Below are positions 1 to 64,000 of a stretch of DNA of 64,000 nucleotides, one piece after another (within the stretch, counting starts at the first letter, position 1; each line of letters begins with the position of its first letter). The notes under the pieces were generated by a model. That model was not told where the DNA came from. It searched no databases and saw only the letters and a list, made by a program, of their open reading frames with translations. The translations under genes were made by a program, and so were the position numbers. The DNA is from Antedon mediterranea (Eukaryota; Animalia; Echinodermata). The stretch is from assembly GCF_964355755.1 (NCBI RefSeq), contig NC_092672.1, forward strand, positions 31,378,437-31,442,436, in the 5' to 3' direction.

Positions 1-3000
1 TTTTAAATTAAGTTATACCAAAATAAGGACTTAAGAATACACAATAAGTATTGCTAAATTTACAAATATAATAAATACCTCAATAGAGTGAATTATCTCC
101 CTCTCACCTGTGTACACCTGGGTGGGTTCTCCAGGTAAACAGGTAAGACTTTTCAAGATAACAATTGTATTTAAATAGTCAACACAAAAGAATGTTAATA
201 TGACTCATTTTAGCAATTACAAATATTAGGACGATAAATTCATACCACAAAAATTGATAACAAAATACCTGAATTAATATTATTTGGATATTAATAGGAT
301 GGATTTAGTTTTATCAAGGGTGGTAATGAAAAAAATGATGACATCACTGTATCTATAATCTTTTTGTCTGCATATTACTACTACAGTAGTCCATCAATAC
401 ACTCCCAAATGCAAAAATCCGAAAAGTGAATTGGCCACTATTCAAAGCATTCACTGGACCTGGGCAAGCCCAAATCTGTAGCGCAACTATGAGCACTCAC
501 TGGCTAAACCAAGGGCCTCAGAGCTTACAGGGCTCCAGGGTAACTTCCCAGTGTTGGAGGACCCCTTAGAAAGTCCTAAACCAGGGGCCTTTGCACACTG
601 CGTTTGCAACTGCCCCGAATATATGGATTTTCCATTCCATTTTACTAATTTAACACAATTTGTGGTATAGAAAAGATTGAACCAAATACTTTGCATTCGT
701 AAGCAAGAATTTTAACAACCAAGTTTGAATACCACTAAAAACCTCATCTGTCAACTGCGTAATTTAAGTTCAGTTGCATGGATTATAACGGTAATAAAAA
801 ATACTTGCAACAACGGAAATTGAGAAAACATGCTCTTATTCTATTATCAATAATGTTCTATTTAAACATTTGATTGCATTTTACAATTAATGTTGACTGA
901 TTCTATTGTAATTAAGTTTAAAGGGTTGAGTAAAAGGAAGTTAAATGTGAAATTTACCACGCTGATTTATAAGGCGATACTACGTCTACGATTTAATTGA
1001 AATAATTCTGTTCTAGTTTCAATGACTCTTACACTTTCATCAGAAAAAACAACACAAGGTTTACATAATGAATAGGTATTGACAGACAGGCATGTTTTAG
1101 TATTTTTGCTGATTTGATAAGCCCACTCTGGGATGTATAAGCCTATTCCTAGAGTAATAGTTATTAAATAAAGATATATTTTACTATTTAAGAAACACTT
1201 CATTAAAAACCAAATGAAAAAGTTTTAAGTTCAATAGTAAACATTTGTTTAAAAAGAATCTCAAAATCAACCAGGAAAAACTAATTGAATATGAAACAGT
1301 AAATATTGAAAACATCTTAAGAATTAAATAAGCGATACCCTGTGGGCTCGAACACAGAATCTTCTGCTTAATATGTAGATGCCCTACCATTAGACCGTAT
1401 AATCAAATGTAACAGTGATAGTGCTTGAAGCTTCTTGTAGAATACTAATTCCTAATACTTGGCATAACAGCACGTACAGTATACTAACTATAAAGAACTT
1501 GTACAAGTATGTACTTGAAAATGTTAAAAAACTATTTATTTATGTGTCAGTATTAACCAAGCATTGTTTATTAGTATAACCTATATATTGTTATTCTTTA
1601 TTTTCTGTTCAAACATTAATACCTCATGTTGTTGATAATTAATTAATAATTGGAGCAACAGATGGAGCTGACATTTGGAAACCAGAAAGTTCACTTCTGT
1701 AGTCTTCTTACAGAGACAAGTTACTCTATATAAAATATATTTTTATAATATAGTTTTTTTTATGAATAATTGTTACTCAGCAGAACCTCTTCCTTTGGGA
1801 CAACCTTAAGGGTACACTTTGTGAAACTAAAAAGGAAAAAAATATTATGTTTAACAGGACGGTCAACCCTTAATCAGGGACAATTACAGTAGTAAATTTG
1901 GTCAGACAAAATGTTTGGCGAAAAATATATTTGGTGACAAATAAATTTATTGACAAATAAATTTGATGACAAATAGGTTTAGTGAGAAATATTAAGTTAG
2001 AAACAGTCATCATGAAATTTAAATACAAGAGACTGTTTAAAACTACTTTTTTTTTAAACTAAAAAAACTGAACTAATTGATTTAATTAAGTGGGACAATC
2101 AATTATGTTTACACGTGATGGCCCTTAAGGTTTGTCTCTTTGTGTGCTTCTTTATTTTGTTAATTGCTTGATTGGCCTACATTTAAAGTTCAACTAAGAC
2201 ATGTTTACACATATGCTTGTCTAAATATAAAACAATTATGATTTAAGTGAGCTAATAACTTATCTTTCTAAATTTCTAGGACACAGTAGTAATTTAACAT
2301 GGTTTAGAATCAAATATAAAAAAAAACATCTCAGATATCCAATTTAATAAAACCATAATTTGAAGCTACTGCTGTTATTATGAAAATGGAACATCACAAA
2401 ATATTCTTTTATCTTTAAGCATTTGCTTTATGAAGAAAGTATGGAAAGCCTACTTGGTATAAGTAATTACTGGCAATTTTCTTTGCTTAAATCCAAAATA
2501 TCATAAAACAAATAATTTAAAACTTTAATTGACTTTAAAACTCTAAAATTTATAAATATTTTTGTTGCATTTTCTTATATTATAAGTTGCAATGATAAAT
2601 GTAAATTGTTATTTGTGAGAGTGACCATGCATCTTGGATGTATCTAAGATAAGAAACATGCAGTTTCACTAATCCTAAAACGCTCTCAAAGGAAATCCCT
2701 TGAAATCTTAAATAATCCTAATACCATCATCGATTATAAAAATCCACTTACTTTGTGTATCTGATTAATCGTACGCCTTCCTTCATATTTGGATATGATA
2801 GTTTGTGCATTCCTTATCTAAAAATCCATTAATATTGGTCCTATTCATAGAATAGGATGTAACACTCAAAAAGAATTAAAAGACTCCCAGTCAAAACCAA
2901 AGCATCCTAGCACTGCAGTAACCAACAAGCAAATGATAGTGGTAGTGATTGGTGAAAAGGTCAGGTCTAACCACATATCAAATCTGATTATACGCTGAAA

Positions 3001-5925
3001 CGAGCAACAGAGTTTTTTCTCTAGTAGTAGTAACCTATCACTTGAATTCCTAAGCTCTTTGTAAAGTTACAGCAAGAACATTGTTTGAGAGTTGTTGATC
3101 CATTAAAAGTAGATTAGCAAAAAGATAAAAGCTTCAGAGAGCGTGGTTAAATGATACAATAACTGAGGGCTTTGCAGTGCAGGTAAACGATGCTGTAATA
3201 ACAACACTGCACTCCGTTCTAACAAGAGTCCGAGTCGGGTGTAGGAGGCTTACAGCCGTCCAGGTAATAACAGAGTCAATTACATGCATGTGACTTCACA
3301 TGTTGTGTGAACACGCGTGTTTTGGAGCACTAGTGACCCCAGCTGTTCTGAGGTCATTCCTTACCCCTCAAGTAAAATAAGGAGAACATCTGGATATATA
3401 CAGATGTTTTAAAGAATTGATTGCAATTTGAAACCAGGTGCATTTGTTTCATAATTTGTTTACTACTTAATAAAATACACAGGTTGAACACCTCCATGGG
3501 TTGAACACCTCCAACAAAACAAACATTTTAATATTAAAATAAACTAATTTAGTAAAAAAGTACAACGCAAGAAAACTATTTCCTAGTCAGAAAAATGTTT
3601 GGAAAATTAGTTTTGTTAAATGAATATATTATAAATCAAATATGAATGTTTAGTTTTGAAATATAAAGTTGGTATGAGTGATTTACGAGTGTGTAAACGT
3701 GCACCAATGCAATGAATTCAGTAAAAATATCATATTTGCGTCATGAGGGGCAAAATTATGAAAACATAAATACCAGTGATGGTTTGAAACCTACATCATG
3801 AAAGTTATCAAAACTATTTTGCGATGAGATTATAATTACAATTAATTTTTTTTATTTCAATGGACATTAATAATAATAATCAAATATTTTTATAGCGCCA
3901 ATTCCAAAAAGATGATCTAAGAAATTTCGAAATAAATTGGGTTAAATTTACAAAAGGAGGGAATTTGTTCAAAAAAGAACTGATTGTTTGTGCATTGAAA
4001 ATTGAATATTTTTGACAGACTATTAATATTTATATGTTACTGCTCCTCTGTTACAACAAATCCTAGATCCGCCTATGAAACTAGAATTCAGATGGTAATG
4101 TTACTATGGATTTACATAAACCAACAGTTTTAATTTGCATATAAAATCTTGTGGAAAACGTGGGTTTAATTACACGTACCAATGATACCCACTCTTACCA
4201 TTCTCCAATATTCCTCATCATCAGAGTTCTCAGATGAGCGAGAGTGTCTTATTAGCGGATAAGTCCAATCAAATCAGAAAATGCCAAGAATTCAAACTAA
4301 GCAAACTATGACAGATGGCTGTTAATAATCATCTTTCATCTCAATCATCATCACATGAAATTGAAACACTTCCTCATATACAACTGTAAACACATTCTCT
4401 CCTTGCCACAATTCAATTAAAAGATCTATGAACTGGAGTATTGACCACTATTTGAAATGTAAAACCCTTCCTTTGGACATTCCTATTCAGTGGTCAACCC
4501 TATTAAGGGGACACTATCTTACAGGGCGAACCTTTTTCTAAAGTGAGCTTTAAAAAAACCTTTTGTTGGAAAACGAACCCTTCTGTAAAAATCCTAGCTA
4601 ATGGTATGAATTTAAACACAAACAAAATCAAAAAAATTAAAGTTTGATCAATTCCTTCCTTTGGTAAAATAAAAGAGAGAGTCTCTCATAAAACAATAAC
4701 TTAAAATATATTGTGGCACCAGCCTGAAGGGTTATTAAAACAAAAGAGCTAAAATTATCTACCCGTATTTTAAATATGTATGTGATTATTACAAACTTTA
4801 TGTATTTGAACTTCTATATAAAGTTCATAACGCCTACATTGTGTATGTCCGAGAAAGCAAACAAAAAGAACAGGCAGTACTGAGAGGATGGGAAGAGTGG
4901 ATGGTGCCGTCTCTTTCAATCTAATTTTTCTTCATTGCAGCGTTACAAAAAAAGTTTTTTTTCTTTCTTTTTTTGATGATTGAACATTTCTTGGCGATTG
5001 AGCATTTAAAAAACCACCAAAAAAATTTGAAAATTAGAAAACAATACACTAGAGTGCATATATAAAGTTTACCTTAATTTTTCAGAGAAAACTATTCTAT
5101 TTTCTTAAACCACCATGATTCTTAATAAAAATTGGATTGATTTGTTTTTTTCTATATCACCCTCTAATTTCAGTTTTTAACTTTTGGTTTATTATTCTAG
5201 TAAGAATAGATGTATTAGTCATTTGTCAATAACACAAATTTTACTACAAAAAAAAAACACTTTTGACTGAGCGACCCTGTTTTTCAACTTTTAAAGGCAA
5301 ATTTTATTGTCCTATGATCAAATTGAATGCAAGGTTATTGTTTTATATGTCAATGACCACATTAAGTTTTAATAATGGGTAATAATAAATATGCTTCCCT
5401 CAACTCAACTTCAAACATAAGTTTGTTTGCTCAAGTGTTTAAAAGCTTATGGTATACCAAAATAAATAATTTAACAATTAATTAAAACTCTTCACAAGGA
5501 TTTTAATCAGATTGCAATGTAAACACAGATCAAAACAATGCAATTAAGTGCCCTAAATTTAGTCACCTTCTATGAGGTTTTCTAAACATGATAGACTCTC
5601 AAAACTTAAAGTTGTTAAAGACTTAGTGGCTAATCCTGTGGAACTTCTGTGTTTCTAAATCTATGATACCTTCTGTCTAAACATCTACTTTCTTAAAATG
5701 TTTGACACTTTTGTAATCACAGAATAATGTAGTACACCATTTTAAACAAGTTGTACAGTAGTATTGGTTTAAAGAAACAAGTTTTTAGTAACAGGTATAA
5801 TGAAGGATGTAATTGTGTGAAGGTAGTAAGTAAAAGATGTCTATCCAGCCTTATTTGATAGCCTTTACTGTCCAGATACTTAATTATTAGGTTTACAGTT
5901 TAACTGTAGAAAACTCTTTCTTTAA

Positions 5926-6551
5926 AGCCCCCTTCCCTACGTTTTTTAGATCTAATTTAAGATCACAAACTATATTTAATGTAAAAATAATACTATATGA
6001 TCCTATTGCGATAACTTTTTTCGTCTTTAAACGGTTAAAAATGTGAAAAATAAGTCGATTCTAATAATTATAGCGGCCCGCTATAAATCCCAAAATGCAT
6101 TGTGCGCGGATTGATATTTTTGTTTTTCACCTGTAATTCGCCCACTTTTCGATCGATCGTGAGGCCAAAACAAATGGAAGACTCCTAACTTTTCAGCGAA
6201 AATACCGGGTTTTCCCCAATTTGTATCAACGGAGTCTGGCAAAAATAGAAAGACAATTAATGCAGCAACTATACAACGTCAGGCTAGGTATATAGCTAGC
6301 GTACGATGTTCGTACGTTACCGATGTTTACCAGCTAGGCCTACAAAACTAAGCCTAGCTAGGCTAGGCTAAGACCGTCCACGAGAGGTCGATCGCCGCGA
6401 GCTACTTAGGTAGTGCATTGTTTCTCACTTTTTTATCATAATTTACCATAAAACGTACATTTAAGACAAGGAATGACATGGTTTAATGTTTTTAAAGTGA
6501 TATATATGTATTATTTTCCAAAAAACGTCCAAAATTGCAGGGAAGGGGTCT
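5926..6551. mobile_element. Non-autonomous Kolobok-type element (626 bp)
   Basis: TTAA at 5922-5925 and 6552-6555; TIR AGCCCCCTTCCCT / AGGGAAGGGGTCT (1 mismatch in 13); AG..CT termini; CpG-rich interior with no ORF. Confidence 0.75.
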
Positions 6552-8329
6552 TTAAATATAATTGTTAAATTTAATCATTTTCTGTCTAAACTAACAACTA
6601 CCACTGTAAATGTACTTTTTCCAAAAAGACTATCATCAGTATTGAATATTTTGATTACAGTATCTCATTAGGAATCCGATGTAAACAAACAAACAAGTTG
6701 CTCGAAAAGAAAACAGTTTAGCTCTATGTATATAATCTGTAGGCCTACTATAGTCTATTCCATGGTGAATAACAAGCTTGCAAAGTGTCAATTAATTCCC
6801 TCTTTCCTCAACCACCTACACACATTCTTGCTAGCCTGGAAACTTCATATTTAAAACGCACATGAAACTTAACACCATGAGAATCTAATAAAACCCAAGA
6901 AACATTATTAATAACAGATAAAGATAAATCCCTATTTCTTACCATGATTCCTGTACATTTTTGTTTCCAGAATTTACCAAAATGGAAATCAGGGTTGTTT
7001 TTTAGCAGACTATAAACTTGGCAGCTAGGCTAAGCTTGCAGTGTTTATTCCAGGATGTAACATTCTCCTCTGAGCCTACTGTTGATGCCTAAACAGTTGC
7101 CCTAACATGACCCTGCCATATAAATCCTTTTACCAAGACAGCTGGCTTACACAGCTAATAACTGTATTAGGCTACAATCTACCACAAGCATAAATCCTTC
7201 ATAAACTACTATACTGTATAAAACAGCAATAAAATACCCTTAAATTTCCTCATTATGCATAAACGTTGAATGAAAAAAACAATAGGTTTACCAATTATGC
7301 ATATATTATTATAAATAGGTTGATTTTAGGCATTGTTAATATTTGTATATCTGAAGTTTTGTTTGTAGAATTTGAGACTACATAAGGATTTAAAGGGAGG
7401 TCACTGGAGACTGGATGTGTCTTGTAAAAGCACCTTACCAAGGTCACAATGAATAAGCCCCCTAATTGTGGTAATTCCATACAGGCTGGTAAATAAAAAA
7501 GAACTGAATTGACTGCTAAAACATCTGTTCACATTGTATTAGTACAATATATTATTGTATTGTATAATATAGTAATGTGATATGTTTACTGTGTAGATTT
7601 TAGTAATAAATATTTCTAAGCTAATAAGCCAATCATTTGATCAATCAATCAATAAACCATGTATTGGTCATCAATCAATTAATTAATATATACAATTATT
7701 TATTTATCGAATTAACTTGCTCATCAATTTATCAGTGTATTTGATTGACTGGTTAACGAAAGTTATTGAATCAAATGTACATTGATCAATATTAATCAAT
7801 ATGCTAATTACTGATCAATCAATCAAATCAAACATATGGATCAATCAATATGCCTGATTAGATATCAATCCAATCAAATTGTATTGATTAATCAATCAAT
7901 ATAAATTATTACTAATAAATCCAATTAAATTTATCAATCATTCATTATATATTTATCATTTAAATAAGCAATAAATGAATAAGAACATACCAGTAATTTT
8001 AAATTAATTACATCCTTTATTTGTAGTCAAAATTAACATTCATACTTTGATCCAAATCAGGGTCATATTATTTTAATGAGATCAAATCCAGATTGAAATT
8101 TAAGGTAGGTTGCAAGGATGGAATAAATTATTAATCAAAAACGAGTAAATTGAGACAGATAACATTGACACAATTATCCAATTTCATAATCCACATAAAC
8201 TCTGATGAATAGTACGGTATGGCAGCTATGTATTATAATTATGCATCCTTATTTTAATAAGTCACATGATATTGATAATGGACACTTATGAGGAAGTTTA
8301 TTTGTTCAAATTTAATTAATAGCCATACA

Positions 8330-9490
8330 CTAAGCACTATATACACTATGTACACTTGTTAGACACTATTACACTTGTCAGATGCACTATATATATTCTG
8401 TGCATTTGTCAGGTGTAATGTGTACACAGTATGTACTTCTATGTACACTTGTCGGCTGCATTACACTTGTCAGACGCACTATATACACTATGTACACTTG
8501 TCAGACGCACTATATACACTATGTACACTTGTCAGACGCACTATATACACTATGTACACTTGTCAGACGCACTATATACACTATGTACACTTGGATGCAT
8601 TACACTTGTCAGACGCACTATATACACTATGTACACTTGTCAGACGCACTATATACACTATGTACACTTGTCAGACGCACTATATACACTCAGTACACTT
8701 GTTGGATGTATTACATTTGTCAGATGCACTACATACACTTGAAGAACACACTGAATATACTACAGTATGTACACTTGGATGCATTACACTTGTAGACGCA
8801 CTATATACACTATGTACACTTGTCAGACGCACTATATACACTATGTACACTTGGATGCATTACACTTGTCAGACGCACTATATACACTATGTACACTTGT
8901 CAGACGCACTATATACACTATGTACACTTGTCAGACGCACTATATACACTATGTACACTTGGATGCATTACACTTGTCAGACGCACTATATACACTATGT
9001 ACACTTGTCAGACGCACTATATACACTATGTACACTTGTCAGACGCACTATATACACTCAGTACACTTGTTGGATGTATTACATTTGTCAGATGCACTAC
9101 ATACACTTGAAGAACACACTGAATATACTACAGTATGTACACTTGGATGCATTACACTTGTAGACGCACTATATACACTATGTACACTTGTCAGACGCAC
9201 TATATACACTATGTACACTTGTCAGACGCACTATATACACTATGTACACTTGTCAGACGCACTATATACACTATGTACACTGTGACTTGTCAGACGCACT
9301 ATATACACTATGTACACTTGTTGGATGTATTACATTTGTCATGCACTACATACACTTGAAGAATATGAACTTGAAGAATATAAACTGAATATACTATATA
9401 CACTTGGATGCATTACACTTGTCAGACGCACTATATACACTATGTACACTTGTCAGACGCACTATATACACTATGTACACTTTATACACA
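8330..9490. repeat. 31-bp minisatellite with 368-bp higher-order duplication
   Basis: Unit CACTTGTCAGACGCACTATATACACTATGTA; the variant block GAAGAACACACTGAATATACTACAG occurs at 8741 and 9109. Confidence 0.95.
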
Positions 9491-12400
9491 CTATAGCACA
9501 CTTTTTGGATATAGGTGATTATTATGTTATCTTTAAGAAAAACCTAGAAGCTAAGAACACCATATTGTTATAGAAAATACCTGCAAAAAATACATCAGCT
9601 CTACCTTGAATAAAATCCTCAATTAAACTATACAGTTAATCAGAATCAGAGAAAGCAATAATTATTAACATCCGGATATTTTCTGACAGGGTCACTCAAA
9701 ACATAATACTCATACTTAATTTATAAGTATTTAGTAGATCCTATCTAAAGACCACCTCTTTCTAGGACCACTCTATTGTTATATGCGCAATCTAGCTTTA
9801 ATATTTTAAAAAAAAATGATTTGTTTATATTGTACAGATTCTCAGAATCTATTAATTGAAGAGATTATAGAAGCTATTTCGATCGACATGGTAATTAATT
9901 CGACACTAAACACAGAAGAAACCATTTATTTTCTAGTTTTCTCAATAATTAATGGGTGTCTGATCTAGAAAATCAAATGCCATAAAGATTCACCAATAAC
10001 TCTTGTATAGATATTTAGTACATGGACCAACAGACAAGCAAACATGGTATAAATATTGGATGAAGTAATAAATAAATCTGAATCGGTGAAAAAAATGTAT
10101 TTAAATTTTGCTACAAGTTTTGTATCAGATATCTTGTACATGGACATAACAAGCAAACATGGTTGTGAGCATACAGTAGGAGGGAATAAATGAATCTGAA
10201 ACAGGGGAAAAATGTAATGAAATTGTGCTAAGAGTTTTGTATCAGATATCTTGTACATGGGCAGACAAGCAAACAGGGTTGTGAGCATATTGTAGGAGGG
10301 AATACATGTATGCGAGCATAACAACAGGGAAGCATCAGGACGTACTTCCTTCAAGCATGTCGTCAAACGTGGATTTTGATACACTTGATTCAACTCTGAT
10401 AAAACAATGCACTTTCGATCATGTTTCTACCAGCTCTTTAAACAATCAGCCTAGGCAAACCAAACACTAGATTACCATCGAAAGTAGAATATATTTAAAC
10501 GATTAAAGTACATAGTGATAGCAATATTTACAAAATAAAACATATTATCTTACCCTGAGCCATTTTGATTCCTAATATATATCAAATAATAAGCAAGACC
10601 ATAACAATTGCGAATGAAAAAAAAAACCACTTGTTTTACAATGCTCGAGAATTTGAACGGAATTGCAACAGGAAGAGAATTTCCTGCTTGAGGTTTCGAT
10701 TCTACTACAGGAAGAGAAGACAATCGGATATTCCAAATATGGGCGTAGGTAGGGCATTGGTAGAAAGAAGTGTGCAATACAAGGTGCATATAAAAAAAAA
10801 ATCATTGATTGTTATGTTTTTTTTTATTGATTCGAATTCTAGTATATTGCAAAAAAATTATATAATAAAATATTATGTAAATGAAAGATAAACATATTCT
10901 TGTATTATATTGATTTTTTAACAATTGGTTAACGTTTAAGTAGCAGATATAATGTATATTGATTCAGATATTATAACATTTTGTCTAATATGGTTTTGGT
11001 TGAATTTAAATTTACCGATTATTAAAAGGGGGATGAAAAAGGGGAGGATGAAAAAGGGGAGAGGGAAAAAGGGGAGAGGAAAGAGTCGCGGAGAAGGGGG
11101 GGTTGTGGTGGTGAGAATTAGGTGGGAAAAAGTGGGAGGCCAAAGAGAGAAAGAAAGGTCTTTTGGACATTTATTTTATTACTTATAATAAAATAAGTGT
11201 GAGTTTAATATAAAACATGTGAATCGACAGACCACTGAATAAATTCATATTCATTCCCATTTGCTGGTAGTAATAATTATTTATTTTTGAGAACTCCTAC
11301 TTTAAACGTATTTCTGTTAGGTTGTATTCCGATTACCATGGGAAAATTAAAAGCCAACCAAGTGTAACAATGGGGGTGGGGGCGAAGAAGAAAGGGTGAG
11401 AGCAAAGAGGAGAGGGTGGAGACGAAGAGGAGAGGGTGGGGGATTGGGGCTGATGGGTTTGGGGGTTCGATAAACATGGTGAAATGAAATGCTGCTGAAC
11501 TTATCTAATGTCTTATTTTTGCATTATAATTTTCAAATTAAAGAGGGGGTGGGGGTGGGGGCCCTTGGATGTGCCTAAGAATCATAATCATCGGTTTCTA
11601 GGAACATTATCAATATTATTCAGTTATGTTGAGTCATGTCTAACATATTGAGTCATGCCAAGTAATCTTTTACCACAAATGTAATTCCCATGATGATGAT
11701 TATGATCATTTAACAACATCTCAAAATCTACCATCCATTGTTCACATAGGAAATGAATATTACAATGAATTCAACATTTTTAAAACCAAATATACTGACA
11801 GTAGACCACCTAATAACTGGACATATTCCACACCCAAATAAAGTGTCCCCATAATAGAGGTGTCTCCAGAATAGCAGTTTGCCATAGTGTTAAAAGACAT
11901 ACATTGACAGTTCGTTTCACAGGAGAGTGTCCCTTAAATAGGGTGTCCAATGAATTAGACAGTCCCCTGAATAGGGGTGTCCCAAAAAGATGGATTCTGA
12001 TGTACTTACCAGAACCATTGGTAACCAGATGAAGACAAAATCTTCTTTTTATAGTTTCAATATATCTTACGACCACATTTTCAGTACACACTATAACAGT
12101 AAGATTAAATACTGTTGGGATTTCAACCAGTGTTCCGATACTAACAACCCAGCAAGACATCGATTATATTATGTTTTGAGACGACAGGGACCAAGCTGTG
12201 ACAGACAGTGTCTTGTTTCTAAACACGAAACACTAGATAACACCATTGACAGGAAAAGAACATGAAGCGGTGTACATTTTTTTGTATTAAATGCGTTTAC
12301 ATAACCAATCACTTACGGGATTATCAAATGTATTTGTGAATCATAATTGCCGACAGGGGCGGAAGTGGCTTCAAGTAGTATTGAACATATTCTAATAATG

Positions 12401-14405
12401 TAGTTTAATCTAACTAGTCTTTCACAAAATACTATCTATATTTCAATTTTAGTTATTGAAATTATTAAAACATAAATTAATTATGGTATGAAATCTTTTA
12501 ATTTATTATCTTTTTCATTCAGAATTCAAGAATTGTTTGATTCCAATAAATTGATTGATAAATATTAATGATAATAATGAATATTACAATGGTAGGATAA
12601 AGATGATAATGATAGTGATAAATTAATTATGATATGTTAATGTTTCTGTAAAAAAATATGTAATATTGTTATATACAAAAAAAGATGTGACATTTTTGAA
12701 AATATGGTGAATAAACAACTTTAGGTGGTTGAAAAACAAAAAGAATGTTGTGACAATTTGGTTGTTATCCTTCTGGAGAACGATGACGATGTTACAGATA
12801 AATCACAATGATCATGACATCATCATCTTTATGACATAGATGACAAAAACGATAAGATAACAATAATGATTAAAACCATGAACAATGGCTACGCATATAA
12901 TATATAATAAAATAATAACAATAAATAATTGTTTAAGTTTAAGTATATTATATTTAAAACTTATACAAATCAATTTTAAAAACAAAAATTTAAAAAAGCT
13001 GTAATACTTTAATTACATGTGTTTTTTCTCGTATTCTAAAAGATTCAAAGTTGCATAGAAAATGGATAGAACTTTTGTATATATAATCTCATGTATACTT
13101 TTACGTGTGTTAACTAGTATCAGTATAGCCATAATAATGTGTTGTTTGTAAACTATAGTAATCAATAATATAATAATGTCTACAGTCTACATCCAATAAA
13201 TCCCATGTATTTTAAGAGGCACTATATGTCAACAAATAATTATTAGTCCTCTCTCCATGACGGTTGTCACATAATGCTTTGTATTATTTTTTATTGTATT
13301 TATATGTTTCATATGGACAGTTTGTCTGAAATAAAGTTGAATTGAATTGAATTGAATTGAAATAGATCAAAGCTAGCAATTTCAAAAAACTAATATACTA
13401 TAGAAATTTAAAAATTAATACATAACGTTCTTAATATCAACATTTCCCATTAGACGCAACTTGGATAAAAATTCAGCGAGAGTTTACAAGTAACCGAAGG
13501 AAACATTTCAAGTCAATATTCGCATTTCATCACATATCCTAGAAGATAATACTGGCTGACAGGCATTTTGATAATGTCACGTACTTATGGTCGTACATTT
13601 AGGGTATATTATAAACACATTCTGTTCACTATCAACGAAAAAAAAAAAATTACTTGAAATACAAAAATATAAGATTGTGTAATAAAGAAAAATAAATTGA
13701 ACTTTAAAATTGAAAAGTAGGTCACTTGAAGTAGTAGTATGAAGCTACTAACAAAAGCATTATCATGGTAGAAATCTGTGGCCAGAAGCAACATATACAG
13801 TACGCTACACATAAAATTTAAAAATGAATACACCATAAGAGAAACCCTTAAATGTTCACTGAATTAGATGCGTGATCAGTTTTTAAAATAATTTTTTGGC
13901 CAGTAAAAACAATTTGACCCAATGGCTTAGTCTAACTTCTAGACAGAGTTTTGACTTAATTTTAGTAAAAAGATAAATAATTTGGCACATATGGCGTTTC
14001 ATATGTACTACTTGAGCTTAAATTAAAACGTTGACTGGTGGACTAACATAAAAATGACAATAAATACATACTTGGGGCAAGTCTACCAATGGCTGTATGT
14101 ACCAATCTAACTTAAGTGAGATGTTTCCCATAAATAAGTCAATAAATATTGATATTGTTTTCCCTTAAGTGATATTCACTATTGATACTGTAAGAGAATT
14201 TTAAGGGTGTTTTTGTGTAAGGTTCTATCTACACTATCAAACTACTACTAGACAAAAAAAGTATGATGTGCCTAGATATGGTAGTGATATGCTTAAATAT
14301 GGTATTGATAGACAAAGCTTAAGTAAGAAAAAACGGTTAATAAATCCAAGTAAGCTTTCGGTTAGGTTAAACGGTTAGCATAATTAAAACAAAAATGTTT
14401 AGTAC

Positions 14406-14497
14406 CTTGAATAGACTTCTGGCAATGAGTTTGATCTCTTTCGAAGAACCAACGGCGAATGTTTTAAAAGACGATTTTTCGCTTTAATCGACAACAT
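14406..14497 (-). CDS. Candidate short first coding exon (30 codons, phase 2)
   Basis: CAAAATG start context; MLSIKAKNRLLKHSPLVLRKRSNSLPEVYS; donor AAG|GTACTA (weak). Confidence 0.25.
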
Positions 14498-15157
14498 TTT
14501 GACAGTGTTAACAACAACGCAATCCCAACAATAAATAATACGTTTTTTACAATAATTAAAACATGTATGCTACAGTATCACTTGACTTATTGGGTTCTAA
14601 ATCCTGATTCAAATGATTTTATCAAAAGCTTCCGCTTACAATATATAGCTTTAAGGCCTGGAATGTAAACAACAAAATGTTAAGTTGTACAATTGTAGTT
14701 CAGTAGTTGATTGTTGTTTACTAATCCGTAAAGTAATTCAACATGAATACCCTAACACACCAATATATCCTGGTGACGAATTATATATAATATACTGGTG
14801 TTGTGAATAAATTTTACTTCGTCCGGAAATAATAAAAATAAAAATCTGAGCCATAGGTCACCATGTGCAAGAAGTATGACAGTTCAACAAACATATATTA
14901 CCACGAAATACACCTACTGTCAAAATGTCTACAACACCACAATGCAAAAGTAAATTGGCTTCCGTCCGTCCGGACAATTCAAATTTTCTCACTAATGGCC
15001 GAAAAATATCAGCTTAGCTCGTAAAAATGTCAAAATGAAATTGAACTGATACTGCATCTACCAGTGTATTTATCAGTAGTGACGCGTTGTCATTAAATTT
15101 AAGCACTGTACTTTATCAATGAGGTTAAAAGATTTCATAATTAATTAAAGTTTTTAA

Positions 15158-16196
15158 CACTTTGACTGCCAAAGGTTTTTCCAGTTAGAAACTGCCATCG
15201 CCAGCGTTTATAGCCCAATTCGATGTTTTTATTAAAGCTGATTGAAACTATGTATGTGATCTGATTTACATGTAATTTAGACAAAAATAATCATAAAGAT
15301 TTTAGCTTTACAATGTTACCAAGAACGATTTTCAAATCGCAATATGTAAATCGTAATAGTAAAGTGAAAGTAACCCACTTTTTGAGTTTTTCGTAGTTTT
15401 GCGCAAGAAAGTCGAGATATTCGCGATTTTGTGCAAGACATCACAATATGAAAATATCGCCCGGTGAGATCAACAAACAACGAAAAAGTTACTTACACGG
15501 CACCGGTAGGCCTATAAAAACAAGTTTTCACTACCGAAAAATGTATTACATTTTATAAATCATAAATCTTACATCAATGTTTCGCCAAAATCCACATAGT
15601 AAAGACACCAGGCCTAGTTAACTAGGCCTAAAGTTGGTCCGGAACCGTTTTACGACTAGGCCTAGGCTATAGCCTAATACTACTAGCCTAGCTAGTAAAC
15701 TGATGATAATATTCATACCATTTCTAAACAAGTTTGTTGCGTGAAACACGGCCACTTACAGTGAAACACCAAAACAATTAGGGTATACATACAATAATAA
15801 AATTAAAGACTTCATATTGAAAATTCATCCATTATTTTTTATTCAGATAACAAACAAACATGCCAATCCACATAAACCTTGTAATGCTTCGGCGGCATAG
15901 CTAGCGCGCGACCGATACACAATGCGCCAAACCATCGCTGTACGCGCTACTGTGATGCGCGGTGTATGTTATTTCGACAGGCACCATTTTGACAATCGTT
16001 CGTAACCAGATTAGTTACTTTCAAAAAGTAAAATAATCACGGTCCAGACCGAATATAGTGTCCATATTTATAGTATATACCAATAATTAACCTATCTACC
16101 GGATTTCGTAAAAAAACGCAAACGAAGATCTTCGTGTTTGGCAGTCAAGCGTTGTGTTTCCAAAAACGAAGATCTTCGTGTTTGGCAGTCAAAGTG
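15158..16196. mobile_element. Non-autonomous piggyBac-like element (1039 bp)
   Basis: TTAA at 15154-15157 and 16197-16200; perfect 16-bp TIR CACTTTGACTGCCAAA; subterminal 29-bp direct repeat (16120-16148, 16164-16192) containing the palindrome ACGAAGATCTTCGT. Confidence 0.85.
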
Positions 16197-18334
16197 TTAA
16201 TATTTAAATATCATGCTCAGATATAATCCCCCTATCATACGTGATAATTCTATTGGACTTGTTTCTAATCTTATTCTTTATGCTCAAATTATAATTGCAC
16301 TCCATCATATATACTTTTGACTGAAATTTCAGATTGAAACTTCAGATTGAAACTTCAGATTGATATTTCAGATTGAAATTTTAGTTTTGCACTGCCTGAT
16401 AATGACAACCTACTAAATGATGAAATGTTTAATACAAAATATTAATTTATTTCATCATAAAGTCTCAGTAGATCCTGTATAACTGCAATGCAATATAATG
16501 TTTATTATAAAACATATTGAAAAGGTACGTCTATGGTAAGCTAATATTTTAACACCTAACACAACTTTTAAAAAAATGAAATAATTATCCAACATAAATG
16601 AATGCAATATAAAACTTACAGTGTTAAATTCAAGACCATCTATGTAATCAATAATATGAAACATGTCGTATTTCGAAGGCAACAGTTTGATGAAGCAAGC
16701 TCAACGCACACTTATCATAACCGTATTCCACGCGACTTAAATTATAACCTCTCATTGACTTATCTACGGCAACTAATATCAATTCCGTCGTTGTGATAAT
16801 TTCCAGCAAAACCATGAACATATAAATGATGACATCAACGATATTAATAAGGTTGCGAATCTACAGACTCGTGGCCTCTCTAAGAGGAGGTCAAACATAT
16901 TCTCATTGCGCTTGATGGGCCTATCGAGTCATATAAATCATCGTCACTTTTCAGAGTTATAATCTTTGATTATGTAAAACACTGTAGGGTTAATACAAAG
17001 ATAGAAACTATGCAACTACGAACCCTCATATTTCGGATGCGAAATCTGAAAAATGAATAATTTGAAAGTTTAAGGCCACGTTCTAGGCAAAATAGCAGAC
17101 ACGTGAAGACTTCAGCACTTGGGGCCTCTCTCTTGCTTACGGAGAATGTATACATGAATGATTTTTTATACTAGCTTCAAATTGAACCAATATTTATAAC
17201 TTTGGTTATACAAGTATTATTTAAACATTTTTTTTAAAGTTGTGGTAGAGGAGAGTTTTGGTAACCAATGTCCACTTTTTTTTCTTTTAAAACTCTAGCA
17301 TAGTTCTATTTTGTTATATACAGTGAACTCTCTCTCTCTCTTTCTCAAAGCCCAACAGGTCCCTAAATCCTCTTCAGCATAAAAAACACATTCTGAATTT
17401 CCAGAAACCAGACATATTTTGCCAGCCCAGGTATAATTGGGACAGTTGTTGACTGTATTTTTCTTTTCATAAAATTATTATAAGTGTTTATACTCAGAAA
17501 AAGATGTGTCATTCTATTGTGACAATGAACAATATAAACATGTGACAATGACATTGTTACTAATATGTGACAAGTTAATTTTAATGCATTCAACACAAAG
17601 GAATTGGATGGAATACCATCCTTATCGCAGTAAATACCAAAAATCGTTGAAATAGACAATTGTGGGAAGTGAGTATTGTTACATGACATCATCAGTCCAT
17701 TCAAAGAAAATCTTGGAAAAATTAATGGTATATTATTCATAATTTGTTTCTTCTAAACCCACATTGTTAACAAGAAATTATTATTTGACGCTAATTTTAA
17801 ATGAATGAAACTATACGACACTTCACAGAACAATCATTGTGCCTAGTCTCAGACTGGATATCCTCTAGAGGGCAGTATTCAAAAGTGCCACTGTCTAATC
17901 TTCCCATCATGAATAGAACTATTGATAATATTAAACACATCTCTTCAATCATTTCCGTCGAGTGAATTATTTTGTAATTCATGCTGGTGTCTGTCTTCGG
18001 TAAACATATTTTCGAAAATGAAACATTTTTCGCTTACAAGTGTCATAGCAATTTAGCGTGAAGTGAATTACATGAATTTTTTTCTCTACATTTTGTATTT
18101 CAATGGAATTTGACCTGCATTTTATAAATCGTATGTTCATTTATTGTTGAAGCTTATATAATTGTGAAGAACAGCCAAAATTTATACAAAAAAATAATAA
18201 TAAACGGATTTGATAACAATTGAAAGAAAATGTAATCATATTATAAAGTCCTGCACATTTAAAAAGGCATAGAAAAAATAGCCAGGTGATAACTGAATGT
18301 TAATTAATTAATTTTGAAACAAAGATTAAGAAAT

Positions 18335-18420
18335 GTGTGAGAATGACAAAAAGCTTCCCCAACCGAGATTCAAACTTAGAAACTTCTGCTTGATATGCAG
18401 ATGTCTTAACCATTAGACAA
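18335..18420 (-). repeat. Degenerate dispersed tRNA-like repeat (relatives near 1340-1397, 34995-35065, 48635-48725)
   Basis: Shared GTGAGAA..AAAAAG..CTTCTGCTTGATATGCAGA..ATTAGAC. Confidence 0.55.
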
Positions 18421-19533
18421 AAGCTTTATATATAATTTCTCTATAGTTATAAGTAGTCTTTATTATGAAATATACATTATTTTTTTTAATTAAAATGTAA
18501 AACATAAAAATTCTAGCATATTTTACTACAAATATACCAATATCTCTCTTCTTTTGTTATTGTAAATTAAACTCCCAAATGACGTGAAACATTTGTTCAA
18601 AAACAAAAAAGTCTTAAAATGTCGACAAGTATAATGATGAACCTTCCCAATGAGACACATTTAAAGTGTGGGTTTATCAGCCATGCATGCGTTAGGGACG
18701 CATAAATTCACTTATCAATCCAATTAGCGTTAAAAACCTGGCCAAAAGTTGTCTCATTTTACAAATCAGAATTATGGATGTTCACTATGTCCTCGATTAA
18801 ACATAGCCCAGGAGATACTCGGAACAAAGATAATGAAAGAAAAATCTGTATCATACACTATCCAGAGAGGAACATCAAAGAGTCGCTATCATAGACATCA
18901 TAGAGGGAGTAATAATGTCATGTTACTGCAGACATGTGGTAGTGACATGTGACACTTAATGTTACTAATGAATTGAATTAATCGACCGATTTTGTTTGTT
19001 TAAATAATGTATGCCTCATGTAGGTGGCAAACCTTGTTAGCTGGACTGGGAAAAAAGATATAAATGAATACGTAAACAAAACCAATTAGCCATAACAGTT
19101 TTTTCAACAAATAAACTGAAATTTTATTTGGCTTGTAGACTGTTGTGTTTCATTGTTTATTAAATATGTTTTATGCTGTATGGTTTCATGTTTTGATCGA
19201 TATGAATAAAGAAAAAATAGTTTTTTAGAATGTGGTTTTACTTGAACAATGTTCATAACAAAAGATGTGTTTGGTTTCATTGTTTGACTGGATAGGTTGC
19301 ACTTTTAGCAATGTTTACCATCTCTATGTTTACACAGATTTTTCTCTAACACATAAGAACAATCAAACTACAGTTTATCTTTAGAAATACATGGCTTAAA
19401 CATCCAAAATACTTCCGACTGCAATCTGGTGGGAATGATATTCCTATCTCCATTAGAGTTATTAATGTTACAACGAATATACCTAAAACATATCCAAGTT
19501 TTATCACAGATAGCCTACATTGGCATAATATCG

Positions 19534-19844
19534 TGCTTATAAACTAAGTCTCATTTGAGCCAATAGGGAGTGCAGTTTAAAGAGTCATGAGTTAATACAA
19601 CCCTGGAATTGGTCAGGATTGAACCCTGGAGCTTGGGATTGGAAGGAAGCATGTTAACCACCAAGCTACAGCTACACTGATATAAATCGCCAATTACAGG
19701 ATGGATAAACCAATTTATGTTTTATCATGCTTATAAACTAAGTCTCATTTGAGGCTTAGGGAGTGCAGTTTAAAGAGTCATGAGTTACAACCAGGTCAGG
19801 ATTGAACCCTGGACCTTGGGATTGGAAGGAAGCATGTTAACCAC
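19534..19844 (-). mobile_element. Two tandem degenerate tRNA-SINE-like fragments
   Basis: About 19534-19675 is repeated at 19728-19844; minus strand TAGCTTGGTGGTTAA...GGGTTCAATCC. Confidence 0.55.
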
Positions 19845-20242
19845 CTACAACTCCACTAATATCGGAGTTTACAGCATGGAAGTATACATTCCATACATGT
19901 AAATGTAGTGCGTGCGAAGACAGCTCATTATCTTTATCATAAGATATTATGTAGAAGAAATAAATGACAAAACCTAAAAAATGATGAAACAGTTCTTTAT
20001 CCAATTTCATTTTAATTGGAAAACTAAATTCATCTTTTTTAAAGTACTTAAAGATCATGGAACATGGTATTTGAAGTTTTTGCAAAATAGTAGTATTATA
20101 GTTGTTTCCCCTGATGGACATTAAACAAACAATAAATTAAACGTTTTCAGGACATAATTAAAGTGTTTTCTGCTATTTCGCGCAACTGCTTTCAGTTCAC
20201 GTTTATTCGGGTTTTTTCGGCCTTTTCCGGTAACCACTGATA

Positions 20243-20260
20243 GTGACGTCATAAGATGAA
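20243..20260 (+). promoter_or_regulatory. Left subterminal 18-bp motif containing a CRE palindrome (TGACGTCA), upstream of the transposase
   Basis: GTGACGTCATAAGATGAA, 191 bp from the left end and about 90 bp before the ATG; perfect inverted partner at 26028-26045. Confidence 0.75.
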
Positions 20261-20349
20261 GAAAACTTTTTCGCGCCTGTGTGTGTACAAACTATTGCTT
20301 GGCCCGTGTCGTGTGTTCATGTTGACAATCTTGCATCTATCTCATAAAA

Positions 20350-23300
20350 ATGCCGAAACGGTGTGTTTTCTTTGGGTGTAGTAACATTTCTAAAGATGAA
20401 ATCAGTTTGCATTTCTTTCCTAAAGACAAATCCTTTTTTAAAAAGTGGGAAAAGGTTGTAGCAACCAAGAGAAAAAACTGGAAAGCCAGCCCGTATTCTT
20501 GTGTATGCTCTGAACACTTCAGCGAAGACCAGTTTGTGGAATATAATTCCGTCAAGGCCCAGCTTGGTTTTGCAAACAGGTTTGTAATAACTTACTATTC
20601 TAATAAGTAATATTAAAATATTAATAATATAATAATAATAATAATAATACTACAGTAACTAGGCGACTAGGCCTAGTAGTAGTAGCCCTACTTTAGGCCT
20701 AGTCCTAGTAAGTAGTAGTAAGCCTGGGTACTGTGTAGGCTTTTTCTGGTTACGGTCCTAGCTAGGCTAGCCTAAAGGCCCGGGGGCCTAGCCTAGGTTA
20801 GTTGAGGCGTCCGTGGGGTATGAAGAACAAACAATTGTGCACTGACACCAATTGTTCACTTTGCCTTTGTTTAATAATTAGGATAGGGGATAGACCTTGG
20901 CCTAGGCTAGTTATTATTTTTGAGACGTTGTGATTTGTTATTGAATCAATCTTTTTGATGGCATTGAAAATCTAAATCACGTATGGGACGATGACGATTT
21001 GAAGCAGTGTATCACCCGATCAAAAATAATTACTACTAGGCTAGTATTAGATGTTCCCAAATATGTTGGAAATTAAGAAGTTTGTGATCAAGATCAAATG
21101 CATAGGCCTATTTTCTTTTTACAGAAAAAAAAAATTAAAGCCTGATGCCATTCCCTTTCATCGTGTATGTTGTGAAGAACTGGCCAATGACAAACAGAAA
21201 CTAGTCCCAGGCCGTTCTGCATACCAAAAAAGGGAAAGTGAAAGAGAGTCTGTTCACAACAAAAGTGAAATTGAAAGGGTGAGTGATTACCTAATGATCT
21301 GCAGCATAAATGACTTGTAAAATAATGTTGTGTACTCTAACTTCTAATTCAGAATATACAGCAGTATGACCGTTATTATTAATGGTGATTTTGGTTCTTG
21401 TTTTACTATATTCCAGATTTTGAAAGAAAATAAGGAAAATGTTTTTGAAAGTGAAAGTGAAGCTATGGTCAATGAAGATGGAAGTAGAAGATCTTGTGGT
21501 ATAAATACCACAAGTGAAAAAAAATTCCATAAAGCTACAACTGTAAAGCCAGTTACAAGGACTGTTAAGATACAGACTTCATACAAAGGCCCCAGTAAAT
21601 GCAAGTACCTTGTCAATTAATGTTTGACACTAGGTGGTGTTGCTAATAGCTTTAAATGTGTACATTTATTTTTATTTATTTTTTCAGCTGTCCAGTGTGT
21701 ACCTCTCTGTTGTTCTAGAGGTACTCAATGTGAACTGTTGCTTCCATTTGCAACATCCAGTCCTATTGCAAGTGAAGATGAAGATGAAGGTATGGAGGTA
21801 GATGACAATGATGATTATTATATACCAAGTGACACATCAAATTCAAGTATTGAATTGGATGAAGGTGAAAGTGATGAGTAAGTACAAACGCCATGTTACA
21901 GTTTCATTTTGATGCAATCAATTACATGTTAGTTATTTTACATTCTGACCTTGTAAACCTTTTTATATTATTTCAGTTCTAATAACTTTGAGTACGAATT
22001 AAACCACGAGGTAAAATATGTTGTGTTCCGCTCAATGCTGCTTAGCCTATTTACCCTATGTCAACTGTGTGGCAAAAAAGGTGCTAAAGCAGCAACAACT
22101 TGTATAGGGACATTAATAATAATAAATCAGACTTGTCGAGCATGTGATGGAAGTTTCCAGTGGAAAAGCCAGCCATACATCGGAGCAATTCCAGCTGGAA
22201 ATCTTTTATTGAGTGCTGCCATTTTGTTCTCTGGTGCTTTGCCAAGTAAGGCATTGAAATTGTTACGCTTTTGGGGTGTGACAATATATGAAAGACACAC
22301 CTTCTTCAGACACCAAAACAAATTTTTAATACCTGCTGTTAACAATTTATGGGACAGAAAGCAAACAGATTTGCTTAGAGTGGCTCGACAGTCCGAAGTG
22401 ACATTAGGTGGTGATGCACGATGTGACAGCATGGGGCATTCGGCAAAATATGGAAGCTATACTTTATTAGACCTGGATAGAAAAAAGATCTTGGCTATGG
22501 AGCTTGTTCAGGTAAGATTGTTGCTGCATGATTTCTTTGAAAATGTTGGAATTTTATTAAATTGATTTTTTTGAAATGATTACAGTAGTTACTGTGATTA
22601 ACACTATTAGAATTTTTTTTTTAATTATTTCATAGAGTAACGAAACTAATGGAAGCTACCATATGGAACTAGAAGGATTGAAGCGGTGTCTGAATGTGCT
22701 TTGGAAAAGTAATGTTGCTATCGGAACTTTGGTAACGGACCGGCATGCTCAAATTCAGAAGTGGCTAAGAGACAACTGTAGTCAAATAACGCATTACTTT
22801 GATATCTGGCATGTGGCTAAAGGTAGGTTGGTTTACAAACATAATAATCTTGATTTCTTGTACTCAAATACTACAAATCTTTATTTTGAATACTTGCAAC
22901 ACATTATATTTTATTATTTACATTTTTAGGGTTAAAAAAGAAACTTGTTGCTCTTGAGAAGAGGAAAGGGTGTGAACAAGTTAACAAATGGCGCCGAAGC
23001 ATAATTAATCATCTCTATTGGAGTGTTGTTACAAGTAACGGAAATGGGGACCTAGCTCTAGCAAAGTGGGATTCAATAACAAATCACATTGTGGATATTC
23101 ATTCCGGTCATAGTGACTTGTTTCCGGCTTGCATTCATGGACCAGCTCAAAAAAAAAATTTTTTTACACCAGGTAAACCAATTATTATTTAACTTTTTGG
23201 GGCAAGTTTCTTCTCCAATATGTCCGATTTTTTGACTAATTATTTTTTGGTTTCTAGGGACAGAATGTAACGAAAAAGTAGCAGATATCCTGCAGAACAA

Positions 23301-24011
23301 GTACCTCATGAAAGATGTAGTGAAACTGTCTCCCTTAGGACAAACATATGGCGTCGAAGGTTTCCACAATCTTGTGAACCATTTTGCACCCAAGATGTTC
23401 CACTTTGGTTATTCTGGGATGAAAAGCAGGTATGTGCCTAGTTTATAATCAAATGTTCATTATTTATTTGTGTAGTGCTGTAATATTAGTATTTTCTAGG
23501 CCACATGATTCATGTTTGTATTGTTTTTGTCTTATAGACTTCTGCTTGCAGTTTTTCATTACAATGAGAATTCAGATCGTATTCAGGCAAGGACAAAAGA
23601 TGGTGATCTCCAGTATGCCATTGCATTCCCAAAAGCAAAACAAGGTGGCCATACAGTCAAAAAAGTAATGACAGAATGTACATTTGGTAAGTCTATTTTA
23701 GTTACAATAAGCAACTAATTCTGGACATGGTGATTGATTTCTATTATGAATATGCTTTATAATGAAGACCTGGACTGCTCTGTGGTGAGAGATTATGTTC
23801 TGTTTATTTATTTTTTGTAGGGTATGTTGATGAACTGATTACAGAGGTAATGTCTGTTGTCGATGGTACTGCTGAATGCATTGACTTTGTTGACGCTCCC
23901 CCTCCCCTCTGTGCAAGTTTCGAACATCCAGACAAAACAGTAGCCATTGAAAGCCTGTTTACAAGGTTTCCAGAGACAGACTCAACATTAGATACATACA
24001 CATCTAAGTAA
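20350..24011 (+). CDS. Kolobok transposase, N-terminal THAP zinc finger + DDE core; 10 exons, about 742-744 aa
   Basis: Manual splice model: 20350-20579, 21125-21278, 21417-21600 (GC donor; or 21594 with GT donor), 21688-21877, 21977-22511, 22636-22822, 22930-23172, 23258-23429, 23538-23686, 23821-24011. All phases are compatible and there is no internal stop. THAP C2CH motif MPKRCVFFGC..FP..W..CSEHF..LKPDAIP; CxxC..CxxC; core motifs GGDARCDSMGHSAKYGSY, LVTDRH, HYFDIWH, QTYGVEGFH..FAPK, LAVFHYNEN. Confidence 0.9.
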
Positions 24012-24514
24012 TGCGTTATTTGACTACAGTTGTCTCTTAGCCACTTCTGAATTTGAGCATGCCGGTCCGTTACCAAAGTTCCGATAGCAACATTACTTTT
24101 CCAAAGCACATTCAGACACAGCTTCAATCCTTCTAGTTCCATACGTTAGTTTCCATTAGTTTTGTGACTCTACGAAATAATATCAGATTGTAAATCTAAT
24201 ATGTTAATCACAGTAACTACTGTAATCATTCCAAAAAACTCAATTGAAGTCACATCGTGCATCACCACCTAATGTCACATCAGACTGTCAAGCCACTCTA
24301 AGCAAATCTGTTTGCTTTCTGTCCCATAAATTGTTAACAGACGGTATTAACAATTTTTTTGTTTTGAAGAAGGTGTGTCTTTCATATGTTGTCACACCCC
24401 AAAAGCTGGAATTGATCCGATGTATGGCTGGCTTTTCCACAACATTGGATACATACACATCTAAGTAATGAGTTATTTGACTACAGTTGTCTCTAAGCCA
24501 CTTTTGAATTTGAG
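23983..24514 (+). repeat. 75-bp direct repeat (23983-24057 and 24440-24514) bracketing the antisense cassette
   Basis: caacatt(a/g)gatacatacacatctaagtaatg(c/a)gttatttgactacagttgtctct(t/a)agccactt(c/t)tgaatttgag; 4 mismatches; copies 457 bp apart. Confidence 0.93.
24006..24440 (-). repeat. Inverted, internally deleted copy of transposase exon 5 / intron 5 / exon 6 in the transposase 3' UTR
   Basis: 24006-24245 is the reverse complement of about 22560-22799; 24249-24405 of 22268-22427; 24404-24440 of 22160-22196. The minus ORF 23804..24142 reproduces MELEGLK(L/R)CLNVLWKSNVAIGTLVTDRHAQIQKWLRDNCSQITHY. Confidence 0.95.
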
Positions 24515-24670
24515 ACAACGCTTGTTACACATCAAAGTTTGGGTAATAGAATCAGGGAATCCCAAGGAGAAATTCATACAATACAAAGGGCCTTACACAA
24601 TGCTATGGAAATTCAAATCTAAATATACTGAAAATACCTGTATTTTTCATTTTAGGATTGTTGTACTGTT

Positions 24671-24686
24671 AATAAATGTTAATAAA
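24671..24686 (+). terminator. Tandem AATAAA polyadenylation signals, probably for the transposase mRNA
   Basis: aataaatgttaataaa followed by T/GT-rich sequence; first AATAAA I could find after the stop at 24011. Confidence 0.6.
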
Positions 24687-24829
24687 TTTGTATTGCATTA
24701 AAATATATATTGAATTTGTTGATTTTTATGGTTGATGGTAAACCAAACAGATGCTATTCAAATCTCAATTGACCTTTTGGTTGTTCTGAAAAGAACAGTT
24801 TGTTTTGGGTATAGTGCAGTATTGCAGAT

Positions 24830-25947
24830 TTACATATTGAAACCTTCAAAATAAAAATTGTCCTCCATTCCAGGGGGTGGAAAATGGGCTCTTATACATG
24901 CCACTGCACATGAGGGCAGAACAACTCTCAAGTTTCTTCCAAGAAAGCCCCAACACCATCTCGCCAGTTGCCTGTAAGCCACATGCCTTCTACGTTTGTG
25001 CTCTGGGCCATCAAATGCAGCATCATATTGTTGCCGGTATTGAAGCCATGCTATTTCAAGTACATGCACATTTAAGCATGCTGCGACAAATCCAGGATGG
25101 TTGGTGATGCATGTATATCGCTCAGCATTGTACATTGTTTCCCCTTCATCCAGTCTACATTCCATTGATGGGATTTCCTGGCAGCACTTGCACTCACGAT
25201 ATGTTTGTTGTATCTGGCAATGGCCACACTTGCACCTTGAAAACAGTTTCAATACAATAATATATAGGCCTAATGACGTGTCCCCACCTGAACTATTATA
25301 CTTGTATTATATATATTTGTTATTAATTAATAACAAGCTGTACCTTACGTCATGAGCATTAATTATATTTATTATTAATTATGCACAGAGTTTACTACAA
25401 TTTAGCCTAGCTTTTTTCATACCACTGCATGCACTGATGGGTTAAGAACGAATTAATCACCTACTACTAGGCCTAGCTAGAGCCTAGGCCTACTACTACT
25501 AGCCTAGGCCTAGTCCCTAGTACTACTAGCCTAGCACCTTTCACTTTAGTAAATCGACACAAAAGCAACTTCAGTTTTACTAATTATTTTATTGCGTTTA
25601 AAAACACGATAATAATGTGCTATATAACTGACTGTAACTAACCATTCCAAAGTTTGGGTCCGTAATTGACCTAGGCCTAGGGCCATGTTGGTCTGGTCAA
25701 TTTCGGGACCCTCAATTTCCCCACGACGTCGTTCTTCGCCGACTTCGCGTTGGTCGGCCTCACCTTCAGAATCGGTGAGATCGGGCTTATACATATAGGG
25801 TTGAATCGCCCTATTATTACATTCAATTTCATGCGTATCGATAACGTCATCTCCTTCATCTTCATCGATTTCGAATTCACAATGGATCGTTTCCTCTTCT
25901 AAAACAGAATCAGAACTGTCGAGATCGTACACAATACGTGTTGACAT
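24830..25947 (-). CDS. KolX: KolX accessory protein, acidic N-terminus + Cys-rich P2X7-ballast-like domain; 2 exons, 236 aa
   Basis: Exon 1 25947-25643 (TG|gttagt) and exon 2 25235-24830 (ttttcaag|G) join to give W-CKCGHC. Motifs IQPYMYKP, ECKCCQE, CITNHPGF..CLN..VL, RHVAYRQLARWCWG.LG...RVVLPSCAV..IR.HFP match the P2X7 C-terminal/KolX family from memory. Convergent with the transposase inside the TIRs. Confidence 0.88.
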
Positions 25948-26027
25948 CTTGCAGTTATTTTTTTATACACAGTTTGTGCACTAAATGCGTCGCGACACCA
26001 GGGGCGCCAGAGTAGTAGTACAGTGTG

Positions 26028-26045
26028 TTCATCTTATGACGTCAC
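26028..26045 (-). promoter_or_regulatory. Right subterminal 18-bp motif containing a CRE palindrome, upstream of KolX
   Basis: TTCATCTTATGACGTCAC, 191 bp from the right end and about 80 bp before the KolX ATG. Confidence 0.75.
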
Positions 26046-26803
26046 GATTTATCGCATTGGATTTCCTGCTTCCAAATTCGACTTCGGAAATATAAACTCC
26101 GATGTATGTAAATCATAAAAAAATCATAATTTACGCTTATAAAATTTATTTTACCAAAACGTACTAATAAAATCAACATATTCAGACCCAAATCAGCCAA
26201 AAAACGTTATACATCAAATACCATGTTCCATGATCTTTAATAATGTACACGTGGAATCGTTCATGCGTTATAAATGTTTGCACTTTACATTTAAGGTCAA
26301 CGACAAGGTCAAATTAAAGACCAGTGAAAACAACAATGAAAGGACTCATTCTTATGTATATATTTTCAACATTTGTAAATAGAATAGACTGTATGTTTTC
26401 ATTCTTTCTTTACTCCATGCTCATACTAATTGAAATAATATGGAATAAAAATGAATTTTTTAAACTGTTTACAGAAGCTAGCATACACAAGTCAATGCCA
26501 AGGTCAGATAAAAGATTTTAAAAGCTTATTAGCACAGAAACAATGTTTTCATTGTCATTTTGATTGCTAATTACAAATACAGATGACTGTACTTAGAGAG
26601 TAGAGTTGAATGCAGAGCCCTGCAACTCAACTCTTGCTCTAAAAACCACAGACTTTGTGTTTTTGCTGGTATAAGACAGTATAAGATTATACAATTTGCT
26701 GTCCGGGTATTGATTGGCAAGGCGTATTTATTTATTTCAACAGGAGGCTGATCTAGAAAAAAGGGGGTACATAACATTCATAATATATAGAGTAGAAAAC
26801 ATA

Positions 26804-27079
26804 CAGTATGGAACACTATATTAGGGCGACACTTTCTTTTATAACTCTATATGGCCAACTCCTATTCAGAGATACTTTGCTTTACTGTAAAACAATGAAG
26901 ACAAATATGATTTATATAACATCATGCCCAATCCATATTCAGGAGACACCCCCATTAAAGGGACACTTTCCTGTAACACTAATGAAGATAAATGGAGATA
27001 TCCCGATTGAGGGGACATTTCGTTGGGCTGGAAGCATTCTCTTAATAGGTGTCCCCTTAACATTGGGCAGTATACTGTA
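26804..27079. repeat. Old dispersed repeat/MITE family with TAAGGGGACAC/GTGTCCCCTTA motifs (relatives near 1780, 4460, 11800-11990, 44750, 54950, 56630-56790)
   Basis: Recurrent inverted GGGACAC/GTGTCCC motifs and CAGTA..TACTG ends; heavily decayed. Confidence 0.5.
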
Positions 27080-28529
27080 TACAATTGTTTCCTGAATGAC
27101 ATCAACTGTACATTGAAAATGAAAGAATCTTGAATCTCAATGAAACAAAATGCAAATAAATTTATTCTACTAATCACTGTCCTATACAGATTAAAGAAAT
27201 AAGATCGCTGACACGTGTTTACACAGATGTTGTATAATTACATCAAGTGTATTTAGCGGCCATACTACACACACAGTAGATGATGCCTCTACCAATGCAA
27301 CAGTCTAATTACCTAATTGTTACTAGTATAATAAAGCTGAAAATATTCACCAGCAATTCTCAATGCTGCTGTACCATAGGAAAATGCTATAATATGGCAG
27401 TCTGTATCATGGAAGATTTGGTTGAATGGTTAGGGTCTATGACAGAGGTACATCACATGTGTTTCACATTTGATACTGTATAACAGAATTTGCATACCAT
27501 GATATTGAAACAAATTTAAATAAAGTACATTAATAATATCGTAATAATATTTAAAATATTATTTTGAAGAATAATGCTGGGAAATATACAATACAATTTG
27601 AAGTTGATTTAAAACAAATTTTTGTGGGGAGGTACTTTATAAAAAATACCCAGATAGTTTATTATATCAATAAAATTACATGTTTAATATAATTTTATTC
27701 TAATTTTTTTCTTTATTTTTGTTTGCGATATTACATATAATTTGACCACCATAAAGTACTTTTTTTTTTATATGCAAGTGAAATTAAAAAAAATACAACA
27801 TAAAGTTTTCTTACCGTCCCATCGATTATTTAGAAATAAAAAAGTATCCTGGTAATTCAAAGGTATTGGAAGACAAATGAGCAAGGCATGTGTTGATTAA
27901 AACCAAGGCAACATTAAATGGCGAAGATATAGCAACTAGAAAGTATCCATAAATATATCCAAAATAAATGATTCCTAAACGAATGTCAATAGATTTCCAT
28001 CCTCTCTCAGTGAAATGAATGACTGAATGTTAACTCCAGGCTATTGTGACACACTAAACTCACAGATCAGGCCTTCACTGTATAGTGACACCATCCAGCA
28101 GACTACAAGACAGTTTCAACCAATCAGATTGCTGCAAACTGCACTTTCAACACATTCACTGTGGCTTAGCTTTTTAATGAGCAAATGGATCATGGCCGTA
28201 GGGTAGAAGATCCACAGGGCAGATTAATTGAATGATAGATCCCTGGGGATTTTTGAATAATCAATAGAACTTTCATCACTGTCTTTTGTTCGTATAAAAA
28301 AATCATTTTATAAATAGTGTCGAAGAAAAACAAAAGAGGAAAATCAATAAGAAAAATTGATCGGTTTATATAATTGCGTAATTTCAGGCTTAGATTTCTC
28401 GGTTATGTGTCAAAGAAGACGATTGCCTTAGCAAAATTGATTAACTTTACAATCGTGTCGTTTCGAGAAATGTATGTAATGGTTTAACATAAAAAAATTG
28501 TGTATATATATATATATATATATTATCTA

Positions 28530-28690
28530 CACTGATGAAGGGCTAGTGTTGCCCGAAAGCTCTGCTTACTTTTCTGGCTGTTTTACTTTATCATTTTGAT
28601 TTAGCTTTTTTTTGTATCTCCATTGAGATCCAGCAACTGATACCCACAGCATTTTCATTTTTTTTTTCGTAATTTGCCTTTGGATTTATA
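28530..28690 (+). mobile_element. Penelope-like retroelement terminal fragment with hammerhead core
   Basis: Follows (TA)n; homologous to 35107-35282 and 58657-58832; begins CTGATGAAGGGC-TAGTGTT-GCCCGAAAGCTC. Confidence 0.7.
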
Positions 28691-30580
28691 TTATCTACAC
28701 AGTGTTATATCCTTTGTATACAAAGTACATATAAACTTAAAATTCACCTTGGATCAAAACAATTTTTAAGCAATTTCGAAAATGAAAATGGACAAGATAA
28801 AAGAAATATATTTATACAATAACGATGTAAGAATTTAAAAACATCTAAAAATAAATTTTAGTCATATTGCTTTTGTTATGTAAAAAAGATCTCACAAACT
28901 CAAACATCATCAAATTATACAACACAATCTTAAAGAAATAAATAATGATATAATTGTAAACAGGTAGACTGAAGAAACTATTTCGAAAATTTATGTTTAA
29001 AAAAGCAATAACGAAAAAAAAAAAAAAATTACAAATTCACTCATCTTGTTCAGTCTCAATTTTCAAACAATAGGTAAAATGAACAATTAAAATAAGCATA
29101 TTGTTTAACTTTGTTAATAACAATGTTGATAAATCCCCTTATTAAACTCAATGCTAAGTTGTAGTAAACAAGACGATTATTGCCATTGATTCGTAGACAT
29201 CTTAGGTTGCCGTCATTTTTTATTAACAAAGGAGACTAATTGTCGAAAGTCAATACCCATAATCCCTCAAATACCATACTATTATTCTCTTATTCAAGAT
29301 TAGTTTAGAAACTTTTATAGTATTAATTGTTTTGGAAAACATTTTAATGTTGTTGTTCACTTGTGTATGCGAGATAACCGCCAGTGTTAATCCTTTAACA
29401 CGCGTAACTATTGTGTAGTAAAGCTTATTTATCTGGTATTTAAACGTGGTATTGATTTTAAAACATCAAATGTTGCCGTGTTAATTTAAAGGTAGGGTGT
29501 TATTTAATATCTCACTGTCTGGTCAGTATAAGTATTTGTTTTCTCTCACTCTCAAGAACTGGTAAAGAATCCTGTAGTCTGCCTAATTTCCTATCTTAAA
29601 TAAATTATATTCAAATTCTCCAAAATGCTTTAATAAAGAAATAAACAAAATAATAATTCATTAAAATTTGATAAACATGTCAAATAATACTTTAAAAGCT
29701 TCATGTTTTCATTTAAAATAATGTATTTTTTTAAATTTAAGTCATATACCGATGTTTTTTCCCCTTTTTATTTTTACTTCACTTCAACATCAAATTTATT
29801 CAACTAAGGCAACTTATTTACAAGCATATAATTTTTTTCATTTTTTATTTTTCAAATCATTGTAAAGTTTATTTAATTTTAATTATTTATTTCAGTGATA
29901 AAAAAGGAAACACTGGAGTTACTTTTACTATAAAAAAAACAACAAGTTTATTGCACCAATTCAGCAGATGAAAACTAGGCTTCTGTTCAAGATTTTAGGC
30001 TTCTGACGTCTAGTTTAATTGTAAAACTATATCTCTTATAATAAGATTAGTGATATTATTACATCAAGCCGACATGTCCATTTAAACAATGAACAAAGCC
30101 TATGAAATGTCTGTCACGTGTAATGGTCAGCACACTAATTTTTAATTTTTGCTTACAAGGTATTAGTAATGGCATTTGTTAAAATTTAAAAGCTACAGAT
30201 AATACCGGCCAGATGCCGGTTACATAGAAAATTATCTTGAGCTATAGACCCAAGGTTATGCGACTCCAACGTTAAGTACCTAGATGCAAGAAATAACGAC
30301 TGTCTAATTTAGTTTGATATAATAAAATGAATATTCTCTGGTAATATTATATGAATTAAAATGAGTCATCTGCTATATTTAGATCTTTTAAAAAGTTGTC
30401 CATTTTTTTTGTGTGTACTTTGTTTTTGATCTAATAATTTATTGTCTTACCATTAAGATACGTAAATGGCTGTCCAGGTGGTGTCCCTCTTGACTTTACT
30501 ACACAGGAGTGTAAATTGGTACTGCAAAGGGTGCCGAAGGGGAGGGGAAGTGAGAGGGTTGGAAAGGGAAGATCATCCAC

Positions 30581-30890
30581 ATAATAATAATACCACATTT
30601 ATATAGCGCCCTTTTCATGAGTAATCATGCTCAAAGGCGCTTTACAAGCATTATTACCCCAGTATTTTTTGGGATCAAACACGTATGGAAACATACTCCC
30701 ATAATGCAGTCGGTAACCAGTGCAAAGTTGTGTCTAGATCTAACTGGGTACCCATTTATACACCTTGGTGGAGAGAGGCAACGTAAGTAAAGTATCTTGC
30801 CTACGGATACAAGCAATGCGGCGAGAGTTGGATTCGAAGCTAGGTCTGACGATCGGTAGTCCAACGTCCAACACACTGCGCCACACGCCC
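30581..30890 (-). mobile_element. tRNA-derived SINE with L2-like 3' tail
   Basis: A box TGGCGCAGTGTG; B box GCTTCGAATCC; central GGCAAGATACTTTAC and CCACCAAGGTGTATAAATGGGTACC; tail GTAAAGCGCCTTTGAG...GGCGCTATATAAAT..(TAT)n. Confidence 0.8.
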
Positions 30891-31407
30891 TTACATAAGT
30901 TTTCACTTTCTTTCTTTTTTGGTGAATGGAAACAAAAATGACTTTGTTTGGCTGGATTCTATATAATTTGATCATAGAAATTAAACAAAAATATATATTT
31001 AAAACATTTCAACGTTGTTGTATATATCAGAAAGTGACATAATTTGATCTTTCACAGACTTAAAACAAAATGAAAAAAGAATATACATAATATACATTAT
31101 AACGCAAAAAGTGTCAACAAGGCCTAATGGATTCCGTGTCTGAAGTACATGTGTTTAGACACCAAGATTGTGTATCTACCTTATTTAGATCTGATTTTAT
31201 CCACATTTTATACAAAAATGGCCGCCATTTCAAGACGAGGCAAAAAATTAAGTGTCAACAGGGCTTAGAGTGATGAGAAGGGTTTAATTAGGATATCTGG
31301 CTATGTTGACAGCCTCTAACATTCCACTCCCCCTAACTCATTTTTTCACATTTTTGCCTAGACTAAAAGAGCCTAAATTAAAAATAGTAGCATTATTTGC
31401 TGCCTAA

Positions 31408-31575
31408 AGCATGGTTCCCACTAGAACACAACAAAGTATCTACACAAAGTGCAAGTGGGAACTGCCGACGCAACAGTGCTGCAAACATCGCAGGTTTGAT
31501 TTCACGCAGGTGGGGGACAAACACAATAATTGGAAGGGCATTTTCTTACGTTACGTTGCAAGTGGGAACCATACT
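31408..31575. mobile_element. MITE related to family B by its TIRs
   Basis: TAA|AGCATGGTTCCCACT...AGTGGGAACCATACT|TAA. Confidence 0.7.
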
Positions 31576-32739
31576 TAATACCTATTAGTATCAATATCAA
31601 CAGACGAATATAGAATTGACGAGAAATTATAAGCAAACACTTTTAAAATAGGATAGACAACACCGAAAGTGTAGATGTTACAAATACACTGTATCTAATA
31701 CAGACAAGATTAACAATATCTAGATTAACAGTACCTAATCCCTCTCCTATCAGTTTACCACTATACATTTACCTAAACAAAGGGATAACTTAAGGTACTT
31801 AAATCCTTTATTGATTTGTGTACATCATGTTATTCGTTTATTTTCGGTAAAGGCTTACGATTCTTAATACCACAAATTTAGTCAATAAAGGATTTCGGTA
31901 TTTTAAATGGCATGATAATCCATTCAGTCTTCTGTGATGTTTAGTGTTGCGGATACTTAATCCCACCAGTATCATTGATATGGGATAATCTCACAGCAAA
32001 CAAATGGTTATTCTTAACAAATTGTAAAAACATAAACATTACCCTGGACGTAGAGAAAAGGTGAGGATACGCTATTGTTTGACAACCAAAAACAAGTATT
32101 ACTAATATAGTTACTGACTTATTACGATAGTTACATGTTATATATAATTATACTGTATTTACAGTGAAATCATTTTTGCATCTAAAGGTAAACCGCAATG
32201 TAAATCCTATAGACCGCAATTAATAGAGAAAGGTAAATTTAAAGCGAAAAACCAAGCATAGTGTATTTGCTAACAGTATATTTTGGGGGGGGGGGGGGGT
32301 GTGGAGGAAATGGTATACTGAACTACCTTTCCAGTAGTTTTTAAATACCGGTACCAATTTTTGTCACCTTGGTGGAGAGGAGCAAGGGGGATACAGAATC
32401 TTGCTCCAAACTCAACACTCTGAAGTCTGACATGGTTTATTAAAGAAGATCCTGACATTCCTGCTGGATCTGGTGTATCTAAGCTGCTATATTCCTGCCC
32501 CAGTTGGTGAAAGCCATTACTGGTTGAATTCTTGATACGCTATCTTGCGGCGGATACTTCTCTATTATCTAATGTTTCATTTATATGATCTTGTGTCACG
32601 TATTACAACTCTTCATCCTATCTTTCAAATAATTTTAGCTCCAAACTCGATTTTTAATATTACTTTCTTTACCCAAATTATTTTCTTTGGACCAGGAGAT
32701 TGAATCCACAACCTCTGGATTGCAAGTATAATACTCTAA

Positions 32740-32912
32740 AGCTCTGTCTACACTATCAAACTTTATGTGACAAAAAAATGTGATGTGCCCATATATAGAC
32801 ATGATGATGTCATATCACCACCATACTTGGGCATATCACTACCATATTTGGGCATATCACTACCATATTTGTTGGGCACATCACACTTTTTTTTATAGTG
32901 TAGACAGGAGCT
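32740..32912. mobile_element. MITE family A (Harbinger-like)
   Basis: TIR AGCTCTGTCTACACTAT; internal ~21-bp repeats ATATCACTACCATATTTGGGC; TAA/TTA flanks. Confidence 0.8.
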
Positions 32913-35106
32913 TTAAGGAAGAAGAAACCTCTGGATTAGGTTTTGAAGTCCAATGCTCTAAATGTTTTGAATATTTCATAAGTTACTTTTTTTATATTTA
33001 GAAGAAAAACTTTTCAAAAATTCATATTCATTCAGTTAATATTTGTTGTAATTATAAGATAATAAAAGATTATGAATAAATGAAAAGTACATTAAATAAT
33101 ATATTCATCGGAATATATGGCTCTGATAAAAGTTTAATGCAAAACAGTGATAGAGAACAAAAGGTAATAAAATAATTCTATAGTTTGAATAGAGAACATA
33201 TTTGAAATATATCTACTTTACTAGTACGAGTTCAGTATTGTACAAAAAATATAAATAATATAATTATGAATAATTAATAAATTTAAATATTTTTGATATT
33301 AAATTGATTATTTAGGGTCGAAAAGTGCACTTTGAATAATGCATAAATTAAGCCAAAAAAAAAATGAAAAAGTGAAAATAATTTTTAAAACATAGAATGA
33401 CAGAGGGCGTGCTATCTAATATTTTGGCTCATATTGAAAAATATTAGTGACCACAGTTGCCATATAGGCCAACCAGATACGCTAAATGAAAGCAGTGCAG
33501 ACTACTCAGTTCACTACACTTGTGTTGCGGCATGCTGAGCGTATCTACACTAACGTGTTCCTTAAAGATCCTTGTGTGCACAAATTTCAAGCTCGGCACA
33601 ATATCCCCGAGTGCAATGTTCATATTTCTAAATAATCTATGCACCACTCCACAACAATTAAAGCAAAATTCTGACATGCAACATTTCTGAAAATGAGCAT
33701 GAGCAGAATTTAAGCTATAATTAAAGATGCGGTCATAACACTTTACATCAATTACCATAAATCGCAGATCTGATGTATTCGTACACAGACCGGTGTAATT
33801 GCAGCGAACGTCATGATAATTTATTCAGTACTTTAAGAATTTAGAAAGATTGGGTTAGTGAATACCTGGCAGTTCAATTAAATTCCAGGTAATTGAAAAT
33901 GCAATATATGAACATCGTTTATTTTGATTTTTGGTATATTACATCATGTATCCAAAGATTTTTTTGTTATTCTTTATTAAAAACAAACCAATTGGCAGAA
34001 AATCTGCTGAATTGCATGGTAAGGGACAATATACATTCAAAAGACAAGTAAAGTAATAGTCATCATTAAACAAAATTATCGCAATTAAAAAATATATGTA
34101 AATGTAAACATAAAGTTAAAAAAATATAGTCTTATTGCAAGGATATAGTATATACATTATTACTTAATTACAGTATAAAAATATAATCTTAAATTTAAGT
34201 TGCAGTATTTACATTGATTTCTTAATTAAGGTTTACATCAGTCGACTTCAGACAATTAAATAATTACAATTATACATTTACAAAAACATTAAATACATTC
34301 AACATAATTAAATCAATCATAACATTTCTGTTTGTCCCTCAACAAGCACAAAACATTATATATTGCAGGATGTCGAAAAATATTAAGATTTACTTGAATT
34401 AAAATAATAAATTGAACCGAATTCTTGATGAAATGTAACCTGACATCCTGTTTGTGCATATTTTTATATAAAATAGCAAAATATTATTGCATATACAAAA
34501 ATTTGATGGATGATGATATTAAAGAACTATTTTAAAATTATATGTGACATTTCTTTTTAGTGACTAAAAGATATTATAAGTACTTGCCTCTAGCAATCGC
34601 TGTGTTAGAAATTGACAGATCACAACTTCAATCAAAATTCTAATTTTCTTTTTGTCCAAATAACACGCCGATTCTTTTTGACGCTATTTCATAATAGATC
34701 ATGAAATATATTTGTTAAAAGTGATATCGGTTAATGGATTAGATATCAAATATTATTATGTGTATAGAATATATTTTCATGTTTGATTGCAAACTATTTA
34801 TCACCATTCGATCTGTTAACTCAACGATGGTTACATTTTTTTCTCTATTATCTATTTTCTTCCTATATTCCTTTAAAATAATTTATTAAATATATTTAAT
34901 AAATAAATATCTTGGGCACAGAATAAATTTTAAACCACCTGGTGATATACAGAAATATATATATATATATAGTTTGTAACGATACGATGAGGAAATCTGT
35001 GAGAATGAGAAAAAGTCGTGGAGAGATACTTGATATGCAGATGTCCTAACAATTAGACCACTTAGGGCTTTTATGGTTCAAATTCAATTGGATAGCGACT
35101 CTTGAA

Positions 35107-35282
35107 TATATAAATCCAACGGCAAATTACTGAAAAAATGACAATGTTGTGGATATCAGTGACTGGATCTCAATGGAGATACAAAAAAAAAAGTGAAAAG
35201 CTAAATCAAAACGAGAAAGTAAAACAGCCAGAAAAGTTAGCAGAGCTTTCGGGCAACACTAGCCCTTCATCAGTGCAAGTGA
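35107..35282 (-). mobile_element. Penelope-like retroelement terminal fragment
   Basis: Reverse-complement homolog of 28530-28690; TA-rich flanks. Confidence 0.7.
35240..35276 (-). ncRNA. Minimal type I hammerhead ribozyme motif
   Basis: Minus strand GCA-CUGAUGA-A-GGGC(UAGUGUU)GCCC-GAA-AGCU-C-UGC: conserved core, 4-bp stem II, palindromic AGCU stem III, 3-bp stem I GCA/UGC. Confidence 0.65.
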
Positions 35283-35651
35283 CTCTTTAATATTATAAAT
35301 ATATATATACATTTTCACAAAAATTGCCATCCTACCATAGCCAAATGGATAAAAGAGAAAGGTGCCCCATCCCAAACGGCACAAGTTTTGGTTTGTGGTT
35401 TATAAGGACACAGGGTAAGAAAGGGAGTTCAGCGCTATTATATATTCCGAGTTAGTACTATTTATAGATGTCAAACATCATGTCACCTATTTTGCATTTT
35501 GTAAACACATCCTTGTATTGTCAAGAACAAAATGAACGTATAAATAATAATATACTGTGTACTCTATTAATCTAATCTACTTGCTGGGAGGTTGAAATCG
35601 CATTCACACAAATCTATAAGACATTATAATTACAATACTCGAAATAACATT

Positions 35652-35960
35652 ATTTGTTTGATCTTAAATATGCTTTTTTTTCATTTAGAAGGTTGTAACC
35701 GCATTTTCAAAAAATTCTATAAGAAAATTATATTACAATATACTATAAATTATTTGATCTTAAAATTGCTTTTTTTTTGGTTTTTTTTTTTCATTTAGAA
35801 GGTTGTAACCGCATTTTCAAAAAATTCTATAAGAAAATTATATTACAATATACTATAAATTATTTGATCTTAAAATTGCTTTTTTTTTGTTTTTTTTTTT
35901 TATTTAGAAGGTTGTAACCACATTTTCACAAATTCTATAAGAAATCATAATCACAATATA
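35652..35960. repeat. ~110-bp tandem repeat, about 2.7 copies
   Basis: TTTAGAAGGTTGTAACC at about 35684, 35794 and 35902. Confidence 0.9.
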
Positions 35961-38900
35961 TTGCAAATATTAATTTTATCTTTAATTTTATTTTTTAAAA
36001 TGTTTCATCATTTGAATCGGAATATGAATTATTCATTCAACATTGATTTAATATCCCAAATCACATTATTAAATGATTTTTAAAATATTTTTAAAAAAAT
36101 TTTTCTAATTTAGGTAAATATATATTATTCATGCAATTATATAATAATTGTAATTCCTTATATGTATTACTTTGTTGAGAGCCTATCAACTGTAATATAT
36201 TTTTGGTTATAATTTAGGTAATCCTGCCTCATTGATTAAAATTTTTCTGTCTGTATGTTCGTTTTTGTTTTCTATGGCGAAATAAATGATCTAATATCTA
36301 TACAAAATAGTATCCACCTACCTGGACCGTTTAACCGGAGTACACAAGATCGCAACCCACGAGAGTTCCATTTTCGCAAAAAAAAAAAAATTGTTCTTTC
36401 AAAAATGTGTGTAAAATTTAACGTTCCTTTGCAGACAAATATTGATTTCTAAAAATTTATAACATTGTTTACGAAAATCCGTCATTCAAAAACATCAAAT
36501 ATATATGAATTTGTATAATTCAAACTTGAATTCTGTACTGGCTAACAGAGATATTGTCTTTCGCATCCGAAATTTGTTCAACAATGTTTGTCAGAAGAAT
36601 TATAAATTTGCTGCATTAAAAGGGTTCGCTTTGATTTGCTTACAGAGTTTTAAATTTCCACTATGCTTCGACCGCATAAATTTACTTCTAGATTAAGTCT
36701 GCGGCACATCCACAACCACGGTAAGTTTACTCGGGGGACTAGCGATGTATACGACAGTAGTCATGTACCTCACAAATCCTTAAAAAAATAATTTGCTCAT
36801 TGTGAAACCTACTAAATTAAAATCTGGCAAAGAAATTTTTGAAATTATTTATATAATTTGGTGTATTCTTTGTTGATTAGGTTAAACAAGTTATCAAGAC
36901 AAAAGATTCTTCTTTCAACTCCATCAAATTAATAATAAACAGTATTCAAGTCAGGTAGAGAGACTATCAATAAACTTCATGAACATATCAGATTGTTATT
37001 TTCCTTTTAGATATACTGTAATGGTAAAATCTCTGAAAAAGAATTTTAGTTTGTGGAAGAAAATACATATGCTGTACAAGAAATCCTATGACATCACTAG
37101 TTGTACAGTAATGCGATCCAAAAAAAGATGGTCGATCTAAGATGATATCTTGCCAACAATATCAATATGGTAAATATTTATCAACGTAGAGGTACAAAAA
37201 TAATTTCTTGAAAGAGCAGTGTAGATAGTATTAAATAACAAAATATCGTTGAACACAACTTTTGATGCGCGATGGTATCATCTCCGCAGATGCTCCTCTG
37301 CCTTTACTCGATCCCGAATTTCCCAACGCTTATAGATCTTCTTAATTTCATCATGTAAATTTTAAACGTCACATGTTAATGAAGTAGCAGACAACTAATG
37401 AAGACTTTGTATGCAGTCGGAACGAAAGCATGGCGGGATGAATAACTATTCAAATTTCTTTCCTAATGACACTAAGAATTCGGTTCATATCAAAATATTT
37501 TGAATCTGCCTATCAGAACGTCGCGATCCAAGATGATAAATCAATAAATGTGAATTGTAATACAAGTCCATCTTCACTCTAAATACTTGAGGAGTTTGAA
37601 AATTAGCGTCGTTGTCAGTTAGGCATGCAAAGAAATCCGAGACAATGTTACACGCCTGATTAAAGTCAACTAGTTGCGCTTTCCTACGCATTGTATAATA
37701 ACTATTAGTAAACGTGATTAAGTTTAGAGGGACGTGTTCTTATTTTAATCCGACAAGCTGCGCGGCAAAGAAAAAATTGATGAACAAGTCGGTTTAAACC
37801 TTGCCGACCTAAACATGATTAATTGATGATATTTTGAGTCAGTCGTTAGGGATTGTGACATTTTGAGAATTAGAGAGATGCAGGCAATTAGGAAAATGAG
37901 AATATCATTTATAAAATATTATGTTCATATCCAACATTTGATATCGTGTTATTAATATTAAATATTGATATCAGTGAATCACACAGATTTGCTTTAATTA
38001 AACGTTTACTCATCTGCTTAATTCTTACAGCTATTTGTAATAAAAAAACTTTTAAATGTATCAATTTATAAATCTTGTTTTTATATTTGTTTCAAACGAA
38101 AGGGAAAAACTTGAGACTGCCTCTCAAATATTTACTGACTCTGCGTGGTCACTACACATTTTCACCAAATCCTTTCACAAAAAATAAATGTTAAAAATAA
38201 ACTAATTAAATATTCATTAAAAACATCTACATGTATTTATTTTTTGAGTCTACAAAAAAAAAAAAATTTGCAAAGATTGCCAAAAGTTTCTGCAACAACA
38301 AACAACTCTTACTTACAGGTGATTTTTTTTTATTAACATAAATATTTAAATTTCATGTCATAAGAGCGCATGGATTCTATAAATTTATATTTGAATTGTT
38401 AATTAAGATTACAGCGATACTTTTGGTTGACCTTTTAAAGCATGTACGGTTCTGCATAAATATTTAAGAGACACCGATACTAAAACAATCTTTTTTTTGG
38501 AAGACTGCCATTTTAGTGCAAAAAACTAGATTATTTAGATCTTTATTGTGCCGATAGCAAGTGAACCAGTTATTTCTGACTATCCACTGCAGGTCAGGAG
38601 GTTAGTGGGTTGGTATCTATAGGATCCGAACTTCCCCTAAATTTTACGAAGTGCCTTTTTTAAAGTAATAGACGACTATTTGTTATTGTCCTGCTCTGAT
38701 TCATCCTTAAAATCATAGACCTTATCAATAGAACCTCTTTCTAACAAAAAACTCTAGATCCAACCTAGTGGATCTAAAATTGGCTTTGTATAATTATTAT
38801 GCAAAACAAAAATGAATATTAATATATTACCTTAATTTCATAAATCTTGGTAAATTCCTCTCTAAAAATGAAAGACTCTCTCAACTATTTCAAAGACAAA

Positions 38901-39269
38901 ACCCTGTTGATATTTTTTCTGCACTTAATTCTGTAACTTCCATTACTTTGCCATTTCCAGCGTTTCTATTCCCATAGATCCTATTACTCTTCCTTATTGT
39001 AATAACAATGTTTATATAGTCTAATTCTCATGTGGTAGTCTTTATGGTTTGTACGATAAAAATGAAAGTTTCCCATAGGTAAATAAGTCTTTAATGTTTC
39101 CCTTTAAAAACTATTGTGTAAAAGACTAAAAATAGATATTATGTAATCAGTTGATGTGTTGCATTATGGGGAGAGTGATCTTCCTGTCCGGTTATGATGT
39201 ATTTATATTAAATGGTAGAACGAAATAAATTACTATTACAACAATGAAGATCAAACAGAGAAGGTTTAA

Positions 39270-39434
39270 AGCTCTGTCTACACTATCAAACTTTATGTGA
39301 TAAACAATGTGATGTGCCCATATATGGACATGATTCATGATGTCATATCACTACCATATTTAAGCATATTACTACCATATTTGGGCACATCACACATTTT
39401 TTTGTCAAACTAGTTTGATAGTGTAGACAGAGCT
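39270..39434. mobile_element. MITE family A (Harbinger-like)
   Basis: Perfect TIR AGCTCTGTCTACACTATCAAACT; same interior as the 32740 copy. Confidence 0.85.
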
Positions 39435-39895
39435 TTAGAGATAATTTCACTAGTTTTGGCCTACTAGTGCCATATTCTTATGGAGAGTTGTTGACCAGAT
39501 GCCATCTCTGAACCTCGAAAAAACCACACCATACCGTCAACCTCTCCATATCTTTCTAGATGGCTAGAAAATTCTAAATTTTCTCAAGAATGAGGAATTC
39601 TGAGGAATTCTTAATTTCACATAACCATTTCATCTTTCAATTATTTATTATGATGGACAGGTTATTCAAAATCGTTTATCATTACCACATGTTATGTGAT
39701 ATAACTACTTTTGTTTTACAAAAAGAAGACTGATGGTTTATCGGTATCTTTTTTATTGTGACTAATTTCAAAAACCTATTAACAATAAGTGGAAGGAAAC
39801 TATAGGAACCTGCTAGGTTCAGACAACCACACTCACTTCCTTAGCTATGATACAAAAATTGTGATTGTAATACTCTAGGTGCATTAAGGTTTGAT

Positions 39896-40115
39896 GTTGG
39901 TGATCCACCCATCAAAAGTTAGCAATAAATGGTGAAGCTAACTTACTCAAGTTAACAAATCTTACCCGGGTAAGTTGGTGATCCACCCACCAAAAGTTAG
40001 CAATAAATGGTGAAGCTAACTTACTCAAGTTAACAAGTCTTACCCGGGTAAGTTGGTGATCCACCCACCAAAAGTTAGCGGTAATTTGTCCAGGAAGCCA
40101 ACTTACCCGGGTAAA
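39896..40115. repeat. 77-bp tandem repeat with TTACCCGGGTAA palindromes
   Basis: GTTGGTGATCCACCCA three times; CTTACCCGGGTAAG palindrome. Confidence 0.85.
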
Positions 40116-41223
40116 CAACTCATGAACAGGCCTGTAATGTCATCATACTATCTAAGTTTTTCTATTGGATATTTTTCATGTATGCCTACTAGACAGGCCT
40201 GGGCCGAATTAACCAGTGGACATGTATTCCTCACAAGGGGAGGTGGGGAAAGAGGATGGAGCCTTGCAATATACTTTATCATGTCATCCAATTCTCAAAT
40301 GGTAAATATTTGCAAATACATTACATTTAAAAAATATATTTTATATTTGAATAATTCAAATGTAGTAGATTAATGCTGATTTTGACTAATAGCTGCATAA
40401 AAATACAAAAAATATGTAATATCTCCATATGGAGTCTAATTAAGAAGAACATTATAATTACAGGCCTCCGGCTAATTTCACATTTCCATACTTTAAATAC
40501 AAATTAGGAGAAGGGTTAAACAGCCCATCTGTTTTGAAAATATTAGGATGCATGTTGTGAATTAATAATAGTCTCTAAATTATTAAGCCCTACAGGGACT
40601 GTCTGTCCCCCTCGGCATGCGTAAAGGAGACATAAAAACATGATTTGTCATGTTAAAAATTCATTAGTGGGTCTCCATGTAATATTAACGCCAAAATAGC
40701 AGAACAAAGACATTTATAGCGTAATTTTACTGGTAAATATACAAACTAAAGGCAAGTGCTGCAACTACAAAAAAAAAAGTTATATAACAATGAATGACAA
40801 AAAACCCGAAAAGGTTAATGGCATACAGGATAAAGTTGTACAATGTGATCATTGTAGTTACCAGTCCATATCCTTATTTTAAATATGTTGTATATAGGAA
40901 TATTTGAAATTATTATAATAAATTTTCCCAAAATCAGTAACCCTTGGGCCAACACTAAATTGATGGACACTAAATTGATGGTCACAAAAGCGAAAGTTTA
41001 AGAAGACTCTAACAACAAATGAAAATGTGTGGTTTTACTGAGAGTCAAGTGGCCTAGCATTTAAGAGAGGCGCACAATGGAAAGCACAACCACAAAAAAT
41101 GGCACAGGTGGTACTGTAGAACAAGTTTTCTCAGACAAAGACTTGTAGGTCCAGTGTACACATCTGGTGTGCACTCTAATGAATCCAGTTCACCTTTTGG
41201 ATAGGTAGGAAGGAATTGTTAGC

Positions 41224-41361
41224 AGCTTGGTTCTCACTAGGATGCAACGTAAGGATGTAGATGCAACTAAAGTGAGTTGACCAATCACAAGCGATGGATT
41301 ATTTGAACTGTCACTTGCCATTGGTCAACACGCTTGCGTGCGTCCTTGCGGGAACCAAGCT
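41224..41361. mobile_element. MITE family B, degenerate
   Basis: AGCTTGGTTCTCACTAG...GGGAACCAAGCT; shares CCAATCACAAGCGATGG-type interior with the 59850 copy. Confidence 0.7.
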
Positions 41362-41848
41362 TAATAATGTGACCTTATAATAATGGTGGGACTTTCCTCA
41401 ACTGTGCATGAATGAGTTGACAGTGATAGTAGCATAGCAGAAAGAACGACATGTCAAAAATATTGCGATTATCACGATTACATTTACACAGAGTACAAAA
41501 ACATGATTTATTATTAATTACAAAACAGTAAAAATAAATAATAAATAAATATAAATTTGGTAAAAATGACCTTATTTGGATAGAAAATTATCTCGATAGA
41601 AACTATTCTGTCGGTGATGATTATTCATTATAAATGGAGGGTAGCTTCAGCTAACCTATAGCCCAGAAAAAGAACTAACCTTATCAGAAACTGGGCCCCA
41701 TTCATCACAACATACTAATTGTCTTATTAAAGCACGGCATAAGCATTACATTTATTTGTGGTTAACTGAAGAAGATGCTGGAAATTTATCGACAATCATT
41801 ATTAAAGATTATTTTGTAATGATAAAGCGATACAGAGGACAGTACTTA

Positions 41849-41994
41849 AGCTCTGTCTACACTATCAAAAACATGTGATGTGCCCATATATGGACAAGAT
41901 GATGTCATTTCACTACCATATTTGGGCATATCACTACCATATTTAGGCACATCACACTTTTTTGTCAAACTAGCTTGATAGTGTAGACAGAGCT
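41849..41994. mobile_element. MITE family A (Harbinger-like) with exact TTA TSD
   Basis: TTA|AGCTCTGTCTACACTATCAA...TTGATAGTGTAGACAGAGCT|TTA. Further degenerate or partial copies at about 14220-14320, 43475-43562, 57120-57254 and 61810-61870. Confidence 0.85.
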
Positions 41995-42150
41995 TTAGGC
42001 CTATATATTTATTTGTATATTTTTACCAGAAAGAAAAACCGAAAAAAAACCAAAAACACTGTAACAATGGTTATGACCTATTTTGTATGATTTATTCTAA
42101 ATATTGAATATTTAAAAAAAAATCTTTAAATTGTGTTAAAGTACTGATAA

Positions 42151-43422
42151 GGCCAAAAAAAAAAAATAGTTTGTTTGCTGTCATCCGCCGCCCCTAATTT
42201 CGCCAAAAATTTGGGGCGGAATTAAGAAAAAGTTTTTTTTTTTACGTTGAAGGCGCTTTAAAAAAAAAGTTTTTTTAATGATTTTTTTTGGCCGAAAAGG
42301 TGTAAAAATCGAGTGTGCGAGGATGAAACAATAAAAATAATAACGTAGCATATATTTCGGTGTATAATCGCACTTTTGACACGCAAATTTAACCTCTAAA
42401 TTAAGGGTGCGTCTTATACACCGAACATAAATGCCTCAACACACAGATCGCCACCTCGTTGGCTAGGCCTGGGCTTTTTAAGGTAAGGCCTAGGCCTATT
42501 AGTATTACTAAAGTCTAAAGAGTAGGCCTAGCCTAGCTACAGTATACTAGCGTAACAGCAACCTGCTAGTTTTCAAGGCATTTTAGCGTGATTTTGTACT
42601 AAATATGATGAAAAGATTTGTTCATTATGGAGCTGTTTTAGGCGCTCCGATAAAATTTCATTTGAAAACGACGTTTACGATTGGAATAGTATTATAGTTA
42701 TACGCACGACGCGAGCGAGCCCTTCTTGACAACCACATTGTGTACACAGTATTCGACTAGTATATTCTCCAGTTGATTATAGCATAGACCTAGCGTACAC
42801 ACTTCTAGGATACATAGATACTAATCGAATACGATTGTCCGTGAAAACGTGCGCCTCTCTCGATAAAAGGATCGAGAGCGAGGCTAGCCCACACACGCGT
42901 GCGGTCACTCGATGTTGCGGCGTGCGAAACTCATTAAAGTTAGAAAGAACTGACGGAATGGGGGACTTCCCTTCTTGTTGAGGCTGGGCGCGGCCGTCTT
43001 ATACATCGACGATATACAAAATACCGATATTTTACTCTCAGTTAGGGGTCGGGTGCGTCTTATTATACACAGGTGCGACTTATACACCGAAATATACGGT
43101 ACACTAACTTCTAAAAATTAAAATATTTAATTAGGCCTGCTAACAACGACCTACTGTGTAGTACTAGTAGTAGGCCTAGCCTAGGCTAGTTTAGACACGG
43201 GGCCTAACGCGCCCAAAACAGAATTAAAGTGTGAAACAAATTATGAATAGATGTTTGAGCTCGTTGTTTTATTCAGTGTGTTTTGTTACTCTCAAATTCG
43301 CGTACAATTAACAGAGAAATTAACATTAAAAAAAAAAAAAAAAAAAAAAAAACTTTTTTCCACCCGCCCCCCCTACCAAAAAAAAAAATTGACAGCAAAC
43401 AAACAATTTTTTTTTTTGGGCC
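42151..43422. mobile_element. Non-autonomous TIR element with TAA TSD (PIF/Harbinger-like), carrying a nested insertion
   Basis: TAA|GGCC(A)nTAGTTTGTTTGCTGTCA ... TGACAGCAAACAAACAA(T)nGGGCC|TAA. Confidence 0.7.
42348..43099. mobile_element. Non-autonomous Tc1/mariner-pogo-like element nested in the 42151-43422 element
   Basis: TA flanks; right TIR GTGCGACTTATACACCGAAATATACGG|TA; left TA|GCATATATTTCGGTGTATAATCGCAC (degenerate tip); subterminal GGGTGCGTCTTA repeats. Confidence 0.75.
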
Positions 43423-44302
43423 TAATAGTATGATCAAAATTGTATAAAAATGTATTAAAAAAACTGTAATCATTATATGGACATGATATCTTATTTGCAA
43501 ATATCACTACAATATTTGTGCACATCACACTTTATTTTGTCAAACTAGTTTGACAGAGCTTTACATTATTTAAATAAATTTATGTGTTCTATTTACGAGA
43601 AAAGGTTAAAATTTCGTCTCTTTCTATGCGAATCTATAATAAATCAATTAGGTACCCAGATGGATATAAACATAGACCACCTGATCAATTAGAATTGTCT
43701 TAAAGAAATCGCCCGAAATGGTTTAATTACATTAAAACATTAGCATCAACGTAGATAACTGTATTCGACGGTGATTGCGATGTCATTAAGCAGCGTAGCT
43801 GATTTCCCGCGAAACCAGATACCTAACTGATAATATTAAAATTGATCGTAAGCGCATCCTTGTCTGTCAGACGGGCCGAGTAGTGTTTGTTCAACGTAAT
43901 TTGAGTGAATGCTGGAAAATAATGGCCGAGTCGGTTTACATTGTTTTGAAGATCTAAATGATACATCGTTGATCAATTTGCTGACAGTAAAGCGGGGACT
44001 TATAAGCTTTCCTAGTATAGCATCGATGATGCTTGGGTTAGTGACCCGCGACATGATTTTGTAATTACCTATCTAGGGATTGTTCTTCCCTTCTTGGAAA
44101 ATTATAATTACTCCAAACAAATGAAATATATTGTAGTCGGATTGTTTGGCTAATACTCAAGGGGAATGTTAAATTAAAAATAGTGAAAGTAAAGGACTTA
44201 GAAAAATATTGGCAAAGATGTTGATATTTCGGCCCATGTTAAAAGACTACAAATTTAGTTATTAATGAACCGATTTTCTTGAATTTCAATATAGGCATGT
44301 TC

Positions 44303-44626
44303 TTTGTTTGTTTGTTTGTTTGTTTTATCTTTATACTGGGTGACATCTTCAGTCAAAGACTGATCTCCCAGAGGGCCCAGTTGGTGATCAGTGGCTGTGA
44401 TGTACTACTACACCGGGGTAACCCCCTACTCGTCTCGAAAGATGTACTAGGTTCTTTAAAGTGCACACGAGCAAGTTGTGTACACTGGACCTACGGTTTA
44501 TAGTCCTTATCCGAGAAGACTCGTTCTACCACCAGAACCATGGAGTGAGTGAGCCTCGAACCCCTGCCGATGTTATGGCTACGTAATTACGGTTCCACTG
44601 TCTTAACCGCTCGGCCACTCACTCAC
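44303..44626 (-). mobile_element. tRNA-derived SINE (second family)
   Basis: A box TGGCCGAGCGG; B box GGTTCGAGGC; (AAAC)n tail. Confidence 0.75.
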
Positions 44627-45451
44627 TCTGTAAGTATATACCTATTTTACAGAATGATAACTTGAAAACTGTAGGTGCTATCGTTCTAACAAACAAAGCA
44701 AGTACTTATACTATAATATATACAATGCTCATGTTCAATGTTTATACCTCTATTAAGGGGACATCCATTTTCAGGACTCAACAAAATGTCTCCTAAATAG
44801 AGGGCATGGCTGCAGTGTTAAAATACATATTGCCCCTCATTTCCCTTGTATAGGAGTGTTTCAAATATTAAGAACATTGTTGTAATGAACACTCAATTTC
44901 GTTTTCTTTGAAAAAAGTAAAGTTGTTTAAATTTTCAAATGATACATATAAAACTACATAAAAAGCAGATTATACCATTTTCCACAGGTCCAACAATTTT
45001 TGTTAAAAAAATATTTGTGGATAGTATCAAATTTTCCATCAACCTAAAATCATATGGAAATCTACCTTAAAATGATGGACCACGATATAGACATCTGGAT
45101 TGAACTAGCCTATCTTGACCTAGTTCTTAACTAGGTCAAAGTTTACCGCTAATTAATTGAGACTAATTACATACATAAAGTGTCAGAGCAATTAAACCCT
45201 TAATGCCTTTTACCATATTCATTTGGATTTTCTGATAAATAAATAAAGAGGAATATTTATAATGTTATAGCAATAAACCATCTGTGACATGTGTGATTTA
45301 CCTGGCAATTAATTAATTGAAAATAACTTTTTGTCTACATCATAAATTCTTTTAAATGTATTTAAATGATTAAAAACATTTATGAAACATAATTGTACTG
45401 CCATTGAAATTAAATAATTAAAATAAAATAGTAAACTGTTTGATTGGGGGC

Positions 45452-45760
45452 ATCAGAGCATGAGCAGCCCAGGGGTCTCAAAGCATGAGCAGCCTAGGGG
45501 CCTCGGAGCATAAGCAGCCCAGGGGCCTCAGAGCATGAGCAGCCTAGGGGTCTCAAAGCATGAGGGGCCTCGGAGCATAAGCAGCCCAGGGGCCTCCGAG
45601 CATGAGCAGTCAAGGGGCCTCAGAGCATGAGCAGCCCAGGGGCCTCAGAGCATGAGCAGCCCAGGGGCTTCAGAGCATGAGCAGCCCAGGGGTATCAAAG
45701 CATAAGCAGCCTAGGGGCCTCGGAGCATGAGCAGCCCAGGGGCCTCAAAGCATAAGCAGT
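45452..45760. repeat. 25-bp GC-rich minisatellite
   Basis: Unit CAGAGCATGAGCAGCCCAGGGGCCT, about 12 copies; related motifs near 503-590. Confidence 0.95.
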
Positions 45761-46699
45761 CCAATGCATTGGAGTGCTAAACCAGGGACATTTTCTCCTT
45801 GCATTATGCTACTGGATACATAGCTTACCTTCACCCTAAATAACTAACAACAAAATAATTTAAACACTGCTTCTATATATTTAATCAGAAATTTATTATA
45901 GTGCTTTTCGTGTTTATAATAAATCAGGTGCCTTAATATGTCAATGTTTTTCAGAAATACGCTCCAATATAAAATAAAATTCAACGTTTGTTTTGTGCTG
46001 TTGACAACCAGACTTAATGCGTCTCAGGCATTCCGCAATAAATACCGTACAATTTATAACTTGAATGAAATGCGAAATTAGTTGCAAGATATTTTGCATT
46101 ATTCCTCATGAGGTGGACGGTAATTAATGGGGTTGTTTACTTACATTCAAAAGTTGCACAGGAATACAAAATATGGATTCTTAATTATATGCTTGCTCAT
46201 TTTGTTAATACTACAAGATTGTGTAGGAATAGCACTATAAGTATGTAATGTACAATTCTTAAAAGTGATAAAGAAATGATAAGGATGATGATGAAATTAA
46301 TGATTATGACATTAAATGATAATATCATTATGATGATTACATTGATGATAAATTTGCTTAGGATAAAGAATGATTTATAGTATAACAATGATGAATGTTT
46401 TAAAGTTTAAACAATTATCTAAAATAAAGATAAACATTTAATACATTATATATGCTTGCTCAAGAAATGTATATGTTGTATTGTGAAGAGATACTTCAAT
46501 AATACAATATTTAATAGGGTTTTGATTTTTAATTGTAGATTTGATTCTCCAAGAGCGGTTAATATAATAACAATGAATGAAATGAATATGTGTAGTTTTT
46601 AAAAAATATCATATGGTATCATATCATTTATTTTGTTGGTACATATTGTATATATAAACATATTTCATATATAAATATAACAAATAATGAATTATAACA

Positions 46700-47125
46700 T
46701 TGATAATGATGATGATGATGATAGTAATATTGATAATGATGATGATACTGATGATAAGAATGATGATGATAATGATGATGATTATAGTTTATAATGATAG
46801 TGATGATGATAATGATGATGATGATAGTGATGATGATGATAGTGATAATGATGATGATAGTGATGATGATAGCAATGATGATAATTATGATGATAGTTAT
46901 AATGATGATGATATTGATAATGATGATAATGATAATAGTGATAATGATGATGATTGATAATGATAATGATGATGATTGATAATGATGATAATGATAATGA
47001 TAGCAATGATAATAATGATGATGATAATGATAGCAATGATAATAACGATGATGATAGTGATAATGATAATGATAGTGATGATAATGATAATAATGATGAT
47101 GATAGTGATAATGATGATGATATGA
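46700..47125. repeat. Degenerate (GAT/AAT)n microsatellite
   Basis: Direct reading. Confidence 0.95.
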
Positions 47126-49399
47126 TGTCAAATGTTATTGATGATACATTAGATGACATGGTATTCCTACTTTACAACTCAACAAATTGTAATTAATCAT
47201 AAAATAATTCAAATGCATGTACATCATCTAAGCGTTCCTTTCTCTCCGATCAATATCTTCAAAACATAAAGTTTCAAACGTACATGACTCATCAACCAAA
47301 CAGTCAGACAGGTATTTATGTTGCTATGGTTGCAAAAGATGCAAATTCGAACCAATACATTAGAGGTAAATTACAAACTGCAATTACTAAACCGGACTGG
47401 CGACATGTTGTCTAAATGACGCTACGACAAACAAGGCGATATAGGTATCCTTTAAATTAAAAACATCAATTGATAAACTTTCTCTAATTATTAATAACTT
47501 TTTGAACCAATACATGTCAAATACTAATAAACAAATTATGAACGGATAATCTGTAATTTTAGGTCTCAATTACGCATAGGCCTATAACTAAATAAATTAA
47601 ACTCCTTACTATTGATTACTCATATTCTAAAGAGGTATTATAATACTAAACTGTATTTTTTGTCTTAAAGGGACTTTAAGACAAGGTACAACCTATAAAG
47701 ATCCCTCATCATTTTTTATTTTACTTTGATTGGTTGATATTGGGTTTCTCAAAAAATTGGTATTGCTGTAAAAGCCTATTAAGAGCGATACTATGGACTC
47801 ACCAAAGTGTCAAGAACAAGACATAAAATGTGCATTTTTATCAGTAAATATTTTAGAAGGCATTCACTTTTTTCTCTCTTACATATTTTCTTTATTAATC
47901 TTTAAAGATATAACATCGACAAAAGCATTTGACCAAAAATTCGAAAAAAAAAAAGATTTACTTATAAATTAAAAATTATTTAATTTATAGCAAAAAAAAG
48001 TCAAGTCTTCTTTCATAAATATGAAATTAGATAGAGCCTAAGTAGTATAAAATTCCAATAACAGAATCTACCAAGTATGTACATTTTTGCAACATTTGCG
48101 TTCCATACCTATGAATAAATCATTAGGTTTGTGACCTATAAACGAACGCATAAGTAATTAAGACCTTGAAATAATGTCATTAACTTATTGTTAAATCAAG
48201 TTCACCTGAAAATTCATTAATTCTAAAGCGCCAAAACATTCGCTATTCGCTATTAAGTCGAATTTCAATATATATTACAGATGGGATCTCAGAACTCTTA
48301 TGATAAAATCTGATATATCACTATAAAATATGGAACTCATCTTCTAGACAAATGATTCACCACATTTTGAGATCTGCAATATTTTATTAAAAATATTAAT
48401 ATAAAATGTACAGAAATAATACAATATTAAAGTGTATTTTATGATTTTTCAAACAGAGTTCATCTTTTGATATTTAATTTTTGTAAAATAATAATGAGAT
48501 GAATTTAAATCTTAATCTCACATTTAATTAGTTATATTTTACGGGCAAAATAGAAAAAAACTTCAAATCGCCCATCCTGTGATATAATGGAAAATATTAT
48601 TTAAATCTTGAAACTGAGAACAAGATGAGGAAGATGAAATCTGTGAGAAGGGAAAAAGATACCCCAACCAAGATTCAAACCCAAAATCTTCTGCTTGATA
48701 TGCAGACCCTACCATAAGACCACTAGATAAAAAACCCTAATGTAGTATGTTTACAAATTGCCAATAATGAACAATACTGAATTTAGTCAATTATAAGCCT
48801 ATATTTTGAAACCAATTTATATAGAAAATGCACAAAATATTTTCTAAACAAACAGTTTTTGGGTGTATAAATTGTTTTGTTTTGAGAAAAAAAATTGACA
48901 GCTAACAAGACTTGTACCGAGAACTTTGGAATCGGTAGTTAAAGATTATGACAATCCTCATCCCTAATTTTGTCATGTATGAAATATTACAAATTTTATA
49001 AACTATTCACTTATATTTGAACTTATAACAAGAGACACTATTAAAAATAAGTAGCCGCAGAAACATATGTAATTTAAAAAGTCAGTGTACATAGAACACA
49101 GAAAACAATATTTTTATGAGATGATGATGAAAAATATAATATTAAATATTAATATGAGGGTACATGGTTCAACCTTTAGTGGAACAGGAGACAACTCTAG
49201 GACAAAGACAATGCTGGATGGCCTAGTAAGGACTGCTCTCATTTATTGCATTGTGCTAAGTGCTATAAAGAAATAGTGTCTAGGGTTGGTTAGCAAAGTG
49301 TTTAGGATATATGTTTTAATGGTACATAGTATTTAGGGTGTTGGTATAGTGTTTAGGCTTGGTTGTAATGGTGGAAAATAGCCTTTATGATATGTGTGT

Positions 49400-50675
49400 A
49401 AATGGTCATAATGGTGCATATAGTGTTTAGGGCGTCAATACATGTTTAGGCTTTGTGGTAATGGTGCACATAGGTATGCATAAAGTGTTTAGAATTGGTT
49501 ATAATGGTGCATATAGTGTTTAAGGTGTCCATACATGTTTAGGCTTTGTGGTAATGGTGCACATAGGAATGCATAAAGTGTTTAGAATTGGTTATAATGG
49601 TGCATATAGTGTTTAGGGCGTCAATACATGTTTAGGCTTTGTGGTAATGGTGCACATAGGTATGCATAAAGTGTTTAGAATTGGTTATAATGGTGCATAT
49701 AGTGTTTAGGGCGTCAATACATGTTTAGGCTTTGTGGTAATGGTGCACATAGGTATGCATAAAGTGTTTAGAATTGGTTATAATGGTGCATAATAGTGTT
49801 TAGGGCGTCAATACATGTTTAGGCTTTGTGGTAATGGTGCACATAGGTATGCATAAAGTGTTTAGAATTGGTTATAAATGGTGCATAATAGTGTTTAGGG
49901 CGTCAATACATGTTTAGGCTTTGTGGTAATGGTGCACATAGGTATGCATAAAGTGTTTAGAATTGGTTATAAATGGTGCATAATAGTGTTTAGGGCGTCA
50001 ATACATGTTTAGGCTTTGTGGTAATGGTGCACATAGGTATGCATAAAGTGTTTAGAATTGGTTATAAATGGTGCATAATAGTGTTTAGGGCGTCAATACA
50101 TGTTTAGGCTTTGTGGTAATGGTGCACATAGGTATGCATAAAGTGTTTAGAATTGGTTATAAATGGTGCATAATAGTGTTTAGGGCGTCAATACATGTTT
50201 ATGCTTTGTGGTAATGGTGCACATAGGTATGCATAAAGTGTTTAGAATTGGTTATAAATGGTGCATAATAGTGTTTAGGGCGTCAATACATGTTTAGGCT
50301 TTGTGGTAATGGTGCACATAGGTATGCATAAAGTGTTTAGAATTGGTTATAAATGGTGCATAATAGTGTTTAAGGTGTCAATAGCTGTTTATGCTTTGTG
50401 GTAATGGTGCACATAGGTATGCATAAAGTGTTTAGAATTGGTTATAAATGGTGCATAATAGTGTTTAGGGCGTCAATACATGTTTAGGCTTTGTGGTAAT
50501 GGTGCACATAGGTATGCATAAAGTGTTTAGAATTGGTTATAAATGGTGCATAATAGTGTTTAGGGCGTCAATACATGTTTAGGCTTTGTGGTAATGGTGC
50601 ACATAGGTATGCATAAAGTGTTTAGAATTGGTTATAAATGGTGCATAATAGTGTTTAAGGTGTCAATAGCTGTTT
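49400..50675. repeat. 93-95-bp tandem repeat, about 13 copies
   Basis: TAGGGCGTC markers at 49614, 49707, 49801, 49896, 49991 and onward; internal TGTTTAG and AATGGTGCA subrepeats. Confidence 0.95.
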
Positions 50676-51922
50676 ATTGGGTTAGTTTCCCCTAATAAGG
50701 ATTGCTTTTTACAATCAGGTTTCTATTATTGATTTCTTTATTAATTTCTTTAATTTCAGTTCATACTAATACTACTCACTTTAGAGACCATGGCAGCATT
50801 ATTTTACTGCAGTTACTGCAGCAACTACATTTTGCTTCAACATGTTTATGTAATTTTTCAAGCTTCTGTTGGTAATCTATCTATTATCTACTGCAGTGAA
50901 TCCCTCATAAATTCTACACTGAAACAAACTAAAATCAACCATTATTAGGCTAAAAATATATATTTACTGCAGTAACTGCAGCAGAATAACTTTGATGTGA
51001 TTCTTTATTATTTAAGACTATTGATCTCACATTTATATTTTATTTATCATCGTTTTTTAAATACACATTTATTACTATTTCAATTATTTATTATTTTTAT
51101 AATTATGGTTTTAAAAATATTAAGAACATTGTAATAATTTATTTTTACTTTATTTTTATTATTTTACTTTAGATGTAGACCATATGATGACCTTTATATA
51201 ATGTTTCATAAAAATAAAACATACACATGATCAAAAACATTAATGGTTTGGCTCATATAATGTTACAATATGACGACAACACTCCTACTCAAATAATAAT
51301 AATAAAGAAAATCACAGAACGGGAATATTATTATGCGAGTGTATGTTTCGCAATAGGAAAACAGATTTTTTTTTTTTAATCATATTGTAAAATGTTAATA
51401 TATTATATTTGTATGTATACAAGTATCAAGTAATATTATACAGATATTGACTGTTTAGCTATGTAATATATCAAGTTATCAAGTAATATAATAACTTTTC
51501 TGACTAATAATAATATATGTTTTGTTTAGAAGAAAAACAAACTGTAGTTTTGTATTATAACATAATGGAAAATTGTAATATCAAGGAATAGACATTAACT
51601 ACTGACCGTAGTAATATATGTTCTGCTATAGAATAGAAAAACATATTTTATTTTATGTTTGTACAATATATAATAAAAATTGTAATATTATACATTTACT
51701 TTTATTAAGTATTATTGTTAAGAAATATAATACATGTAGTACATGGTTAAAGAAAGTAAATGAATGAAAACAAAAATTGAACATCAAAAATATAATATAA
51801 ATCTAACATTATTTACTATTATCTGACTATTATCTTTTCAAGACATCTTCCAGAGAGAACTGTCCATGTCTGCATCGTCTACCACATGCAAATATTGTCC
51901 CGTATTTAGAAATTGTACATAC

Positions 51923-52095
51923 CTTTTCCATGTTCGTTTTAGTGTTCGTCGTATCCATTTACCGAAAATGTTTACCTCAGGGACGTCATTGCCTTCCGGT
52001 TCCTCAGTCAGGGGCATAAACGGGAAGGGGGAGACACGGGATAGGTTTGTTAGTCTAAACATCCTTCTCTCAAAACCTCTTAGTTCAGTTGACAT
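51923..52095 (-). CDS. Candidate first coding exon of an unidentified host gene (57 codons, phase 2)
   Basis: GC-richer island; AAGATG start; MSTELRGFERRMFRL...IRRTLKRTWK; good donor AAG|GTATGT. No homology recognised. Confidence 0.35.
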
Positions 52096-53349
52096 CTTAG
52101 AGAATTCGATAACCGATCACGTTCAGTTAATCGGTTTACTAATGGTCCGTACCACTCTAAGATATAGGGGTGTTATTTATCAAACACATTTCTGATAAAT
52201 AATGCGTTGAAATACTCTGACAGCCATGGTATTTCATCATGACATCTCATTATCCTGACATCCGTCCTCAACAACTGCAACACTTCTTTCTCCCTTCAGA
52301 ACCGTCGGTTCAAAACGCACTTTTCATGATTGCTTTTCTTTTCTGACGTTAAAATTATTCATATAGCCGTGAAACATGGGACTTTGGCAATTTAATTTCT
52401 CACCTAATTATCACGCTGATCCTAATATTCGAGTAAATGCAATAGAACAAAATGCCATGAAAGGTTGAGACGATAAAAACTAATAATTAACTTTATTCAT
52501 TGGATCAATAACCATAGAAACAGCATGCCTTACCTTGAATATATTCTACATTTTCATTAAGTTTATAATAATATAAGCAATCAATATAATTAACCAATCA
52601 AAATGAGTTATTTTGAATAAAATTAACAATAAACCAATCATAATGAGGTATTTTGTATAAAATTAACAATAAACCAATCAAAATGAGGTATTTTGTACAA
52701 AACTAACAATAAACCAATTAACATTTTGAATAAAATTAAAAACAAACAAATCAACATAAAGGCATTTTGAATAAAATAAAAATAAAGTTTTTGAATAATT
52801 TAATAATCGTTTTTCGTAATTAGTTTGAATTGAATTACTAAAAAATAGTTAGCACAAACCATCCAACAAAATTAGACTTCTAAATAAAATTAAATAATAG
52901 CTAACCAATCAAAATTAGACATTTTGAATAAATTGATACTGATCAACCAATCAAAATTAATTTTCATGAATAAATTCTGATTATTTATATGACTATAGCA
53001 TCATACAATAAGACAAAACTAACCTGTTTATGGGTCTCAAAGCATTTTGACATTTCAGAATGTCATTCTGTTTTTATATCATATTGCCATTATGTTTTAG
53101 GACAAAAAAGTGTTCGAACAACCATCGTTATTGTTTTCAAATATTATGGCATACAATAATACCTGTCAAAATATGATTTATATCATTTTGAAAAATGCAT
53201 ATCTAAGAATGTGCTTGTCTCTTAATAACAAGATCTATCTCAGATATAAATGAAATGAAATTTTCTATCAATACTTTTTAAAAGTACCAAATAGAATAAA
53301 AAATGTTTTAAAAGAATTGCAGAAATTGGTATTAAGTATCCAAACCAAT

Positions 53350-53800
53350 GATAGGCTGGTAAAACCCATGATTGGCCAGTAAAAACCCATGACTGGCTGG
53401 TAAAACCCATGATGGGCCAGTAAAAACCCATGAATGGCTGGTAAAACCCATGATGGGCCAGTAAAAACCCATGACTGGCTGGTAAAACCCATGATGGGCC
53501 AGTAAAAACCCATGACTGGCTGGTAAAACCCATGATGGGCCAGTAAAAACCCATGACTGGCTGGTAAAACCCATGATGGGCCAGTAAAAGCCCATGACTG
53601 GCTGGTAAAACCCATGATGGGCCAGTAAAAACCTATGACAGGCCGGTAAAAACACACATGACCGGCTGGTTAAAACCCATAGGTCGATAAAACCAATGAC
53701 AGGCTATTAAAACTCATGACAGGCTGGTAAAAACCCATGACAGGCAAGTAAAACCGATGGTGGGCCAGTAAAACACATGACGGGCCAGTAAAAACCTGAC
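53350..53800. repeat. 41-bp minisatellite (dimer of ~20-bp units)
   Basis: CTGGCTGGTAAAACCCATGA-TGGGCCAGTAAAAACCCATGA. Confidence 0.95.
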
Positions 53801-54770
53801 AGACCTATATTAAAACTTTCCAGTAACTGGCCCATTCACATGTTCAAACTACTGTATTGATGGCCAATTTGGGCAAGTAAGAAAACTAGTTTACTGGCCC
53901 ATATGCGTAAGTTAAAAATAACCTAAATGATGATGATGAGTAATGAATAAATTACAGAAATTTACATTCTCTGTAGACAACAAAATGAAAAAAACACTAA
54001 TGATTTTAGCAATAGAAGATACAGGCCTCATTATTTTTCTAATTTCTTAACTGCATGCTTGAATGATTTTCATTCCAAACGGCAGCAGAAATGGAAAAAC
54101 AATATCTTAAAACAACTGATCAAAATAGTATTTTTTTTCATTCACATTTTTATTGAAAACTGGAAAATAGGAGAAATTCAAATTATTTTGTTTAAGTTTG
54201 CGTATTTCTGACATGGCGTGCATCAGACGCCCGATCAGACGATGGTAATAATAATCTTGAATAATTATAGTACAGTACACAATGCCTTTAGGAATATTTA
54301 CGCATATCTAATGTTCGCATATTTAATAAATAGAAGATAATCGCAGTATAAATTCATATAGATATATTACTTTTTTGTTAGAGTCTTCAAATCGTTAAGG
54401 CAATAAAAATTCTCTAGCTCTGACATATTGCCGTACTAAAATTTATTCTCATTGACTTCTTCTGTCTTGTTAAGACAATGGATTAACTTCAGAAAGGTTA
54501 AATTATTAAATCTTAGTTTATAGAGAGAGCATCAGCCATTGTTTTAAAGTAGATTTGGGTATGTTTTAGCCAAAGAGTTTTATATACATTGGCTAGAGTA
54601 GATTATAACAGTTCAGTTTTCAACTAATTTCTTACAGCCCTATCATCATTCATCCAGGATCTAGAATAAATAGGTGCTCGTGGTTCAGGTTCTGATATAC
54701 TAAAAAAAGTATTCCTTAATATGAGTCTTGTATTGACTGAAGACAGATTTGCCATAGTGTTAAAATACAC

Positions 54771-54929
54771 AAACCAGAAATGCCATATTCTCTCCGAAGA
54801 GCGATATATACTCACCCCTTCTCCATAAATGGTATAGTCCACAAACCAAGTGGGAGCATCCCCACAAACCACTATTCTACTCTTCGAGTATATCTCGCTC
54901 TTCGAGGAGAATATGGTATTTGTTGGTTT
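54771..54929. repeat. Imperfect ~43-bp inverted repeat (hairpin / MITE remnant)
   Basis: AAACCAGAAATGCCATATTCTCTCCGAAGAGCGATATATACTC ... GAGTATATCTCGCTCTTCGAGGAGAATATGGTATTTGTTGGTTT. Confidence 0.8.
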
Positions 54930-57900
54930 ATCCAGGTAAGCTATAGGCATGAAATAGACCATACCTTGTTTCACAGGAAAGTATCCCCCTAATGGGGATG
55001 TCCGAAAGGGGTTCTAGTGTAGTACATAATGACAGATACATTTTGTGTTATAAAACCATGTTGGAACCATTCCAATTGTTTTCTTAATAAAATAGTATTT
55101 AAACATTTTAAATTTGTTCATTTTCGAAGCTGGCCGTACATATTAAATGACGTACAGTACATGGAACATGATATCTCATTAGAGTTTAATATGAAATGTT
55201 TTATTTAAATATGATTTATTATCTTTCTTTTATAAATACTTTACGAGGATGGTCTATCCAGCTCAAACCATTCATTACGAGGAGTTTTCATTCTTCCCTG
55301 GGAAGACATTTAAAGTTTTAAAACTTTATGCACTCGGTCATACAAAGCATCTTGGCAGAAAAATATTCTTTATAGTACACATTTGAATAAAAACAAAAAC
55401 AAGTTCTATTTTTGTATGTTTTACCTGTAATATCTACCAGTAATATTTCAATGTCATTTTATGTAGGTCACAGAGTGGCAAAACTTACCAACATTATACA
55501 AATAATGTATTTTATTTGACAATTTATTGATTTTATTATTAGGAACGAGGAATTAAATCTAACAATAATTGTTTATGATGACAGAAAAAAACTAAATATA
55601 TTTTAGTATAAATTCTTAAAGTGGATTTTCAATAGAAGAAATTGTTATTATAACAAATTCTTTGACAGATATTACAAGAATATTAAATATTTTACGATTT
55701 TATTTTTTAAAGTTTCTATTTCACATGTCTATTTTGCAATATTTATTCGTTTATTTAATATATCCACACAGCTGTACAAGAATATCAAAATAGTATTATG
55801 CATTAGGACTATATTCCTGTTAAAACAGAGGTTTCAAGTTTGGTTTTAAAATGTGGAAACAACCAGAAAAAATAAATATTTAGTATAACATTTTATTTAT
55901 ATTAAATACTTGTGTTGGTATTTTTTCTTTCGATAAACCATGAAAAGGTAGACTTACTACTATTGGAACCTTGTCCACATATCACAAAAAAATCTACTTT
56001 TTAACGATTTATCAAAATACAATTTATCAAAAGAAAGAGAAATTTGATGTAAGTGAATACTACTTGATTACTTCATTTTTCATCTTTAAATATTTGTTTA
56101 GTTAAAAATATAAAATCACACATCACCCCATTAACATGCTCCATTTCAACAGAATAGTATCAATCATGTATTTAACGAAGCGTAAAATATGGGCTATCAT
56201 AATCAATATTATTGATTTAGATCATGAGATAATTTCAGATAACAATGATATTCTCCAACTATGGTGTTAATATTCTGCAACCTTACACAATTCACAGCGT
56301 GATGAATATTTGGGAAATTGATTGCGGACGACGCATGCATAGTTAGCAGATGACATAACACCTGTTACTTGGCAACAGGTCTCTTTTAGGTTTTCAACAG
56401 ATGGTAGTAATGTGTTTGCACTGATAATTTTGTATTATTTCTTTCTTTAGATAATGTTTTAATTGGATTTGATAATTTGTCTAATTTCATAATTTACAAT
56501 ATTATAATTGTTGTGTTCTATTTCACGTCTACATAATAACAGGAAGTAAAGGGTCAGGGAGATCAATTGACCCCTCAAAATAAATTATGGAAGTTCAACA
56601 TTAGCCTGTAACCCCTAACAAATTCATAAAACAGTAGACCCATTAATTAAGAAGACACCTTCTGGACCCAACAAATTGTCCTTTTAATAGTGGTGTCCTG
56701 GGAATAGGATAGTGAAACATATATTTCTCCTAGTTTGTTTAAGGAGAAAGTGACCTCTCAATAAGGTTGTCTCAAAGGACGGTTTCTACTGACTTATTAC
56801 TTTGATCTCCCAATTAAAAAATCATTCCCACACTACTACATGATTAATTGTTGGGAAATATTATTGTAAGGGAAAGCAGCCAACATCTTCCCTGTACTGT
56901 AATAAGCGACTTTGATAACTCCAGAGGGCGCCATATTTAAAAGGTAAATCGGGACAAAAAAGTTCCATAGGCTAACACGATGAATAAATATTAATGTTTG
57001 TCCCAATTGACCCTGTATATAGGGTGCCTCTGAAGTTATCAAAGGCACTTATAAGAAACAACAACTGCCAACATTGGTTTGATAAAAAGAATTTTTTACA
57101 CAAAAACTGCTAAACATTAAGTTCTGTATACACTATCAAACTAGTTTTACACAAAAATAATTTCCCCAAATAAGGTAGTGATATGCTTAAATATGGTAGT
57201 GATATGACATCATCATGTTTATGGGTACATCTAATTTTTTTTCCACATAGTTTGCTTCACTAAAACATGTGTTTCCAAAAAAAATTACAAATTCCTAACT
57301 CATTTTCCTAATTTGTTTCATTCATGATTTAAGCATAGTTTCCTTATGCTGTTTATAATTAATTCATTTCGTGATGTGGTTTCCCGATTAATCGTACGAT
57401 CAAAACGGTACTGGGTATGATCAACTAGCGTTCGTGTTCCCACCGAATCATCCATTCATAGAAGTACTGATGAAGATATCAATCTGTGGCGACAATAGAA
57501 TGGACCCGAGACCTGGCTATCTTCGACTTTTAAATAATAGAAAGTTTAGAAAAATGTTTTTGTTAAACTAGAAATGTACGTTGTATGTGTTTCTTGTGAA
57601 CATTATTCAATCAATTTTATCGTGAATTCATAATAATAACCATAATAACATGCAAAGATCTTTACAAAAAAATATTAATTATAAAATATTACATGATTAT
57701 TTACAGTAATGATATAAGATTCTATATGCCTATATACATTTATATATTGTAACACTTTTTGATACTATATACATTTACTTACATATCTGCTGACAGTCTA
57801 AATAGTTCTCTCTTTTCTTTTACACTAATTAGTGCCATTTTGACTAATAACTAAAAAGCTGTGTTACAGCACAATATTATCCGATGTAGTAAATATACTA

Positions 57901-58656
57901 TATAACTAATACAAATTTGGCCCACTCATGCTGTATATATGAGTTTTAAGTTCCTCATAAAACTATTCCCGGAATATTAAGATACCAGTACTGGATTGGT
58001 GATTCCTATTGGTTAATATTATTACAGGAAATTATTGTATGAGGTGGTTTTTTTTTTACTATAAAGAAGTATAACTTAAGTAGGATTTAGAAGCTTAAGT
58101 ATTATAGAGTGACACTTCTTCTATTTTGATATCCATTTTTGACAGTATTATAATATTATATTATATGTTAGCGTTACCCCGTTGAAAAATGCTAGATCCC
58201 CTCCTACTTTGGATCCATCATGCCTTTAGAGCACAGTTTTCTTGGAAACAGTGCAATATAGTATAATGTCACTGTGGGTTGTGGTTGATCTTCATAGAAA
58301 TACAAAAATAAGGAATAATTATAAATAAAAAAAACATTCCTATGTCAGAAAAAAAGTGATTACTTAAAAATTGACTTCTTGCCAAATGCTTTATCACAAT
58401 ATATCCCATATATATTGACACTTAGTATGGGCGTTAATGCTGTTGGAGAGTGACCTTGTTCTTGGACACAAATAAAAAAATTAATATCCTTATCGACAGT
58501 AATATTAATATTATAAGGACAAATTTGTGTTAATAACTTTTAATTATTCTGTGACAAGGACAACATACAAGGATATATTAAATATTTTCTTTGAAATATT
58601 AGTATTAAATATTATTGATTTAATAATCATTTGATCTTATATATATATATATATAT

Positions 58657-58832
58657 ATATAAATCCAAAGGCAAATTACTGAAAAAAATGACAATGTTGT
58701 GGGTATCAGTGGCTGGATCTCAATGGAGATACAAAAATAAAAAGCGAAAAGCTAAATCAAAACGATAAAGTAAACAGCCAGAAAAGTTAGCAGAGCTTTC
58801 GGGCAACACTAACCCTTCATCAGTGCAAGTGA
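58657..58832 (-). mobile_element. Penelope-like retroelement terminal fragment
   Basis: Abuts (TA)n at 58638-58660; same family. A decayed copy lies at about 60260-60450. Confidence 0.7.
58790..58826 (-). ncRNA. Minimal type I hammerhead ribozyme motif (stem II U-G wobble variant)
   Basis: As at 35240, but stem II is GGGU/GCCC. Confidence 0.6.
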
Positions 58833-59849
58833 AGGAATTTTACCCAATGCAGATAAGGACAACATAGATACAAGGATATATGAAATCTTTTCTTTAAAAT
58901 AATTGTTATAAATATTAAATATTATTATGTAATAACCATTTGCTCTTATTATAGTTATTCTTAAAATTTCATTTTTAAATTACCCAATAAGGACAACATA
59001 GATACAAGGATATATTAAACCTTTTCTTTGAAATAATTATTATTAAATAATATTTATTTCACTTTAACTGTATTTTGTGTCTTTTATGTGTAAACATAAA
59101 ATATGATAAATAAATAATAAAATGAATATTTATATAATAATCATTTGTTATATAATTTTTCTTAAAATTCTATTTTTAAAACTATCCAATACAGATAAAC
59201 ATTTTTAGTTTTTTTAAGAAACAAGTTATGTAAGTATGCAACTTTTTTGGGTTATCATATAATTTTGTAGACTGACTCAAAAACTTGTACATTCAAACAG
59301 ATTAAAGTCATACATTACTGCAATAAAAATGTCGTTACTGCAGTAAAAATAGTTCCCTAAATTCTAAAAGTACTCCAAGAAAGAAAGGAACCGCAATTTT
59401 TAACAAATATGCATTACGCTTGAAACAATTCAACAAAGACTACGGCACTACAAACTAACTCAACAGGCCACACCTCTCAAATTTATACAAAACATTTCTA
59501 CTTGTTAAATAAGGAACGGCGCGGTATTTACTTCACAAGATTTTCGCTAAATGACATGAAGTATTTGAAATAATTAAACTCGGATTACTGGATTATTTAA
59601 CGTTAAAAGGGATTTATTTGAAGCCGTTTTGTAATTATGTATACAATATATCCAATATGTTTAATTATAGATATATGACTTGAAAATACCACAAAATGTC
59701 AAGCGGCTTTACTATTGAAAGTTTAAATCTAGGACAACGTTGGTTTGTTATAATATATACAAAAAACTAAGAGTTGAGCTTGAATTACTCCAGTAAACAG
59801 CTTTGTTTTGACATAGTTGCACAAAAGCGTTCATTAATTGTGTCTGTAA

Positions 59850-60028
59850 AGCTTGGTTCCCACTAGAACGTAACGCAAGGACGTAAATGCAACGCAAGCG
59901 TTTTAACCAATGACAAGTGAAGTTATAGACAGTTAGCAATCACAAGCGAATAAGCCATCGCTTGTGATTGGTCAATTCACTTGCGTTGCGTTACGTCCTT
60001 GTGTTGCGTCGCTAGTGGGAACCACGCT
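59850..60028. mobile_element. MITE family B (palindromic, TAA TSD)
   Basis: TAA|AGCTTGGTTCCCACTAG...CTAGTGGGAACCACGCT|TAA; interior largely self-complementary (ACGCAAG/CTTGCGT, CAATCACAAGCG/CGCTTGTGATTG). Confidence 0.85.
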
Positions 60029-63000
60029 TAAACAAATATTCTAAACTCTAAACTGTACACTAAATGGACAAGTTTTTGGTGTGTAAACTCAACAAGAATA
60101 ATGCACTGTAATTATATATACACTGAAAATAATGTATAAATAAACTAGCATAAAGTTTAGTATGATTATTCAAGAAATGTTTATTTTTAATGGGTTTTAA
60201 AGATTCTAAATAGTGACAAAATCTAAATTTGAATTTGATATTAATGAATTATATAATATTAATCCAAAGGCAAATTTCTGAAAAATGAAAATGCTGTTAG
60301 TTATATAATTGTATATGTTAATCCAAAAAAAAATTGAAAAAAAAAAAAAGACAATTCTGTGGGTCTCAGTAGCTGGATCTTAATTAATTTACAAATAAAA
60401 TAAGCAAAATACGAAAAGGTAAAACAACCAAAAAGAATTTAATTGCTTTCGTTAGTAATCGAAAAAATTTTAGAAATATCATTAAAAACGCTGCATTGCT
60501 CAATGCATCCCTTTAATGATAAGCAAAAGTTGAGGGCGGTATACACAAAACCACAATGACTTCTACTAAAATTTAAAAATCTTACCCTGGATTGATATAA
60601 TGTTTTCACATAGCTTAGAATAGCCTACCCTAGATACCAGCAACTCGCTGTTGAAGCCTCTGGTTTAGCATATGCCTGCAGATCAACACGTCTCCATTAA
60701 CGCATAAACATGGATAACAAAAAACATGGTTTATAGTCTTAAGCAAGTACTTACTTATCACCATCTATAATTAGTGACTTTATCAACACTTTAAGTGCGA
60801 AGGCTGTTATTAGACATTATATAACAAATATCTCATAATATTTTTCTACACTACATAAATAGTTACAATCGCTGGCACCCACTAACTGAACGAAAACAAT
60901 CTTATCCCTATTGAAGTTTATTTATGGTTTGTGTAATGGAGCAGTTGTTTTTGTTTGTATCTTAACACGGGTTGATCTTACAGTCCAGTTTGAGTATTAC
61001 GACGCCAAGTTTATGTACGGACATGCGACAAGGCAAAACAGTAAATGTATTATTCGAGAATTAATAGGATTGGCACATTAATAATTTGTAGACTTGCAAT
61101 AAGGAGGTCCATTAAAGACAGTTAGCAAATGTCAAACGGAAATAGATCTTAAAAAATTAGGACGATAATGGCTAATCACTAGATTTGTACATTATATGAT
61201 ACAGACATGTGTGTGGTATGTTGCAGTGTGAACCCACGCTTAAAGTCTGAGAGACTTAATTAATGCTTTGTTCACATTAAACCTCCATTTTGATGAGGTA
61301 TCTGGAAAAACATTATCAACATGACCATCTGGAAAAGTCCTTTATGATTGACCATTGACTACACAGAACATTCTGTAATGGTCAAACATCAGCTTTCTTG
61401 GCTATAAATCCCATCTGTTTAGAAATCTTTCACAGAGAAATTTTTAAATAAAATAATATATTGCGTATGACAAACAATTTGATGTTATTGAAATTTCTTG
61501 CCTGTATGCTTTTTGTATCTTTTGATGTGTTTTTTCATTATCATGTTTTTTATTGGTTTTTTTAAAATAATTTTAAGAGCTTTGTCTGTGTACAGACAAC
61601 AAATTTTAAATATTTGTATAATATTTGATAATAAATGCTGTGCATTAATTCGTATTGAAGTCATCTAATTTAACAATTTAGTGTCAATACCAAAGTTATC
61701 ACATCTCGATATTCATCATTTAGTACTGTATCATTCACATATAATGGTTGTTGATGATAGAATATTTATTGCAATTTCTGTACTTCGAACGAAGTCTGTA
61801 AAATCTTCTTTACACTATTAAACTAGTTTGACAAAAAAGGGTAAGATGTGCCCAAATATGGCATTATCACAGTGGTTATCACAACTTGATTTGTTAATGT
61901 TGGGATTGATCCATATTCCTCAGTGCTCATTAAAGCAACCTCACAATTTTCTATCAAATATTTGATATATATAATATATTTTGATTAATATACTATATAA
62001 TGCTGTATCATGCGAACTCTCATGTTTTCTATAGACATAGTGTATTGCATTCTGTACAATGAAAGGAGTTCTAATTAATATCACCTGATTTAACCATTTG
62101 GCTTTAATACCGAATCAATCACAACATAATTTCTTTAATACTTTTGATTCATATACATACTATATAGTGCTGTATCATACAAACTCAGACTATTACTATA
62201 GATTATTGTGTTCTGTACAATGTAGGAAGTACCACTTCACCTCATCTAATCATTTGGATTCAACTCTGAAGCTATCACAACTTGATTTCTTACTGTACAT
62301 ATTCTTTGGTGCTGTATCATGAAAACTTACAGTTTTTTTTTTTATTTCATTTCAAGAAGTTAGTAAAATCTACCAATTTATTTTATTTCATTGAAATAAG
62401 TTAGTAAGATTTTCCAATTCATTACCATACATTGACCAAAACATGTTAAAAAAAACAAACATTTTCAAATGTCAATCCGCTAAACTTACATTTGGATTGA
62501 AGAACATATATGTATTGAATAATTTATCATTATTTAGTCTGCTGGACAGAATAGATTGAAAGCTAAATGACAGAAGTAAAAACACTGCCCATAATGCATT
62601 AGTCCATTAAGTATTTGCGTTTGGTATTGTTTAACATCATTATCCACGAGAAAACGACATGGGTTACGGCCTCAACTTGCGGCCTTAAGAGAATGACGCA
62701 AATTGCGGATTAAAAATCACAATAAAAAAATATCTTTAAAGATTTCCGCATAGTGTATGTTATCAAAACGGAATAAAAATAATATTTCTTAATAATATGT
62801 CTAAATATAAATTTTTGTACTGGAACATTTCCTTGTAAATAAAATAATTAAGTGCTTATCTTCTCGATAAAATATTTATTATACTAGTGGAGGATGTAAA
62901 CAATAAACTAAAACATTCATTAGTTAACTTCAATTATGAAACATACTCCACTCGAAATGGTACATAATGTAGCTTAATAACAACACTATTTAGGCTTTTT

Positions 63001-63832
63001 ACTTTTCATTTATCAATTTAATTAATACAGTACTTCTTTTGATATAAATACTAATTAGTTTATAAGATTTTAGTTAATTAATGATCTTAATTTGTTAAAT
63101 TTTGATTTTATTTCTGTTTTACTTAGCTGTATTGTGGGAGTGTGTTTCCATACATGTTTGATCCAAAACATGACTCGAGTAATAATGTGAAGCACTTAGA
63201 AGCATTTTGCAATAAGCGCTATAAAGAACATTATTATTGAATAAAAGTAAAACATAGGTAAAATATGAATTATAATCCATATTTTATGATTTATCATTTT
63301 ATTTAAATGTATTTATTTAATCTGTGAGCAACATTGGTAAAGTAAATTGTCAAAAAACAAGAATACTATGCCACAATGTAGAAAATTTAATTTTGCAATA
63401 AATTTGACAAAATAAAATGGTAGGAAACCTAAATAATTTATAACAGGTTTTTTTAATAAAGTCTAGTAAAACTAAATACTTTAGTTGTTGTTATATATTG
63501 TTCTAAACATCTATATGGGAATAATATTTTACACTTTTTATTTTTGAACGAATATTGCAATAATATTATCATATTACTATACAGTAATGGGGTATTAAAT
63601 TTTCACAAGCAAATCTTCTAGAATGTATTAATTTTTTCTCTGGTTACCAGTAAAGCAAAATCTTGCAATTTCACTAAGTTTATTTTTAAAGTTTTTTTCC
63701 TATGATTACATTATTTATGAAATCAACAAATATACTAGCATGGCAGCATGGATGAGAATGGCAGAGGAGAAGCAGAAGAAAATGGAAATTGTTGAAGGAG
63801 GGCTTCACCAAACAATGGATGAACACAAAATC

Positions 63833-64000
63833 AATGATGATGATGATGATGATAGTGATAATGATGATGATAGTAATGATAACAGATGATGATAGTGATG
63901 AAACAGATGATGATGATGATGATGATGATGATAGTGATGATGATGATGATGATAGTGATGATGATGATAGTGATGATGATGATGATATTGATGATGATGA
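63833..64000. repeat. (GAT)n microsatellite running off the window
   Basis: Direct reading. Confidence 0.95.

Follow-up and report, generated by a model that had tools for sequence, protein, structure and literature searches.

Antisense copies of transposase coding sequence behind the stop codon of an intact Kolobok transposon in Antedon mediterranea: a putative fold-back brake

The stretch of DNA under study (the window) is 64,000 bp long and comes from the feather star Antedon mediterranea (assembly GCF_964355755.1, contig NC_092672.1, positions 31,378,437 to 31,442,436). Judged by its sequence features, the segment at 20052–26236 is an intact Kol0 Kolobok transposon. Kol0 elements (type Kolobok-1_XT) display a TTAA target site duplication, 5′-RR…YY-3′ ends, a DDE transposase with a DxxH motif and a second gene, KolX, with a P2X7 ballast domain, as described in the main text of PMC9587614. 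The window element is alike in all of these and adds antisense arms of its own coding sequence (CDS) after the stop codon. TTAA is found at 20048–20051 and 26237–26240, and the empty-site joint 20047>26237 retains one copy. The left terminal inverted repeat (20052–20077, plus strand) starts with AG and the right one (26211–26236, minus strand) ends with CT at 26235–26236; with TTAA included, the left end matches 26211–26240 at 29/30 positions. The earlier assessment that open reading frame, inverted repeats and target site duplication are intact thus stands, the frame being open over 744 amino acids. A 21-nt motif with TGACGTCA at 20240–20260 is mirrored at 26028–26048 (inverted pair I19, 95%), ∼190 nt inside each end and upstream of each gene, and is a candidate for a promoter role.

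The transposase gene (20350–24011, plus strand) is modelled with 10 exons, at 20350–20579, 21125–21278, 21417–21600, 21688–21877, 21977–22511, 22636–22822, 22930–23172, 23258–23429, 23538–23686 and 23821–24011, and encodes 744 amino acids with a THAP domain (PF05485, E 4.5e-12) and a DDE domain. The frame is open across all 10 exons with GT-AG introns and one GC-AG intron; this is intron 3 (window 21601), where the frame is open only with the GC donor. The motifs GGDARCD, VTDRH, DIWH and EGFH lie in one frame, with D399, D466, DIWH at 487–490 and E608. The D, D and D-x-W-H residues, the last of these being the C/DxxH motif after the second Asp, are invariant across 20 homologues. The catalytic roles given to these residues are putative and in part follow PMC9587614. 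Exon 5 matches a protein named Antedon mediterranea at 100% identity; the crinoid Anneissia provides the following match, at 74%. A public model, P0049, has exon 1, the core and the C-terminus in common with the window model and differs in how exons 2–3 are modelled. The convergent KolX gene (24830–25947, minus strand) has two predicted coding exons, ∼25947–25630 and 25237–24830, the boundary of exon 1 being approximate, and encodes the P2RX7_C domain (PF20478, E 1.4e-9).

Other repeats are present in the window. An element of ∼1 kb at 15154–16200 has TTAA ends, a 20-nt perfect terminal inverted repeat and an internal 13-nt tandem repeat, and is probably a further MITE belonging to the Kolobok or piggyBac type. 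Tandem repeats comprise a 95-bp satellite (13.5 copies, 97%) at 49295–50676 and a complex 9/31/108-bp array at 8334–9495.

The end of the transposase gene runs into a cassette of antisense copies whose source, by self-comparison, is the plus-strand region 22160–22803, comprising exon 5, the 3′ end of intron 5 and exon 6. The final transposase codons before the junction (23983–24001, plus strand) belong to direct repeat D2 and recur at 24440–24458 with a single difference, synonymous in the ORF frame. Arm 1 (24002–24248, minus strand) is antisense to 22803→22557, with 228 of 248 columns identical (E 8e-97 in a 64-kb self-BLAST) and a 114-nt perfect core at 24006–24119. It begins at the D of DIWH and supplies the last codons, TCT AAG TAA, with the stop at 24009–24011. 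Arm 2 (24249–24406, minus strand) is antisense to 22427→22267 and contains the first catalytic Asp (149/161 columns identical, E 2e-60 in the same comparison), and arm 3 (24404–24440, minus strand) is antisense to 22196→22160 (36/37, E 6e-10). A 3-nt microhomology, AGC, is found at the junction of arms 2 and 3. The arms differ from their source by 3–8%, with indels.

Three collinear inverted blocks that begin at the last codons and supply the TAA stop had been described in a sequence-only reading, and the self-comparison reproduces them, as it does the coverage of both predicted catalytic Asp motifs, GGDARCD (22407–22427) and VTDRH (22732–22746). The three blocks are not the full set, however. 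A 75-nt direct repeat, in which 23983–24057 recurs at 24440–24514 (71/75), adds arm 4 (24459–24514, minus strand), a second antisense copy, 56 nt long, of 22803→22748 that had been missed; it has 3 differences of its own, none of which would alter an amino acid in the CDS frame. Likewise, the description of the cassette as an antisense copy of catalytic exons holds for the exons but not as exons only, as the distal 79 nt of arm 1 derive from intron 5 (22557–22635). The template was therefore DNA or pre-mRNA, not spliced mRNA. An open frame continues after arm 4, behind a GAGACA repeat. The possibility that the cassette truncated a longer C-terminus was rejected, since 9 of 10 homologues compared besides P0001 end 0–14 residues from the matching RF/RY position; the protein P0003 is aberrant. 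Weak searches at the protein level, using the chimeric minus-strand frame and the C-terminal exon as queries, detected no carrier of the ORF-cassette junction beyond P0001.

For the transposase transcript, candidate poly(A) signals first occur at 24671–24686 (plus strand; AATAAA at 24671 and 24681). No AATAAA or ATTAAA is present on the plus strand between 23900 and 24671, which agrees with the earlier placement of the cassette upstream of the first AATAAA. That one transcript contains both arms is a prediction based on where the poly(A) signal lies. In a modelled spliced mRNA extending to the AATAAA at 24671, 358 pairs form between ORF and cassette, with a longest helix of 114 bp and a loop of 764 nt; the duplex of ∼360 bp closing a loop of ∼770 nt that had been estimated from the window is close to this predicted fold. 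The folding energy is −890 kcal/mol; shuffling the cassette 8 times gave −490 on average. Provided that the transcript reaches 24671, fold-back of the transposase mRNA onto its own CDS is thus likely on the model. One sequencing run (X5), guessed to be RNA, retains introns and says nothing on expression.

It is proposed that the arms of the intact element fold onto the CDS within the transposase mRNA and damp its expression in cis. This model-based proposal, which falls somewhat short of probable, is preferred because the arms lie mostly in the probable 3′ UTR of intact genes, because they face the transposase and not KolX, and because they stay matched to the CDS. Were it transcribed, a duplex of 358 bp would be unlikely to stay inert within the mRNA of an animal.

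A templated fold-back insertion is the likely origin of the arms, by analogy with break repair. A DNA end near the stop codon would have folded back, copied upstream sequence in reverse and skipped at microhomologies; the intron in arm 1, the collinear skips and the microhomology all point to such template switches. Arms may afterwards have been added, eroded and refreshed. Templated inverted insertions at breaks, as treated in part of PMC11724301, arise by fold-back and microhomology switching and yield short inverted copies and multi-piece insertions, including short templated inverted duplications in yeast. These copy the sequence beside the break, whereas the window templates lie 0.2–2 kb off and the copies persist in a mobile lineage. 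The intron and the AGC microhomology also suit a second reading, a serious possibility in its own right, in which the arms are neutral passengers. Here fold-back or template-switch repair drops inverted copies where an active element tolerates them, in the 3′ UTR and in introns. With comparable reserve, re-copying between arms would keep some of them matched to the CDS, and the hairpin would be untranscribed or without net effect. A short antisense copy of exon 7 (23063–23088) in intron 1 (20929–20954, minus strand; 26 nt, 88%, 19 nt perfect) is consistent with such passengers. Lying in an intron, it cannot pair in the spliced mRNA and so counts against a brake. It has no further match in the window, and a variant copy of the element has a 3-nt gap nearby, at 20927. 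The surroundings speak against frequent neutral deposition: over the 58 kb outside the element, 7 inverted pairs scoring at least 18 at 0.1–3 kb spacing were found, and these are 5 dispersed-repeat matches, 1 TTAA-ended terminal inverted repeat pair and 1 A-rich pair.

The mobility of the cassette was assessed from assembled sequencing runs, of which 4 of 5 were compared with the window, three from sample S1 (possibly the window's own source) and one from sample S2. The precise empty site (20047>26237) is present in all 4 runs and in both samples, so the insertion is polymorphic and recent. Contigs of the three S1 runs span the junction of ORF and arm 1 (22814–24035) and the inner and right cassette junctions (24311–25511 or 24311–25501); as far as contigs go, the joins noted in the window are therefore crossed. 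These contigs come in two versions. That of X1 is identical to the window, and those of X2 and X4 show 3 substitutions and 1–5 gaps per 1.2 kb, with the variant base at 21816 being the one encoded by P0001. TLDTYTSK closes both P0001 and P0049, which lie on contigs of 31.9 and 39.0 Mb; the C-terminus of the transposase is thus shared by a protein from another chromosome. Cassette and element move together. It had been cautioned that presence of the cassette in the window copy alone would point to a one-off rearrangement; the cassette is not so confined, since a second sequence version spans the junctions and P0049 shares the C-terminus TLDTYTSK. Element ends (20048–20264 and 25948–26240) are found at 10–25 times the interior depth, together with a joint 20264–25948, and probably stem from a non-autonomous derivative family that is abundant.

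In S2, the ORF is followed as far as 23991 by one contig of 729 nt; an equal-depth contig covers 24419, and bin depths account for 32 + 166 nt from about 24248. By this depth arithmetic, the S2 copy appears to have arms 2–3 and to lack arm 1. If so, arms are gained or lost as modules. The apparent lack of arm 1 counts against a brake. An assembly artefact behind the cassette is scarcely credible. Inverted repeats are prone to mis-joining and S1 may be the source of the window, but the arms are 3–8% off their source with indels, two contig versions span the junctions and the second sample has part of the cassette.

A further reading takes the cassette copies for a silenced sub-lineage that acts in trans by siRNA on the whole family. 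In maize, Mu killer is a partial inverted duplication of transposase sequence for which hairpin RNA and siRNA were proposed; this rearranged derivative acts in trans, and its transcription comes from a flanking gene (PMC3440606). Composite Ac/Ds insertions, also of maize, contain self-made inverted duplications that give dsRNA and repress the family, and are one-off alleles from alternative transposition at the termini (10.1101/2020.01.07.897926, in part). Inverted duplications thus silence in trans in both systems, and the long duplex of the window element spans conserved catalytic sequence. An inverted transposase duplication is shared with Mu killer. The window element is nevertheless no derivative without intact transposase, having a 744-amino-acid ORF, both ends intact and a locus that is polymorphic and not fixed. 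Among the 15 joints listed, none skips the cassette, and S1 contigs are unbranched across the ORF-cassette junction, with the reservation that contigs drop rare variants. A trans-acting killer of this kind is improbable, and it is equally improbable that such copies are moved by cassette-free partners or tolerated through a benefit to the host. The related suggestion of a host-retained killer allele is unlikely, as the locus is polymorphic for a precise insertion and the cassette is mobile with the element.

The age and matching of the arms can be read from their differences. Against the CDS, arms 1–3 show 17 exonic differences, comprising 13 missense-type, 2 stop-type and 2 synonymous changes, and 3 of the 17 keep a G-U pair (16% expected), so there is no G-U excess. 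The differences look like plain decay, which counts against a brake and is consistent with neutral passengers. Three of the 13 missense-type arm states match the Anneissia protein, a hint that the distal arms are older than some ORF changes. On the other side, the 114-nt perfect run adjoining the stop exceeds the expectation for even scatter (p 0.0046, exon columns). The two copies of the 75-nt repeat differ at 4 sites, in each case synonymously in the respective coding frame (p 0.001–0.004, post hoc), and arm 1 agrees with the present CDS at all three paired sites among them. The simplest reading of these sequences is that arm 4 is a snapshot of a sister or earlier state of the gene and that arm 1 was kept matched.

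Arms are also found in other Kolobok loci. A scan of metagenome contigs, with the best 80 of 520 relatives kept, yielded 58 loci in 22 clusters in which the core is followed by at least 400 nt. Antisense matches to the own core scoring at least 20 were found downstream in 3 of the 22 clusters; none was found in the sense-downstream, antisense-upstream and sense-upstream controls (each 0/22). Cross-lineage pairs gave no downstream antisense match at a score of at least 20 (0/462) and one at a score of at least 18. A pairing scan over 28 representatives, with an extra 400 nt of upstream sequence and 40 shuffles each, placed 7 of them above all 40 shuffles. The L021 arm was dropped from the count as a non-coding repeat, the L035 arm (score 17) was left out as borderline and the L023 match was dropped as a spurious span. 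L013 was left out of the pairing scan and dropped because a neighbouring second Kolobok transposase explains its match. At 3257–6606 of this locus, two transposases ∼64% identical stand tail to tail, 350 nt apart.

Solid arms are present in 5 of the 28 representatives (L033, L039, L040, L045 and L055), and 23 are without a solid arm. The five loci have open ORFs and arms of 20–47 nt after the stop that are 90–100% complementary to their own CDS and match no locus outside their own cluster. In whole-region folds, the main arms pair with their own CDS sites at all five loci. In L033 the arm is a mosaic over the first catalytic Asp motif, which is also covered in the window, and the arm pieces are collinear in L033, L039, L040 and L055. 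Arms directed against KolX are absent from 18 loci and from the window. An AATAAA at L039 7542 lies within the antisense arm, which might double as a poly(A) signal. Recurrence in other lineages, with each arm tracking its own CDS, bears out one side of the idea that the cassette may belong to the family at large, but the 23 of 28 loci without a solid arm count against a simple family-wide system, as do the decay of the distal window arms (2 would-be stops, indels, no G-U excess) and the intron-1 copy. Viral contigs yielded no relatives, and a self-BLAST of 5 loci from genome contigs, most of them without the C-terminal part, gave no arm. Kolobok transposases, several with apparent introns, were seen on contigs filed under bacterial genome bins (L081 and L085, also L082–L084), and these contigs are likely eukaryotic contamination of the bins.

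Several features of these loci count against a brake. The five arm-bearing loci form one 7-row clade of a quick tree, distant from the window element, which implies few independent origins; the arm label needs 4 changes on this tree, the window included, and L036 and L066 lie inside the clade with no arm. The outer arms of L033 (+437) and L055 (+607) are beyond the first AATAAA or ATTAAA, and the weak second arm of L045 is unpaired in the fold (0/27). In L009 the end of the ORF is duplicated in sense orientation ∼750 nt downstream (5902–5930 vs 6712–6747), the single match of the sense control. Together with the intron-1 copy, it suggests that local re-copying occurs regardless of use. The outer arms past a candidate poly(A) signal, the sense duplicate and the 23 loci without arms are all in keeping with neutral passengers. 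Less easily reconciled with them are the L055 arms, which are 94–97% islands within unalignable sequence; an ancient long duplication between the arms of L055 or of L033 was not detectable. The same assemblies hold arm-bearing and arm-free lineages (L054 with L007 and L061), so arms are not simply a host trait.

L039 and L040 provide a comparison of two sequences only. They are 79% identical over the CDS, and each has an arm ∼20 nt after the stop, directed against the same codons. In the 19-bp helix, the two CDSs differ at 6 of the 19 paired positions, and pairing is kept at each of the 6: both partners have changed in 4 pairs, a single partner in 2 (with gain or loss of a G-U pair), and no pair is broken. 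Pairing with the own CDS is at −34 to −36 kcal/mol vs about −15.5 with that of the other locus. Special synonymous conservation at a second L039/L040 target was rejected, as four longer identical runs occur elsewhere. Maintenance of short arms of 20–47 nt over a 21% divergence of the CDS, with both one-sided changes being G-U, argues against neutral passengers. Re-copying between inverted repeats can, on the other hand, produce covariation without function, which again counts against a brake. The helix bears also on the reading that pairing acts on the other strand or in DNA, through KolX read-through or single-stranded intermediates, for example by ending convergent transcription. Transposase and KolX do converge on the interval, and on the minus strand the repeat has the same complementarity. 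The one-sided changes, however, give G-U when read on the transposase strand and would give A-C on the opposite one, and a minus-strand duplex requires read-through over ∼2 kb of the transposase gene; such action is very unlikely.

By sequence, the arms are real, element-borne and recurrent in a second Kolobok clade, with signs that the match to the CDS is maintained; their function as a brake is putative. The cis fold-back brake barely leads over neutral passengers. In its proposed workings, stop-proximal arms would stay matched to the CDS through re-copying, selection for pairing, or both. The duplex, 358 bp in the window element and 20–47 bp in relatives, might slow translation, or be cut by Dicer or edited by ADAR, and the copy number of autonomous elements would be held low enough for the lineage to persist. 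Such a brake would be leaky, as the element moved recently; its recent insertion in spite of the cassette is also what neutral passengers would allow. A broader reading, which is doubtful at present, is that several Kolobok lineages evolved a self-renewing antisense brake, consisting of reverse CDS copies in the 3′ UTR that are kept matched as the CDS evolves. It is similarly doubtful that the fold-back duplex or its small RNAs hold down the activity of these elements, and that the feather-star element represents a long, still-accreting form of which arms of 20–47 nt are the pared-down end state.

Element-borne complementarity that limits transposase expression is familiar. In Caenorhabditis elegans, fold-back dsRNA of Tc1 arises from terminal inverted repeats that pair in read-through transcripts, and the antisense RNAs RNA-OUT of IS10 and art200 of IS200 block translation initiation at the 5′ end. 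The window element has such complementarity in common with these, but here a 3′ UTR is predicted to pair with the middle of the CDS. If transcribed, the arms would work like Mu killer or the Ac composites, yet the element is distinct from both because it is intact. It differs from Mu killer in that the duplication lies in the predicted 3′ UTR of an intact and recent insertion, and from the Ac/Ds composites in that internal pieces of CDS are involved, which the element inherits and which recur in other lineages. Neither "antisense" nor "hairpin" occurs in the main text of PMC9587614. No account of such arms in Kolobok was found in a literature search whose scope excluded most subscription journals, Repbase Reports and supplements.

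Hairpin silencers known from DNA transposons are defective derivatives, and they shut the family down. Users of an arm-bearing Kolobok transposase as a tool would do well to omit the native 3′ UTR. Self-restraint in animal transposons is a long-debated idea with few clean tests, and an intact mobile element maintaining antisense arms against itself would, if the brake is true, be direct evidence of evolved self-restraint at the RNA level. Even neutral arms would be a record of internal inverted copying that took place repeatedly within Kolobok elements.
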